Shown in pieces: positions 1 through 64,000 of a stretch of DNA of 64,000 bases. The DNA comes from Acidobacteriota bacterium (GTDB lineage: Bacteria > Acidobacteriota > UBA890 > WLXD01), in assembly GCA_963666055.2 (NCBI GenBank), contig CAXWPH010000007.1:293921-357920 (forward strand), written 5' to 3'. The position numbers and the translations under genes are program-made. The notes below the pieces were generated by a model. That model saw only the letters and a program-made list of their open reading frames with translations, made no database searches and was not told the origin of the DNA. The first letter of the stretch is position 1. The number at the start of each line of letters is the position of its first letter.

Positions 1-1581
1 GCCGCGGTGTGATCTACATGATCTCGCCGGGCTTCTTCCTGCACGCGCTCGACGCCGTCACTGGAAAGCCAATCGAGCAGTTCGGTAACGAGGGCACCGT
101 AGATCTGCTGGCGGACTTCGGCTATCCGTACGATGCCTGGGAGGGACTCCCCACCGACGTCGGCTACATCACCAACTCCTCGCCGCCGATGGTGGTCAAC
201 GACGTGGTGGTGGTAGGCAACTCGCACGAGCAGGGCTACCGGCAGACCCGACGCGAGAACGTGCCCGGGCACGTGCTGGCGTACGACGCGCGTTCTGGCG
301 AGCACCTGTGGAAGTTCAACGTCATTCCGCAGCCCGGCGAGTTCGGCCACGAGACCTGGGAAAGCGATGCCTGGTCGTACACCGGCAACGTCTCGGCTTG
401 GGCACCGATGGCCGCCGACCCGGAGCTCGGGCTGGTCTACTTCGCCACCGACCCACCGACCAACGATTACTGGGGAGGCCACCATCCCGGCGACAACCTC
501 TTCGCCACCTCGATAATCGCCGTCGATATCAAGACGGGTGAGCGCCGCTGGCATTTCCAAACGGTGCACCACGACATCTGGAACTACGACAACCCCACTG
601 CGCCGAACCTCGTCGACATCACCGTTGACGGCAAGAGGATTCCGGCGCTGGTACAGACCACGAAGCAGAGCTTCGCCTATGTGCTCAACCATGAGACCGG
701 CGAGCCGGTGTGGCCGATCGAGGAGCGCCCAGTTCCAAGATCGAAGATACCGGGTGAATACACTTCGCCGACGCAGCCCTTCCCGACCAGGCCGGCGGCG
801 TACGAGATGCAGGGTGTCACCGAGGACGACCTGATCGACTTCACACCACAGCTCCGGCAGGCGGCGATAGAGATGCTCAGCGAGTACGAGCTCGGGCCGC
901 TGTTCAACCCACCGCTGCACCGCGACAACGACCTGGGCCTCAGAGCCTCGGTCCATTGCCCGGGAGGCAACGGTGGCACCAACATCCCCGGTGGCGCGGC
1001 GGTCGACCCCGAGACCCAGATTCTCTACGTCGCGTCTACGAAGACTTGCTCCGCGCCGACGTTGATTCCAGGCAGCGAGGCAGATGCCCACGATCCCAAC
1101 CCGATCGGCAAGACGGTCACGGCGTGGGCCAGCGGACCGGGCTTTGGGCCCGGTGGAGTCCAGGGACTGCCCTACCTCAAGCCGCCCTACGGTCGCATCA
1201 CCGCGATCGATCTGAACACCGGCGAGCATCTGTGGTGGATTCCAAACGGCGACACAACCCGAGTCGATTACCCATCACCCGGCACTGCAAGGTCTCGACA
1301 TCCCCAACACCGGCAGGCCGTCACACGCCACCAAGGTGATCACCAAGACACTGCTCATCTACGCCGAGGGCCGCCGCGGCGCTCCACTGTTGCACGCGGT
1401 CGACAAGCTCACCGGCGAGCGGCTCGGCACGGTGGATATCCCGGCGCAGAGCAACAGCGCGCCGATGACCTACATGCACGAGGGCAGGCAGTACATCGTG
1501 CTGCCCATAGGTGGGCCGGCCCACTCCGGTTCGCTCGCCGCCGTGGCGCTACCTACCGGACAAGCCCAACCGGAGCACTAG
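1..1581 (+). CDS. PQQ-dependent dehydrogenase (quinoprotein glucose dehydrogenase-like), 5'-truncated by the window edge, with a frameshift near 1257
   Basis: Motifs WHFQTVHHDIWNYD, PGDNLFA, KPPYGRITAIDLNTGEHLW. After WIPNGDT, homologous sequence continues in another frame (PESITHHPALQGLDIPNTG...PMTYMHEGRQYIV) to TAG at 1581. Confidence 0.85.
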
Positions 1582-1602
1582 CAGGCCGTGGCGGCCTGCT
1601 AG
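1578..1602. repeat. Perfect hairpin CTAGCAGGCCG-TGG-CGGCCTGCTAG between convergent genes (CTAGCAGG repeat family, possible terminator)
   Basis: 11-bp arms with a 3-nt loop, overlapping the TAG stop of the PQQ gene. Confidence 0.75.
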
Positions 1603-3711
1603 CTATCCCTCGATACGCCTCGCCTCGAACACCCCGTTGGGCTGGATGAAACGGGCACCGGTGACAACCGCCGAGTCGTCGAGCAGAAACTCGAGGCTGA
1701 AGCCGCTCAGGCGACCGATAGCGAATTCGGTGCCGCGCATCGGCTCGAGCGCATAGACCGGCTGATCCGGCAAGGCAACCCGTAGCTCGGTACCGTGAAG
1801 CGTCACCTCGGCCCGCTGGCTGGATAGCTCGTAGACGCCGACGAACTGCGCCAAGTAGTGGGCATCCGAGAGCCGCTCGTCGGCGAGCTTGGTGAACACG
1901 ATGGGGTCCATCTGCGACTCGAACGGCACCGCGAGCTCGGCGATCTCGCCGGCGGTGTTGAGACGGAACAGCACCTTGGTGTCTTCGAACGTGGGATCTT
2001 CGCCGTCATCCATGCCGTTGAAGGTGTTGTGGTGCCAGTGCTCGAGGTTGACGGCCATGTTGTTGTATTTCATTCGCAGACCGCCCTCCTCGAGGGTCAC
2101 CTCGACGACCCCGTACCCCGGTTGGTCGTACTTGCCGGCGTACTCGGCCAGCGGATGCGTCGGCGTCGTGCCGGCCTTGCGCTTGGCCTCGGCGTTGATG
2201 TGCGCCTCCGCCTGCGCTCTCTCTCCTTCTTCGACGGCCTCCAGGGCCTCGGCGAGGTAGCCGGCGTCGTCGAGCCCCAGGATGCGATCGATCACCGTGC
2301 GCGCCACCGCCGTGGGCACCGGATTGGCGCCGGCCGCATTCGTATAGACCACCACGCCGAAGTCGTCCAATGGCAGCAAGGCGACCCAGGAGATGAACCC
2401 ATCGATGCCGCCACCATGCTGCACGAGGAAATGGCCGCGGTGAGCCTCGATCGACCAACCGAGGCCGTAGCCCATGGCCATCGTCCGCGACCTGCTCGGA
2501 TACTGCGAGATCGCCATGTGCGGCGTATGCATCTCCCGCAGCGTAGCCGCCTCGACGAGACGTTTGTCGCCGATCGCCCCGCCGCCCAGCTGCATCCGCA
2601 TCCACTGGCTCATCTCCGAGACCGACGAGTTGATCGATCCGGCCGGCCCGACGGTGTCGATGTTGCGGAACGGGATGAGTTGCGCGGCGCGATCTTCGAG
2701 CGCGTAGGGCGACGCGTGGTCGGGGTCCTGCTGCGAGGCCAGCACCGAGAAGTTCGAACGCTGCATGCCCAGCGGCGTGAAGATACGCTCGCGCACCAGG
2801 TCTTCCCAGCTTCTGCCGGTGATGCGCTCCGCCAGGTAGCCCGCGGTCATGAACATGAGGTTCTGATACTGGAACTCCTCGCCCAGGTCACGGGTGGGCT
2901 CCAGATACGCCAGGCGCGCAAAGAGCTCCTTGCGAGACAGCGGCGAGTTGTACCAGAGCAGGTCGTGGCGTGGCAGACCCGAGGCGTGGATCAGCAGATC
3001 GCGTACTTTCAACCGCCGTGTTGCGTGGTCGTCGTAGAGGCGGAAGGCCGGCAGATACTCGATCAGCGGCGTGTCCCAATCGAGCTCGCCTTCGTCGATC
3101 AACGTCCCGAGGATGAACGCGGTAAACGCCTTGGTGGTCGATCCGATGGCGAACAGCGTGTCGGGAGTAACGGGCGTGGCGTCGTCGACATGGCGCAGCC
3201 CATATCCCTTGGCGAACACCACCTCGTCGGCGGCAACCACGGCGATGGCCAGCCCGGGCACGCCGAAGTCCTCGAGCGCCCTCTCGATCACGGCATCGAT
3301 GTCGGCAAGCGCGGCGCGGGCGTTGTCGGCAATCGGCACGCCGCGCCTGAGCTCGAAGGGAAACGAGCCGCCCCCTTGAGTGAACTCGCCGCTAATCTGG
3401 TCGCCTTCGACGGTACCGTCGAAGGTCGGATCGCCGGGAACGCCGGCGATCGCAAAACGGACCGAGTCTCCGTCAACAGACAGTTCACCCAGCGGCAGGT
3501 CGGTGGCGCTCTGCGCCGGGATGCTGATCGTCCCCGCCAGGTCGCCGCCTGAGTCCGTGAAGTCGAGCTTGACCACCAGCGGTGATCCGGGGATGTCGAT
3601 CGAGCCTTCCCAGTGCCCGGCCAGCGTGGACTGGGCTCGCGCAGCCGCGGCCTGGAGCGCCACCAGCGCACCGACGAGGAATACAGCGTTGACAACGGTG
3701 GTTCGCCGCAT
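1603..3711 (-). CDS. Secreted serine hydrolase, beta-lactamase/class C family, with DUF3471-like C-terminal domain
   Basis: Signal peptide; SxxK (GSTTKAF), YxN (FQYQN) and HGG motifs. Confidence 0.9.
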   Translation of the reverse strand: MRRTTVVNAVFLVGALVALQAAAARAQSTLAGHWEGSIDIPGSPLVVKLDFTDSGGDLAGTISIPAQSATDLPLGELSVDGDSVRFAIAGVPGDPTFDGTVEGDQISGEFTQGGGSFPFELRRGVPIADNARAALADIDAVIERALEDFGVPGLAIAVVAADEVVFAKGYGLRHVDDATPVTPDTLFAIGSTTKAFTAFILGTLIDEGELDWDTPLIEYLPAFRLYDDHATRRLKVRDLLIHASGLPRHDLLWYNSPLSRKELFARLAYLEPTRDLGEEFQYQNLMFMTAGYLAERITGRSWEDLVRERIFTPLGMQRSNFSVLASQQDPDHASPYALEDRAAQLIPFRNIDTVGPAGSINSSVSEMSQWMRMQLGGGAIGDKRLVEAATLREMHTPHMAISQYPSRSRTMAMGYGLGWSIEAHRGHFLVQHGGGIDGFISWVALLPLDDFGVVVYTNAAGANPVPTAVARTVIDRILGLDDAGYLAEALEAVEEGERAQAEAHINAEAKRKAGTTPTHPLAEYAGKYDQPGYGVVEVTLEEGGLRMKYNNMAVNLEHWHHNTFNGMDDGEDPTFEDTKVLFRLNTAGEIAELAVPFESQMDPIVFTKLADERLSDAHYLAQFVGVYELSSQRAEVTLHGTELRVALPDQPVYALEPMRGTEFAIGRLSGFSLEFLLDDSAVVTGARFIQPNGVFEARRIEG

Positions 3712-3758
3712 GACGGTGCCTCCGAGAGGGGATTGCCAGGTGCGCAGAATTCTACCGG

Positions 3759-3983
3759 CTAGTGTCCTGTAACAGAGGTTCGTTGTGCCTCGCCCGGCTC
3801 CGGTTCCGCAGTGGGCACGTGCACCGGCAAGAGCACCCGGCCTTCCTGGACCACGAGCTCGCCGTCCCGCACCACCGAGACCACGTTGGCAAGGTCGCGG
3901 ATGCGCTCGTCCGGACGGCCGTCGACGACTCGTCGCCTACTGCGGAGCTCCGGCAATGCCATCACGGGGCGCCTGCTCATCAT
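3759..3983 (-). pseudogene. Relic of an amidohydrolase-family gene (C-terminal strand only)
   Basis: VVDGRPDERIRDLANVVSVVRDGELV resembles the terminal composite-domain motif of amidohydrolases. No catalytic barrel lies upstream. Confidence 0.55.
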
Positions 3984-4025
3984 GAATCATGTGACCCGAC
4001 GCCTCGGAGCAGCTGAAGCGTCCGG

Positions 4026-4700
4026 CTAGTCGATGGCGAAGCAGTAGAACAAGCCGTCGCCGCCGGTGCCCTGCAGGTCCTCCTGGCCGCAGCCACGCGA
4101 GCCGTGCGCCGAGTTCCACGACGTGGGGTTATCGCCACCGCCGCTGCGATCGAAATGCCCCACAAGGGCGCTGCCGTCGGAGCGACTCGTCCAATTGCTG
4201 CAGGTGTGGTCCTCATCGTCGGCCAGCAAAGTACCGTCCATCTGGACACCGGTAAGAATGTCGTGACGGTTGGGACTGTCGCCGCGGCCTTTCACCGTGT
4301 CGCCGTTCTCGGTAAGAACGGTCTCCTTAGTCATGTTGTTGTCGCCATGGAGATTGGCCACATCGGTGGCCACGACCACGCCACGCACATTGCGCCACGG
4401 CCCGCTGCCAATGCGGTCACCAGCGTTGACCGCCGGCCGGCCGTCGGACGCCGCGGCGCCGAGATATGCCCGCCACGTGCTATCCCCTGCGCCAACCGCC
4501 CGCGCCAGCATCTCGCAACGGGCGTCAGCGCCCGCCAGACCGCCCAGATCGGCACCGTTGCCACTTCCCGAGCTCGTGATGAAGAAGCTCATCTCATTCG
4601 CTTGAGCGCTCGACTCTGCCACCGCGGTCGCTTCCGGCACGGCGGTGGCGAGCGTTGCGAGCAACAACAACGTAATCGCAAGAATCACGGTCTTTCGCAT
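4026..4700 (-). CDS. Secreted endostatin/collagen NC10-like (C-type lectin fold) protein
   Basis: RBS and signal peptide MRKTVILA; motifs MSFFITS, GADLGGLAGADARC, WRAYL, IGSGPW, HDILTG, TCSNWTS, LFYCFA. Confidence 0.75.
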   Translation of the reverse strand: MRKTVILAITLLLLATLATAVPEATAVAESSAQANEMSFFITSSGSGNGADLGGLAGADARCEMLARAVGAGDSTWRAYLGAAASDGRPAVNAGDRIGSGPWRNVRGVVVATDVANLHGDNNMTKETVLTENGDTVKGRGDSPNRHDILTGVQMDGTLLADDEDHTCSNWTSRSDGSALVGHFDRSGGGDNPTSWNSAHGSRGCGQEDLQGTGGDGLFYCFAID

Positions 4701-4792
4701 ATCGATCTCCCCTCGGACGGAGCGCAACGGAGTGGACGGGCTGGAGTGTACGGAAAATACCGGCCGCCAGCGAGCCCCCCCCCAGGTCGTGG

Positions 4793-4825
4793 CTAGCAGG
4801 TCGTGATGGAAGCGTGGCCTGCTAG
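4793..4825. repeat. CTAGCAGG...CCTGCTAG inverted-repeat mini-element
   Basis: CTAGCAGG at 4793 and CCTGCTAG ending at 4825; same family as copies at 1578, 16609, 22072 and 38638. Confidence 0.65.
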
Positions 4826-4979
4826 AACTTCGCGACGTTGGCTTTGATCGCCGCCGATACGTACGTCGACAGGCCTTCGGCGCCGCCATCGCTCCTTCGG
4901 AATCCGGCGGGTGGCCGGCGGCCAACCGCGCCGCCAGCTCCTCGACGATCGCCCCGCTCTCAGCCTTGATTGCCTTCCA
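4822..4979 (-). pseudogene. Relic of a TipAS (MerR/TipA-type effector-binding) domain with an internal deletion
   Basis: WKAIKAESGAIVEELAARLAAGHPPDSEGAMAA joined out of frame to AEGLSTYVSAAIKANVAKF*. The central part of the domain is missing. Confidence 0.6.
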
Positions 4980-5115
4980 TCACCCTCGACCGACAGAACC
5001 ATCCCAAACGGCACCATCACAACGGCATCGTGCAGACCCGCGACAGCGGACGAGTAGACTGGGCGCATGCTCGAGAGCAACCTCATCCAGACGGAGGCCG
5101 CACCCTTGGCGAGTC

Positions 5116-6585
5116 GTGCCTGAGGCCATCGAACGCTGGCGCGTGGCTCCCGATCTCAGTATCTCGCGCGTGCTCACCGGCCTGTGGCAGATTGCCGACA
5201 TGGAGCGCGACGGCCGTTCGGTCAACCGCGCAGCCGCCGCCGGCGCGATGGAACCGTACGTCGAGGCTGGCTTCACCACCTTCGACATGGCCGACCACTA
5301 CGGCTCGGCGGAGAAGATTGCCGGCGAGTTCGTCCAGCGCCACGGCGCCGACTCGGTTCAACTGCTGACCAAGTGGGTACCCAAGCCCGGAGCAACCAGC
5401 CGCGATGAAGTGCGCGCCGCGGTCGAGCTGGCCTTGGAGCGGCTGCGCAGCGACCGCATCGACCTGCTCCAGTACCACACCTGGAACTACGCCGACCCCG
5501 CCTACCTGGACACCCTATTTTATCTACAGGAGCTCAAAGAGGAGGGGCTCATCGGCCACCTCGGGCTCACCAACGTGGACACGCCACATCTCAGGATCCT
5601 CATCCACACCGGCATCGAGGTGGTCTCCAATCAGGTGTCTTTCTCGCTCCTCGATCAGCGGTGCCGCGTCAACGGCATGACCGAGCTGTGCCGGCAGCAC
5701 GACATCACGCTGCTGGCGTTCGGCACCCTCGCCGGGGGATTCCTCAGCGAGCGCTGGCTGCACCAGCCGGAGCCCGACTGGGAAGGTGTCGAAACCTGGT
5801 CGAAGATGAAATACGGCCGGTTCATTCGCACCGCCGGCGGGTGGGAGGCATTTCAGGCGCTGCTTCGTGTGGTGCAGGCTGTTGCCACACGCCACGAGGT
5901 CTCGATAGCGAACGTCGCCTGCCGCTACATCCTCGATCAACCCGCCGTCGGCGGCGTGATCCTGGGGGCGCGCCTCGGTGTCAGCGAACACCGCGATGAC
6001 AACAGCCGTCTGTTCGAGCTCGCCCTCGATGATGCGGGCCGATCGGAGATCGACGCGGCGGTAGCCCGACTCGACCCGATACCCGGTGACTGCGGCGACG
6101 AGTACCGACGAGCACCGTTCCTGACGGCGACGGGCGACCTCAGCCACCACATCGAATGCCTGCCGCCCCCCTACGAGGCATGCCGTGGCGTCGACGGCCG
6201 CACCCGGGTGCTGACCGGCACGGTCTGGGAAGAACTCGCCGGCTTCAGTCGGGCCGTGCGCCAGGGCGATCGGATCGTGGTGTCCGGAACCACCGCCACG
6301 TACGGTAAGCGATTGATTGGTGGCAACGACGCCGAAGCACAGACGCACTTCCTGATCGACAAGATCGAGGGCGCCCTGCAATCGTTGGGCGCGCGGCTCG
6401 ACGATGTGATCCGAACTCGCGTCTACATCAACAACGAGGCCGACTGGGAGCCGGTCTCCCGGGTCCACGGCGACCGGTTTCGCCACATCCTGCCGGCGAA
6501 TACCCTGGTCCAATCTGGGATCATCGGTTCCGGGTATCTCGTCGAGATGGAAGCAGAGGCATGGCTAACGGCAGATCAACGCTGA
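5116..6585 (+). CDS. Aldo/keto reductase fused to a C-terminal Rid (YjgF/YER057c) domain
   Basis: AKR motifs GLWQ, FDMADHYG, TKWVP, IDLLQYH; C-terminal GFSRAVR...VSGTTAT...DVIRTRVY...PANTLV...LVEMEAEA. GTG start inferred. Confidence 0.85.
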   Translation: MPEAIERWRVAPDLSISRVLTGLWQIADMERDGRSVNRAAAAGAMEPYVEAGFTTFDMADHYGSAEKIAGEFVQRHGADSVQLLTKWVPKPGATSRDEVRAAVELALERLRSDRIDLLQYHTWNYADPAYLDTLFYLQELKEEGLIGHLGLTNVDTPHLRILIHTGIEVVSNQVSFSLLDQRCRVNGMTELCRQHDITLLAFGTLAGGFLSERWLHQPEPDWEGVETWSKMKYGRFIRTAGGWEAFQALLRVVQAVATRHEVSIANVACRYILDQPAVGGVILGARLGVSEHRDDNSRLFELALDDAGRSEIDAAVARLDPIPGDCGDEYRRAPFLTATGDLSHHIECLPPPYEACRGVDGRTRVLTGTVWEELAGFSRAVRQGDRIVVSGTTATYGKRLIGGNDAEAQTHFLIDKIEGALQSLGARLDDVIRTRVYINNEADWEPVSRVHGDRFRHILPANTLVQSGIIGSGYLVEMEAEAWLTADQR

Positions 6586-7823
6586 GCTTGGCACTCGTCG
6601 TCATCGGGGTGTCGCTGGTCGTCGCCACCCTGCTGGCGACGGTCGGCGGAGCGCGCGGCCAGGAAATGCCCGATTGGACCAGGATCACCCCCTCCATCGA
6701 GGCAACGGGGTTCGTCGAACGCCTTCCCATCGAGGTCCTGCAAACGAAGCTCTTCCTCGAGCTCGAGCTTGGCGGGCACCCGCGGTCGGTGATATTCGAT
6801 ACCGGCTCCCCCAGCGTGCTCAGCAAGCCACTGGCGACCGAGCTCGGCCTGGAGATCATCGATACCATCCGAACCGTCGACGCCAACGGCACACGCATCG
6901 ACAGCGAGGTGGCGGTGCTTGACGAGCTCCGGCTCGGCAGTCTGAGCGTGCGCAACCTCCCGGTGATTGTTGCCGACCTCTCGAAGGCACCGATCGCCAG
7001 CTGCCTGTTCGATGCCGTGCTCGGCTCCAACATCCTGCAGGTCTGCAACTGGCAGATTGACGTCGCCGGGCGAACGCTGACCTGCGCCGACCGGCTCGAG
7101 GACTTGCCGTTCATCGACGAAAGCGCCTCGGTGCTGCTACGCGAGTTCGGCTATCCCTACTCGCCGATCCTCGACACCGAGTTTCACAACGGCATGACGA
7201 GCACCGCGATGTTCGATACCGGTTCGCCCGAGTACGTTGCTCTGACGCGCCGCGAGTTCGAGGACCTCGAGCGCACCGGTGCGATCGAGCGTAGCGCGAT
7301 GGTCCGCGGGTTCGGCTCCGCCGGAGAATCGCTCGGTGGCATGGGCCAGGATCAGGAGACCTTTCTGCTGTCGCTCAGTCGGCTCTGGATCGGCGAGCTC
7401 GAGCTCGTGGACGTGGTGGCACGAACGCAGCAGGAAGCGCCCACACTCATCGGTGCCAGCCTGCTGGAGCACTATCTGGTGACCCTGGCGTATCCACACA
7501 AGCGAGCTTTCTTCTACAAGAATTCAGAGGCGCCGCTGCGGCGAACCGGCTTTGGCTTTGGCCCCGATTTCGATGCGCAAACGGTTACCGCCAGCTTCGT
7601 CTGGGAAGAATCCCCCGCCTACAAAGCGGGAATCCGCCCCGGCGATCGGCTCATGCGCATCGGCGATTCCGACCTGTCCGAGATCACCCAGCAGAGCCGC
7701 TGCCCGATAATACGCGACGTCCTCGACTCGTTAGATGGCGATGCCACGCTGCGCGTCGACTTCGAGCACGAAGGCGCCGCGACGAGGGTCGAGCTCACCC
7801 GGCAGCCGACGCTACAGCGCTGA
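6561..7823 (+). CDS. Secreted double retropepsin-like aspartyl protease with C-terminal PDZ domain
   Basis: Two FDTGS motifs; SPAYKAGIRPGD PDZ signature; N-terminal signal peptide. Confidence 0.85.
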   Translation: MANGRSTLSLALVVIGVSLVVATLLATVGGARGQEMPDWTRITPSIEATGFVERLPIEVLQTKLFLELELGGHPRSVIFDTGSPSVLSKPLATELGLEIIDTIRTVDANGTRIDSEVAVLDELRLGSLSVRNLPVIVADLSKAPIASCLFDAVLGSNILQVCNWQIDVAGRTLTCADRLEDLPFIDESASVLLREFGYPYSPILDTEFHNGMTSTAMFDTGSPEYVALTRREFEDLERTGAIERSAMVRGFGSAGESLGGMGQDQETFLLSLSRLWIGELELVDVVARTQQEAPTLIGASLLEHYLVTLAYPHKRAFFYKNSEAPLRRTGFGFGPDFDAQTVTASFVWEESPAYKAGIRPGDRLMRIGDSDLSEITQQSRCPIIRDVLDSLDGDATLRVDFEHEGAATRVELTRQPTLQR

Positions 7824-7864
7824 GCCACCGCGCCCCGAGCCCCGGCAGGGGTATTCTGGAGCTC

Positions 7865-8281
7865 ATGCCATACAGGCGACTTGCCGCACTCAGCACACTG
7901 GTAGTGACCGCCAACCTGCTCATCGGGGCGGCGCACATGCTGGCTCACCTGCAGCTCGGCGTGGCGCTTGCCCCGTCGCAGGATATATTCGTGAGCGTGG
8001 TGGTCGTAACGAGCCCGATCGTGGCGGCAGTCCTGGTACGTACGCCTTTGCGGCGCATCGGCGCCAGCCTGCTCACCGGGTCGATGGCGGGCGCCTTCGT
8101 CTTCAGCACCTACTTCCACTACATCTTGGTATCGTCCGACCACGTCGCGCACCTGCCGGAGGGCGAGCTGGAGTGGTTGTTTCGCCTGACCGCGGCGTTG
8201 CTGCTGGTGGCTCAGGGACTAGGAGTATCGATTGGCGTGCTCATGATGCGAGCGATACAGGAGGGAACATGGCGGACGTAA
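7865..8281 (+). CDS. Hypothetical membrane protein with about 4 TM helices
   Basis: Four hydrophobic segments with His residues; overlaps the start of the cupin gene. Confidence 0.65.
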   Translation: MPYRRLAALSTLVVTANLLIGAAHMLAHLQLGVALAPSQDIFVSVVVVTSPIVAAVLVRTPLRRIGASLLTGSMAGAFVFSTYFHYILVSSDHVAHLPEGELEWLFRLTAALLLVAQGLGVSIGVLMMRAIQEGTWRT

Positions 8282-8604
8282 CGCTGCGAACCATCGACGA
8301 GCTCGACGGCCACGAGAGCATGTTCCTCTACGCTGGCAAGGCCCTGGGAGTGACCGCCTGGGGCATGAACGTCCTCAAGCTACCCGCCGGGTGGGACGAC
8401 TATCCGGAACACGACCACAACGAGGACGGACACGAGGAGGTTTACGTAACGCTGGAAGGCAGCGCCACGCTCGAGGCAGACGGCGAGACCTGGTTGCTTG
8501 AGCCCGGCAACCTGGCCCGCGTTGGCCCGGCGCAGAAGCGCAGGATCGTCCCCGGTAGCGAGGGCGTCGTCTTGCTGGCGATCGGCGGACCTGCCGAGAA
8601 CTGA
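8269..8604 (+). CDS. Cupin domain protein
   Basis: RBS GGAGG; motif PEHDH...HEEVYVTLEGSA. Confidence 0.85.
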   Translation: MADVTLRTIDELDGHESMFLYAGKALGVTAWGMNVLKLPAGWDDYPEHDHNEDGHEEVYVTLEGSATLEADGETWLLEPGNLARVGPAQKRRIVPGSEGVVLLAIGGPAEN

Positions 8605-8872
8605 TTCGTTGGGCGGCGCGCGCCTCGCGATCATCCATACAAAGAACCGCCGCGGACGCCACCGAGCCCGCGGCACGTGATCGCCTCGATCTAGCTGGCA
8701 GGCCTACGAGGCTGTTGACCGCCTCTACCACTGGATCGTGCCCTGATCGGCAAGGCCCAGCCCTTGCCAGCAACCGCCCCTTACCGTTTACTTGCTTCGC
8801 CCATTGTCGATGACCCTGGTCGGCGATACGACGCCCGGCCGGGCCCGAACTGCTGGAACAAGGAAGGCACCG

Positions 8873-9874
8873 ATGCGGAAGCTCAGCGTCCTCGTTATCG
8901 CCCTCATACTCGTAGGCGCTTCGACCCTGATGATCGGAGGCGTGAACGTAGCGCCGGCTCGAGCAGCCGACCACCGAGATGGCCCCAACGCCCTGGCCGA
9001 TGGTCGTACGGACATCGGCGACACTTACATCTTCCCGGCAAAAAAGCGCAACTACACCGTCATGGTGATGACCGTAGACCCGTTCGCCGGCCTGTTGAGC
9101 CCCACGACGTTCAACGATGCCGCGACCTACGAGTTCAAGATCGACAATACCGGCGACAACAAGGTCGACACCATATGGACCGCCGAGTTCAGCGGCTCGA
9201 GCAGAGGCGCGGCCGGCCGCATGACGGTGTCTCAGGACGGCAAGAATCGCGGCTCTGGCGCCGTCGACAGCGATTTCTCCCTCAGGGGGGGCGGCACGGC
9301 GATGGCGGGCATGTTCGACGATCCGTTCTACTTCGACGCCGCAGCGGCGGGTAACGACCTTCAGTTCTGCCCCGGCGGAGTAGGAAGTGACTTCTTCGCC
9401 TTCGGCAACATCATGGCGATCATCCTCGAAGTACCCACGAAGAGCCTGTTCGATGGCGCCGCCCAGATCGGTTTCTGGGGGGCGACGCGCGTCAACGCAC
9501 GGCAGATTGACCGCATCGGCGGGCCGTTCGTCAACCTTTTCTTGCTGCCGACCAGTGCTCTGATGAACAAGTTCAACAAGAACAAGCAGCCGCATCGCGA
9601 CCCGAAGAAGTTCGGCGACGTCGTGACGCAGACAATTCAGGGACTGGGGGCCGACGCCGCCACCGCCGCAGCTTTGGCGGGCTTGTTGCTACCGGACGTC
9701 ATGGCCTACAGCACCGCCGCAGCAGCCGGCTTCCCGAACGGCCGTGGCCTGGCTGACGACGTCACCGACGTTAATCTGATGACGCTTACTGGCGATGCGA
9801 ACGCCACAGATTGCGTCGACAGTAACGACAAGGACTTCAGCTCCAAGTTCCCGTACCTGGCGCCGGCGCACTAG
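8873..9874 (+). CDS. DUF4331 family secreted protein
   Basis: Signal peptide; AADHRDGP, DIGDTY, YEFKIDN, DDPFYFD, QIDRIGGP, FPNGRGLADDV, FPYLAPAH. Confidence 0.9.
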   Translation: MRKLSVLVIALILVGASTLMIGGVNVAPARAADHRDGPNALADGRTDIGDTYIFPAKKRNYTVMVMTVDPFAGLLSPTTFNDAATYEFKIDNTGDNKVDTIWTAEFSGSSRGAAGRMTVSQDGKNRGSGAVDSDFSLRGGGTAMAGMFDDPFYFDAAAAGNDLQFCPGGVGSDFFAFGNIMAIILEVPTKSLFDGAAQIGFWGATRVNARQIDRIGGPFVNLFLLPTSALMNKFNKNKQPHRDPKKFGDVVTQTIQGLGADAATAAALAGLLLPDVMAYSTAAAAGFPNGRGLADDVTDVNLMTLTGDANATDCVDSNDKDFSSKFPYLAPAH

Positions 9875-9884
9875 TACCGAGCGA

Positions 9885-11219
9885 ATGAGCGGTCTGAAGG
9901 CCGCGGCGCTGGCGCTTCTTACCGTCGGCGTCGCGGCCATGCTCTTCAGCGCCCGGCCGGCGCTGCGCACGGCTCCGACCGACGCCACTACCTGGAACGT
10001 AGAGCTTGTCGACGCCACGGCGGTGGAGGCTTTGCCGCCGACTGATGCCGGCATCGCGGCGTTTAGAGCGCGCGTCGAGGAGCATCCCGGTTCTGCCCCC
10101 GATCACGTCACGCTGGGGCGGCTCTACCTGCGGCGCGCCGCCGAATCGGGCGACGACGCGCTCTATGCAGAGGCGGAGCGGACCTACCGGCGAGCATTCA
10201 CGCTGGTACCGGACAACCCATCCGCTCGACTGGGTCTCGCGTCGGCGCTCGCGGCGCAACACCAGTTCTCCCTCGGGCTGGAGCTGATCGAACCGATCCT
10301 CGAACAGGATCCCGAAAATCGCCAGGCCCTGATGGCGGCCGGTGACGCCTACGTGGCGCTCGGGCGCTACGCAGAGGCGGCGACAGCGCACGAGGCATCC
10401 GCTGACCTGCAGTCCGGCCCCCCAGCTACAGCGCGGCTCGCGCAGCTGGAAGAATTGCACGGCAATGTCGATGAAGCGTTGGCGCTGTTCGAATTCGCCG
10501 CCCTCGAAGCCCTCCAGCTCGACGCTCTGGCCGACGATCTGGCCTGGTACCTGACGCGCCTGGCCGACAGCTACTTCCATGTGGGCAACTACGATGCCTC
10601 CGCCCGCCATGCCGAAGTAGCCTACGCGGTGTCGCAACGCCAGCATCCCGCGCTCGCCCTGCTGGCCCGCGCCCGCGCTGCGCAAGGACGCTACGACGAG
10701 GCGATCGAGGCCGGCGAGCGGCTGGTCGCAGCAATGCCGCACCCCGAGCTCATCGGCCAGCTCGGCGACCTCTATGCAGCTACCGGCCGTATCGCCGAAG
10801 CGGAGCAACAGTACCAACGCGTCATCGCTCTCAGCATCACCGCTGGCCCGGTGGAGGATCGCCCGCTGGCGAGGTTCCTCGCCGACCACGACCTCCAGCC
10901 CGAACAGGCGCTGCTGCGGGCTGAGCGCGACGTCGAGCTGCGCCCGAACATCGAGGCACACGATCTGCACGCCTGGGCGCTGTATCGTAACGGCCGTTTC
11001 GAAGCCGCCGCCGAGGCCATCGAGCGCGCCTTGCGCCTGGGCACTCGACGCGCCGACTTCTACTATCACGCAGGCATGATCTATGGAGCGCTGGGTGACG
11101 TTGACCGCTCGATCTCGTTCTTGCAGGAGGCGCTGGCGATCAATCCCGGATTCGATCCGCTGCAAGCACCGCTCGCCCGCGAGCACCTGGAGACACAGCG
11201 CGCTGCACACGCAAGCTAG
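9885..11219 (+). CDS. Tetratricopeptide repeat protein (usual DUF4331 partner)
   Basis: Signal anchor and multiple TPR-like helices; AWALYRNG...YHAGMI...ALAINPGF. Confidence 0.85.
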   Translation: MSGLKAAALALLTVGVAAMLFSARPALRTAPTDATTWNVELVDATAVEALPPTDAGIAAFRARVEEHPGSAPDHVTLGRLYLRRAAESGDDALYAEAERTYRRAFTLVPDNPSARLGLASALAAQHQFSLGLELIEPILEQDPENRQALMAAGDAYVALGRYAEAATAHEASADLQSGPPATARLAQLEELHGNVDEALALFEFAALEALQLDALADDLAWYLTRLADSYFHVGNYDASARHAEVAYAVSQRQHPALALLARARAAQGRYDEAIEAGERLVAAMPHPELIGQLGDLYAATGRIAEAEQQYQRVIALSITAGPVEDRPLARFLADHDLQPEQALLRAERDVELRPNIEAHDLHAWALYRNGRFEAAAEAIERALRLGTRRADFYYHAGMIYGALGDVDRSISFLQEALAINPGFDPLQAPLAREHLETQRAAHAS

Positions 11220-11262
11220 CCAAGCGATCGCAACGTCGTGGTTCAGGTTCACGACCCAGATC

Positions 11263-12030
11263 GTGCTGGCTCTCGGCGTCGCCGCGGTGATCGCCTGCAG
11301 TGGGGCCTCGTCAGATGCGAGCGGTGAAGTGCTGGTGTTTGCGGCGGCTAGCCTGCGCGACGTCCTCCAGGAGGTCGGAACGGCCTTCGAGGAAGAGGCT
11401 GGCATCAGCGTCGTATTCAACTTCGCTGGTTCCAACGTGCTGGCACGCCAGATCGAGGCGCGCCCGATCGCCGACGTATTCGTCTCCGCCGACGAGCGCT
11501 GGATGAACTACGTCGCGGATCTCGACATGGTGGCTCCCGGAACACGCACCACGCCGCTGGGCAACCGCCTCGTAGTGGTGGCAAACTCGGACAGCCAGCT
11601 GAGGCTCGGGGAAGTCGCCGAGCTCGCCGACGCCGACTTCAGCTTCCTGTCACTCGCCGATCCGGATGCCGTGCCGGCGGGCCGCTACGCCAAGGAAACG
11701 TTGCAGCGCGTACGAGTAGGGACCACCGATCTGTGGAGCCAGGTGCACCACCTGGTTGTGCCCGCACCCAACGTTCGGGCGGCGCTGGCACTGGTGGCGG
11801 CGCGACTCGATGTGGTCGGCATCGTCTACCGCACCGATGCGCTGACCTCGCCGCGGGTGAAGGTCGTGCTCGACATACCCGACTCCATGAGCCCACCCAT
11901 CCGCTACGCGGTTGCCGCCATCGGCACGCAACCGACCGCGGCCACCAGGCGCTGGCTGGAGTTTCTCCGCGCCGACGCCACCCGTGAGACCTTCGAGCGA
12001 CACGGGTTCCTGACCTTCGAAGGCAACTGA
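11263..12030 (+). CDS. modA: Molybdate ABC transporter substrate-binding lipoprotein (start uncertain)
   Basis: [40 protein letters not shown]; lipobox-like VIAC. Confidence 0.9.
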
Positions 12031-12032
12031 CG

Positions 12033-12710
12033 GTGGACACTGTCACACTCACGGCCCTCGGCCTGACGCTCCAGGTTGCCGCCGCCGCCACCGCGCTCGT
12101 GCTCGTGCCCTGCACATTGATCGCCTACGCGTTGGCGCGCTACGAGTTCCGCGGCAAGGCCCTGCTGTCGAGCCTGTTCGGGTTGCCGCTGGTGCTGCCG
12201 CCGACCGCCGTCGGCTACCTGTTGCTCAAGACGTTGGGGAGCTCCGGACCGCTGGGACCTGCTGCCCTAGGCTTCGATCTCGGCATCCTTCTCACCTGGA
12301 AGGGAGCGGTCGTTGCCTCGAGCATCATGGCTTCGCCACTGGTCGTGCGCACCGCGCGAGTGACCTTCGAGGGCATCGATCCACGTCTCGAGATGATGGC
12401 TCGCACGCTCGGTCATAGCCGATCAAAAGTGTTCCTGCGCTACACGATTCCGCTGGCCTCGCGCGGCCTGCTGGCCGCCGCGATTCTCGGCTTCACCCGC
12501 GCAGTGGGCGAGTTCGGCGCCACGGTGATGCTGGCTGGCAACATCCCGGGGCGTACACAGACCTTGTCGCTAGCGATCTACTCCGCACAGCAGGCCGGCA
12601 ACGACACCGAGGCATACGTGCTTTTGGGCGTCGCCGTGGCCGTCGGCCTCATTGCCATCCTGGGCTCCGAGAAGCTCTCGCGGGCGCCATTGCGAACCGG
12701 CTCGGCCTGA
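12033..12710 (+). CDS. modB: Molybdate ABC transporter permease
   Basis: [15 protein letters not shown]; [24 protein letters not shown]. Confidence 0.95.
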
Positions 12711-13876
12711 TGAGCACCGCGGGAAGGGGCGCCACCAGTGGGTCTGCCGACACCGCCACGCCGCTGCTGCAGGTAAGCGTGCGCCTGCCGCTCGATCACT
12801 TCGATCTCGAGGTCGACTTCGCCACACGGGCCCGCGCCGTGGGCGTGTTCGGGCCATCGGGCGCCGGCAAGACCAGCGTGCTACGCGCCATCGCCGGGCT
12901 CGAGGACCGGGCGCGCGGGCGGATCAGTTTGGGCGACGAAGTGTGGCTCGATTCTGCCGCCGGCACTTGGGTGCCGCCGGAGCGACGTGCCATCGGCTAC
13001 CTGCCGCAAGACGGGCTGTTGTTTCCGAACCAGGACGTTCGCGGCAACCTGCTCGCCGGCGCTGCTCGCGCGCGCCGAGAGGGCCGCCACGTCGAGGAGC
13101 TGTTCGACACCACATGCCGGCTGCTGGAGCTCACAGCGCTGCTCGATCGCAACGTGGCAACCTTGTCGGGAGGCGAGCGACAGCGCGTCGCCCTAGGGCG
13201 CGCCATCTGCTCGGGCCCGCGCTTGCTACTGCTCGACGAGCCCCTGGCGTCGATCGACCAGCCGCTGCGCCGCCGGGTGCTGCCATTTTTGCGGCGAGTG
13301 CGGGAGCAACTGGAGATCCCGATGCTGTTGGTGTCGCATGATCCGGTCGAAGTGCAGGCGCTGTGCGACGATTTGGTCGCCATGCAGCGCGGCGTCGTGG
13401 TGGCCAACGGCGAGGTGCGCGACGTGCTCACCGATGCCGAAGTGCTGCCGTTCAGTGGCCACGAGGGCTTCGACAACGTGGTCCACTGCACGTTGCTCGA
13501 GCACGGTGCCGGCACCAGCACGGTGCAACTCGGCGAAACCGGCGCGGCGCGGTTAACGGTACCGAAAACAAGTGGCGCAGCAGGCGACTCGCGTCTGCTG
13601 CGCGTTCCGGCACGCGACATCATCGTTGCGATCAACCGCCCCGTGGGCCTGTCGGCGCGCAACGTCGTGCCGGCCACGATCGTGAGAATTCGCTCCGACG
13701 GTGACCTGCGCATGCTCGTCGCAGAGCTCGGCAACGGCTCCCCTGAGCTCGCTGCCGTGGTCACCAGCGAGGCGTGCAGCGCCCTAGGGCTGGAGGTTGG
13801 GCAGCACGTCTACATGATCATCAAGACAGCGTCCTGCGATCTGTATGACAGCCCACAAGAAAGTCAGTCCGAATGA
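12710..13876 (+). CDS. modC: Molybdate ABC transporter ATP-binding protein with TOBE domain
   Basis: Walker A GPSGAGKT, LSGGERQRVALGRA, LLLDEP, GLSARN. Confidence 0.95.
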   Translation: MSTAGRGATSGSADTATPLLQVSVRLPLDHFDLEVDFATRARAVGVFGPSGAGKTSVLRAIAGLEDRARGRISLGDEVWLDSAAGTWVPPERRAIGYLPQDGLLFPNQDVRGNLLAGAARARREGRHVEELFDTTCRLLELTALLDRNVATLSGGERQRVALGRAICSGPRLLLLDEPLASIDQPLRRRVLPFLRRVREQLEIPMLLVSHDPVEVQALCDDLVAMQRGVVVANGEVRDVLTDAEVLPFSGHEGFDNVVHCTLLEHGAGTSTVQLGETGAARLTVPKTSGAAGDSRLLRVPARDIIVAINRPVGLSARNVVPATIVRIRSDGDLRMLVAELGNGSPELAAVVTSEACSALGLEVGQHVYMIIKTASCDLYDSPQESQSE

Positions 13877-14394
13877 GCTCCTCCGGGGACAACGGCGCGC
13901 CATGCAGCACCAGCGCGGTCGAGACGAGCGCGAGCATCCGCATCTTCGTCGACGCCGACGCCTGCCCGGTCAAGAACGAGGTGTACCGAGTGGCGCGCCG
14001 TTATCAGCTCCAGGTTCGAGTGGTGACCAACTCCTGGATCCGCATACCGGACGACGAAGCGTTCGACCTCATCGTCGTGGAGGGGCAGTTCGACGCCGCG
14101 GATGACTGGATCGTCGACAACTGCGGCCCCGGCGACGTCGTCATCTGCGACGACATTCCGCTTGCGGCGCGAACGCTGCAGCGCGGCGCCCGCGCACTCA
14201 GCCCGCGCGGCCGTCCGTTCACCGAAGATTCCATCGGCGGCGCGTTGGCGACCCGGGAGCTCATGTCGCAGCTACGCGACATGGGAACGGTGACCGGCGG
14301 CCCGGCGCCGTTCGCAAAACGCCACCGATCGCGGTTCTTGCAGCAACTCGACCAGACCGTCCAGGACCTACGCAAGCGAGGATCTCGCCGATGA
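13873..14394 (+). CDS. YaiI/YqxD (DUF188) family protein
   Basis: IFVDADACPVK, DAADDWI, DIPLA, GGPAPF. Confidence 0.9.
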   Translation: MSSSGDNGAPCSTSAVETSASIRIFVDADACPVKNEVYRVARRYQLQVRVVTNSWIRIPDDEAFDLIVVEGQFDAADDWIVDNCGPGDVVICDDIPLAARTLQRGARALSPRGRPFTEDSIGGALATRELMSQLRDMGTVTGGPAPFAKRHRSRFLQQLDQTVQDLRKRGSRR

Positions 14395-14774
14395 ACCCCT
14401 TCAGTCATATCGACCTGCGCGTCGACAGCATGCCGAAATGCCTGCCGTTCTACGAGAGGCTGTTGTCGAGGTTTGGCTTCGGCAGCCCCACCAGCGATGG
14501 CGAATGGCAGATCTTCGTCGGCGGCGGCGAGTATCCCAGCGTTGCCTTCTTCTCGATCATCGAAGCGGCAACACACCAGCCAAACGGCAACCGCATCGCA
14601 TTTTGGGCCGCGTCGCGTGACGAGGTCGATGAAATCGGCGCGCTACTGCGCCAGATCGGAGCCAGCATCGAGAGCGGCCCGCGTCTGTGCAGCGAATACA
14701 ACGATGGTTACTACGCAGTTTTTTTCGAGGATCCGGCAGGGAACCTGCTCGAGGTCGTGCACCGAACGGAGTGA
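14391..14774 (+). CDS. VOC/glyoxalase family protein
   Basis: HIDLRV, IAFWA, YYAVFFEDPAGNLLEV. Confidence 0.9.
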   Translation: MNPFSHIDLRVDSMPKCLPFYERLLSRFGFGSPTSDGEWQIFVGGGEYPSVAFFSIIEAATHQPNGNRIAFWAASRDEVDEIGALLRQIGASIESGPRLCSEYNDGYYAVFFEDPAGNLLEVVHRTE

Positions 14775-14777
14775 AAC

Positions 14778-15515
14778 ATGCCCACTGACGCCTCAGCACG
14801 CTGCAGAAGCCAACAGCCGGTCTTCCCGCTCTCGCCACTCAGAGCCACGGTCGGTGCGTCGATCGCTGCCTTGTTCCTGCTCGCGACGCCGGCCGGCGCG
14901 CAAGATGTCGACCCGCGACTCGACGAGGCAATCCGCTGGTACACCGGCATGACCGGCACGGTCGATGACCACCGAGCTCGGGAGCTGCTGCTCGAAGCGC
15001 TCGAGGATCCCAATCCGATCAGCCGCATGTGGCTCGCCCGCTGCCACTCGCGCGGCCGCATGTTCTTCGAGCGCGACGAGACACGCGCCGATCAGATCGC
15101 CGCCGAGGTATTGGACGAGGTCGAGCGTCTGGCCCGCCGCGGCGTCGCCGAAGCGGCGTTCCTCATGGGCACGGCCAACGACGAAGGCCTCGCCATGGAG
15201 GTCGACCCCGCCATGGCCGCCGCCTGGTTTCACCGCGCCGCCGACCAGGCTCATGTGCTGGCACAGCACAATCTCGGCAACGCCTACTACGGCGGCCGCG
15301 GGCTGCCGCAGAGCGACACGATGGCCGTTTACTGGTGGCTTCAGGCAGCCGAGCAAGGCGACGCCATACCGCAGCGCGAGCTCGCCTCCATGTTCGAGCA
15401 GGGTCGGGGCGTCGAAAAGGACCTCGCCGAGGCGGAGCGTTGGTATCGGCAGAGCGCCGAGAGGGGGAACACCCAGGCACGAGAGGCCCTCGAGCGGCTG
15501 ACCAGTCAACGCTGA
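14778..15515 (+). CDS. Sel1-repeat secreted protein
   Basis: Repeats AQHNLGNAYYGGRG, YWWLQAAEQGD, WYRQSAERGN. Confidence 0.9.
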   Translation: MPTDASARCRSQQPVFPLSPLRATVGASIAALFLLATPAGAQDVDPRLDEAIRWYTGMTGTVDDHRARELLLEALEDPNPISRMWLARCHSRGRMFFERDETRADQIAAEVLDEVERLARRGVAEAAFLMGTANDEGLAMEVDPAMAAAWFHRAADQAHVLAQHNLGNAYYGGRGLPQSDTMAVYWWLQAAEQGDAIPQRELASMFEQGRGVEKDLAEAERWYRQSAERGNTQAREALERLTSQR

Positions 15516-15670
15516 GCGGCCTGCCTCGTAGCCTGGCCACCAGCCACCACCGCTCCGACCGGCGATCGACGATCGACGACCAGACCCGTCGGAGCGCGGT
15601 GGAGGACGCCACGGTACGATGGGCAAACATCCGCATCTCGCGCGAGCGCCTACGACATTGTCGTCCTGTC

Positions 15671-16522
15671 ATGGAGATCGTCCGACACCTCGACGCCACC
15701 GCGTTTCTCCATCGGGCCGAAGTATGGCTGCGACAGGCTGAGGCAGAAAACAACCTGGTGCTCGGCATCGCCCGGGCGCTGATCGGCGGCGACCACCCAT
15801 ACCGGGATCCCATCTACCTGGCGACGGTCGAGGACAACGGCAAGGTGTGCGGCTGCGCCTTTCGTACGCCGCCCTACAAGCTCGCGCTGACGCGCATGCC
15901 ACCGGCAGCGATCGACGCTCTGGTCGAGAGCATCGCCTCTCTGTATCCCTCGATACATGCGGTTGGCGGGCCGGAGTCCACCGCAAACCGGTTCGCTCGG
16001 GCCTGGACACTGCGCCAGGGGATCGAGAGCGAGGTGTCGATGCGCAACGGCATCTATGCTCTCGACAGTGTCGTCCGCCCGTCGTCACCACCCGCCGGCT
16101 CGATGCGCCAGGCGTCGGGTTCCGACCTGGCGCGCCTGAGTCAGTGGGCACACCTCTTCGTCGAGGAAACTGGTGTAGAGCACCCCGACCCGGCCGAGCT
16201 GGCGGCTCGGCTCCTCGAGCAGGGAGCGATGTACGTATGGGAGGACGACTCTGTCACCTCGATGGCGGCGGCGATGGACCCCACGCCCACCGGTATTCGC
16301 ATTGGCTATGTCTACACGCCGCCAGAAGCACGTGGCCTTGGCTATGCTTCGATCCTCGTCGCCAAACTCAGCCAGCTGCACCTCGATCGCGGCTGCAGCT
16401 CGTGCTTTCTGTACACCGACATGGCCAACCCCACATCGAACGCCATCTACCAGCGCATCGGCTATCGGCAGGTGTGCGAGGTCGTGGACATCGCCTTCCG
16501 TCAACGCGCCATCTCTCACTAG
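15671..16522 (+). CDS. GNAT family N-acetyltransferase
   Basis: EAENNLVLG; RIGYVYTPPEARGLGYAS; LYTDMANPTSNAIYQRIGY. Confidence 0.9.
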   Translation: MEIVRHLDATAFLHRAEVWLRQAEAENNLVLGIARALIGGDHPYRDPIYLATVEDNGKVCGCAFRTPPYKLALTRMPPAAIDALVESIASLYPSIHAVGGPESTANRFARAWTLRQGIESEVSMRNGIYALDSVVRPSSPPAGSMRQASGSDLARLSQWAHLFVEETGVEHPDPAELAARLLEQGAMYVWEDDSVTSMAAAMDPTPTGIRIGYVYTPPEARGLGYASILVAKLSQLHLDRGCSSCFLYTDMANPTSNAIYQRIGYRQVCEVVDIAFRQRAISH

Positions 16523-16587
16523 TGTGCTGTCTCCGATGAGGCTTCTCCTTGCCTCCACTTCGCAAGTCCCTGTCGCCAGACCCACCA

Positions 16588-16609
16588 CACTTTCACCACA
16601 GCCTGCTAG
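16588..16609 (-). repeat. CTAGCAGG-family repeat (CTAGCAGGCTGTGGTGAAAGTG on the minus strand)
   Basis: Overlaps the TAG stop of the anti-sigma gene; aligns with the copies at 22072 and 4793. Confidence 0.6.
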
Positions 16610-17919
16610 CGCAAGGTGGCAGCCAGTCGACGCAGGCTGGCCTCGTCGGTATCCGCGCGCAGCCACACCAGGTAGCCACGCCGATCCCGCCAGCGCAGCA
16701 TGTGGTCGCCGTTCGGGTGAACACTGAACACAGCAGTCTCCAGGCCAGACCTGGCGCGCCCTCCCTGGCGCCGCGGAGCCGCGAGCTGACGGAACTCCTC
16801 AGACGCATCCAAGACATCGAGATCTGCCGCCGCGTCCGCCATTGATCCCACGTACTGCTGCAACAGGGTGACCTGAGCGCCGCCTTCGAGCACATAGCGA
16901 TGCCGCAGCACCGGGCGACCGCGAGTCGCGTCGGGGAGCCCGCCCCCGGGACCCACTGACACCTCCACCGTGCCGGTGCCGACGAACTGCAAAGGTGGGG
17001 CCCCGAGCCAGTCCTCGGCGGCCAGCGCGTCGATCGCGGTCAGTGTGTCGCTCGCCGTCAGCTCGTCGCCCGCACGAAAGTCGCGAGACACGACGGCCGC
17101 TTCGGCCTCCAACCGGGACCGAGCGCTGCTCGCCGAGGCGGTCACTGGCGCGGGCGCTGGCAGGCGGCCCGCCGCGAGCCGATCTTCCTCGCGGTCGGCC
17201 AGCGCCAGCCTCCGTTTCTGGAGGTCCGCTAGCGCGGCGCCGCCACGCACCTCGCCAGAGACAATCTCGTCTGGGCGAGCGGCGGCGCGCAGACCTTCCC
17301 CGACGCCACCTGCGGATCGAGCCACTGGTGACAACGGCGCGGGCGCGGCGGCCCGCTCTGCACGTCGGGCTGGCTGAGCGGCGGCGATGTCGTCGGCCAC
17401 CTCGTCAACCATGGCGGCAAGCGACGGCGCGGGTTTAGTGGCCTGCGGCGATTGTTCGAGGCGGTTGTCGGGCACCAGCTCGACTGTGCTGGTGGGCGGC
17501 GCCAAGGTGCCTTCGGTGAGCTCCGCGGCCTGCTCCTGCGTCGGTTCGGCCAGGCGAATCTCCGCTGACCGATTCGACGCCCCGGGCGCAAACTCGCGGT
17601 TGGCCTGCCACCCGAGCCCGAAGGCCAACACCAGCGTCGCCGCCCAGGCGAGATCACGCCGCCAGGTGCGCGCTGATCGCGGTGCCGGTAGGACGCCCTG
17701 GCCGGCCCGATCGAGCATCTCACGCCACCCGGGTGCCTCCACCTCGGGCGCCAGCTCGCCCACCAGCTGCGCCGCTAGCGACCTGGTTGCGGCGGCGTCC
17801 TCAATCAGCAAACGACACGATTCGCACCCGTGCAGATGGCCTTCCAACGCGAGGCGCTCGGCCGCCGTGCACTCGCCGTCCAGGTAGGCATGCATCCCTC
17901 CCTCGTCAACGTGCGGCAT
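16606..17919 (-). CDS. Zinc-finger (zf-HC2) transmembrane anti-sigma factor
   Basis: HAYLDGE...HLHGCESC; one TM helix (LAWAATLVLAFGLGW); directly downstream of an ECF gene. Confidence 0.85.
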   Translation of the reverse strand: MPHVDEGGMHAYLDGECTAAERLALEGHLHGCESCRLLIEDAAATRSLAAQLVGELAPEVEAPGWREMLDRAGQGVLPAPRSARTWRRDLAWAATLVLAFGLGWQANREFAPGASNRSAEIRLAEPTQEQAAELTEGTLAPPTSTVELVPDNRLEQSPQATKPAPSLAAMVDEVADDIAAAQPARRAERAAAPAPLSPVARSAGGVGEGLRAAARPDEIVSGEVRGGAALADLQKRRLALADREEDRLAAGRLPAPAPVTASASSARSRLEAEAAVVSRDFRAGDELTASDTLTAIDALAAEDWLGAPPLQFVGTGTVEVSVGPGGGLPDATRGRPVLRHRYVLEGGAQVTLLQQYVGSMADAAADLDVLDASEEFRQLAAPRRQGGRARSGLETAVFSVHPNGDHMLRWRDRRGYLVWLRADTDEASLRRLAATLR

Positions 17920-18406
17920 CGCTCGCTCCTCGTTGTTGTTGCTGACGATCCCACGCCTCTACCAGTCGTTTGCGCGCCCGTGCGAGCGTCGTGCCCATCG
18001 ACCCTGCCGACAGACCAAGTTGCTCCGCAATCTCGTCGTACGAGAAGCCCTGCTCCTTGAGCATCAGTGCCTGCCGATGGCGCTCAGGAAGCTCGGCAAG
18101 CGCTGCTTGAATCCGTTCCTGTCGTTGTCGCCGCACCAATTCCTCATCGGCGGCCACCTCGTCGGTCACCGATGTCGCCACCAGGCGCAGGTGGTGTCGC
18201 CGCACCGCGATGCGACGCCCCTCGTCGCGCACCAGGTTGGCGGCCACGGTGTAGAGCCAACTCCGCGGGTTGCTGGGACGATTGCGGATGGCGCGCACAA
18301 AGGCCTCCTGAGCCAGTTCCTCGGAACGAGCAAGGTCTCCCAGCCTGCGGTTGATGAACCCGACCAGGGGACCGTACTGCTCCTTGTAGACCTGTTCCAG
18401 ATCCAC
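17906..18406 (-). CDS. ECF RNA polymerase sigma factor
   Basis: EELAQEAFVR, SWLYTVAANL, GFSYDEIAEQLGLS...TTLARAR. Confidence 0.92.
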   Translation of the reverse strand: MDLEQVYKEQYGPLVGFINRRLGDLARSEELAQEAFVRAIRNRPSNPRSWLYTVAANLVRDEGRRIAVRRHHLRLVATSVTDEVAADEELVRRQRQERIQAALAELPERHRQALMLKEQGFSYDEIAEQLGLSAGSMGTTLARARKRLVEAWDRQQQQRGASDAAR

Positions 18407-18462
18407 GCGTTACTCCTGGGTGCCAGGGGCCCGACTGGCGGGCTCCCGGCTCCCAACTCCGG

Positions 18463-20832
18463 CTATCGAGCTTCGGCTGCAAAGGCGCGGCTTAGCAACG
18501 ACCAGTCGGCTACCCCCAGTGGAGCACCGCCCGACTCGATGCGAAGCACCAACCCCTCACCCGCGATGATAACGCCCTCACCCAGCGCCAAGGCGGGCTT
18601 CAGACCGGGGAACTGCCGATGTAACTCGAACCAATCGCGGCTGTACGACGCTACGCTGATCGCCGGCAACCCGGAGGCGGCGCGCACGTCGCGCAATCCA
18701 TCGGCGGTTTCGACGAACAGCCGCCTTCCGACGCGCCGCCAGCTCGATGCCTTGCTCAGCCGACCGCCCAGCGCCGGTGCGGCCGCCAGGATTTCATCGG
18801 CCTCGCTCACCGATGCCGCAGCGCGCAGTCGGCTGCTGACCAGCGCCTGGCGCAGCGCCGTCTCGCCGGTCTGCTCGGCCGGCGGCAGAGCGAAACGCCG
18901 GGCGCGACGCTGCGCTTCCTCGCGATCATCGGCCAAATGAGGCTCTTGCACCAGATAGGAGGTGTACTCGGTGAGCACGCCATATCGCAGACCCAGCGTC
19001 CGGATCTCCTCGATCAGCTCACGATCCGGGCCGTGCAGACGCAACTGCGCGGTCAGCGCGCCGACCTTCCGCGACGCCCAGATCCGCGCCACGTACTCGT
19101 TGTCGCGCTGCCGGTGTGGAAAGTCGACCTCGAACGTGAACCGCTCGCGCCTGCCAGCACGCTCGCCCTCGAGCACCAAGCTACCGACACCACCACCGCG
19201 GTAGCGGCCGGTAACCACGAGCTCCTGGCCATGGAACAAGTCGGGCAGCGGGCCCGGGTGAAGGTCCTCGATGGTGGCCGGCGCCGAGACAATACGCAGA
19301 TCCGACAATACCGGAGCACCGATTCGGCGGCCGAGCGCGGCAACCGCGCGCTCGACGCTCTCGCCCGCACGCACGTAATCGACGGTGCCTCGGCCCGCTT
19401 CCACCAGACGATCAAGCAGGTAGGTGTTCACATCGTCGCCCACACCGAAGGCAAAGACTCTCTCGCCGTCTCGTAGCTGCTCCGCCGCGGCGCTGATCCG
19501 CACCGGGTCGGTCTCACCCACTGTCGGCAGGCCGTCGGTAAGAAACAGCACCATCGTCAACCGACCCTCGACCACCTGTGGCTGCAGCGCCGCGCGCAGC
19601 GCACCGTCGATGTTGGTGCTGCCATCCGCCGGCACGCGGTGCAGGTACTCGATGGCAAGCGCGACGTTCTCGGGACTGGCCGGCAGGTAAGCGGGCTCGT
19701 ACGAGCGCACCGCGCTAGAGAAGGTGATCAAGCGGAAGCGGTCGTGTAGGCGCAGGCCGCGTAGCACCTGCTCGAGAGCCGAGCGCGCCTGTTCGATCTT
19801 GTGGCCCGCCATCGATCCCGACACGTCGAGCACGAGCGAGACATCGCGAGCGATGGTCGCCGTGGTCTCCGCCGCCGGCGGGTTGAGCAGCAGCAGGAAA
19901 TATCCATCCTCGTTGCCGGGATCCGGAGCATGCGCCAGCAGGCTGGCGCCGATGGTGGAACCGAGCCGCGGCAAGAGCAGCTCGAAGGCGGCACCGCCCG
20001 TGCGACGCTCGTTTTCGAGCAGGCGCACCTCGACCAGGTTATCGTCACGACGAACGACGTCGATCGCATCGGTGGGCGAATACGGGGTGCCCAGCATCGA
20101 GGCGTTCTCTATGCGTACGTGCACCACCGATGCCAGCGCCGGGGCGGTCGGCATTATCGGGCGTCGGATATCCGTCCGAGGCTCCGGAAATCTCTCGGGG
20201 CCCTCGCCGCGCAGATCCATCACGCTGGCCGTACGCGGGAACCGCATGCGCAGCGCGTCGCCGAGCAGCGGCAGCACCTGCGTATAGCGCAGGATGATGC
20301 GGCGCGTACCGCCCGGCTCGATCGGAAACACGCGGGCGCGGATAAGGTCGTGGCCGGCAAGCTCGACCAGCGCCGGATCGCGCCGCTTGCGCACGATCTC
20401 CTCGTAGATTGCCCTCGCCTGATCGGCCCGCAGCATCTCGCCCCGCATCTCGTTCTCGCCAGCGAACAGGGACAGGTTGTGAAACACCGCACCGCGCGGA
20501 ATCGCGTACAGGTAGTCGCCCTCGAGAACGCGGCCGGCGTTGTTGCGGAACTCCTCGAGCACCTCGAAATCGGCGAGACGAGTGCGCGCGTCGATTCGGA
20601 TGGTGACCTCGCTGCGCACACGCTCGACCATCGCATCGACTAGCGGGCGGATCGGCGTGGCCACTCGAGCGGCGAACAGCCTCGAAACGCCATCGCCGGA
20701 CGCGCTGGACTGGATCGTCGCTGGCGAGACGGCGGCGGCACCGAGAAGCGCCGGAAACACCACGAGCGCCGGGAGCCAGGCGCGGCGCGTTGGCCGTTTC
20801 GGGCGCCGCGACGAGCGATGTCTGGAAGTCAT
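18463..20832 (-). CDS. Secreted VIT + von Willebrand A domain protein (inter-alpha-trypsin inhibitor-like)
   Basis: IYEEIVRKRRDPALVE (VIT); MIDAS motif DVSGSM and FLTDGLPT; YTSYLV; RBS AGGAG. Confidence 0.9.
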   Translation of the reverse strand: MTSRHRSSRRPKRPTRRAWLPALVVFPALLGAAAVSPATIQSSASGDGVSRLFAARVATPIRPLVDAMVERVRSEVTIRIDARTRLADFEVLEEFRNNAGRVLEGDYLYAIPRGAVFHNLSLFAGENEMRGEMLRADQARAIYEEIVRKRRDPALVELAGHDLIRARVFPIEPGGTRRIILRYTQVLPLLGDALRMRFPRTASVMDLRGEGPERFPEPRTDIRRPIMPTAPALASVVHVRIENASMLGTPYSPTDAIDVVRRDDNLVEVRLLENERRTGGAAFELLLPRLGSTIGASLLAHAPDPGNEDGYFLLLLNPPAAETTATIARDVSLVLDVSGSMAGHKIEQARSALEQVLRGLRLHDRFRLITFSSAVRSYEPAYLPASPENVALAIEYLHRVPADGSTNIDGALRAALQPQVVEGRLTMVLFLTDGLPTVGETDPVRISAAAEQLRDGERVFAFGVGDDVNTYLLDRLVEAGRGTVDYVRAGESVERAVAALGRRIGAPVLSDLRIVSAPATIEDLHPGPLPDLFHGQELVVTGRYRGGGVGSLVLEGERAGRRERFTFEVDFPHRQRDNEYVARIWASRKVGALTAQLRLHGPDRELIEEIRTLGLRYGVLTEYTSYLVQEPHLADDREEAQRRARRFALPPAEQTGETALRQALVSSRLRAAASVSEADEILAAAPALGGRLSKASSWRRVGRRLFVETADGLRDVRAASGLPAISVASYSRDWFELHRQFPGLKPALALGEGVIIAGEGLVLRIESGGAPLGVADWSLLSRAFAAEAR

Positions 20833-20975
20833 GGTGTGTCTCCTGTTGTGTGGGTGGGGGGTCAAAATTTCCTGAACCAACCCTGAGACGCACGAGCGCA
20901 CCAAACTTGCACACCGCGGGAGAAGGAACCCGGCCCTAGGCAGACTGCGGCCACTGGACCGGATACCCTGAGGGC

Positions 20976-21518
20976 GTGAATGAAACGACGACGTTGGGTG
21001 GCGGCTGTTTCTGGTGCCTGGAGGCCGTGTACAACGAGCTTTCGGGCGTCGAGGCGGTGACGTCGGGCTACGCCGGCGGCCATGCTGCGGACCCGACCTA
21101 CGAGGAGGTCTGCACCGGCTCCACGAACCACGCCGAGGTCATCCGCGTCGAGTTCGACCCCGAGATCATCTCCTACGGCGAAATTCTCGAGGTCTTCTTC
21201 GGCGTCCACGATCCGACGACCCTCAACCAGCAGGGGGCCGATGTCGGCACCCAGTACCGGTCGGTGATCTATTACGAGACCCCGGAGCAAGGGGAGCTGG
21301 CGACAGAGATCATCGCTCGACTCCAAGCCGAGAGCGTGTTCCCGCAGCCAATCGTTACCGAGGTGGCACCCCTCGACACGTTTTACGCCGCCGAGACCTA
21401 CCACCTCGACTACTACGCGCGGAACACCGGCATGCGCTACTGCCAGGTGGTGATCGGGCCAAAGCTCGCCAAGCTGCGCAAGCAGTTTGCCGCGAGGCTG
21501 AAAGAAACTGCCCATTGA
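20976..21518 (+). CDS. msrA: Peptide-methionine (S)-S-oxide reductase
   Basis: GGGCFWCLE, HDPTTLNQQGADVGTQYRS, AETYH. Confidence 0.97.
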   Translation: MNETTTLGGGCFWCLEAVYNELSGVEAVTSGYAGGHAADPTYEEVCTGSTNHAEVIRVEFDPEIISYGEILEVFFGVHDPTTLNQQGADVGTQYRSVIYYETPEQGELATEIIARLQAESVFPQPIVTEVAPLDTFYAAETYHLDYYARNTGMRYCQVVIGPKLAKLRKQFAARLKETAH

Positions 21519-22075
21519 ACCAGGTTCAACAAGCGCTCAACGCGCGCACCACGGTTCACAAGTACAGGCCGGGGCCGGTTCCCGAGGGCTGCATCGAGCG
21601 CGCACTCGAAGCTGCGCTCGCCGCGCCTAACCATCGCATGACCGAGCCATGGCGGTTCGTGAGCGCCGGAGCACAGACACGCGAGCAGCTGAGTGAGATC
21701 GCGCTGCAGCTCAAGGTCGCCAAGCTAGGCGATAGCAAGCAGTTGCGCCGGGTGATCCGCGCCAAGTTCCTTGATCCCGCGCATCTGATGGTGGTGTCGC
21801 AGGTGCTCGAGCAGGACCCGGTGATGGCGCGCGAGGACTACGCTGCCATCGCCTGTGCCATCCAGAACTTCATGCTGTCGCTGCACTCCGAGGGCGTGGG
21901 GTCGAAGTGGAGCACCAGCAAGGTGATCCAACAATCCGATACCTATCGCATCCTGGAGATCGATCCGGAGACCGCGGAGATCGTCGCGTTCATTTGGGTC
22001 GGCGTACCGGCTCAGGTACCCACCAAGCGTGCCCGGAGCCGCGATCTCGCCGGGCTGTGGCGCCAGCTGCCCTAG
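21515..22075 (+). CDS. Nitroreductase family protein
   Basis: RTTVHKY, APNHRMTEPWRF, EDYAAIACAIQNFML. TTG start overlaps the msrA stop. Confidence 0.88.
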   Translation: MNQVQQALNARTTVHKYRPGPVPEGCIERALEAALAAPNHRMTEPWRFVSAGAQTREQLSEIALQLKVAKLGDSKQLRRVIRAKFLDPAHLMVVSQVLEQDPVMAREDYAAIACAIQNFMLSLHSEGVGSKWSTSKVIQQSDTYRILEIDPETAEIVAFIWVGVPAQVPTKRARSRDLAGLWRQLP

Positions 22076-22092
22076 CAGGCCGCGGTGGAAGT
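22072..22092 (+). repeat. CTAGCAGG-family repeat
   Basis: CTAGCAGGCCGCGGTGGAAGT, overlapping the nitroreductase TAG. Confidence 0.6.
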
Positions 22093-22129
22093 ATGGTGCC
22101 CGGGAGCCGGCTCGCTGAGCAGCCGGACC

Positions 22130-22312
22130 AGAAGAACTGGTCGATCAGCACGGGGTTGCCGTCGGGATCCAACGGTCTGATGTGGCCCGCCCCCTCACCA
22201 TGAACTCCTCGAGCTGCTCGGCAGTGTTGTCGAGCCCCGCGTTAAACGTCAGAATGTTTCTCTCGAACATTCCCCCTGGAACAGCCCGATCAGACAGGTC
22301 CCATTCTTGACG
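22130..22312 (-). pseudogene. Degraded VOC/glyoxalase gene
   Basis: KNGTCLIGLFQG / MFERNILTFN...AEQLEEF / GAGHIRPLDPDGNPVLIDQ in three different frames; N-terminus and a central segment are missing. Confidence 0.75.
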
Positions 22313-22399
22313 TGTGGTGTTCGGGGCGAACGTAATGGTCGACTTGCCGTGCGGAACATCAGACCCCATCGATCGAAGACACCGAACGGCCAGCTGCCG

Positions 22400-23581
22400 A
22401 TGGCGCGGCCGGTCCGCGCTGTCGCGTGCATCGTAGGGCTCGCCGCGTCGACGAGCTGGGCCGCGGCAACCGTGGGCGCGGCGGGCGTGGCCACACCGCC
22501 ACCACAACCGGATGTCGCGGCCATCGCCGAGCGGATTCTCGCGCGCACGGACCTGCAACAGGGCGAGCGCGTGCTGCTGGTCGCCCGACCGGGCCGTTTC
22601 GATGAGTTGGTTCCCCGCCTGCGCAACGGCATCCGTGCGGCCGGGGGCACCGATCTCGGCGCAATCCTGGCCTCAGGGCGAGCAGCGGTCGGGGACGCCA
22701 CCGAGTTCACACGCAGCCTCGTGCGCCTGCCGCGGGCGCGGCTGGTCGAGAGACTCCTGGACGTCGATCTGGCGATAATGCTACCCGACACCACCCCGGC
22801 CGACCTCGTCTATGCCGCCATGCAGGATGTGCTGTGGCAGGGGCGCGGACGCACGATCCACTTCCACTGGTCGGGCGCCTACGAGCTATCCGGCAATCTG
22901 CGCGAGGTCGATGCCGAAGTCGACGCTCTCTATGCGCGGGTGCTGCGCGACACCGATTACGCGGCACTCTCTGCTGCGCAGCGCGGCTTCGAAGCGGCAA
23001 TACGCAACGCCGAGATCCGGGTCACTACCCCGGCAGGCACCAATCTGCGGTTCCGCATCGGCGATCGGCCAGTAACGCGCCAGGACGGCGACGCCTCCGC
23101 CGCCCGCGCCGCGCAGGCGCGCAACCTCATCGACCGCGAGATCGAGCTCCCGGCTGGCGCAATCCGCGTCGCGCCGCTCGAGGAGACCGTGCAGGGGACC
23201 GTCGCCTTCCCGCCATCGATGTGGAACAGCGCCATTGTCGAGGGCCTGGTGCTGACCTTTCGCGACGGTGTGGTGGTGTCGGCCGCTGCAGACAGGGGGC
23301 TCGAGGCCGCTGAGGCGGTGCTGCAACGAGGCGGTATTTCGGCACGATCGTTCCGCGAGTTCGCGCTTGGCTTCAACCCGCTGCTGGCCATCCCCGAAGG
23401 CGCCCCCTGGATCCCCGACTACGGGTATGGCGCCGGAGTGGTGCGCCTGTCGCTGGGCGACAACTCGGAGCTCGGGGGCAACGTCGGCGGTGGGTTCGTG
23501 CGCTGGAACTTCTTCGTCGACGCCACGATCACCGTCGACGGCGACATCTGGGTACGGAATGGACGGCTAGTGCCACGGTAG
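22400..23581 (+). CDS. Secreted protein with peptidase M29 (aminopeptidase T)-like fold
   Basis: Signal peptide; IRVTTPAGTNLRF, ELPAGAIRVAP, LTFRDGVV, REFALGFNP, LSLGDNSELGG. Confidence 0.7.
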   Translation: MARPVRAVACIVGLAASTSWAAATVGAAGVATPPPQPDVAAIAERILARTDLQQGERVLLVARPGRFDELVPRLRNGIRAAGGTDLGAILASGRAAVGDATEFTRSLVRLPRARLVERLLDVDLAIMLPDTTPADLVYAAMQDVLWQGRGRTIHFHWSGAYELSGNLREVDAEVDALYARVLRDTDYAALSAAQRGFEAAIRNAEIRVTTPAGTNLRFRIGDRPVTRQDGDASAARAAQARNLIDREIELPAGAIRVAPLEETVQGTVAFPPSMWNSAIVEGLVLTFRDGVVVSAAADRGLEAAEAVLQRGGISARSFREFALGFNPLLAIPEGAPWIPDYGYGAGVVRLSLGDNSELGGNVGGGFVRWNFFVDATITVDGDIWVRNGRLVPR

Positions 23582-23650
23582 GAGGCGGGCCACCCGCTTC
23601 GCCGCGACGGCGGATTACGCTACTCGACTCATCGCCAGTGGGAGAAGCCC

Positions 23651-23845
23651 TTGGCTCAAGCCCATCGCGTCGCCATCATCGCCGGAGACGGAGTAGGTCC
23701 GGAGGTCGTTCACGAGGGGCTCCGCGTGCTGCGCGCCACCGCCGACCGCTTCGGCCTCGAGATCGGCATTACCTCGCTCAGAGGCGGCGCCACACCCACC
23801 GACGAGCTCGGCGGCCTGGTCGTCGAGCAGCTGCGCGCCGGGTAA
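23651..23845 (+). pseudogene. Tartrate/isopropylmalate dehydrogenase-family relic (N- and C-termini fused)
   Basis: HRVAIIAGDGVGPEVVHEGLRVL joined directly to GGATPTDELG...; only 64 aa. Confidence 0.8.
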
Positions 23846-23851
23846 CCGATC

Positions 23852-24550
23852 ATGCGGGTACTGCTGCTGCAGAACTGCGAGCTCGAGACCTTCGGACGCT
23901 ATGCGGAGTATCTCGACACCAACAACATCGAGCACCAGCTCGTACACGCGTATTCCGGCGCGCTGATTCCGGCCGACGAGCCGTGGGACGCGATCCTCGT
24001 AGGGGGCACGCCGATCAGCGCCTACGAGGCCGATGAGCACGAGTTCCTGCGCGCCGAGCTGAGCTTCTTGCGCGAGGCGATCGACCAGGACGTCGCCTGC
24101 CTCGGCGTCTGCTGCGGCGGTCAGATCCTGGCGAGCCTGCTCGGCGGAGCTGCCCGCCCCCAGGGATACCGAGAGCTCGGCGTCTACGAGGTGGAGATCG
24201 ACGAAGGCGCCACCGCCGACCCCCTGCTCGTCGGGTTTCCGTCGCGGTTCCCGGTGTTCCACTGGCACGGCGACACCTTCGACCCGCCCCCGGATGGCCA
24301 CGTGCTCGTACGCGGCCTCGACGACGGCCAGCAATCGTTCCGCAGCGGCCGCCAGGCGGGTGTGCAGTTCCACCTCGAAACCTCGGCAGCGGAAGCAGCG
24401 CGCTGGGCCGTGGCGTACGACGATGAGCTACACGAGTTCGGAGGCAACGCCAATGCCATCGTGCGACGGTGCGAGGCAACCGAAGCGGTCCGCTTCCACC
24501 TCGCCGATCAACTGATGGCGAACTTCCTACGAATCGCCGCCCGCAGCTGA
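23852..24550 (+). CDS. Class I glutamine amidotransferase
   Basis: LGVCCGGQ nucleophile motif, FHWHGDTF, GVQFHLE. Confidence 0.9.
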   Translation: MRVLLLQNCELETFGRYAEYLDTNNIEHQLVHAYSGALIPADEPWDAILVGGTPISAYEADEHEFLRAELSFLREAIDQDVACLGVCCGGQILASLLGGAARPQGYRELGVYEVEIDEGATADPLLVGFPSRFPVFHWHGDTFDPPPDGHVLVRGLDDGQQSFRSGRQAGVQFHLETSAAEAARWAVAYDDELHEFGGNANAIVRRCEATEAVRFHLADQLMANFLRIAARS

Positions 24551-24618
24551 GCTGAGGGCAGCACCCCATACGATCGGAGAGCGTGATCGCTAGCGCTTAC
24601 GACTCGAGCGCGGGCGCC

Positions 24619-24645
24619 TATATAATCGGCCACCGATATATCGGT
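24619..24645. promoter_or_regulatory. Putative PadR operator: perfect palindrome ACCGATATATCGGT next to a TATAAT
   Basis: 14-bp palindrome at 24632-24645, about 25 bp upstream of the PadR GTG start. Confidence 0.55.
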
Positions 24646-24669
24646 CGACGATCTATTGGGAAGACCATC

Positions 24670-25014
24670 GTGGGATCCTCCGACGCACGCGCCCCACTCA
24701 CACCGGCGACGCTGCATATCTTGCTGTCGTTGGCACAGGCTGACCGCCACGGCTACGCCGTGCGCCAGGACGTCGAGGCTCGTACTTCCGGCGACCTGAG
24801 GCTCGGCCCCGGAACGCTGTACGAGGCTCTTCATCGGATGCTCGGGGCAGGCTGGGTCGACGTCGTGGCCGAACCCGTCGAGCGACGGCGGAAAGTCTAC
24901 CGGCTCACGCCCGCCGGGCAGGCGGAACTGGCCACAGAGCTCGAGCGCCTCGACGCAATCGTGCAATTCGCTCGCGCCAGCAAGCTCCTCCCCGATCCAG
25001 GATCACACGCTTGA
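24670..25014 (+). CDS. PadR family transcriptional regulator
   Basis: HILLSL...RHGYAV...LGPGTLYEAL...RRKVYRLT. Confidence 0.92.
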   Translation: MGSSDARAPLTPATLHILLSLAQADRHGYAVRQDVEARTSGDLRLGPGTLYEALHRMLGAGWVDVVAEPVERRRKVYRLTPAGQAELATELERLDAIVQFARASKLLPDPGSHA

Positions 25015-27668
25015 GCGACTGGTACCTGACCGCTCTTCTGCGCCTGTTTCCCCGCAAGTTCCGTCGACAACACGGCGAGGAAATCCGGCACGACGTGGCA
25101 GCCGAGCGCGGCCAGCGCCCGACGCGGCTCGCCCGCGCCGCGCTGTGGTTCGAGATCACCATCGACCTCCTGCGATCGGCGCGACGGGTTCGCGCCCCTT
25201 ACCGACACCAACTCCTGACGCATCCCCGCACCGCCACCAGCGGTGGAGTCGAGACCATGGCCTCCGTTCTGCAGGACCTGCGCCACGCCGTCCGAGCGCT
25301 CTTGCGCACCCCGGTCACCTCGCTGGTCATCGTGCTCACGCTGGCCCTCGGCATCGGCATGAACACGTCGATCTTCAGCGTCGTCAACGCCGTGTTGCTG
25401 CGACCGTTCGAGTACCGTGAGCCCGACCGGCTGGTGCATATCGGGGCCAACTACGCGTCCGACGGAGTCTTCGACAGCAACCACGCCGGAGGCATCTACC
25501 GCCGCATCCAGGCGAGCAGCGACACGCTCGTCGAGGTGGCGGCGGTGCGCAACATCCAGCAGAACCTGTCGGGAGTGCCGACGCCGTTGCAGGCGCAGGT
25601 GGGCTGGGTGTCCGACAACATCTTCTCGATGCTCGGCGTGAGTGCGATCCGCGGCCGGCTGTTCTCAGCGAACGACCCACCCGGCCTCGCCGTCCTGAGC
25701 CACCGGCTCTGGCAGACGACGTTCACGGCCGACCCGGAAGCCATCGGCCAGGTCGTCGCTCTCGACGGGGTTCCCTACACGATCATCGGTGTGCTGCCGG
25801 CCGAGTTCCGCCTGCGGGTCTGGAGCTCGCCGCGCCGAATCGATATCTGGAAGCTCCCCGACAACGTCTGGGCCAACGGCGACGTGTGGGACGCCACTGG
25901 GCTGAGCTTCAGCCTGCTGAAGGTGTTCGGCAGGCTGCATGACGACGCCACCATCGAGCAGGCACGCGACGAGATGGGCGCCATCGCCGACCAGGTGCGC
26001 GAGGAGTATTCGGAATACCGAGAGGCCGGCTTCGACATGTCGGTGGTGCCGCTGCTCGAGACCGTCGTCGGCAACGTTCGCCCGACGTTGCTGTTGCTCA
26101 TGGGTGCCGTCGGGTTCGTGTTGCTGATCGCTTGCGCCAACATCGTCGGCCTCATGCTGGTGCGCGCCCAGGGCCGACAACGCGAGATGTTGCTTCGACT
26201 GGCGCTGGGCTCGCCGCGCAGCCGCATCGTGCGGCTGCTGCTGTCGGAAGCGTTGGTGCTCACTCTCGTTGGCGGCGCGATCGGAGCCACGCTCGCCGTG
26301 GCGACGACCGACTTGCTGGCGAGCTTCCGGCCGGACGGGCTGCCGCGCCTGGACGCCGTCACGATGGATCTTCGCGTGCTCGGCTTCGCGCTCGCCGCAA
26401 CGCTCGTGTGCACGTTGGTGTTCGGCTTGGCCCCGGCCACCACGATCGGCCGGACGGGGCTGGTGACCCGACTTGCAGGCAACCGCAGCACGCCTCGGCT
26501 CGGACGCCTGCGCGACGCTCTGGTGGTCGTCCAGATCGCGCTCTCCGTGGTTTTGCTCATCGGCGCGGGATTGTTGACCGCGAGCTTGATGAGGCTCCGG
26601 AGCGTAGACCCCGGATTCCAGACGACGCAGCTGCTCACGTTCTCGATCTCGCTGCCTGGCGCGCGGTACGAATGGCCGGCTGGAACCGGTCGCTTCCATC
26701 GCCAGCTCGAGGAGCGCATCGAGACGCTCCCGGGAGTCACCTCGGCCGGGGTGATCTGGCCCCTGCCGCTCACCGATATCTGGAGCGGACAGTACGTCGC
26801 CGGCGACGTCACCGAGGAGGATCGGGCGCCGTCTCAATACCGGCTCGCCACGCCCGGCTTCTTCGCCACCGTGGGCATTCCGATCCGTTCCGGCCGTGGC
26901 TTAGAGTCCACCGATGCTGCGCAGGTCGCCATCATCAGCAGGGCGCTGGCAGAGCGCTCATGGCCGAGCCAGAACCCCCTTGGCCGGCACGTCCGGGCTG
27001 ACCCCTGGGGCCGCGGCCTGACCGAGTTCGAGGTCATCGGCGTGGCGAACGACGTGCGCTATCGGAGGCTCCGCGAGGCCCCCATGGAAACGATCTACTT
27101 CGACTCGCGCAACTGGTCGTGGGTCGACTGGGAGGTCGATTTCGTGGTCAGCAGCCAGGTAGAGCCGCTGGCCCTGGTCGATCCGATCCGTGAGCTGCTA
27201 AGCGACATGGACGCCGAGATTCCGATGGCCGAGGTGCAGACGATGGCCGCCTACGTGGACGCCCGGTTGGCCCCCAACCGGTACGCGCTGGCGCTGGTCG
27301 GCCTGTTCGCCAGCGTCGCCGGCTTGCTGGCGATGCTCGGACTGTACGGCGTCGTATCGCACGGGGTCGGGGAGCGCACGCGCGAGATCGGAATCCGCAT
27401 GGCGCTCGGATCAGATCGCGGCCACATCGCCAGGCTCATCCTGACACGGGGAGCTCGCCTGAGCTTCGTGGGGCTGACCCTCGGCCTGGCCGGCTCACTG
27501 GGGCTGACCAGGCTGCTCACCGGATTCCTATTCGGCGTGGCGCCCACTGATCCGACGACGTTCATCACCATATCGGTCGCGCTGCTCGCCGTGAGCCTGA
27601 CCGCCAGCTATTTGCCCGCCCGGCGAGCCGTGCGCCTGGACGTGATCACCGTGTTGCGAACGGAGTGA
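25011..27668 (+). CDS. ADOP-type duplicated MacB/FtsX-like permease
   Basis: LTLALGIGMNTSIFSVVNAVLL, LLIACAN, VQIALSVVLLIGAGL, REIGIRMALG, LPARRA. Confidence 0.93.
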   Translation: MSDWYLTALLRLFPRKFRRQHGEEIRHDVAAERGQRPTRLARAALWFEITIDLLRSARRVRAPYRHQLLTHPRTATSGGVETMASVLQDLRHAVRALLRTPVTSLVIVLTLALGIGMNTSIFSVVNAVLLRPFEYREPDRLVHIGANYASDGVFDSNHAGGIYRRIQASSDTLVEVAAVRNIQQNLSGVPTPLQAQVGWVSDNIFSMLGVSAIRGRLFSANDPPGLAVLSHRLWQTTFTADPEAIGQVVALDGVPYTIIGVLPAEFRLRVWSSPRRIDIWKLPDNVWANGDVWDATGLSFSLLKVFGRLHDDATIEQARDEMGAIADQVREEYSEYREAGFDMSVVPLLETVVGNVRPTLLLLMGAVGFVLLIACANIVGLMLVRAQGRQREMLLRLALGSPRSRIVRLLLSEALVLTLVGGAIGATLAVATTDLLASFRPDGLPRLDAVTMDLRVLGFALAATLVCTLVFGLAPATTIGRTGLVTRLAGNRSTPRLGRLRDALVVVQIALSVVLLIGAGLLTASLMRLRSVDPGFQTTQLLTFSISLPGARYEWPAGTGRFHRQLEERIETLPGVTSAGVIWPLPLTDIWSGQYVAGDVTEEDRAPSQYRLATPGFFATVGIPIRSGRGLESTDAAQVAIISRALAERSWPSQNPLGRHVRADPWGRGLTEFEVIGVANDVRYRRLREAPMETIYFDSRNWSWVDWEVDFVVSSQVEPLALVDPIRELLSDMDAEIPMAEVQTMAAYVDARLAPNRYALALVGLFASVAGLLAMLGLYGVVSHGVGERTREIGIRMALGSDRGHIARLILTRGARLSFVGLTLGLAGSLGLTRLLTGFLFGVAPTDPTTFITISVALLAVSLTASYLPARRAVRLDVITVLRTE

Positions 27669-27753
27669 TATGAAGGGACGGTCGTCAAGGCAGAAAAGTT
27701 CGATAGGAGCGGTTCACCTCCCGGGTTGAAGGGAGGCCGCCCGAGGAGCTGTG

Positions 27754-28221
27754 ATGGTGGAAGACAACTCCAGTGCACAACAGGAAGCCATCGCCACGAT
27801 CGGTGAGCTCGTGGATCGAGAGACCCGCGCCTGGGACACGCAGGACGTCGAGCTGCTGATGTCGATCCTCCACCCCGGCATGGTGTGGCCATGGCCACCG
27901 CATGCTCAGGCGCACGACCCGTTGGACTGGGTGCTCGACTGGGGTCGCTACGACGAGGCGCGCTGGAGGCGAAGATGGCAGGCACTGTTCGACACCCACG
28001 AGTTGGTGCACAACCGGCGCGAGACCCTGAGCATCGTGGTTTCGAGCGAGGCCGACGGCGGGCTCGCGGTGGTCGATGTCGACACGCTGTGGCACGACGC
28101 CGACGGCAACGACTTCCACTGGCTCGGGCGCGCCGGGAAGATCTACACCAAGGTCGGCAGTGACTGGAACTTGATCGCACACACTGGGCTGCTCGAATAC
28201 CCGCCGCGGCCTCACTGCTAG
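27754..28221 (+). CDS. NTF2/SnoaL-like protein
   Basis: DRETRAWD, AVVDVDTLW, KIYTKV...HTG. Confidence 0.75.
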   Translation: MVEDNSSAQQEAIATIGELVDRETRAWDTQDVELLMSILHPGMVWPWPPHAQAHDPLDWVLDWGRYDEARWRRRWQALFDTHELVHNRRETLSIVVSSEADGGLAVVDVDTLWHDADGNDFHWLGRAGKIYTKVGSDWNLIAHTGLLEYPPRPHC

Positions 28222-28253
28222 GCACCTCCGGCGACGGAGGATATGGTCTGGGG

Positions 28254-28604
28254 ATGTCCGGGAGCGAGGTTGCGCATCGAGTCGGTCGCGCTACGGGTCT
28301 GGCCTCCGGCACCGTGGCGATCGCCCTCTGGATGATGTTCGCTTCGCGCATCATGACCAGCGGTAACACCGGCGGTTTGCTGGTAGCGCTGACGATGATC
28401 GCGGTGGCGATCGGCGCAATCGGCGGATCGGTCGCCGCGAGTCCGGGCGTGCTGCTGATCGCTTTCGCTGTATCGTTCGTGCCCGTCGGCCTCTACATGC
28501 TCGGAACGCCGAGCATCTTCGCGGGCATCGGCCTGGCTAACCTGCTGTACTTCGTCTCGGCTGTGCTGTTGTGGATGGCGCGAAGAGGCACCGGCACCGC
28601 ATGA
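28254..28604 (+). CDS. Hypothetical membrane protein
   Basis: RBS GGAGG; about 4 hydrophobic helices. Confidence 0.65.
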   Translation: MSGSEVAHRVGRATGLASGTVAIALWMMFASRIMTSGNTGGLLVALTMIAVAIGAIGGSVAASPGVLLIAFAVSFVPVGLYMLGTPSIFAGIGLANLLYFVSAVLLWMARRGTGTA

Positions 28605-28611
28605 GGCTCCG

Positions 28612-29373
28612 GTGAGCTGGCCTCAGCCGGGCCAACAGACGTCCCGGACAACTCGTATGGAACGCTATCGGGCGGCGCGCCGAGACCCCGAGTTAGTGGT
28701 GCTGGAAGGATTTCACGCGGTCAAGCACGCCGTCCGCTTCGAGGCCCTGATCATCGAGATGGCCGCAAGAAGTGGCGCCGAGATCAACGCGCTCGCTCAG
28801 CAGCTGGCCCCGGATGTTGGCGCGCAGCTCGCCGAGGCGGACGAACTACCGCAGGCCGAATTCGATACGCTCGCGCCGCTGCCGCATCCCACCGGTCTTA
28901 TCGCGATCGCCCGCCGCCGCGCCGTGGACCCGGCAACGCTTGCAAACAGCGACGCCGACACGCCTCTGGTGTTCCTCGAGCAGCCGGCGCACTTAGGCAA
29001 TCTCGGCGCCGCAGTACGCGTCGCCGCCGCCGCCGGCGCCAGCGGCCTGTTGACCACCGGACAGCACGACCCGTGGAGTCCGGAAGCAGTGCGCGCCGCG
29101 GCGGGATTGCAGTTCGCTCTACCCTCGGCGCGCGTCGATGAGCTGCCCGAGACCTCCAGACCGGTGGTCGCCGTCGATCCGGAAGGTGAGCCGATCTCGA
29201 GCTTCCGACTACCGGCGCGGCCGATTCTCGCCTTCGGGCCCGAGCGTCATGGCCTGAGCCAACACATGCTGCAGCGCGCCGAGCATCGCATCGCGATCCC
29301 GATGACCCCAGGCGTGTCGAGCCTCAACCTCGCCACCGCCGTGGCGGTAACGCTCTACGCGTTCCGCGCCTGA
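28612..29373 (+). CDS. TrmH/SpoU family RNA methyltransferase
   Basis: LEGFHAVKHA, GNLGAAVR, FGPERHGL, IPM...SLNLATAV. Confidence 0.92.
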   Translation: MSWPQPGQQTSRTTRMERYRAARRDPELVVLEGFHAVKHAVRFEALIIEMAARSGAEINALAQQLAPDVGAQLAEADELPQAEFDTLAPLPHPTGLIAIARRRAVDPATLANSDADTPLVFLEQPAHLGNLGAAVRVAAAAGASGLLTTGQHDPWSPEAVRAAAGLQFALPSARVDELPETSRPVVAVDPEGEPISSFRLPARPILAFGPERHGLSQHMLQRAEHRIAIPMTPGVSSLNLATAVAVTLYAFRA

Positions 29374-30179
29374 TATTTCACCCGTTCGATCTCAACGGGC
29401 TCGAACAAGGCGTCGAGCTTCGCGTTCAGGCTCGCTTCGAGCTCGGCGGCTCGGGGCTCGGGCACGCCGTACAGCGACAACCAGACGCCGAGGCTGAAGG
29501 CGCCCGACCCCGGCTCCAACTCCACGAACAACAGCGCGTCGTTGATCCCCGGGCAGCGGCACGACAGGTGAATCGGGTGGCTGATCAGATCGACCTCGCC
29601 GGCGTCACCGCTCCACAAGGTCGCCGCTGCACCGGGAGTTGGCGGCAGCTCGGTGGCGGCCAGGCCGTTGTCGCCAAACAACACGTCCCAAGCTTCGGCC
29701 TTGGCGAGCCCGATCTTGCGACGATCCCACACCATGCGCCGCGGCGTTCCGGCGTGTCGTTCCAGGTAATGCTTGAGGTTCGACAAGAAGTAACGCCAGC
29801 CGGAGTCGATGGTATCGAGGTAATGGGCCCGGTCGTCGGCGGCGCTGAAGCCCGATTGAACCATCCTCAGAACCGTGCGCCCCAGGCGCGCCTCGATGGT
29901 GTAGTCCACGGTCACCTGTACCGTTTCATCAGGCACCGGCGGCCGCTCGATATACCGTAGGCGACGGCCCTCCTCCCAGACGTCGATCCGCCCCGTCCCT
30001 GCTACATCGGGGCCCCAGGCAATGGTCACCGTGCCGCCCACGCCGGGCACGATCTCGGCAGTGAGCGGGAACCACCGCTGCAGCTCTTCCGCGGTGCTGA
30101 TTGCCTGCCAGACTTCGTCTGGGGAGGCCTCGATCTCGATCGCCTGCTCAACTGTCTTGGTCGCCATCGTCTCCGACAT
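29355..30179 (-). CDS. SRPBCC/AHSA1 domain protein
   Basis: IEIEASPDEVWQAI...WF, TVLRMVQSGF, GWRYFLSNLKHYLE. Confidence 0.85.
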   Translation of the reverse strand: MSETMATKTVEQAIEIEASPDEVWQAISTAEELQRWFPLTAEIVPGVGGTVTIAWGPDVAGTGRIDVWEEGRRLRYIERPPVPDETVQVTVDYTIEARLGRTVLRMVQSGFSAADDRAHYLDTIDSGWRYFLSNLKHYLERHAGTPRRMVWDRRKIGLAKAEAWDVLFGDNGLAATELPPTPGAAATLWSGDAGEVDLISHPIHLSCRCPGINDALLFVELEPGSGAFSLGVWLSLYGVPEPRAAELEASLNAKLDALFEPVEIERVKYQARNA

Positions 30180-30302
30180 CGGCTTCGTCTCCGAGGCGGG
30201 CAGTGTAACCTGGTGCTGCGCTCCCCGGACCTGCCGGTGAGATCGCCGCCTCGAAAGCGTATAGTCAGCGCCGTCCCCACCCCTACAGGGAGGCCCGCCG
30301 CC

Positions 30303-32021
30303 ATGCACCCACATTCCGGCTTAGCTGCCGTAGTTGTCCTCGTGCCGCTCCTCATCACCTGCGGTGCTCCGCAGGAGGCCGAACAGGTCGGGACAGCTGC
30401 CGCCGCCGGAGCCCCAAGTAGGGGCAGCTACGACGACCTGGTGACCCTGTTCGAGGAGTTTCGCCAGCTCAACGACCCGGGTCTCGTCGACGGCGTTCCC
30501 GACTACTCGCCGGCAACGATGGCTCGCATCTACGAGGAGTTGCGTGCGCAGCAACAGCGTCTGGCGGCGTTCGATGTCAACGACTGGTCGATCTCCGAGC
30601 AGGTCGACTATCACCTGGTCCGGGCCGAAATGAACGGTGTGGAGTTCACCCATCGGGTGATGAAGCCGTGGGTGACGAGCCCGTTCCACTACTGGGGCTC
30701 GTCCACCGGAACCAGCACCCCGTATTTCGCGTTCTCGGACCGACCGGCGGTGCCCGAAGGCCCCGGCTGGGGAGAGCTCGGGTTCACTGGGACACCCGAA
30801 TTCCCGCTCAGCGACGAGGAGGTCGAGGCCTACCGCGTGAGGTTGCGCGCGCTGCCGCAGGTCTTGGCGCAGGGCAAGGCCAACATCATCGTCGCCGAAG
30901 CCAAGCGTGATCTGGGGCTGATCGTGCTGCGAGCGATCGCCGAGGAGGGATCGCTGCTGGAGCCCCTGGTGGCCCAAATGCAAGAGCACCACCCCGATCT
31001 GGTGGCCGACACCGAGGCCGCCTGGGCGGCGGTGCAGGATTATCGGACCTGGGTGGAGGACAACCTCGAGCGCATGCAGGGCTCGGTGGGTTTCGGCGTC
31101 GACAACTTCAACTGGTGGCTGAAGAACGTCTGGCTGGTTCCCTATACCTGGGAGGAGGCCTGGACGCTCGGTCGCCGCGAGTACGAGCGCGGTGTGACCA
31201 CGCTGAAGCTCGAGCAATACCGGAACCAGGGCCTGCCGCGGCTCCAGCCCGCCCAGACGGCAGCGGAGTACGTCCAACGCCACCACGTGGCCGAGGATCA
31301 GCTACGGCGCTTCCTGCTCGGTGGCTCGTTCATGACTATTTCAGCCGAGGATCTCGCGGCCGCTTACGCAGCTTATCCGCCGAAACCGCCGGCCTCGCCG
31401 TCGGCCCGTCCGCGCAACTTCCTGGCCGGAATCATTCACGAGCACCTCGGCCATCAGCTCGATGCGCTGCGACCGGAAACCGGTCTGTCGCCGATCCGCG
31501 CCGCCCGCCGCCTGCACGAGATGACCCACCCACGCCGGGAGGGCGTTGCCGACAGCCTGGGGCAGGCGTTCATGCACGCCGGTATCCTCGACGACCAGCC
31601 GCGGGTGCGGGAGCTCATCCACCTGGCCACCGCCAACCGTGGCGCCCGCGCCATGGGATCGCTGAGGTTCTGGGCCGGCGAGCTCGACTACGAGGGCTGG
31701 AACCGCTACGACGCCGAGATGAGCGTGTACGGATCGACCACGCTGGACGAGAGCGACTGGTGGAACGCAGCGGCCAACTACAACACCTGGGATCACAAGA
31801 AGGACGCCGTGCGCGGACCGGGATACGAGATGGCCTACAACACCGGGGTGATGCAGTTCCAGACGCTGGTTGCCGATCGCGCCCTGCAGCTCGGCGACGA
31901 CTTCAACATGCGCGACTTCATGGACGAGCTCTTCGCCGCCGGGCAAATGCCAATGGCGCTGATCCGCTGGCAGATCACCGGCCTCACCGACGAGATGGAC
32001 AAGCTGCTGGACGGCGATTGA
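30303..32021 (+). CDS. DUF885-like lipoprotein (putative metallopeptidase)
   Basis: Lipobox-like LITC; VDYHLVRAEMNG; HEHLGH; FMDELFAAGQMPMALIRW. Confidence 0.7.
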   Translation: MHPHSGLAAVVVLVPLLITCGAPQEAEQVGTAAAAGAPSRGSYDDLVTLFEEFRQLNDPGLVDGVPDYSPATMARIYEELRAQQQRLAAFDVNDWSISEQVDYHLVRAEMNGVEFTHRVMKPWVTSPFHYWGSSTGTSTPYFAFSDRPAVPEGPGWGELGFTGTPEFPLSDEEVEAYRVRLRALPQVLAQGKANIIVAEAKRDLGLIVLRAIAEEGSLLEPLVAQMQEHHPDLVADTEAAWAAVQDYRTWVEDNLERMQGSVGFGVDNFNWWLKNVWLVPYTWEEAWTLGRREYERGVTTLKLEQYRNQGLPRLQPAQTAAEYVQRHHVAEDQLRRFLLGGSFMTISAEDLAAAYAAYPPKPPASPSARPRNFLAGIIHEHLGHQLDALRPETGLSPIRAARRLHEMTHPRREGVADSLGQAFMHAGILDDQPRVRELIHLATANRGARAMGSLRFWAGELDYEGWNRYDAEMSVYGSTTLDESDWWNAAANYNTWDHKKDAVRGPGYEMAYNTGVMQFQTLVADRALQLGDDFNMRDFMDELFAAGQMPMALIRWQITGLTDEMDKLLDGD

Positions 32022-32046
32022 AGATCGTCCCGCTGCTCGGTGAGTT

Positions 32047-34359
32047 GTGCGACGGTACGTAGTCCGAGGTCAGCAACAATCGAGGAACCGGTACGCGACG
32101 GCGCCCGCAGTGGCGATCGTACGAGTCGCCCTGGTGGTTGTCTGCGCCACGCTGGCTCCGGCAACGTCGGCCCAATCAGCCGGCCAGTCGGTTACCGCGG
32201 CCGACGCCAACTACCAGGTAGCCGCGCAGTCGACGACGCTGCCGCCCCGAATCGACGGGCGGCTCGACGACCCGGCCTGGCAACAGGCGACCCTGCTCAC
32301 GCGATTTACCCAGTCCACGCCCAACGAGGGGGAGCCGGTCACTGAGCGCACCGAGGTGCGGGTGCTGTACGACGAGTCAAAGCTCTACATCGCCGCCATG
32401 ATGTACGACCGGGCGCCCGAGCGGATCGTCGCCAACGTGCTGCGTCGCGATGAGCGCTCGCGCTCCAACGATCACTTCGTGGTGACGCTCGACACGTATC
32501 ACGACCACCGCAACGGCTACTACTTCGAGACCAACGCGCTGGGAGCCAAGTTCGACGCGCAAATCGTCGGTGAAGGAGGTCGATCGAGCTTCGGAGGTAA
32601 CGTCGAGCAGTTCGAGGCCAGCTGGGACGCGGTATGGGAGGCTGCCGGCCGCATCACCCCCGAGGGCTGGTCGGTGGAGATCGCCATCCCGTTCTGGTCG
32701 CTACGCTTCGATCCGGAAAACACCACCGCGTGGGGAATCAACTTCCGACGCGGTATCCCTCGCAACGGCGAAGAAGCGTACTGGGCCCCAGTGCCCCGGC
32801 AGTACAACGCCACCCGGCTGTCGCACTCGGGGATGCTGGTGGGAATGGAGCAGCTGGCTTCGCCGCGCAACCTGCAGGTAAAGCCCTTTGCCCTTGGCGA
32901 CGCGTCGACCGTCCTACGTGACCCCAACCTAGGGGCCGGCGGCGGTCACGTTACCGACGCGTCGGGCGATGCCGGCGTCGACGTCAAGTGGGGGATCACC
33001 CCGAACCTGACGTTCGACGGCACGCTGAACACCGACTTCGCGCAGGTGGAGGCCGATGACGTGCAGGTCAACCTGACGCGCTTCCCGCTGTTCTTCCCTG
33101 AGAAACGCGAGTTCTTCCTGGAGAACGCCGGATTGTTCAACTTCGGCAGAACGGGCGGCGGCGGCGGCGGTGGCGGTGTTGGATTTCAGCTCGGCAGCAC
33201 GCCGCGGGTGATCGGCTTCCACTCGCGGCGCATCGGGGTGTCGCCCGACAATCGCGAAGTACCGATCATCGGCGGTGGCCGGCTGACCGGCAAGATCGGG
33301 CCGTGGTCGGGTGGGGCTTTGTCGCTGCAAACAACCAGCATTGCCGGGGTGGCGTCGGCCAACCACAGCGTCGTGCGACTCAGACGTGATCTCGGCAGTC
33401 GCTCGAGCTTCGGCATGCTGTTCACCAACCGGGAGGCGGGCGGTGGTGACCACAACCGCACCTACGGCGTCGACGGGCGCTGGGCCATCACGCCGCAGAC
33501 GACGGTCGATGGATGGTGGATGCAGACCGCTACTCCAGGGCTGGACGATGCCTCCTGGGCCGGAGAGGTCCGGTTCGAGCACGCCACGCCCGGGTGGCTC
33601 GTCAAGGGATCGGCGCTGGAGATTGGCGAGGACTTCAATCCGGAGCTCGGCTTCGTCAACCGCACCGGCCTGCGCGCCTATCACGGGGAGGCGATGTGGA
33701 CCCCCTACCCGCAAGCCGAGTGGATCCGCAACATGAACCCCCACGCTACCTTGGACGTCGTCACCGATCGGACCGGCCAACTGCTGTCGCGCCGTTGGCA
33801 CTTCGACTGGGACGTGTTCCTGCGCCGCGGTGACATCATCGGGCCCACCCACAATCGCGTCTTCGAGCGCCTCGACATGCCCTTCGAGATCGTCAGCGGG
33901 GTGGTCATCCCACCGGGCGAATATCGCTTCAACGAGTACAGCTTCGAGATCGTCGCCGATCCGAGCCGCACTGTCGACGGCAGCATCACCTACACGTGGG
34001 GCGGCTTCTTCGGAGGCACACGCAAGAACCTGACCCTCACGGGCGGTGCCCGTATCGGCCCCCGCCTGGCGATCTCCGCCGCCTGGAACCGCAACGACGT
34101 CGAGCTACCGCAGGGTGATTTCGTCACCGATCTGCTGCGATCACGAATCTCCTACGACTTCAGCACCCGCCTGTTCCTTGCTGCCCTCATCCAGTACGAC
34201 AATCAAGCCGATCAGGTGCTGTCCAACATCCGGCTCAACTTCATCCATACGCCGGGGGCCGACCTGTTCGTGGTGTACAACGAGAGCCGATTGGCGCACG
34301 ACGCCGACCTGATCGACCGGACGATCATCGTAAAGTTGACTCATCTGCTGCGCTTCTGA
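32047..34359 (+). CDS. CBM9-like + DUF5916 outer-membrane beta-barrel protein
   Basis: PRIDGRLDDPAW, TEVRVLYD, WSVEIAIPF, NTDFAQVEAD, FPEKREFFLE; terminal Phe. Confidence 0.88.
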   Translation: MRRYVVRGQQQSRNRYATAPAVAIVRVALVVVCATLAPATSAQSAGQSVTAADANYQVAAQSTTLPPRIDGRLDDPAWQQATLLTRFTQSTPNEGEPVTERTEVRVLYDESKLYIAAMMYDRAPERIVANVLRRDERSRSNDHFVVTLDTYHDHRNGYYFETNALGAKFDAQIVGEGGRSSFGGNVEQFEASWDAVWEAAGRITPEGWSVEIAIPFWSLRFDPENTTAWGINFRRGIPRNGEEAYWAPVPRQYNATRLSHSGMLVGMEQLASPRNLQVKPFALGDASTVLRDPNLGAGGGHVTDASGDAGVDVKWGITPNLTFDGTLNTDFAQVEADDVQVNLTRFPLFFPEKREFFLENAGLFNFGRTGGGGGGGGVGFQLGSTPRVIGFHSRRIGVSPDNREVPIIGGGRLTGKIGPWSGGALSLQTTSIAGVASANHSVVRLRRDLGSRSSFGMLFTNREAGGGDHNRTYGVDGRWAITPQTTVDGWWMQTATPGLDDASWAGEVRFEHATPGWLVKGSALEIGEDFNPELGFVNRTGLRAYHGEAMWTPYPQAEWIRNMNPHATLDVVTDRTGQLLSRRWHFDWDVFLRRGDIIGPTHNRVFERLDMPFEIVSGVVIPPGEYRFNEYSFEIVADPSRTVDGSITYTWGGFFGGTRKNLTLTGGARIGPRLAISAAWNRNDVELPQGDFVTDLLRSRISYDFSTRLFLAALIQYDNQADQVLSNIRLNFIHTPGADLFVVYNESRLAHDADLIDRTIIVKLTHLLRF

Positions 34360-34380
34360 GCCCCAGCTACGGAGATTCCA

Positions 34381-34736
34381 TTGCGCCCATCCACTCGTGT
34401 TCTCATGGTCCTTGTGCTCGTCTCCATCGCCGTCGTCGCCGCTAGCGTCGCCCACAGCGGAACCAGGACAACGCAGAGCTCGACGCCATCATCGAGTCGC
34501 TCATGCCCTCGGTGATCGAGTGGCACTTCTCCCTGTTCCAGGAGCGCATCCCCGGTTTCTACTTCATGCTCGGCGTCAACAAGGAAGGTGTGGGTGTGAA
34601 CCAGGCGGCCCCGAATCATTCGCCCAACTTCTACGTCAACGACGACGCGCTCATCGTAGGAGTACGCGCGATGGCGGGTGTGGCAATGGACTACCTGGGC
34701 TTCGCCCGCAATTCGTCAAGCGCACCCGACAAGTAG
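34381..34736 (+). pseudogene. M20D amidohydrolase relic (signal peptide and N-terminus fused to C-terminus)
   Basis: Signal peptide, frameshift, then LDAIIESLMPSVIEW joined to FSLFQERIPGFYFMLG...PNHSPNFYVNDDALIVGVRAM. Confidence 0.8.
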
Positions 34737-34873
34737 GCCAGCTGTAACGCTTCCTCGAGCCAGGCCAAGCGCTGCTCCGGCGTGGCCGTGATTGTGGCTT
34801 CCAGATGCTGGCGCTGCGTACCTTCCCAACTCGCGTCCCACGATTCCATGCGGTCGGCGCGCTTAGCCATCAT
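34691..34873 (-). CDS. Small helical protein coupled to the nucleotidyltransferase gene
   Basis: 60 aa, TPEQRLAWLEEA; start overlaps the NTase stop. Confidence 0.65.
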   Translation of the reverse strand: MMAKRADRMESWDASWEGTQRQHLEATITATPEQRLAWLEEALQLAYLSGALDELRAKPR

Positions 34874-35372
34874 CGCTCGCTTGGCGGGCGCGCAGGATGG
34901 CCTCGAGCTGCACGATGTCGGCCTGATCCTGCGGTCGGCCAGCCAGGCGCTTCAGGCGGATCAGGTGAGGGATCGATACGACTCGTACGGTCGTGTCACG
35001 CAGGTCGAACTCGACGGAGCTCTCCCACAGCTCATCGAACGGAATGGGATACTCCGCAAATAGGTCTACTACGCGCATCGGGTTGTTCGGGTCGAGCATC
35101 GAGAACACCTTCATTCCGCGCTCACGGACCCACGCCTCACGAACCGTCGCGTTGGCAAAGTCACTTGCGTTGACTGGCAGTCTCGGCTGCAGTCCCGATG
35201 CGGCGAGGACGTCGATGGCCTTGGCCGCCTCGAAGGGGTCGAGGTCGACGATAAGGTCTACATCTACCGTCAACCGCGCGTGGCCGTGCAGCACCACGGC
35301 GAGCCCGCCTACGACGACGTAGCGCACGTTGGCCGCGTTCAACGCCGCGAAGAGTGGTTCGAAAATCGCCAT
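34863..35372 (-). CDS. Nucleotidyltransferase (pol-beta superfamily, DUF6036-like)
   Basis: YVVVGGLAVVLHG..RLTVDVD; LIRLKRLAGRPQDQADI. Confidence 0.85.
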   Translation of the reverse strand: MAIFEPLFAALNAANVRYVVVGGLAVVLHGHARLTVDVDLIVDLDPFEAAKAIDVLAASGLQPRLPVNASDFANATVREAWVRERGMKVFSMLDPNNPMRVVDLFAEYPIPFDELWESSVEFDLRDTTVRVVSIPHLIRLKRLAGRPQDQADIVQLEAILRARQASDDG

Positions 35373-35503
35373 AAGCGAATTCTATGGGCGCGTCGGTCGC
35401 TGAACCAAGCAGCCCGCGAATTCGACGGCTATCTGGCGCCTGCTGAACCTATGCTCGGACGCTTCCATGCACTTGGCGACCCGCTGGCCGACCGCATCTC
35501 CGC

Positions 35504-36235
35504 CTACTTCCAGGTGACCTCCATGGCGAAGAAGTGATCGAACACCTCGCGAGTCGGGTTGTTGCGGGCATCCACCTCGGGGCTGCGGATGAAGAAGTCG
35601 AGCTGTTGCACGGCCGGATTCACCGCGCCTGCCGATGAGCGTTTGTTGAGCAGCGGATAGTTGACCTCCAAGGTCCGTCGATCGCGCATGCCCTGGGTAA
35701 CCATGAAGTGCACTTGATACTCGTCGTAGATGCGCTCGCCGTTGAGCGTCGCATGGCCGTAACCCCAGCCGGCCACATAGATGAAGGTCTTCGGCCAGTT
35801 CGTATCGCCACAGCCGGAGTCGCCGTGTTCGTACAGGTACGCCGCGACGCCGCCGTCCTGGCATGGACTGAACTCGTGAAAGCGGTCCATGTTCACCACC
35901 AGCTCGCCCTCCGGCAGGTCGAGGCGAGCCGAGAAGCGCCCGCTGTTGTTGATCTCGTCGACGTCAATCTCGACCGTGCCGCCCACAGCGCGAACACTCG
36001 CCGCGTCGTTCCCCATATGATCCCACCCCGGCGCTTCGTCGAGCCGCCCGACCTGGTGGATACGCCCCGCCGACAAGACGAAGCGTCCGTCGTAGAGATC
36101 GTGCTGTTGCGGCGCATAGAGGGTGATCTCCGCGCCCGGCTGCTGGCGGGGCGTTGATTCCTGCGTCGCCAAATGCGCCGGTGCGCCCACCATCAAAACG
36201 GCCACCATGGTCATGTGCGAGCTCAGCCTCAACAT
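35504..36235 (-). CDS. Hypothetical secreted protein
   Basis: RBS AGGAGG, signal peptide, Cys/His motifs CQDGG...HGDSGCG...HFM. Confidence 0.75.
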   Translation of the reverse strand: MLRLSSHMTMVAVLMVGAPAHLATQESTPRQQPGAEITLYAPQQHDLYDGRFVLSAGRIHQVGRLDEAPGWDHMGNDAASVRAVGGTVEIDVDEINNSGRFSARLDLPEGELVVNMDRFHEFSPCQDGGVAAYLYEHGDSGCGDTNWPKTFIYVAGWGYGHATLNGERIYDEYQVHFMVTQGMRDRRTLEVNYPLLNKRSSAGAVNPAVQQLDFFIRSPEVDARNNPTREVFDHFFAMEVTWK

Positions 36236-36263
36236 CGATGTGCCTCCTGTCGCGCTTGAGAGG

Positions 36264-37040
36264 TCAGCGACTCTCCTGCGAAAACCGCGCCTCGACGATC
36301 TCGGTGCTCCCTGCTTCGACTTCAACCGAGACCCTTTGCTGGCCCAGCTTCTCGTGCCAGAGCTCCAGCTGGTAGGTGCCCGGCGGAACCTCAGGAATGC
36401 GGAAGACGCCGGCCGCGTCCGTAACGGCATGAAACGGGTGCGCGTCGATCCTGATGAACGCCTGCATCCACCCGTGTACGTCGCACTTGACGATGATCAT
36501 CCCTTCCTCCGCAACCACGGTATCGATGCTCATTCCCGTCGACGGCAACGCCATGTTGACGCTGTGGGCACCGTAGAAATGCTCGGTATGGAGCACCGCG
36601 TCGCTGTTGGTAGCGGTGATCGTGCTGCCTACGGTAAGCACCGCGGCGTGCGGAATGAAGCGGCAGCCCCGGTTGTCGAGCACCAGGCGCTCCGCAGGGC
36701 GAGCAGGTATCTTGTCCCGGGGCACGTCGAGCAACGCGACGATCACGTTGCGAATACCGCCGTCGACGGCCGACACGAGGAGATCCTCCAGGCTTTGGGC
36801 CTCGCCACATAGCTCCGGATCGGTGGTGTTTCGCACTCGCGTCGGCTCGGGGATCGTGGCGGCGGTTAGCCGGACAACACCCTCGACGGTGCCCGTTTCT
36901 GACGACGAGCCGGAAGACGCGTCGCGCAGAGGCTCCGTGTCCGGTTGGCAGCCGACCGCGAGAACCACCATCAGGCTCGCAAGCAGCCGGGCCGCGCCCG
37001 GCAGGGGCGCAGACGGTGAACGGACGATGAAACCCACCAT
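36264..37040 (-). CDS. Lipoprotein with cupredoxin-like and carboxypeptidase-regulatory-like domains
   Basis: Lipobox LAVGC; LDNRGCRFIPH, NSDAVLH, KCDVHGWM, VPPGTYQLELWHE. Confidence 0.85.
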   Translation of the reverse strand: MVGFIVRSPSAPLPGAARLLASLMVVLAVGCQPDTEPLRDASSGSSSETGTVEGVVRLTAATIPEPTRVRNTTDPELCGEAQSLEDLLVSAVDGGIRNVIVALLDVPRDKIPARPAERLVLDNRGCRFIPHAAVLTVGSTITATNSDAVLHTEHFYGAHSVNMALPSTGMSIDTVVAEEGMIIVKCDVHGWMQAFIRIDAHPFHAVTDAAGVFRIPEVPPGTYQLELWHEKLGQQRVSVEVEAGSTEIVEARFSQESR

Positions 37041-37197
37041 GTGACCACGGTAGTTGGTCGCCACGGTGAAGTCATCCGGCACCAAGAGGACGGGCTTCCA
37101 GGCGCGCTGAAGGTGTTGTTGGCGGCGGCAACTTGGTAGGCTCCGCGGCAAGGGACTATCGCATGTGCCTCGTTGGACCCGATATCGGAGGAGCATT

Positions 37198-38604
37198 GTG
37201 TGGTTCGAGTCGATCCTGAGACGAGAGACCGGCTGTGTCACCTACATGGTCGGCTCGACGGTCAGCGGCGAGTGTGCCGTCTTCGATCCGCTGTGGGACA
37301 TCGACCCCTACCTACACCTGGCGGCGTCCAAGTCGTCCCGCATCCGCTACATCATCGACTCGCACAGCCACGCGGACCACGTGTCCGGGGCGCGACGCCT
37401 GGCTACGGCGTGCAGCGGCGAGCTGGTGCTGCCGGAGCTCGCCGAGATCAACTACGAGGCCACACGGGTAGCGCCCGGTGACCGGCTCGTCCTGGGCGAT
37501 GTGGCCTTGGAGATTTTCCACGCTCCGGGGCATCGGCCAGAGCAAATCAACCTCCTGGTCTTCGATCACGGCCGGGGCGACGACCCCTGGTGCCTGCTAA
37601 CCGCGGATTTTCTGCTCGTCGGCGACCTGTCACGGCCGGACCTCGCACAGGATGGCGAGGACGGGGCGCGAGCGCTCTTCGATGAGGCGCTGCCTCGGCT
37701 CCGTGAGCTCCCCGATTTCGTCGAGGTTTATCCGGGACATGTGGCGGGCTCCACCTGAGGACGCGTCACCAGTGGCAAGGTTGTCACCACGATCGGGTAT
37801 GAGAAGCGCAACAACCCCGCCCTGCAGTTCAAGGAGCGCAACGCGTTTATCGCGTACATGAACGCCAATCAGCCGATTCGTCCAGCCAACGTCGAGAACA
37901 TCGTCGCGATCAACCAGGGCAGAAGGCCGTTGACGATGGACCCGCCCCGCGCCCGCCCCCTGAGCCCGGACGAGTTCGCCGAGCTGGCCGACGACGGCCG
38001 GCTCGTCATCGACGCCCGATCGGCGGCCGCCTTCGGCAGCGGACACGTTCCGGGCGCCATGAGCATCCTGCAGAGCAGCCCCGAGTTCGAACAGCGGGTC
38101 GGCTGGGTGACCCCGCCCGACGTGCCATTCCTGCTGGTCACCGACGACGCCGAGGCAACGGAATGCGCTCTCCACGCGATGGCCTTCCTGGGGCTGGATT
38201 CTCGAGTCGAGGGGGTTCTGGCCGGTGGCATGAGAAGCTGGCTGCGCGCCGGACGCCCACAGGAGACGTTGCCGCAGATGAGCGTCCACGAGCTTGCCGC
38301 GGTACTGTCCAACGGCGGCGCGATGCAGGTGCTCGACGTGCGCGAAACCTCGGAGTGGGACGCCGGACACGTCGACGGTGCCCACTACATGAACTACAAG
38401 TTCCTCGCCGACCGGATCGACGAGCTCGAGCTGAGCATCGACAGTCGCGTATCGGTCCTCTGCGCCGTTGGGGCTCGATCGAGCACCGCCTGCAGCATCT
38501 TGCTGCGCAACGGCTTCCGTCGCATTCGCAACGTGACCGGCGGCATGGGTGCGTGGGCGGCCGCCGGGCTGCCCATGGTGGACGCTGCCGGCGAGCCCGT
38601 TTAG
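37198..38604 (+). CDS. MBL-fold persulfide dioxygenase + two rhodanese domains (CstB-like), with in-frame TGA (codon 187) probably read as selenocysteine
   Basis: RBS GGAGGAG; SHSHADH, PGHRPE, YPGHVAGST-TGA-G...TTIGYEKRNN; rhodanese IDAR...GHVPGA; active-site LCAVGARS. ORFs 37165-37758 and 37858-38604 share one frame. Confidence 0.85.
37759..37795 (+). promoter_or_regulatory. Putative bacterial SECIS element
   Basis: Hairpin GUGGCA-AGGU-UGUCAC (37772-37787); the loop starts after a 19-nt gap from UGA and has G as its second base. Confidence 0.65.
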
Positions 38605-38673
38605 AAAGAGCCGGCTGCTGCACTCCACCCTGGATCTCTAGCAGGCCCAGTCCGGCGAAGACAGCGGTGGCGA

Positions 38674-39960
38674 TCAGAAAGCGTACCGCAGCACCCGCGC
38701 AACGTTGATGCCGACCAGCATCGTGCCCACCGCCAGCGCCGCGGCCCCGACAGAGATGGCCATCTCGTTCCCTGCTATCAGGCCGACGGCGAGTACTGGA
38801 ACGCCGAGCGTCCATAGGGTGAAGCTGGCGGCCTGAAGGCGCCGGCCCATCATGGTGTACTGCGAGGGAACGTCTGGTTTCTGTCCGTAACGCACGAACT
38901 GCTGGAGCCAGGTGACCAGCGGCAGGATTCGCGTTGCCACGCCGATGACAATCTGCGACAGGAAACCTACGAGACCCAGCAAGCCGTAGACCGCCATCAG
39001 GCGCAGCTCGGTCTCCGATGGCTGCATGTACAACAGCGCCATGCCGAGCGTCGCGCTGAGCGCCAGGTAGCCGATCGCCTGCATCACATGCAGCACCCCA
39101 TAGTCGGGTTTGATCAGCGCCTTGGGGGCAGGGCGCGGAGATCGGATCATCCACGCCACCCTGGAGGCGAACGCGACGATCCCCAGAATACTCAGCACGG
39201 CGAACGCACCGGTCCATCGGCTGGCGGTAATCAGGCTGGCGAACAGCCCCAGCACACCGATCTCCAGCAGACAGGCACTAGCGTAGAGGCCCCGCTCCGG
39301 GGGTACTGCCGTGGGCAACATCATCGGCAGAAGCCGATAGGCGAGCCCGATCACCATCATCGTTGCCCAGCCGAGCGCCGCGAGATGGGCGTGCGCGAAC
39401 ACGTTCCCCAGAATATGGCCCGGCACCGCGTCGACTTGGAGCTTCTCCAGGCCGGTGAGCGCTCCCCAGATTCCAGCCACCAGCATGTTCACAAACGCCA
39501 GCACGATGTGGAGCTTGATCGGCCACGGCATCGCCCCGGGCAACACGGCGCGCAGCACACGCCAGGCGACAAAGGCGATGCTGAGCAGCAACATGCCCGC
39601 CGACCACAACATGCCGTTGTAGCGATTCAGCCAGAAGTGACTCGCCAGCCCCGCCACTCCGGTGAGGAAAAGAGCGCACGCTACGATGTCTGAGCGTCGA
39701 GCCGCGATCGGTGTGCGTAGGGCGATCGGTCCGACCATGTAGATCCAACCCAGAATCGAGCCGGTGATCCAGCCCAGCGTGACCAGATGAACCAGCGCCA
39801 TCGCCTGCGGGTGATAGAAAAAACCCGCCAGGATGCCCGGCCGCCAGGCGAGCATCGAGAACGCCGTGATCAGCGCGATGTGGGCGCCCGCCAGGTAAAG
39901 CCCCGGCACCAGCCTCGGGGGGAGGCGCTCGAGCTTCGCTGGGTCGGCCGCTGTCGTCAT
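38674..39960 (-). CDS. Polytopic membrane protein, NnrS/heme-copper-oxidase subunit I-like
   Basis: About 12 TM helices; HLVTLGW, HAHLAALGWATMMVIG, RILP. Confidence 0.7.
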   Translation of the reverse strand: MTTAADPAKLERLPPRLVPGLYLAGAHIALITAFSMLAWRPGILAGFFYHPQAMALVHLVTLGWITGSILGWIYMVGPIALRTPIAARRSDIVACALFLTGVAGLASHFWLNRYNGMLWSAGMLLLSIAFVAWRVLRAVLPGAMPWPIKLHIVLAFVNMLVAGIWGALTGLEKLQVDAVPGHILGNVFAHAHLAALGWATMMVIGLAYRLLPMMLPTAVPPERGLYASACLLEIGVLGLFASLITASRWTGAFAVLSILGIVAFASRVAWMIRSPRPAPKALIKPDYGVLHVMQAIGYLALSATLGMALLYMQPSETELRLMAVYGLLGLVGFLSQIVIGVATRILPLVTWLQQFVRYGQKPDVPSQYTMMGRRLQAASFTLWTLGVPVLAVGLIAGNEMAISVGAAALAVGTMLVGINVARVLRYAF

Positions 39961-40059
39961 GCGGCGATCGTACTGAAGAACGCTCTCGCCCGCCGGATAG
40001 CGTCCATGCAATCACCGATCCCGTGACACGCTCCGACTTGCATTCACGGTTTTGTATCT

Positions 40060-40095
40060 CTAGCATTGCAAGGAAATAGACCCTTGCTTTGCTAG
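40060..40095. promoter_or_regulatory. Inverted repeat CTAGCATTGCAAGG-N8-CCTTGCTTTGCTAG, putative PadR operator
   Basis: Arms match at 12 of 14 positions; ends 9 bp before the PadR ATG. Confidence 0.6.
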
Positions 40096-40104
40096 GATAA
40101 TCAG

Positions 40105-40425
40105 ATGGGACGCGACTCGCTCGGCGACTTCGAGCAGCTGGTGATGCTGGCGGTGGCGCGGCTCGGCGGCGACGCCTACGTTGTGCCGATCATCGCCGAG
40201 ATCGGCGACCGCACCGGACGTCGGGCTAGCCACGCGGCAGTCTACGTGGCGCTCAAACGGCTGGAGACCAAGGGGCTGGTAAGGTCGCGGCTCGGCGAGC
40301 CGACCGCCGAGCGTGGCGGCCGAGCGAAGCGCTTCTTCACGCTGGAGCCCGACGCCATCGAACGCCTGCGCGGCTCGCGCGACGCGCTGTTGTCGATGTG
40401 GCAGGGCCTGGAAGAAAAGCTGTGA
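40105..40425 (+). CDS. PadR family transcriptional regulator
   Basis: LGDFEQLVMLAV, AVYVALKRLE, ERGGRAKRFF. Confidence 0.92.
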   Translation: MGRDSLGDFEQLVMLAVARLGGDAYVVPIIAEIGDRTGRRASHAAVYVALKRLETKGLVRSRLGEPTAERGGRAKRFFTLEPDAIERLRGSRDALLSMWQGLEEKL

Positions 40426-43111
40426 GCCGGCGCGCGCGCCACGGGAAGGCGCCGGATTTCGCCACCAAGCTCGTCACCCGACTGCTGCCGCCACCGTCGA
40501 GACACGACGTGCTCGGCGATCTGGAAGAGGAATTCCAGCACCTGCGACGCACCCACGGCGGGTTGCGAGCCTGGTTGTGGTACTGGCGTCAGACGATCGC
40601 CTTCGCCTGCAAGCTTCCGGCCGCCGGCCTGGCCGGCGGTCTGCCAGAAGATCCCCGTCGTGAGCACAACGTGATCGGCAACCTGGCAGCGGACATTCGG
40701 TTTGCAGTGCGCAGCCTGCTGGCCGAACCGCTGTTCGCCTTCGTAGTCATCGCCACGCTGGCGCTGGCGATCGGCGCCAACACCGCTATCTTCTCGGTAG
40801 TCAACGGAGTGCTGCTGAGCCCCCTCGATTACCCGGAGCCCGACCGGCTGGTGCGGGTGTATCAGTACTACTCGCGCAGCGGCGGCTTCGAGAGCGCCCC
40901 GACAAACTTCGACGTTGTGTCGCCCCTCGACTACACCGACTACCGGGATCAGCTGAGTACGTTCCAGTCGCTGGCGGGGATGGGGAACTACGGCCCGATG
41001 GGCTTCGATCTCACCGGCGAGGGCGCGCCGCAACGAATCTCCGCACTATACGTGACATCGGACTATTTCGACGTCTACGGCTTGCGCCCGATGACCGGGC
41101 GAGTGTTCGAGCGCTCCGAGGAGGACGGCAACTCCCGCGTGGTGATCCTGTCGGCGAGGCTGTGGCGGAGCCTCTTCGAAAGCGATCCTGAGATCGTCGG
41201 CCGCACGATGACGCTCGATGGCGAGGCCTGGGAGATCGTCGGCGTCATGCCCGCCGGCTTCGTCGATCTGGTGGGCGACGACGTCGACGTGTGGGTGCCA
41301 CACGACATGACGCCCGGCGGCTTCAACACGCGCGGCAACCACTATATGACGGTCGTCGGTCGACTCGCCCCCGGAGTGACGCTGGCCGAGGCGCAGCAGC
41401 AGCTCACTGCCTTCGACGAGCAGCTGGCCCGCCAGTATCCGGAGTCGAACGACGGACGCTATGCATGGATCCAACCGCTGCAAGAGGACTCGGTGGGCAA
41501 CGCCGACACCATGCTCTGGGTCCTGCTGGGCTCCACCGCACTGGTCTTGCTGATCGGCTGCGTCAACGTCGCCAACCTGCTGATCGGCCGCGGCATGACG
41601 CGGCGCAAGGAGCTCGCCATCCGCGCCGCCCTCGGCTCGGGGCGACTGCGTCTGGTTCGGCAACTGCTTACCGAGAGCCTCCTGTTGGCGCTCATCGGCG
41701 GCGTGCTGGGCGTTGCGTTGGCGGCGATGACGACGCGCGCCTTGCTGCGCCTCGCGCCGCAGTCCCTCACGCTCATCAACGACATATCGTTCGACTCGCG
41801 CGTGCTGGCGCTCGCCCTCGCCACTTCGCTGTTGACAACCGCTGTCTTTGGGCTGGTCCCCGCCTTTCGCAGCGTCGGGAAAGACCTCGAGACGGCGTTG
41901 CGCGAGGACGACCGCGGCAACAGCGGTAGTCGGGGCACCAACCGCATGCGCTCGGCGTTGGTGGTGGGCGAGGTCGCGTTGGCGCTCGTGCTTCTGATCG
42001 GAGCGGGCCTGATGATGCGCAGCTTCTGGCTGCTACAGACTCGTGACATTGGCGTGGACCCGAGCAACGTGACGACGTTCGAGCTACGGCTGCCGGAGGC
42101 CCGCTACGACACGGCGCAAGAACGTGAGGGCTTCTACCAGGAGCTGCGACGGCGTGTCGCTGCCATCCCCGGCGTCGATGCGGTCGGCGCCGTCCAGTGG
42201 CTGCCAGTCACTGGTACCTACAACGTTTGGGGGTACGCGACGGCCGACCCGGATAGCGACTCGGGCTGGGATCACCACCTCGCCAACATCCGCGTCATCT
42301 CGGGCGACTATCTCGACCTGTTGGGAATCCCGCTGCTGGCGGGGCGCCGCTTCGGTCCGGACGACGCACTGGGCGCACCGTTCGCGGTGTATCTCAACGA
42401 GGCCGCGGTTGCGGACGGCTGGGGACCCGGAGCAAACCCGCTCGGCGAGACCATCAGATCCGGCGGTCACGACGGTGAGATCGTCGGCATCGTCGGAAAC
42501 ACGCTGCTACGGCAGCGCTCGGCGTCGCCCACCCCCAAGCTGTACTTCAGCCACACGCAGTTCGCCGAGCGTCGCTGGAGCATGTTCCAGCTGCTGCGCA
42601 CCTCCGCCGATGTACCGGGCCTGATGACCGCGATCCGTACCCAGTTAGCCGAGATCGACCCGCTGCTCGTCGCCTTCAACGTGCGCACTCTGGAACGCGC
42701 CATCGGCGTCGGCATGGCCGATACTCGGTTCACCATGGTGCTGCTCGTCGCCTTTGGCTCCATGGCTGGGCTGCTGGCGGCCTCGGTACCTACGGCGTGC
42801 TGTCGTACTCCGTTGGGCAGCGCCGCCGAGAGATCGGCATTCGCATGGCCCTGGGCGCCCGCGAGAAAGAGATCCAGCGCATGGTGTTAGGATAAGGACT
42901 GGCATTCGCGGCCCTCGGCGCGGCCATCGGGCTGGTCGCTGCCTTCGCCGCTACCCGACTGATGAGCTCGCTGCTGTACGGCGTCTCTGCTACCGATCCG
43001 GCAGTATTCATCGCCGTTGGCGTCGCCGGCCTGGCGATCGCTTTGCCGGCGGCGTGGATCCCGGCGCGTCGAGCGACCAGTGTCAGCCCGGTGCACGTGC
43101 TCCGCTCCTGA
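40422..43111 (+). CDS. ADOP-type duplicated permease with a frameshift near 42782
   Basis: ATLALAIGANTAIFSVV, LIGCVNVAN. After LLAA the gene continues in another frame: GTYGVLSYSVGQRRREIGIRMALG...WIPARRA, ending at TGA 43111. Confidence 0.88.
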
Positions 43112-43203
43112 AGGGGCGCCAGGAAGCTGGGTGGCATCCCGCCCGGTGGTGATGCCGCCGATCTCCGAATTTGCCACCGACTCGACGAGACGACGCGAAG
43201 ACT

Positions 43204-43638
43204 CTAGGTGAGATCGGTCACGGAATCGCGAGGCAAGCCGAGCAGCACGCTTCCCGCTAGCCAGCTCAGGAACCCGGCCGGGGCGCCGGCGACCAGCCAC
43301 ATGAACGCCACCGGATACTGATCGTTGGGATAGAGAATCCACGGCGCCATGCCCAGGAACGCGCCGGTGACGATGCCTCCCAGTAGCAGGGCGGCCAGGC
43401 CCATCATCCAGCTATGCGCCGAAGAGCCTATCCACGCGCACAGTCCACCGAGTGCAACTGCCAGCGTCAGCACGACCGCGGCCATGGAGACGCGATACGG
43501 GTGTCCGTATGGCGGATCGCTCGGGAAGCGCTCGCCGGTTCCCGGGAACAAGCCAACCCAGGCCACCATCACCACCACGACCACTACCCCGACGTAGACC
43601 GCGCCGGCGCGGACCCAGCGTGGATCCAGCTTGCTCAT
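43204..43638 (-). CDS. Hypothetical membrane protein with about 4 TM helices
   Basis: RBS GGAGG before ATG at 43638; hydrophobic helices. Confidence 0.65.
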   Translation of the reverse strand: MSKLDPRWVRAGAVYVGVVVVVVMVAWVGLFPGTGERFPSDPPYGHPYRVSMAAVVLTLAVALGGLCAWIGSSAHSWMMGLAALLLGGIVTGAFLGMAPWILYPNDQYPVAFMWLVAGAPAGFLSWLAGSVLLGLPRDSVTDLT

Positions 43639-43722
43639 GAGAAACCTCCGTGACAACGTCCGGCGCGAGCGATGAGCGTACCGTCGGGTATCCTGACCGA
43701 TATTGGCTGGCAGACCTAAGAG

Positions 43723-43769
43723 TACTTTGTATTGTAAAGTATCGCAAGTGTATTGCAAAGTATCGCGAG
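43723..43769. repeat. AT-rich 21-bp tandem duplication overlapping the palindrome TACTTT-N7-AAAGTA
   Basis: TGTATTGTAAAGTATCGCAAG (43728-43748) and TGTATTGCAAAGTATCGCGAG (43749-43769). Confidence 0.8.
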
Positions 43770-43775
43770 CGAACG

Positions 43776-44537
43776 ATGCAGCTGAGCCGCAGCCGACGCC
43801 TGTTGATCGGGCGTCTACGCCGCCGCAAGACCCGTGAGCGTGAGCAGATGTTCCTCGCCGAGGGCGTGCGCTGCGCCTCCGAGGTGCTCGACGCCGGCAC
43901 CAGGGTGCGCTTCGCGGTGGTATCGCCACGCCTGCGTGCCCAGCCGGCCGGAACGGAGCTCATCGAACGGCTCGAGGGCGCGCGCGTGGAACTCATCGAC
44001 GCCACCGATGCCGACGTCGCCGAGCTGGCCGATACCGAGTCGCCCCAAGGGGTGCTGCTGGGTTGCGAACAGCCCTCGGCGAGCCTCGAGACCATCAAAG
44101 CCACCCGGGTGCTGGTCGCCGATGCGATCGGCGACCCCGGCAACCTCGGCGCCCTGGTGCGCTCCGCCGCCGCCTTTGGCGTGAGCGTGGTGGTGGCGCT
44201 CGACGGTACGGTCGACCCGTGGAATCCAAAGGTAGTGCGAGCCTCGGCCGGTACCATCGTACGGGTGACGATGCTTCGTGCCAGCTGGCCCGAGCTCGAC
44301 GCCTGGCGCTCAGCGCGCCACCTCGACGTGCTGGTGGCGGAGCGCGGCGGCGACGCGCCGGAGCCACCGCGCCGCGGCTGGATACTGGTGATCGGCAGTG
44401 AGCCGCGCGGCGCACGGGAGGAGATCCGGACGGCCGCCGACCGGCGCATCGCGATCCCCATGGCAAGCGGCGTAAACTCGCTCAACGCCGCAGTGGCCGG
44501 CTCCATCTTGATGTACACCCTAACGGTGCAGGGCTAA
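43776..44537 (+). CDS. TrmH/SpoU family RNA methyltransferase
   Basis: FLAEGVR, TESPQGV, DPGNLGALVRSA, IGSEPRG, SLNAAVAG. Confidence 0.92.
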   Translation: MQLSRSRRLLIGRLRRRKTREREQMFLAEGVRCASEVLDAGTRVRFAVVSPRLRAQPAGTELIERLEGARVELIDATDADVAELADTESPQGVLLGCEQPSASLETIKATRVLVADAIGDPGNLGALVRSAAAFGVSVVVALDGTVDPWNPKVVRASAGTIVRVTMLRASWPELDAWRSARHLDVLVAERGGDAPEPPRRGWILVIGSEPRGAREEIRTAADRRIAIPMASGVNSLNAAVAGSILMYTLTVQG

Positions 44538-44556
44538 TGGGAACGGGAGGAGGCAC

Positions 44557-44715
44557 ATGAAAGGATCCGATGCAGCGAAACACGGCATCAGCTTTGGCTC
44601 TGCCCTGGCAATCGCCATCTCGTTCGCACAGCATCGCTCGGTGCTCTGGGCGATCATCCACGGGCTCTTCTCATGGCTCTACGTCGTCTACTACGTGCTC
44701 ACCGGGGCCCGCTGA
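44557..44715 (+). CDS. 52-aa small membrane protein (not in the ORF track)
   Basis: RBS GGAGGAGG; MKGSDAAKHGISFGSALAIAISFAQHRSVLWAIIHGLFSWLYVVYYVLTGAR*. Confidence 0.8.
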   Translation: MKGSDAAKHGISFGSALAIAISFAQHRSVLWAIIHGLFSWLYVVYYVLTGAR

Positions 44716-45947
44716 GCACACCGAGCAAGTTTCGCATCGCGGTTCTGGGCACCGGCTTCGGAGCCATGCAGGTGGTGCGTCGCCTCGACCGGCGGTATTT
44801 CGACGTCACCGTTGTCAGCCCCCGCAATTACTTCCTGTTCACCCCGCTGCTGCCCAGCACCACCGTTGGAACGGTGGAGTTCCGCAGCATCATCGAGCCA
44901 GTCCGATCGCTGCCGGAGCTCACCTATTACCAGGCGGCTTGTGAGGCCATCGATCCCGACGCGCGGCGTATCCACTGCGAGGCCATGAGCGACGGATATC
45001 GCTTCGAGCTCGGATACGACTATCTCGTCGTCGCAGTGGGTGCCGGCAACAACACCTTCGGCGTGCCGGGAGTGCATGACCACTGTCTGTTCTTGCGCGA
45101 CCTGCCCGACGCTCGCGCCATTCGGCAGCGCATCATCGAGCAACTCGAGCGCGCCAGCCGTCCCGGCATCGATGCCGGGACGCGCGCCGGCCTGCTCCAT
45201 TTCGTGGTGATCGGCGGAGGGCCCACCGGCGTGGAGTTCGCCGCTGAGCTACACGACTTCATCGACGCCGACCTGCACCGGTGGTTCCGTGCCACCGTAG
45301 ATCACGTGAGCATCACGCTACTGGAGTCTTCGGGCTCGATTCTCGGCGCTTTCGATCGCAGCCTGTCGAGCTTCGCGGCGCGCCGCTTCCGACGCCAGAA
45401 CATCGACGTTCGAACCAACACCCCGGTGACTGGCATCGACGCGAACGCCATCACCCTGAACAACGGCGAACGCTTGGCCTACGGACTCGCCGTGTGGTCG
45501 GCCGGCAACGCTCCGGTACCGTTGCTCGCCAACCTCGACTGGCCCAAGTGGCGCGACGGACGGCTGCTGGTAGGGGCGACGCTCCGTGTCCCAGGGCAGG
45601 ACACCATCTGGGCACTGGGAGATTGCGCCACAATCGACGGCGAGCCCCTACCGCCGACCGCACAGGTAGCCCAGCAACAGGGCAAATATCTCGCTGGCAA
45701 CCTCAACCGCATGGCCGCGGGGCGCCCGGAGAAACGGTTCCGATTCCGCCACCTCGGCATGCTGGCCTACATTGGCGAGCATCGGGCGCTCGCCGATCTG
45801 CCGAACGTGAAGGGCCGCGGCTTCGCAAGCTGGGTTTTCTGGCGCTCGGTGTACTGGACGCGCCTGGTGAGCCTGCGCAACAAAGTACTGGTGGTGTTCG
45901 ACTGGCTCACCACGCTGGCGTTCGGCCGCGACGTGAGCCGGTTCTGA
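44712..45947 (+). CDS. ndh: Type II NADH:quinone oxidoreductase (start uncertain: CTG 44712 or ATG 44673)
   Basis: VLGTGFG, FLFTPLL, GGGPTGVEFAAEL, ALGDCA, AQVAQQQG. Confidence 0.9.
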   Translation: MSTPSKFRIAVLGTGFGAMQVVRRLDRRYFDVTVVSPRNYFLFTPLLPSTTVGTVEFRSIIEPVRSLPELTYYQAACEAIDPDARRIHCEAMSDGYRFELGYDYLVVAVGAGNNTFGVPGVHDHCLFLRDLPDARAIRQRIIEQLERASRPGIDAGTRAGLLHFVVIGGGPTGVEFAAELHDFIDADLHRWFRATVDHVSITLLESSGSILGAFDRSLSSFAARRFRRQNIDVRTNTPVTGIDANAITLNNGERLAYGLAVWSAGNAPVPLLANLDWPKWRDGRLLVGATLRVPGQDTIWALGDCATIDGEPLPPTAQVAQQQGKYLAGNLNRMAAGRPEKRFRFRHLGMLAYIGEHRALADLPNVKGRGFASWVFWRSVYWTRLVSLRNKVLVVFDWLTTLAFGRDVSRF

Positions 45948-45948
45948 G

Positions 45949-46899
45949 ATGCCGATAGTGACGCTCCGAGCCACCCGACAGCCGTGGCGCGCAGGCCAAT
46001 CGATTACGCTGGCCGTGCCACTGATGGTGGCCGCACTCGTAGTTGGCTGCACACCTCTCGACGCCGCGAGCCGCGACCACGCCAACCGCAACTCGACGGG
46101 CCCCATGACCAACCGATCGGTCATCAGCATCGCCCATCGTGGCGCCTCCGCCTACGCTCCGGAGCACACCTTCGCCTCGTGGGATCTGGCGCTGGAGATG
46201 AATGCCGATTACCTCGAGCAGGACTTGCAGATGACCGCCGACGGCGTGCTCGTGGTAATGCACGACGACACCCTCGACCGCACGGCGCGCGGCCCGACGA
46301 ACGACTGCACCGGTGCGGTAATCGAAAAAGACCTCGCGCAGCTCGAGCGCTGCAATGCCGGGGCGTGGTTCAACGAGGAGCACCCCGAGCGCGCCCAACC
46401 CGAGTTCGCCGAGCTGACCATCCCGACGCTCGAGTCGGTCTTCGAGCGCTATGCGGGCCGCGCCCGCTTCTACATCGAGACCAAAAACCCCGAGGACGCG
46501 CCCGGCATGGAGGAGGAGCTACTGAGATTGCTGCACGCCTTCGACCTGGTGCCGTCGTCGCCCGACGACGATACGGTAATCCTGCAGTCGTTCAGCCCCG
46601 GCAGCTTGCGCAAGCTACGCGACCTGGAGCCCTCGCTACCCCGGGTGCAACTCGCCCCGTGGCGAGAGACCAGCGCCAGCATCCGCTCGCAGCTGAGCGA
46701 CGTCGCCGCCTATGCCAACGGGCTCGGGCCGCACTACAGCGACGTGAACCAGGCGCTGCTCGACGACGCGCACCAGCGTGGCCTGGTGGTGCACCCCTAT
46801 ACGGTCGACGAACCCGAGGAGATGCGCCGACTGATCGAACTCGGCGTCGACGGCATGTTCACCAACGTGCCGGACGTGCTCGGGGCGATGCTGCGGTGA
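45949..46899 (+). CDS. Glycerophosphodiester phosphodiesterase lipoprotein
   Basis: IAHRGASAYAPEHT, EQDLQMTADG, HD, YIETK, GVDGMFTN. Confidence 0.93.
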   Translation: MPIVTLRATRQPWRAGQSITLAVPLMVAALVVGCTPLDAASRDHANRNSTGPMTNRSVISIAHRGASAYAPEHTFASWDLALEMNADYLEQDLQMTADGVLVVMHDDTLDRTARGPTNDCTGAVIEKDLAQLERCNAGAWFNEEHPERAQPEFAELTIPTLESVFERYAGRARFYIETKNPEDAPGMEEELLRLLHAFDLVPSSPDDDTVILQSFSPGSLRKLRDLEPSLPRVQLAPWRETSASIRSQLSDVAAYANGLGPHYSDVNQALLDDAHQRGLVVHPYTVDEPEEMRRLIELGVDGMFTNVPDVLGAMLR

Positions 46900-46978
46900 A
46901 CACCGAACGCGCCTGTGCGTGAAGGCTGACCGCGCCCTCGGGGTGAACGCTGAACCCGGGCAAGGGTGAACGCTGAAC
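46896..46978. repeat. Four copies of GTGAACNNTGAAC-like 13-mers with 10-11 bp variable spacers
   Basis: Copies start at 46896, 46919, 46943 and 46966 (period 23-24 bp); the first two carry mismatches. Confidence 0.75.
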
Positions 46979-47013
46979 GTTGGCATCCGGGCGGCCGCAG
47001 CCTACTGGTAAAC

Positions 47014-48540
47014 TCAGGGACCCAGCGGCACGTCGTCGGTGCAGCTATCATCGACCTCGGTATGCGGGTCGTTCAGGAAGCTCGAGATCACCTGCGGCCG
47101 GCACTCTCCTGGCAAGCCGTGACCCAGTGCCTGAAACTCGACGATCTGCAGGTTGGGCATCGTCCGCGCCAAGTAGTGGCCCCAGCGGGTGGTGCAGCAT
47201 GAGTCGACCTGGCCGTGCAGCGACAGCCCTGGAGCATCGGAGTAGAAGCGATCGTTGTGCTCCGGCGGCACGGCACCGTCCACCCCCCACCAGGCGCAGA
47301 TCTTGTTGTCCTCGAACGCCACCAGGGCCGGCTCGCGCTCGAGCATGGCGACGACGTCTTCCTCGGTCGGCCGGTTCACCCCCATGTCGCCGCAGATGTG
47401 GGCCAGGTAGTAGCCGTAGGGCTGCCGATCGTCGACATCGTCGGCCGACACCTGGCGCCAGCGATCGGTGCCAAAGAAATCGTCGAGCGCCGAATAGTCG
47501 TGCCTCTGTACTCGCGCCAGCACGTTGGGCAGCTTCATATAGATATCCGAGAAGCGGCGATAGATCTTGGCGATCAGGGCGACGCCGTCGAAGGTCAGGG
47601 TCACCGTCCCGCCATCCTCAGTCTGCACGGTCTTGATATAGGGCCGGGCATCGAGCGCCCGGCGGGCGCGGTCGATCGCGTAATACCAGGCCGGAAGCAG
47701 CTCGCGGCAGTGCGGATCCTCGGCAACGCAGAGGCCCAGGATGTCGGTGTACATCTGCTTGATGGTGTAGAACTCATCGATCGCGGCGCGGTTGCGATAC
47801 TCGCCGAACCAGGGCGCCCCGAGCACAAACGCGCGCACGCTGTCGGGGTAGTAGCGCAGGTACGCCAGCACGCTCCCGCTGCCGGTGGAGTAGCCGTAGA
47901 TGTTGATCTTGCCGTAGCCCAGCAGCTGGCGGATCTCGTCGACGTCGCGCGCGATGTCGTACTCGTTGTACTTCGCCACGTCGATGCCCTCGTCGACGAG
48001 CTTCTCGTAGCACCGCTGCACCGTCTCGGCGTGGAGGCGCAGCCGCTCCATGGTGTCGGTAGACGCGACCATGACCGGCGACAGCTCGTTCTGATACGGC
48101 GAGATGGTTCTGCCGGGGCAAACAAGCGTCGGCTTCGCATACCTGAAGCCGCGGTGATCGATCAGCACCAGCGGGCGATTCCCGGTATCGCCGCGTATCC
48201 AGTCGAAGTTGCCCATCGGCGACAGCCCCGGCCCGCCCGGGAAGAAGAAGAGAGGGTGAGGTTTTGGATCGGGGCTCGGGACATCGCCCTCGAGGCCGGG
48301 CTCGATCACCGCCACCGGCAGCTAGACGATCGTGCCGTTGGGATCGTCGCGATCCTCCTGCCCGAAGAACAGGTAGCAGTCGGCGTTGGCGTCGACCAGC
48401 TCCCCGGTGACGCAGTCGGCAGGCTCGAGTCGCGGAACGGGCTCTGTCTGCTGGGCGCTCGCGATATGGGGGAGGAACAAGACGAACGCGCACACTGGGG
48501 CCCATCCGATCGCCAGGGCTGGTGCGGGCATATGCTTCAC
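47014..48540 (-). pseudogene. Secreted alpha/beta hydrolase (TAP-like) interrupted by an in-frame TAG at 48322-48324
   Basis: RBS AAGGAGG, GTG start, signal peptide; EDRDDPNGTIV*LPVAVI; PGGPG, DHRG, nucleophile elbow GYSTG, GHG. Confidence 0.75.
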
Positions 48541-48604
48541 TGCGGCACCTCCTTCGTGGCCGGTCAACCGGCCTCCGAAACGGGTCGTATCCCCGTGGTC
48601 GCGT

Positions 48605-50296
48605 CTACCAGCGCCAGGATTCATGCTCGTAGACGGACTCCCCTTCCAGAAGGGTCAACAGGACGCTCGCCTGGTGGATCCCCTCCGCGGGAAGTTCGAA
48701 CAGGTTGCGATCGAGGACCACGAGATCGGCGTACTTGCCGGCTTCTATGGTACCGATCTCTTGCTCCCAGAAGTTCAGATAGGCGACATCGATCGTGTAG
48801 GCAGCGATGGCGGTTTCCAGATCGACGAGCTCCTCCTCATTGAAGGGCTCACCGGGCCCAGCTTCCAAGCCGCGGCGCGTGACCGCCACCTGCATGCCCT
48901 CGAGGGGATTCATCGACGACACCCCCCAATCGCTTCCGAAGGCGATTCGGCCCCCGGCCTTGACGATCGCGCCGACCGGATACACCCATCGCGTGCGCTC
49001 CGGCCCGATGCGTGGCTCGATGAGGTCGATCACCATCTCGTCGCGCTGCGCCCAGATCGGTTGGAAGTTGGCGATCGCACCCAGCTGCGCGAACCTGGAG
49101 AAGTCGGCGGGGTGTGCCAGATCGATGTGCGCAATGTGGTGCCTCGAGTCGCGTGAGCCGTTTACCTCGCGTGCATGCTCGAACGCATCCAGCGCGTAGC
49201 GAACCGTCGCATCGCCGACCGCGTGAATGTGTACCTGAAACCCCTCCGCATCGAGTGCCGCGACCAGCGGGTTGAGCTCCTGCGGCGCGATGTTGGGATG
49301 CCAGCGAAAGTCGGGACGATCGGCGTACGGCTCGAGCAGGGCCGCGGTGTGGTTGTAGATCAGGCCATCGCCACCGATCTTCACGCTCGTCGGCCTGAAA
49401 CGCTCCCCGCCGAACTCCTCGCGCAAGCCGACCACACGAGCCACATTGTCGAGTCCTTCTGCCGCGTTGATGCGCAGTCCGGTGATCGCCCTGACCGTCA
49501 GCTCGCCGCGTGATTCCAACGCCGCATAGGCTTGCAGCGACTCCCGACCCCCGCCCGCATCCTGAAACGAGGTGATGCCGAGGCTGTTGGCCAGCTGTAG
49601 CCCGCGCCTCAGAGCCTCGGTACGCTCTTCGTCACTCGGGTCCGGAATGTGCTCGTAGACCAACCGGCTGGCCGACTCGTGCAGGGTACCCGTCGGCTCT
49701 CCGGTGACCGGATCACGCTCGATGCGGCCGTTCTCTGGATCCGGCGTGTCTTTCGTGACCCCGGCCAGCTCGAGGGCACGCGAGCTCGCCCAGGCGGAGT
49801 GGCCGTGCTGCGATGTGAGGACGATCGGGCGCCCCGGGGCGATCTCGTCGAGGACCGACTTGTGCGGGTTGGCCTGATCGAAAAGAAGGAGCGCCCAGCC
49901 GCCGCCGCGAATCCACTCGTCCTGCCCTCCCTGCGAGGCACAGTCGCTGATCGCGGCCAGGACGGCATCGAGGGTGACGATGTCGCGCACGTTGCAGCCG
50001 CGGCTATCCACCGGATGTACGTGCGAATCGCCGAAACCAGGCAGCAGCATCTTGCCCTCGAGATCGACGACTCTGGTATCCGGACTGATCAAGGAGTCGA
50101 TCTCCTGGTCCGAGCCGACGGCAACAATCCGACCGTTACCGATCGCCACCGCCTCGGCCCACGGTTGAGCGGCAACCACCGTGTAGACGGCCCCGTTGCG
50201 GAGCACCAGGTCGGCCGGGTCCGGCGCAGCGGCGCAGGCAACGGTGAAAAGCAAGACTGCCAGCGCAGCGGACGAGTGTGCTCGAAGCATGCTCAT
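48605..50296 (-). CDS. Amidohydrolase 3 (YtcJ-like) lipoprotein
   Basis: PGFGDSHVH, GHSAWASS, HIHAVGD, HHIAH, FGSDW, GTIEAGKYADLVVLD. Confidence 0.92.
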   Translation of the reverse strand: MSMLRAHSSAALAVLLFTVACAAAPDPADLVLRNGAVYTVVAAQPWAEAVAIGNGRIVAVGSDQEIDSLISPDTRVVDLEGKMLLPGFGDSHVHPVDSRGCNVRDIVTLDAVLAAISDCASQGGQDEWIRGGGWALLLFDQANPHKSVLDEIAPGRPIVLTSQHGHSAWASSRALELAGVTKDTPDPENGRIERDPVTGEPTGTLHESASRLVYEHIPDPSDEERTEALRRGLQLANSLGITSFQDAGGGRESLQAYAALESRGELTVRAITGLRINAAEGLDNVARVVGLREEFGGERFRPTSVKIGGDGLIYNHTAALLEPYADRPDFRWHPNIAPQELNPLVAALDAEGFQVHIHAVGDATVRYALDAFEHAREVNGSRDSRHHIAHIDLAHPADFSRFAQLGAIANFQPIWAQRDEMVIDLIEPRIGPERTRWVYPVGAIVKAGGRIAFGSDWGVSSMNPLEGMQVAVTRRGLEAGPGEPFNEEELVDLETAIAAYTIDVAYLNFWEQEIGTIEAGKYADLVVLDRNLFELPAEGIHQASVLLTLLEGESVYEHESWRW

Positions 50297-50298
50297 TG

Positions 50299-50421
50299 CT
50301 ACCTCTTGTCTGCGGCCAGGCCGCATGAACGCAGGACCCTGAAGATCGTGTCGATCTGCTCGAGGGTGAGGATCAACGGCGGCGACAGCACGTTGAGGTG
50401 ACCCAGCGGGCGCATCAGCAT
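50299..50421 (-). pseudogene. Class III aminotransferase C-terminal relic (40 aa)
   Basis: MLMRPLGHLNVLSPPLILTLEQIDTIFRVLR resembles the C-terminus of omega-aminotransferases. Confidence 0.75.
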
Positions 50422-50424
50422 CGG

Positions 50425-51096
50425 TCAGGGATCGCCCGGCACGCCGTACGACGGTGCCTCGCTCGGGTCCAGCGCGCGGGTGACATAGGACTCCAGTTGC
50501 GGCTCGTACTCGCGCCACAGAGCTCCCAGTTGCGGTACCGGGTCGGTGTCCCAGTCGACGCGCAGATCAACGATCGGCCACGATACCTGGTGGGCCACCA
50601 GCAGCCCGGCGGAGCGCACCGGGCCCTCTTCGCCACCTGCTGCCAGGCCCGCCTCTATGGCAGCCAACAGCCGCGCTGCGAGATGACCGTTGGCGGCTTC
50701 GAAGCCCCGGACCATCGCCGCGGGGACGCGATCGTCGGCCAGCAGGTTGCCAATCGCGACGCAGTTCCGCCCCTCCGCCGCGGCGTGCAGCCCCAAGGTA
50801 CGTTCGCCGTTGAAGTGCGCCACCCTGCCGGCCGTGTCGACGACGGCCAGCTGCCGCCAGGCGGCGTGCTCAGCGGAGTCCACCACGGTGCCGAGCGCTT
50901 GCTCGGCCTCCCTCCCCTGCGCCAGCAGATCGAGGATGCGATCGCCGAGGCTCGGATCGGTGATGTTCTGGCTCAAGGCAGCGCCGGCGCCAGCGCGCAC
51001 GAAGGCGCAGCGAGCCGCCACACAGATGCTCGACGACGACACCGTCACCCCGACCATCTCGGTGCGCGCGCAGCGAGCCGCGATCGACATGGTCAT
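50425..51096 (-). CDS. DUF1028 family protein (Ntn-hydrolase-like)
   Basis: MTMSIAARC, SSSICVAARC, WRQLAVVD, GNLLA, GGEEGPVRSA, DLRVD. Confidence 0.9.
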   Translation of the reverse strand: MTMSIAARCARTEMVGVTVSSSSICVAARCAFVRAGAGAALSQNITDPSLGDRILDLLAQGREAEQALGTVVDSAEHAAWRQLAVVDTAGRVAHFNGERTLGLHAAAEGRNCVAIGNLLADDRVPAAMVRGFEAANGHLAARLLAAIEAGLAAGGEEGPVRSAGLLVAHQVSWPIVDLRVDWDTDPVPQLGALWREYEPQLESYVTRALDPSEAPSYGVPGDP

Positions 51097-51530
51097 CGGC
51101 TTGAACCGTCGACCTGCTCGCCGGCCTCCGGAATCACCGCTATGACGTCGATCTCGACGAGCCAATCGGTGCATGCGAGACCGTCGACGATGAGCCCGGT
51201 GGACACCGGAAAGACGCCCTTCAACCAGCGACCGATCGTGCGATACACCGGCCCCCGGTAGTCCCGATCGGTGATGTAGACGGTGATCTTACAAACATCG
51301 GCCAGCTCACTGCCAGCCTCCCGGAGCAGCTGAGCGACGTTGCGCATCGCTTGATCGGCCTGAGCGGCACAATCACCGATTCCCACCGTGTTGCCATCCA
51401 GATCGGTGCCCACCTGTCCGCGCAGGAACACGATGTTGCCGGCGACAACAACCTGGCACAGGTCGTTGTCGAGGTCCTGGTCGGGATAGGTGTCGCGGGT
51501 GTTGAACTTGCGCAGTCTTTTGTGGCCCAT
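51093..51530 (-). CDS. Rid (RidA/YjgF) family protein
   Basis: FNTRDTYPDQDLDNDLCQ, FLRGQVG, PVSTGL, LVEIDVIAVI. Confidence 0.9.
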   Translation of the reverse strand: MGHKRLRKFNTRDTYPDQDLDNDLCQVVVAGNIVFLRGQVGTDLDGNTVGIGDCAAQADQAMRNVAQLLREAGSELADVCKITVYITDRDYRGPVYRTIGRWLKGVFPVSTGLIVDGLACTDWLVEIDVIAVIPEAGEQVDGSSR

Positions 51531-51563
51531 GCCACACCTCCCCCGGATCCGGATGGTGTCCGG

Positions 51564-53021
51564 CTACGACACTCGATCGGACAACCCGGCCGCCTTCTTG
51601 ACGAGATCCAGCGGACCAGAGAAGTCGAAGTTGTTGTAGACGGCTGCCAGGTGTGCGAACGGCGGCGATTGGGCGAACAGCTCGAAGGTCACCCGATGAC
51701 CGGCATAGTCAGAGTTGATCAGATCGCGCGCGTAAGCGAGCAGCTTGCGGCGATCTTCCGCTACCCAGTTCTCGTTGACGCTGTAGTACTTCTTCAGCCA
51801 CGGTCCGATCTCGGGTGCGGCGAACGATCGACTGTCGGGGGTAACGCAGATCTGGCCGCCGCACAGCTCACGGGCGAGGTGCACGATGGCGGGGAGCTGG
51901 CTACAGGCCAGCACACGGCCGGTGTAGAGCAGCGACTGATTGGGCATCATCAGACCGGCCGGGCTACGCTCGCCGAGTGCGATCGATGCGGTCAGGTGGG
52001 CGTTGATTCCCTCCCGATAGCAGGCCATCGTGGCGAGCTTCTCGCGCACCGCCTGCTGCTTGTCGGTGCCGGTCTGTCGAACATTGAACAGAGCGGTGCC
52101 GATCAACAGATCAGCGATGGTCAGAATTCGCTGTACGAACGGAAAGGCGCTATAGCGATGCAGCGTGGCGCGAATGAAGACCGCGGCGCGCGTGTGACGG
52201 TGGAAGAGCACGTCCTCCCACGGGATCAGCACATCGTCGAAGATCATCAACGTGTCGACCTCGTCGAAGCGACTGGCGATCGGGTAGTCGACGGCTGAGC
52301 CCCGCTCGGCGAAGCCCGACCGGCACAGGTGCTTGAGGCCCTGAGCGTTCATCGGCACGATGAAACCAACGGCGTAGTCGGACAGCTCCGCATCGCCCCA
52401 GTTGGCGATCGTCGGCTTGGCGAAAGCCTGGTTCGAGTACGCCGACGCGGTTTCGTACTTGGCGCCCCGCACGACGATGCCGGCATCGGTCTCGCGCACC
52501 ACGTGCAGCAGCATGTCCGGATCCTGGTCCTGCGGAGCCTTCGAGCGGTCGCCCTTCGGATCGGTGTTGGCCGACACATGGAACGGATCGCCACGCAGCG
52601 CGTGCTGGATGTGCCGCTCGATGTTGCTGGCGAACTGCGAGTCGATCTCGGCGAGCACATCGCTGCCGTCGAACAACGACCACATCTCGCCGATGGTCTC
52701 ATCGCCGACCCGAGTTACCACGCCACCGATCTCGAGCATCACCGTGTCGACCGCGCGGCGCTTGTCGTGCCAGTCCTGCTCCTCTTTCGGCAGCTTGAGG
52801 GCGATGGCGTTGGTTTCGTCGGTGTCCTCGTCGACGTAGCTCATGACCTGGCGGTACTGCTCGTCGTGCGCCATGTCGTAGATGCGCGCACGCACGTCGA
52901 CGATCGGCTTGAACGCCGGATGTGTGGGGACGTCTTCGACGCGCTCGCCGTCGATCCAAACCTCGCGATCGTCGCGAATCGACTCGATGTACTGCTCGCC
53001 GGTTCGGATCACGGTCGGCAC
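51564..53021 (-). CDS. 4-hydroxyphenylacetate 3-hydroxylase-family (group D flavin) monooxygenase, oxygenase component
   Basis: RTGEQYIESIRD.REVWIDGE, DPKGDRS, GIVVRGAK, SRFDEVD...FDDVLIPWEDV. Confidence 0.9.
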   Translation of the reverse strand: MPTVIRTGEQYIESIRDDREVWIDGERVEDVPTHPAFKPIVDVRARIYDMAHDEQYRQVMSYVDEDTDETNAIALKLPKEEQDWHDKRRAVDTVMLEIGGVVTRVGDETIGEMWSLFDGSDVLAEIDSQFASNIERHIQHALRGDPFHVSANTDPKGDRSKAPQDQDPDMLLHVVRETDAGIVVRGAKYETASAYSNQAFAKPTIANWGDAELSDYAVGFIVPMNAQGLKHLCRSGFAERGSAVDYPIASRFDEVDTLMIFDDVLIPWEDVLFHRHTRAAVFIRATLHRYSAFPFVQRILTIADLLIGTALFNVRQTGTDKQQAVREKLATMACYREGINAHLTASIALGERSPAGLMMPNQSLLYTGRVLACSQLPAIVHLARELCGGQICVTPDSRSFAAPEIGPWLKKYYSVNENWVAEDRRKLLAYARDLINSDYAGHRVTFELFAQSPPFAHLAAVYNNFDFSGPLDLVKKAAGLSDRVS

Positions 53022-53189
53022 CCGCCGTCGGTTGCGCGATTCGCTCTAGCCATCGTCACGATGCGGCATCCAAACAAAGACCAGGAGCCTTGTCCAGGAT
53101 CTCTACCTGACATCTGAGGTGGCGCGGCAGGATCGGCTATCCTTGCCGAGCCATCGCAGCGTCGCCGATGACCGACGAGAGCACGTGAG

Positions 53190-53230
53190 GTGAACAGTGA
53201 ACGCACCGGGTTCCATGGTGAACGGTGAAC
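53190..53230. repeat. Two more GTGAACNNTGAAC copies
   Basis: GTGAACAGTGAAC at 53190 and GTGAACGGTGAAC at 53218. Confidence 0.65.
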
Positions 53231-54780
53231 GAACCTTCCGCGCCGGCCGCAAACGAAGCGCGACCGCGGCGCGGGCGCTTCTGCTGGCAGTCGTGATGGT
53301 GCTGGGGTCGTCGACAATAGCGCCGATGCCCGGCGCCGCGAGCCCACAGGCCGCACCGAGCGTCACACTGGCGTCGTCACCCCCGACAGCCGCTCGCATG
53401 CTGGCCACGCGGCAGCACGCGGCGGTGATCATCGGCGAGTACTCCGGACACGACATCAACACGCTGGTGAGCATGCTCAACCCCCTGAATCGCGCGGTGA
53501 GCATCGAGATCCGGCTCATCGCACTCGGCGAGACCGACCCCGCGCTCACTCTCGCGCGAACTCTCGGGATACGCGAGTTCGGGTTGATCGACGCGCGGAA
53601 GGAGCTCGGAGACAGCTTCGAGGGCGCGGTCACCATCAGCTCCGACCGACGGATCGCGGCGATCGTGAGCCAAGCGGTCGACGGCGGGCCCAGCGGATCG
53701 GCCGTTCCCTATAACAACGCCCACCTGGGCGGCTCGTCGGTGCTCACCGAGCTCCGCCACGGCAAGGGACTGCGGACATTCAGGGGGCTCTTCAACGACG
53801 ACGACGTGCAGGTGCTGGTTCGTCAGTTCCTGAACAACTCCGGCAACCAGTCGGTGGGCGGCCCCGTCGACACCCTGCTGCCGCCCCGCAGCAACTCGAT
53901 CCAGCTGATCGGCGAGTTGTTTCCGATCAAGCCCGGGACAAAGCAGCCTGCGTTCCTGGCCAGCATCGTGGCGGACAACCAGAACGTCGCCGCCGGCGCC
54001 ATCATCATGGACGAGAAGACCGGCGACACGTACACGAGCCCGGCGATCTTTCCGCACATCGCCGGCCAGCGCATCGTGCTGCCACGCTTCGCCAACTCCG
54101 ACGGAGAAAGCTCGACCTTGACGGTGCAGAACCACGGAGCGACGGCGGCCGACGTCCACGTGACGCGGCACACGGGGCCGGCGCAATCGACCCGGACCAC
54201 GTTCCCGCTCGACCCCAACGAGCTCATAATCATCGATGGCTTCGGCGGCAATGACGACATCACGTCCGACTTTCAGCCCTGGGCCGAGTTACACGGAGAG
54301 AGCCTGCGGGGCGCAGAGGACGCGTTTCTCAGCGCCGTGGTGATCTCCGACCAGAAGCCCGCCGGGCGCTCCGCCGATACCGATCCTGGTGTGAGCCGCG
54401 TCAAGTCAGGCCGCTATCACACCCTGGTGCCGTCGTGGACCGAGGAGTACGCGGCCAACAAGCGCGCAGTGGCTATGGGCGCCACCCTCTCCGATAGCTC
54501 AGCCGTCACCTTCTACGCGTTGAACGTCGGCCCCAAGGCTGCCCGGGTAAAGGCCGTGGTGCGCAACGGCCAAGGCGACCGGGTGTTCTCCAAGACCGTG
54601 ACGGTGGAGTCGAACCAGACGGCGAGCGTTCCGTTCCCGAGCCGACTGGCGCGCCGCGGCCAGGTGGACGACCTTTACGTCGACGCCAAGATCTCCAGGT
54701 CAGGACCCGTGTTCACTTACCTGCTCGAGAGGCGGGACACCGGCGAGATCAACTACATTCCGGGAATCGCGCTGAAGTAG
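53197..54780 (+). CDS. Hypothetical secreted beta-rich multidomain protein (start uncertain)
   Basis: Long ORF with a signal peptide and repeated beta-sandwich-like segments. Confidence 0.65.
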   Translation: MNAPGSMVNGERTFRAGRKRSATAARALLLAVVMVLGSSTIAPMPGAASPQAAPSVTLASSPPTAARMLATRQHAAVIIGEYSGHDINTLVSMLNPLNRAVSIEIRLIALGETDPALTLARTLGIREFGLIDARKELGDSFEGAVTISSDRRIAAIVSQAVDGGPSGSAVPYNNAHLGGSSVLTELRHGKGLRTFRGLFNDDDVQVLVRQFLNNSGNQSVGGPVDTLLPPRSNSIQLIGELFPIKPGTKQPAFLASIVADNQNVAAGAIIMDEKTGDTYTSPAIFPHIAGQRIVLPRFANSDGESSTLTVQNHGATAADVHVTRHTGPAQSTRTTFPLDPNELIIIDGFGGNDDITSDFQPWAELHGESLRGAEDAFLSAVVISDQKPAGRSADTDPGVSRVKSGRYHTLVPSWTEEYAANKRAVAMGATLSDSSAVTFYALNVGPKAARVKAVVRNGQGDRVFSKTVTVESNQTASVPFPSRLARRGQVDDLYVDAKISRSGPVFTYLLERRDTGEINYIPGIALK

Positions 54781-54785
54781 GCCAC

Positions 54786-55406
54786 ATGCGACAACGCCAC
54801 TTCATCGACATCCACAAGGTCGCCACCGGCCCCGCCGTGCTCGGCATGATGGCCTGGCATGCCTCCTGGGATCACCTCACCGCCTGGATCTATCTCGCCC
54901 TGCACGGCACCTACGGGCTGCTGTGGGTCTGCAAGAGCCGCACCTTTCCCGACAAGAGCTGGGAGGAGCGCAGCTCGGTGGCCTACGGCCTGATGATCTG
55001 GGCTGGGCTGTCGCTCTACTGGATCGCGCCGTGGATCGTCACGTCGAGCCGGGTCGAGCCTCCCCACTGGTACTTGGCCGCCTGCGTCACCCTCTGGGGA
55101 CTCGGCGTGTTCCTGCACTTCGCCTCCGACATGCACAAGAACGTCGCCCTGCAGATGCGCCCCGAGCAGCTGGTGCACACCGGCCTCTGGGCCCGCTGCC
55201 GCAACCCCAACTACCTGGGCGAGCTGTTCATCTACCTGGGCTTCGGCTTGCTCGCCATGCACTGGCTGCCGCTGGTGGTGATCGCGCTGTTCCTGGTGGC
55301 GGTGTGGATCCCCAACATGCTGAAGAAAGACCGCTCGCTGGCGCGCTACCCGGAGTTCGAAGCCTACAAGGCGCGCAGCTGGTTCTTGCTGCCGCCGCTG
55401 ATCTGA
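54786..55406 (+). CDS. DUF1295/steroid 5-alpha-reductase-like membrane protein
   Basis: YLALHGTYG, SDMHK, GLWARCRNPNYLGE. Confidence 0.85.
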   Translation: MRQRHFIDIHKVATGPAVLGMMAWHASWDHLTAWIYLALHGTYGLLWVCKSRTFPDKSWEERSSVAYGLMIWAGLSLYWIAPWIVTSSRVEPPHWYLAACVTLWGLGVFLHFASDMHKNVALQMRPEQLVHTGLWARCRNPNYLGELFIYLGFGLLAMHWLPLVVIALFLVAVWIPNMLKKDRSLARYPEFEAYKARSWFLLPPLI

Positions 55407-56269
55407 CCGTCGGTTCCCGTCGCTGCGGCATCGACACGCCGCCTGCTTTTGAACGCGCGTTCACCAGCCAGCGCCGGGAAGGTCAACTCGGAGCTCGGCC
55501 AACCGATGAGCATCCTCACGTCGTCATCAGCGATGCCCGTACCTTCGAACACCGAGCGCAGGGCCCGAAGGCAGCGGGCGAAGCGCCGGTACAGTCGCCG
55601 CTGATCCGTTCTCAGAGCGCGGGCGATTGACGCCGTCGTGCGCCCGTCGACGAAGCGCATCCTGAGGATCTGACGATCCTCGGCGGTCATGGCTTCAATG
55701 GTGCTGTTGACGACTTTGGCCACCCGGGTCGAGATTTCGACACATCGCCGATTCTCGATGCCCTCATCGGCGCGGCTCGGACCGGCGAGCGACGCGAGCG
55801 GCTCCGGGCTGTGGACGCGCGGCGGCGACCGGCGCGGCAGTTCTTCATAGATCTTCTCGAGCTCCTCTCGGGAATGCCGCGCACCGTGGCGACTGCGCAA
55901 GGTCGCTATCGCCTCGCCCAAAGGTGCCTTATCGCGATACACAAGCTCTTCGAGCTCGATGGCGAGCGAACCCATGCCTCGTGCCGCCTCGGAGGGCTTC
56001 CACCGACCCCAATTGCGCCTCTTGTAGTCATGCGCAAGGTTCGAGATCGTGGCGATGAGAAATGTTCTCAGCGAGCTGCGCCGTTCGTGGCTACGAATGA
56101 TGCGGCAGTCGTCCTGGACAAGACGGAGAAGCACCTCAGAGCGGAAGTCCGAGAGTTCGTCACCGGACCAGCGGTGTCGACCAGCGACGTACCGAATGCA
56201 GTCCTCAATGGCCCCGACACTGGAATTGAACAGATCCGCTGCACTACTCTTTCGACGCGACACTGGCAC
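55364..56269 (-). CDS. ECF-type sigma factor with an internal insertion
   Basis: DFRSEVLLRL, RSSLRTFL, WGRWKPS, DRQILRMRF...SIARAL...LYRR. The 3' end overlaps the convergent gene. Confidence 0.8.
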   Translation of the reverse strand: MPVSRRKSSAADLFNSSVGAIEDCIRYVAGRHRWSGDELSDFRSEVLLRLVQDDCRIIRSHERRSSLRTFLIATISNLAHDYKRRNWGRWKPSEAARGMGSLAIELEELVYRDKAPLGEAIATLRSRHGARHSREELEKIYEELPRRSPPRVHSPEPLASLAGPSRADEGIENRRCVEISTRVAKVVNSTIEAMTAEDRQILRMRFVDGRTTASIARALRTDQRRLYRRFARCLRALRSVFEGTGIADDDVRMLIGWPSSELTFPALAGERAFKSRRRVDAAATGTDGQISGGSKNQLRAL

Positions 56270-56422
56270 CTCCGAAATCGGGTCGGCGGATCGTGCAAGA
56301 GACCCGAGCTTGAGAATCGCCCTTCACTAGATCCAACGTGAGGCACGCGTAGACCGAACAGCTCACCGGCGGATAACGGCAGGATTCCCGGATTTGGGGG
56401 ACTCTCCAGGCGAGGCCCCAAA

Positions 56423-57055
56423 ATGACTGAGCCGCCCCACAACGACGCCGAACCAGACACCATGAACACCACCGGTGCACACGAGCGCCTGTCGACGGAT
56501 CTGTCGACACGGCGGCTCCTCATAAACGCCAGAAACGGCGACGAGCGCGCTCTCGAGAGCCTCTTTCGCCGCTACCGCGAGCCATTGAGACGATGGGCAC
56601 GGGGGCGGCTTCCCAGCGCGGCAAGGAACCTGCTGGAGACCGAAGATCTCGTGCAGGACGCTTTCGTCGGCGCACTACGTAACGTCGACGATTTCGAGCC
56701 TCGTCATGCCGGCGCGTTTCAGGGCTATCTTCGACGCGCTGTGTCCAACCGCATCCGCGACGAGGTTCGGCGTGGCCGGGGCCGCCCTTTGCAAGATGGC
56801 ACCGGGGGCCGTCTAGTAGATCGAGGTGCCTCGCCGATCGAGCAGATGGTCGGGCGCGAGTTGCTCGACCGCTACGAGACCGCGTTGGCGAGGCTCGAGC
56901 TCGGCGACCGGGAAGCAGTCTTCGCGCGCGTTGAGCTGCAGCTGCCCTTCTCCGAAATCGCGGAGTACCTCGACAAGCCGTCGACAGACGCCGCGCGCAT
57001 GGCTGTGAATCGAGCCCTTCTACGGCTGGCACGGAAGATGGCCGATGGAACGTGA
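56423..57055 (+). CDS. ECF sigma factor
   Basis: GDERALESLF, EDLVQDAF, YLRRAVSNRIRD, SEIAEYL...AARMAVNRAL. Confidence 0.92.
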   Translation: MTEPPHNDAEPDTMNTTGAHERLSTDLSTRRLLINARNGDERALESLFRRYREPLRRWARGRLPSAARNLLETEDLVQDAFVGALRNVDDFEPRHAGAFQGYLRRAVSNRIRDEVRRGRGRPLQDGTGGRLVDRGASPIEQMVGRELLDRYETALARLELGDREAVFARVELQLPFSEIAEYLDKPSTDAARMAVNRALLRLARKMADGT

Positions 57056-60000
57056 CGAGCGATTGTCGGAGCTCGCTGAGGCGGTATCCGACCGAGAGCC
57101 CATGGACTGGAAAAAGGTCGTGCGCGAAGCGCCCGAGGAAGACCGAGCGGTCGTACGTGCGCTCGCTCAGCTCTCAAAGCTCAGTGATGCCCACGCGTCG
57201 ATAGGCGACGAGTCGGGCACGCAAACGGACGCCGCGTTGCCCCGCGTCGTCGGTCTCCCAAAGGCGGGCAATTGGGGGTCGTTGGAGATCCTCGAAAGGA
57301 TCGGTGTAGGAGCCTACGGCGACGTCTATCGGGCCCGCGACAACCTCGATCGCGAGGTGGCGCTCAAGCTCATCTCGACTCAACGTAGGAAGCTGCGCCT
57401 CGATGATGCGTCGCTGGTCGATGAAGGTCGATTGCTCGCCCGCGTCAAGCACAGCAACGTCGTGGCCGTCTACGGTGCCGACCGGAACGAGGGCAATGTC
57501 GGAATCTGGATGGAGCTGATCCGCGGACAAACACTGCACGAGCTGGTCGCCCGATCCGGACCACTCGGCCCACGCGAGGCGGCATTGGTCGGCATCGATC
57601 TTTGTCGAGCGCTGGCGGCGCTTCACGCGCAGGGGATCGTGCATCGCGACGTCAAGGCGCAGAACGTCATGCGAGAGGAAGGCGGCCGGATCGTCCTCAT
57701 GGACCTGGGAATCGGTCGCGAGGTCCCCTCCGACGATCAGCTCAATCCCTCGATCGCCGGCACTCCAGCGTATCTTGCGCCGGAGCTGCTAGAAGGACGT
57801 CCAGCGAGCCCCAGATCGGACATCTACGGGCTGGGTGTGCTGCTTTTTTACCTGGTGACCGGGGAGTTTCCGCTACGTTGTGACACCATGACGGAGCTGG
57901 TGCGGGCGCACGAAGAAGGGCGCGTCAAGCTGCTGCGTGACGTGCGCCCGGACCTTGACGAGCGCTTCGTTCGGGTGGCAGAGGGGGCACTCCAACGCGA
58001 TCCAGCGCGCCGGTTCGCGACGGCCGGGCACTTCGAGCGCGCCCTGCGCACAGCAATCGGCGCCGAGCGCCGCCCCGCGCTGACCCGCTACGCGCCGATG
58101 GCGGCCGCCGCGGCGCTCGTGTTGCTGTCGCTCGCGAGCGTGATCGTGTGGAGAGGCTGGCTTGCTCCGCCTTCGAGTCCGGAGCCTCGGGAGGCGCGAC
58201 GGCAGATCCTCATCGAGGATCCCGTAAACCGAACGCAACAGGAGCTCTTCGACCGACCGCTCCGCGACCTGCTGCGCATCTCCATGGACGACTCCCCGAG
58301 CCTGGTAGTCATGCCTAGGGGGCGGGTCTTCGAGATCCTTCCGCAGCTCGGCCTGCCCGACGTGGAGCGAATCGATCACGCGACCGGACGTCTACTCGCC
58401 GCGCAGGCCCGCAGCCTGGCGATTCTGGTGACCACGGAGATCGATAGCATCGACGCCGGCCATCGGATCACGGTCTCGGCTCGCGATCCCACGGACCAAC
58501 TCCTGGCGACCAGCGCCGCCACCATACCCTGCTCGCCCGCATCCGAGCCGGATGTGCAGCCATGTGCAGTGGACGGCACCGTCTTCGTCGCCCGGATCGA
58601 CGACCTGACGTCTGCGCTACGCGTCCAGCTCGGCGAGTCGGACGTCGCGCTGAACAGAACACCGCTGACTCAGGCGACCAGCCGTGATGTCTCGGCCCTG
58701 CGCCGATACTCCGAGGCCGAGGAGATCATGGCGAAGGGGGGCGCGGTCGAAGACGCGATCGCCCTACTCGAGACCGCCGTGGATCTCGATCCGGACTTCC
58801 CCATGGCATGGAGCCGGCTGGCGCTCTATCTGGTCGGGATCTCCCGACACGACGAAGCGCTTGATGCGGCAAACCGGGCGCAAACTCTCGCCGATCGCGT
58901 GCCAGAAACCGAGCGGTTCATCATTGCCGGCGCGGTCGCAGTCGCGAACTGGCGGTACCGAGAGGCGATTGAGAACTTCGAGAAGGCTCGTATGCTCGGC
59001 AGCAACGACCGTACCTTGCTGCGGCAGTTGCCGCAGGCCTACGGCTTCGTCCTCGGTGAGACGGGCGCGGCGGTGCGTCTGGCGCGGGAGGCCGCCGAAG
59101 CCTATCCGTCCGATCCGCTCGACCAGGGGCTTCTAGCGCTGTTCTATGCGATGGACGGACGATCGCGAGAGGCACTCACAACTCTCGACCGCGCGCGAGC
59201 GCGGTTCCCGGATTTCCGCTACTTCGATTGGCCCGAGGGAATCGCGCGGCTCGTCGACGACGATTTCGCTGGCGCGAGCCAGGCATTTGATCGCCTCGCC
59301 GGCGCGCGTGGGGTTCTCGCGAGCTTCGGCCGCCGGTACCGGGCGCAGACACTCGCGGTGGCGGGGCGCGTGGGCGACGCGATCAACGAGCTGGAGCGCA
59401 GCATTCCGCAAGACGTCGCCGGCGAGTACCGCGGTAATGATGCCGACAACCTCCGCTTCCTCGCGATGCTGCACATCTTGAACGGCGCGCCGAACGAGGC
59501 CGCCTACTACCTGCGCCGTCTGGCCGAGTACTCCCCAACGCACTTGGCCTCGTTGAGGCAGCTCCGGCACACGGCGTTGCTTGCGGTGCAGATCGACCAG
59601 CCGGAGCTGGCGCGCGAATTGCTAGCCCGCCTCGAGCAGCTCGATACCCAACACACCAGCAATCTATCCACGGCGGCGGTGGCGCAGGTGCGCGGGATGT
59701 TGGCCGCGCGTCAGGATCCGTCGGCCGCGCGCTTCCACCTTGACGATGCGTGGCGGCTATGGCCGGACCCGATCACGCTCCGTTCCCTGGCGGACTTCTG
59801 GCTTCAGCAGGCCACTGCCGAGACCGATGGTGGCGACGAAGCAGCGGCGCGCGTCGCCTATGAGCGGGCCCTCCGCTATCTGGAAGAGGTCAGGGCAAAG
59901 AAGGGGTGGACCATGCACCGCTATTTCGGCCTGCCATGGGCGCTGGCGCTACCCGATCTGGCGTTCTGCATGGCCCAGCTCGGAGAAATCGACGCTGCGC

Positions 60001-60101
60001 GTCGGACCTACGACGAGTTCCTCGAGCTGTGGCGAGAAGGCGACGAGGATCTCGAGATCCTCGTTCGCACGCGGGCGCGACGAATCGCGCTGGGGAATTA
60101 G
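57045..60101 (+). CDS. Membrane Ser/Thr protein kinase with extracytoplasmic TPR region
   Basis: IGVGAYGDVY, VALK, HRDVKAQN, DLG, GTPAYLAPE, SDIYGLG; one TM helix; TPR-like repeats. Confidence 0.93.
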   Translation: MERDERLSELAEAVSDREPMDWKKVVREAPEEDRAVVRALAQLSKLSDAHASIGDESGTQTDAALPRVVGLPKAGNWGSLEILERIGVGAYGDVYRARDNLDREVALKLISTQRRKLRLDDASLVDEGRLLARVKHSNVVAVYGADRNEGNVGIWMELIRGQTLHELVARSGPLGPREAALVGIDLCRALAALHAQGIVHRDVKAQNVMREEGGRIVLMDLGIGREVPSDDQLNPSIAGTPAYLAPELLEGRPASPRSDIYGLGVLLFYLVTGEFPLRCDTMTELVRAHEEGRVKLLRDVRPDLDERFVRVAEGALQRDPARRFATAGHFERALRTAIGAERRPALTRYAPMAAAAALVLLSLASVIVWRGWLAPPSSPEPREARRQILIEDPVNRTQQELFDRPLRDLLRISMDDSPSLVVMPRGRVFEILPQLGLPDVERIDHATGRLLAAQARSLAILVTTEIDSIDAGHRITVSARDPTDQLLATSAATIPCSPASEPDVQPCAVDGTVFVARIDDLTSALRVQLGESDVALNRTPLTQATSRDVSALRRYSEAEEIMAKGGAVEDAIALLETAVDLDPDFPMAWSRLALYLVGISRHDEALDAANRAQTLADRVPETERFIIAGAVAVANWRYREAIENFEKARMLGSNDRTLLRQLPQAYGFVLGETGAAVRLAREAAEAYPSDPLDQGLLALFYAMDGRSREALTTLDRARARFPDFRYFDWPEGIARLVDDDFAGASQAFDRLAGARGVLASFGRRYRAQTLAVAGRVGDAINELERSIPQDVAGEYRGNDADNLRFLAMLHILNGAPNEAAYYLRRLAEYSPTHLASLRQLRHTALLAVQIDQPELARELLARLEQLDTQHTSNLSTAAVAQVRGMLAARQDPSAARFHLDDAWRLWPDPITLRSLADFWLQQATAETDGGDEAAARVAYERALRYLEEVRAKKGWTMHRYFGLPWALALPDLAFCMAQLGEIDAARRTYDEFLELWREGDEDLEILVRTRARRIALGN

Positions 60102-60255
60102 GGGGACCCCCGAAAATCAGTCAACCGATCCGACTATATAGATGAGGACTTCCCGCGAGGTCCGCGCCTGGCGTCGACAAGGACGAGGACGAAGACGAGG
60201 AAGAGGAAGAGGTGGGCGAATACGCCGACCCCCCATACCAAAGGAGTTCAGTCGC

Positions 60256-60957
60256 ATGCATCACTTTTGGATCGCAATCGGCAGGGCTGTGCTGTACGGG
60301 CCATTCTTCGATGCTATCGAGGCGGTGGTGGACTACGAGTTCCAAGAGGACCCGAGGGTAAACCCGAAGCCCAGCGCAGCCAACATGACGGCGATGCAAG
60401 CGTTGCTGGCAGACCATTGTCTCTACTTGACGAGAGACGATACCTGGTCGATGCACCGCGTGTGTTCACAGACGAAGAAGAACGCGGCCGACCCCTCGAC
60501 GCGGGAGATGCTGACGGATCTTCGCAACCACGCTGGCACCGACCTGACCAGCTGCTGGAAGGACGACGCAACCTGCGCGGTGGTGGGACTCGCGTGCATC
60601 GACGAGCGCTTTGCGAACATTGTTGCCGCTGAGAGTCGGACGGGGCAGCTGAGTCAGGTGCTTCAGGCAGGCTCCCACAACAACGTTCGCCTCCCGAGAT
60701 TCAACGTGGAGGAGAGTTGCCTGTCCGCGTTGCAAGATTTCCTTGCCAAAAGCTCCGTGGAGGCAGGCTTGCTCCAAATGTCCGCCATGCGTTGGTGGAT
60801 GCGCAACCGCCCCTGCAGGCAGGGTTACACGCTGGCCGAGGAGAATTTCATCATCGCCCTCGACAACGACGAGGTCGGTCTCACTGACCCGCCGCTACGC
60901 GACGACGTCTGGGACCGGATCGTAGCAATCCGCACGCAGATCCTGTCGGACCACTAG
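60256..60957 (+). CDS. Hypothetical Cys-containing protein
   Basis: RBS AAGGAG before ATG at 60256; 233-aa ORF with no family recognised with certainty. Confidence 0.65.
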   Translation: MHHFWIAIGRAVLYGPFFDAIEAVVDYEFQEDPRVNPKPSAANMTAMQALLADHCLYLTRDDTWSMHRVCSQTKKNAADPSTREMLTDLRNHAGTDLTSCWKDDATCAVVGLACIDERFANIVAAESRTGQLSQVLQAGSHNNVRLPRFNVEESCLSALQDFLAKSSVEAGLLQMSAMRWWMRNRPCRQGYTLAEENFIIALDNDEVGLTDPPLRDDVWDRIVAIRTQILSDH

Positions 60958-60996
60958 GCTCGGCCGAGCCTCCAACCACCGGAACGCTGTCTGATC

Positions 60997-61431
60997 GTGG
61001 GTACGCGGAAAACGTCCCGATGGATCGATTGGGCCCACCTGGCCGTCGTCGCCCTGGCGGTGAGTGCCGCGTGTTCCGGCCCGGCGGGGCGTGACCGCCC
61101 GGCAGACCTCGTCCCCGTGTCCACCCGTACCGACCTGGCGAGCTTGGGCTTCTGCGACACGGCGGACAACGTAATGCTGAGCGTGACGGTCGCAAACACC
61201 GGCGAGATCGCCGCTGAGGCTACGCTGGTGATCGTCTTCGAGCCCCCGGAGATCCGCGCTGCTCGCATGGGATCGATCGGCGCTGGTCTTTCGGGAACAG
61301 CCACGCTCCAGATGCCACCCGGCTGCTTTAATCCGGACTGCGACTTCGAGATCTTCGTCGATCCGCTAGGCGATGTCGCGGAGTCGGACGAGGGCAACAA
61401 CCACACCACTGGAAGGTGCATCGGACCATAA
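60997..61431 (+). CDS. CARDB-domain lipoprotein
   Basis: Lipobox SAAC; ADLVP...VTVANTG...VDPLGDVAESDEGNN. Confidence 0.85.
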   Translation: MGTRKTSRWIDWAHLAVVALAVSAACSGPAGRDRPADLVPVSTRTDLASLGFCDTADNVMLSVTVANTGEIAAEATLVIVFEPPEIRAARMGSIGAGLSGTATLQMPPGCFNPDCDFEIFVDPLGDVAESDEGNNHTTGRCIGP

Positions 61432-61588
61432 GCCCAGCTTGGGCGAGGGAAAGTAGCAACGCGACCCCACCGCGACGACGACAAGCATTCGATCAGCTAT
61501 CCTTCCCGAACCGTTTCATCAGCGCTCAACGAGCATCGATCCGGATTGCTTCCACCTACCGATCGTAGGAAAGACAAGGAGAACCACC

Positions 61589-61702
61589 TTGGGAAAGGGT
61601 GACCCGCGCACCAAACGCGGCAAGATCTTCATGGGCTCGCACGGCAAGAAGCGGCCGAAGGCCACGAGTAAGAAGAAGCAGACCAAAGGCTCCAAGAAGT
61701 AG
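61589..61702 (+). CDS. thx: 30S ribosomal protein bTHX (bS31), 37 aa (not in the ORF track)
   Basis: RBS AAGGAG, TTG start; MGKGDPRTKRGKIFMGSHGKKRPK matches the THX consensus MGKGDxRTxRGK. Confidence 0.92.
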   Translation: MGKGDPRTKRGKIFMGSHGKKRPKATSKKKQTKGSKK

Positions 61703-61711
61703 GGAGCCGCA

Positions 61712-62497
61712 ATGAGCGACATCCCGGCAACCGACCTCCTGGCCGGCAAGAAGGGCCTGATCGTCGGCGTGGCCAACCACCGGTCGATTGCTTGGGGCAT
61801 CGCCCGCCGTGCGGCGGCGGCCGGGGCACGGCTGGCGTTCACCTACCAGGGCGAGGCGCTGCTCAAGCGCGTGCAGCCGCTGGCCGAGTCGATCGGTAGC
61901 GACCTGCTGGTGCCCATGGACGTCACCGACGAGGCCCAGGTGGACGATGCCTTCGTCCAGGTGCAAGACGGCCTCGGCGGCCTCGACTTCCTGGTGCACT
62001 CCATCGCCTACGCCGAGCGCGACGACCTCAGGGGCCGCACCATCGACACCTCCCGCGAGGGCTTCCTCAAGGCCATGGAGATCAGCGTGTACTCGCTGCT
62101 GCTGCTGGCCCGCAAGGCCGAGCCGTTGATGGCCGACGGCGGCAGCATCGTCGCGATGACCTACTACGGCTCGGTGAAGGCCGTACCCAACTACAACGTC
62201 ATGGGCATCGCCAAGGCCGGGCTCGAGGCCACCGTTCGGTACCTGGCGCTGGACCTGGGTGAAAAGAACATCCGGGTGAACGCCATCTCCGCCGGCCCCA
62301 TCAAGACACTGGCCGCCTCCGGTGTTTCGGGGCTACGGGGCATGCTCGCTGCGATGGCGGAGCGGGCGCCCCTGCGCCGCAACGTCGATACCGATGACGT
62401 GGGCGCCGCCGGGCTTTACCTGCTCTCCGATCTCGCCAAGGGAGTGACGGGCGAGGTGCACTACGTCGACGCTGGGCTCAGCACCACGGCGATGTAG
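61712..62497 (+). CDS. fabI: Enoyl-ACP reductase
   Basis: [38 protein letters not shown]. Confidence 0.96.
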
Positions 62498-62543
62498 TGC
62501 CCAAGGCGAATCCGGCTAGTAGAAGAGGACCCACGCCACTGCG

Positions 62544-63038
62544 TCAGGCGCCATGGCCCGGCGCGGCGAGCTGCACTTCGAGGCCGTCGGGGTCGTCGAA
62601 GTAGATGCGGCTGCCAGACACCCGCGGGGGCAGGTCATTGGCGCGTAGGGTCTCCGCCGCCGCGTTCACATCATAGCCATCGACTTCGTAGCAGTAGTGG
62701 TTCAGGCCGGGTGAGCGACTGCGGAACAGGGCGACGAAGTGCGGCCCGCAATCCAGGAAGCAACTGCTGGCGGACTCGCGCGACACCGTCAAGCCGAGAT
62801 GTCGGACATAGAAGTCGCGCGACCGAGATATGTCGGTGACACTGAGGGCGATGTGGTTGAGCCCCACGGCCTGGAATGTCGCTCCGGGATCTTGCCGGGT
62901 GCTCCAGGGCTGAGCACCGGAGGCCGAACCAACGGTTGTCGCGAGTGCCGTCATCGCGCTCAGCTGTGTGACCAGCCGTCTCCGGCTGATGTGCCCTGCC
63001 TCGTATGTTCCCACCAGTCGATCGATGTCGCCGTGCAT
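62544..63038 (-). CDS. VOC family protein with a twin-Arg-like N-terminus
   Basis: ISRRRLV; LNHIALSV...FY; LNHYCY; YFDDPDGLEVQL. Confidence 0.85.
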   Translation of the reverse strand: MHGDIDRLVGTYEAGHISRRRLVTQLSAMTALATTVGSASGAQPWSTRQDPGATFQAVGLNHIALSVTDISRSRDFYVRHLGLTVSRESASSCFLDCGPHFVALFRSRSPGLNHYCYEVDGYDVNAAAETLRANDLPPRVSGSRIYFDDPDGLEVQLAAPGHGA

Positions 63039-63077
63039 GCCTCACCTCCTCGGTTGACCGTCAACGGTACTTTCAAG

Positions 63078-64000
63078 TTAAGGAAGGTCTGATCAATTGG
63101 CCGTCAGTCAGGATGGAGCCTGATTGGAGGAACTGGTCGGCATAAGGGTGGGAATGCAGTCGCCCTCCGAGCTGCTGCCGACGGGTTCAACCGCGACGGC
63201 GGCCTCTCAGGGTGCCTGTTTCAGGTGTGCGCGAGCAGCACCTTGCGTGCCATGAATAGGTTGGCCAACGCGCAGGTCACGAAGAGCCGGTGCGCGTTCT
63301 TGTGGAGCCCTCGGTATCGGACCTTTCTGAAGCCGAAGATGCGCTTGATCACCAGCATCGGGTGCTCGACTTTGGCCCGCACCTTCGACTTGGTGCGGTT
63401 TCGAGCTCGGTCTCGCTCGGTCAGTGGCCGGTGACGGTGCCCTTTCTTGTTGGTGAAGTCCTTGGCACCGGGAGCACACCGGACAATGACCTCCCGTCGG
63501 CCCGTATAAGCGCTGTCTCCCCACACCCGCGTCTCCTGCCCATGCAGCAGATCCTCTAGCACCTGGCTGTCATGGACATTGGCGGCGGTGGCCACGACCG
63601 AGTGAATGAGCTTGGATTTGCTGTCCACACCGAAGTGTCCCTTCATCCCGAAGTACCATTGGTTGCCCTTCTTGGTCGAGCGCATCTCCGGATCCCGCTG
63701 CTTGGCCTTGTTCTTGGTCGATGACGGGGCGGTGATGATCGTCGCGTCGACGATGGTGCCCGTGCTGACCTTCAGCCCCCGCCCCTGCAGGTGCTCGGCA
63801 ACGATGTGGAACACCTGCACGCCCAGCTCGTGGGTCTCCAGAAGGTGCCGGAACTTGCACACCGTCGTCTCGTCCGGCGCCGGCTCCCGTCCCAGATCGA
63901 TCCCCACGAAGGCACGCATCGCCCGCGAGTCGTACAGCGCCTCCTCCACCCCCGGGTCCGACAGGTTGAACCACTGCTGCATGAAGTAGATGCGCAGCAT
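63078..64000 (-). mobile_element. IS5-family insertion sequence, downstream end (continues beyond the window)
   Basis: TTAA target followed by IR-like GGAAGGTCTGATCAAT at 63082; contains a DDE transposase. Confidence 0.85.
63221..64000 (-). CDS. IS5 family transposase (5'-truncated by the window edge)
   Basis: MLRIYFMQQWFNLSD, PDETT, IVDATII, QWYFGMKGH, WGDSAY, RAKVEHP, VRYRGL. Confidence 0.96.
   Translation of the reverse strand: MLRIYFMQQWFNLSDPGVEEALYDSRAMRAFVGIDLGREPAPDETTVCKFRHLLETHELGVQVFHIVAEHLQGRGLKVSTGTIVDATIITAPSSTKNKAKQRDPEMRSTKKGNQWYFGMKGHFGVDSKSKLIHSVVATAANVHDSQVLEDLLHGQETRVWGDSAYTGRREVIVRCAPGAKDFTNKKGHRHRPLTERDRARNRTKSKVRAKVEHPMLVIKRIFGFRKVRYRGLHKNAHRLFVTCALANLFMARKVLLAHT

Follow-up and report, generated by a model that had tools for sequence, protein, structure and literature searches.

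The question raised by this locus is whether a TGA codon in the middle of what otherwise reads as one gene is a stop or a selenocysteine (Sec) codon and, if the latter, what reaction the complete protein would catalyse. Within the window, by which the whole 64,000-nucleotide stretch of analysed DNA is meant, the frame 37198-38604 contains a single internal stop, a TGA at codon 187 in the context YPGHVAGST*GRVTSGK, and translates into 468 residues when this codon is read as Sec; the preliminary description of this DNA, which had seen one frame split only by the TGA at 37756-37758, was correct in this respect. The features of the gene are listed below, all on the forward strand, with the evidence in brackets.

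37198..38604 (+): coding frame, 468 amino acids with the TGA read as Sec (translation, Pfam, structure alignment, model)
37187..37193 (+): Shine-Dalgarno-like GGAGGAG, 4 nt upstream of the GTG start (sequence)
37234..37236 (+): Cys13, where CstB has Q13; this Cys is shared by 84 of 86 Sec genes (alignment)
37363..37608 (+): predicted Fe(II) triad His56 (37363), His112 (37531) and Asp137 (37606), equivalent to CstB H56/H119/D145 (alignment to 3r2u)
37756..37758 (+): in-frame TGA, predicted Sec187, equivalent of CstB C201 (ortholog columns and public contigs)
37772..37787 (+): predicted bacterial SECIS with a 6-bp stem and a 4-nt AGGU loop (37778-37781), G second in the loop, 19 nt after the UGA (folding, ortholog comparison, SECIS model)
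38287..38562 (+): C-terminal rhodanese with Arg382, Cys422 (38461-38463, in LCAVGARS) and Arg427, equivalent to CstB R370/C408/R413 (Pfam and alignment)

The letters of the TGA codon recur in public sequence data. Contigs of two public runs from two studies (X3 and X4, either of which may be the source of the assembly) cover the whole gene with zero mismatches, and a contig of run X8, which has 14 differences elsewhere, covers the TGA site with none inside the TGA; no public RNA data set is listed as carrying the gene. The codon is also clearly conserved among relatives. In a first set of 30 loci, obtained by searching 61 related genomes, column 187 is TGA in all 11 close full or near-full orthologs (this gene and 10 relatives of 62-90% identity) and TGC or TGT in all 17 distant homologs of 33-44% identity, two further loci not covering the column; one of the distant homologs, L043, comes from the unpublished genome G047, which is also counted in the selA background below, and no conclusion hangs on it. 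GTDB genomes, when scanned, yielded 91 confirmed loci, and the best 80 of these, which were used, all have TGA at the column; 56 belong to Chloroflexota, 12 to Gemmatimonadota, 8 to Acidobacteriota and 1 to Krumholzibacteriota, with 3 unnamed. The combined set minus five duplicates comprises 86 distinct genes from four phyla, in every one of which the stop at column 187 is TGA and never TAA or TAG. The open frame extends 274-294 codons beyond the TGA in 83 genes and 87, 127 and 206 codons in the remaining three, and three of the 86 loci run out before any stop is reached. At the protein level, Cys occupies the column in 112 of the 120 database matches listed for the whole protein, with the other eight not covering it, and all 606 plasmid records that match the gene do so at below 60% identity.

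A genuine stop at this codon, whether in a pseudogene or in a gene that has been split, has to be weighed here, as does its decoding as Trp or Cys by a different genetic code; these readings are judged very improbable. A genuine lesion does exist in the window, as the preliminary description had cautioned: an ABC permease-like gene that follows a PadR gene (40398-43100, +) has a frameshift at about 42780 and a later in-frame TGA and is either decayed or an assembly error. This lesion is irrelevant to TGA187, however, because the latter is common to several phyla. Databases likewise carry the two halves of the protein as separate entries. When the N-terminal half is used as query, the best 120 of 829 matching protein records all measure 184-197 residues and terminate immediately ahead of column 187 with GHxxGST or a near variant, whereas C-terminal halves make up 6 of the 120 matches listed for the whole protein; the clade is thus treated as split genes, as had been foreseen in the preliminary description, and a likely sulfide-oxidation gene is consequently hidden in genomes of Anaerolineae, Acidobacteriota and Gemmatimonadota. 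Against a true stop stand the exclusive use of TGA in 86 of 86 genes from four phyla, the loss of the catalytic loop that termination would entail and the freezing of the downstream codons into a hairpin. Decoding under translation table 4 or any other global reassignment of TGA was ruled out, since TGA also serves as the terminator of 26 among the 83 genes with a visible terminus and Trp is coded by TGG in the same set.

The preliminary description had further reported a hairpin whose 4-nt loop, AGGU, lies 19 nt past the UGA, and the hairpin is found at 37772-37787. Folded alone, it is no more stable than shuffled sequences (z of -0.10 to +0.53 in four windows), so that a single sequence could not place it beyond chance, whereas the comparison of orthologs does. 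Across the 86 distinct genes, no variation is seen in the third bases of codons 192-196, the five codons of the hairpin, and one of the six serine codons is used throughout at Ser192. In the control columns, the commonest codon accounts for at most 83% (median 51%) at 103 conserved four- to six-fold columns and does not exceed 97% at 54 two-fold ones. RNAalifold over the orthologs yields just the 37772-37787 stem, and its six pairs are all intact in each of the 77 distinct rows; five pairs are fixed, while the sole varying one is G-U in 44 rows, G-C in 31 and A-U in 2, the last accompanying a change of Gly193 to Asp, and is never mismatched. A count of covariation found no both-sided change relative to the commonest pair, with 162 of 500 shuffles scoring as high, and is uninformative because the stem hardly varies. 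Judged from sequence comparison, the hairpin is under selection, the evidence for which is the freezing of the sequence rather than covariation. In the metagenome scan the TGY form of the motif was found at two loci (L133 and L134), where the codon is TGC, other synonymous codons are used and only four of the six pairs can form; as the two loci are near-copies of each other, they represent one case of hairpin loss. The bacterial SECIS model of PMC13188914 (section 5) specifies a loop of 3-9 nt, a stem of 4-16 bp, a G in the first two loop places, a spacing of 16-37 nt and an MFE of -7.5 or lower, and the hairpin, with its 4-nt loop, 6 bp, G in the second place, 19-nt spacing and -10.8 kcal/mol, falls within all of these limits. 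The lack of relatives sharing both the TGA and the hairpin had been named beforehand as a possible refutation; both turned out to be shared.

The genome from which the window derives possesses selA, selB, selD and two tRNA-Sec genes, which answers the earlier suggestion to look for selA, selB, selC and selD. The selD gene, on contig C2, is of the Cys form, with its SelD domain (114268-115182) fused behind a long oxidoreductase-like N-terminal domain. The tRNA-Sec genes (C13:66094-66187 and C6:7936-8029) are one base apart, and other duplicated stretches are a DsrE-like gene on C14 and C15 and a Lys-Glu-Thr tRNA cluster on C7 and C10; some of these, including the tRNA-Sec pair, may be assembly duplicates. 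A tRNA-Pyl with a CUA anticodon was also called by ARAGORN at C5:65608-65685 (-) and may be an artefact. The formate dehydrogenase of the same genome has a TGA followed by a hairpin loop at the same 19-nt spacing. A rough scan for in-frame TGA codons gave 66 candidates, many of them plainly false, among which about a dozen further sites lie in selenoprotein-typical motifs with a hairpin 16-25 nt downstream. The sites with an in-frame TGA and a hairpin from this rough scan are as follows.

Contig C3: 78927 (-), 143460 (-), 186365 (+)
Contig C14: 289437 (-), 571478 (-), 448924 (+)
Contig C15: 433226 (-), 1843609 (+), 816382 (-), 748006 (-), 964774 (+), 1025443 (-)
Contig C6: 386052 (-), 365110 (-)
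Contigs C12, C5 and C10: 216070 (+, C12), 31936 (-, C5), 157505 (+, C10)

We take the motifs at these sites to be DsrE-like, DUF3179-like, peroxiredoxin/TlpA-like, deiodinase-like and rhodanese, together with presumed SelW-like, AhpD-like, OsmC-like and MerB-like ones, the formate dehydrogenase alone having been matched to a family, and the genome looks selenoprotein-rich. Among the other carriers, 60 of the 86 genomes were searched and selA passed the cut-off in 52; of the remaining eight, seven have a tRNA-Sec and four a SelB wing domain, and in one carrier genome (G097) no selA, selB wing domain or tRNA-Sec was found. This co-occurrence constitutes consistency and not discrimination, as the background is equally high, with selA in 52 of 61 relatives picked regardless of the gene. 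With Cys/TGA pairs at the column, a shared hairpin and selABCD in the genome, and with TGA rather than TGC or TGT in the public contigs, none of the three refuting outcomes named in the preliminary description was borne out; its selenoprotein reading holds at the level of sequence, and TGA187 is almost certainly decoded as Sec.

Read through the TGA, the protein consists of an MBL-fold persulfide dioxygenase domain, a middle rhodanese-like domain and a C-terminal rhodanese, seen by Pfam as an MBL domain and two rhodanese stretches. The best matches among solved structures are 3tp9 (8e-67) and the S. aureus CstB, 3r2u (2e-51). The predicted model (pLDDT 91, pTM 0.88) aligns with a TM-score of 0.85 to 3tp9 over 483 columns and of 0.84, by target length, to 3r2u, while whole-protein scores of 0.41-0.44 are obtained with ETHE1-type proteins and BpPRF (5ve3), the Burkholderia fusion scoring 0.42. 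Residues were mapped to CstB through the printed 3r2u alignment with a chain offset of 24, and their roles and numbering follow PMC12934615. First, the iron-binding site appears to be retained, as each residue of the triad is kept in 85 of 86 genes and the remaining gene does not cover them. Next, the loop carrying the TGA corresponds to that of CstB, in which C201-G202 and the hinge G198 have their counterparts in the Sec187-Gly188 dipeptide, with a predicted Sec replacing Cys, and Gly184, all present in 86 of 86 genes. The preliminary description had equated the TGA column with the sulfur-carrying Cys of CstB, and the mapping to C201 bears this out; it had also taken the Cys to be oxidised, which does not stand, since in CstB the sulfur carried on C201 undergoes oxidation (S-sulfonation of the persulfide) and not the Cys itself (PMC12934615). 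Finally, Arg382 is found in 84 genes and Cys422 and Arg427 in 83 each, the others not aligning there, and the rhodanese Cys is indeed intact in LCAVGARS, as had been noted before. H58 and R154 of CstB are likewise kept as His58 and Arg146, all mapped key residues being conserved in 83-86 of the 86 genes, and K203 maps to Arg189.

Several CstB residues are nevertheless not kept: F61 is replaced by His61, F148 by Leu, Met or Gln at position 140, L205 by Thr, Ser or Lys at position 191, Q13 by Cys13 and C20 by Ser20. F148 and L205 have been called invariant in CstB-like proteins, and a change of Q13 to Thr inactivated CstB (PMC12934615). Cys13 is also nearly invariant among the Cys relatives of the present protein. 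The protein is therefore filed as a CstB-like subfamily and not as a strict CstB, because F148, L205 and Q13 are not kept; by its predicted anatomy, it is CstB-like and forms a distinct subfamily.

With His61 in place of the CstB Phe, the protein has a full HxHxDH motif, and many database labels, such as the JGI one of hydroxyacylglutathione hydrolase, would make it a glyoxalase II-like two-metal hydrolase. Of all the readings considered this is the least credible, as the GloB model TIGR03413 gives 46.2 bits against a cut-off of 200.8, such structures rank below the CstB-type and ETHE1-type ones in the model comparison, and a hydrolase would require neither Sec nor a rhodanese.

The genomic surroundings bear on what the enzyme would act upon. 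Neither a sulfur operon nor a cst operon is found in the 64-kb window, where the gene is preceded by a carboxypeptidase-regulatory-like gene in divergent orientation and followed by a convergently oriented gene for a membrane protein. The 445-aa membrane protein at 38674-40011 (-) has a weak COX1 match below the cut-off; other genes nearby encode a 308-aa secreted-looking protein without a Pfam match (35504-36430, -) and a DUF6036 nucleotidyltransferase-like protein, possibly half of a toxin-antitoxin pair (34863-35372, -). Eight sulfur-type neighbours recur in the set of 80 loci, of which 49 carry one or more of them within 5 kb and about 30 have none, the neighbours being a molybdopterin oxidoreductase (39 loci), TorD-like (35), two YeeE/YedE (29 and 28), FeS-NrfD (23), SulP-rhodanese (9), SQR-like (8) and DUF1641 (7) proteins. 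The sulfur neighbourhood is largely that of one lineage, as it occurs at 48 of 56 Chloroflexota loci but at only one of the other 24; neighbourhoods of the non-sulfur type are varied, as judged from a scan of 53 of 90 picked ORFs. A search of the source genome with one query found no SQR-like match.

The preliminary description had left open sulfide, persulfide or selenium detoxification, and the neighbourhoods favour sulfur over selenium. A selenoprotein handling selenium species such as selenide or perselenide in place of sulfur is improbable; the carriers are Sec users and rhodaneses can carry selenium (PMC9369223), but no selA, selB or selD lies within 5 kb of the gene in the 85 loci searched, the recurring neighbours are families of sulfur transport and oxidation, and Cys forms exist in the same subfamily.

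A somewhat stronger competitor, although still an unlikely one, is a selenoprotein with chemistry other than that of CstB, which would either release sulfite like a canonical persulfide dioxygenase or act as an O2-free sulfane-sulfur shuttle feeding a Psr/Phs-like molybdoenzyme. The three differing CstB positions (Cys13, Leu/Met140 and Thr191) are in line with this, as is the commonest neighbour (39 of 80 loci), the molybdopterin oxidoreductase accompanied by FeS-NrfD and TorD proteins; the nearest solved match of the oxidoreductase is 2vpw, titled thiosulfate reductase. The same type of FeS-NrfD, molybdopterin oxidoreductase and TorD-like cluster is also present elsewhere in the source genome (L139, C15:1605494-1611000), with a large subunit 57% identical; its family, the usual Chloroflexota neighbour of the Sec gene, passes no NCBIfam cut-off when tested on the L120 homolog. 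On the other hand, the CstB-specific loop, Gly184, Arg146, Arg382, Cys422 and Arg427, which in CstB couple the two active sites (PMC12934615), are kept, and the predicted fold fits the CstB type far better than the Burkholderia fusion.

We consider it probable that the gene encodes a 468-residue selenoprotein, a persulfide dioxygenase-rhodanese fusion of the CstB type that oxidises sulfane sulfur to thiosulfate; given Sec decoding, the thiosulfate relay, drawn by analogy, is itself quite likely. Given the conservation of the TGA, the freezing of the hairpin, the presence of the Sec machinery, the modelled CstB fold and the catalytic residues described above, a reaction cycle can be proposed, the catalytic steps of which are all taken from S. 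aureus CstB (PMC12934615). Following the standard bacterial pathway, SelB would read the hairpin 19 nt downstream of the UGA and insert Sec. The Sec187-Gly188 pair would then take the place of glutathione beside the Fe(II) held by His56, His112 and Asp137, and Sec187 would accept sulfur from a small-molecule persulfide or polysulfide. The outer sulfur would be oxidised by Fe(II) and O2 to a tethered sulfonate (Se-SO3-), upon which the loop, hinged at Gly184, would swing to the rhodanese domain, steered by Arg382 and Arg427, where the persulfide of Cys422 would release thiosulfate and free the selenolate. The use of selenium at this residue may be explained by general Sec chemistry: both as a nucleophile and as a leaving group, a selenolate surpasses a thiolate, and its oxidation beside iron and O2 is more easily reversed. 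Cys13, located at a second-shell position, may help to rescue the oxidised selenolate.

In two quick trees, which included 34 and 18 of the 86 Sec rows, a single long branch (support 100) unites every Sec row with the closest Cys rows and separates them from the Cys proteins of the Thermomicrobium/Ktedonobacteria type. Three changes at column 187 are seen on these trees, and as a single Sec clade is not rejected (p-AU 0.36), neither a single gain of Sec nor reversion is established. The phyla are intermingled on the tree, which suggests gene transfer between them.

Table 1 of the 2026 selenoprotein catalogue (PMC13188914), which takes in the families of Haft and Tolstoy 2025 and not the candidates of Deng et al. 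2026, has no MBL-fold or dioxygenase entry among its 119 families, and these words are absent from its accompanying text. In BSepDB, SelCysML and deep-Sep, too, the words lactamase, dioxygenase and rhodanese are absent from the main texts, and literature listings and abstracts gave no report of a selenoprotein of the CstB type. No model of NCBIfam 20.0 is passed by the protein, with NF041203 scoring 26 bits against a cut-off of 115. As far as can be judged from the sequences, this is a real, widespread and very probably undescribed selenoprotein subfamily of CstB-like persulfide dioxygenases. On balance, we lean towards the fuller proposal of a selenoprotein family that spans several phyla, has not been described before and would be the first with a metallo-beta-lactamase fold. 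In it, a non-heme iron dioxygenase would use its own Sec as a covalent substrate carrier at the iron and form thiosulfate by way of a Se-S bond and a seleno-sulfonate. The bacterial selenoproteome consists mostly of thioredoxin-like redox proteins (PMC13188914), and the family would, if real, bring into it a fold and a class of reaction that are both new, the latter being that of an O2-dependent iron dioxygenase. It would also provide a natural Se/S pair at the very residue on which the proposed self-sulfonation and swinging-loop mechanism of CstB rests, so that selenium spectroscopy could follow an intermediate which the CstB authors could only infer, and the Sec enzyme would test why cells pay for Sec beside iron and oxygen.

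Compared with known systems, the protein most resembles CstB (3r2u) and the Alicyclobacillus protein 3tp9, with which it shares the three-domain layout and fold, the iron triad, His58, Arg146, the loop Gly184, an X-Gly dipeptide at 187-188, the rhodanese Cys422 and both steering arginines, and from which it differs by the predicted Sec in place of Cys201 and by a sequence identity of just 27-31%. The Cys members of the same subfamily (P0002-P0014, L133 and L134) share Cys13 and the rhodanese site and, in the nearest cases (53-60% identity), the STCGRVTSGK motif, but carry Cys at 187, encoded by TGC in L133 and L134, which have no hairpin. The Thermomicrobium and Ktedonobacteria CstB-like proteins, at 41-48% identity, likewise have Cys at 187. 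Two other close relatives, P0016 (a Caldilineaceae record) and P0032, are devoid of exactly the catalytic loop HVAGSTCG and the rhodanese arginine and are likely, judging by these losses, inactive or repurposed paralogs, and the source genome itself has a single-domain Cys paralog (C14:536376-537071, +) that is 44% identical, with a GSVCG loop and no rhodanese. The ETHE1-type persulfide dioxygenases and BpPRF share the MBL-fold domain and the same iron ligands, and BpPRF also has a rhodanese; their substrate is free glutathione persulfide, which they oxidise with release of sulfite (PMC12934615), in contrast to the tethered-loop design of the present protein. Finally, the rhodanese-like selenoproteins of forms 1-5 and the selenoprotein type III SQR (PMC13188914, Table 1) are similar in combining bacterial sulfur handling with a predicted Sec at the catalytic Cys position; compared with forms 1-5, however, the rhodanese site here stays Cys422, and the only TGA is located in the dioxygenase loop.
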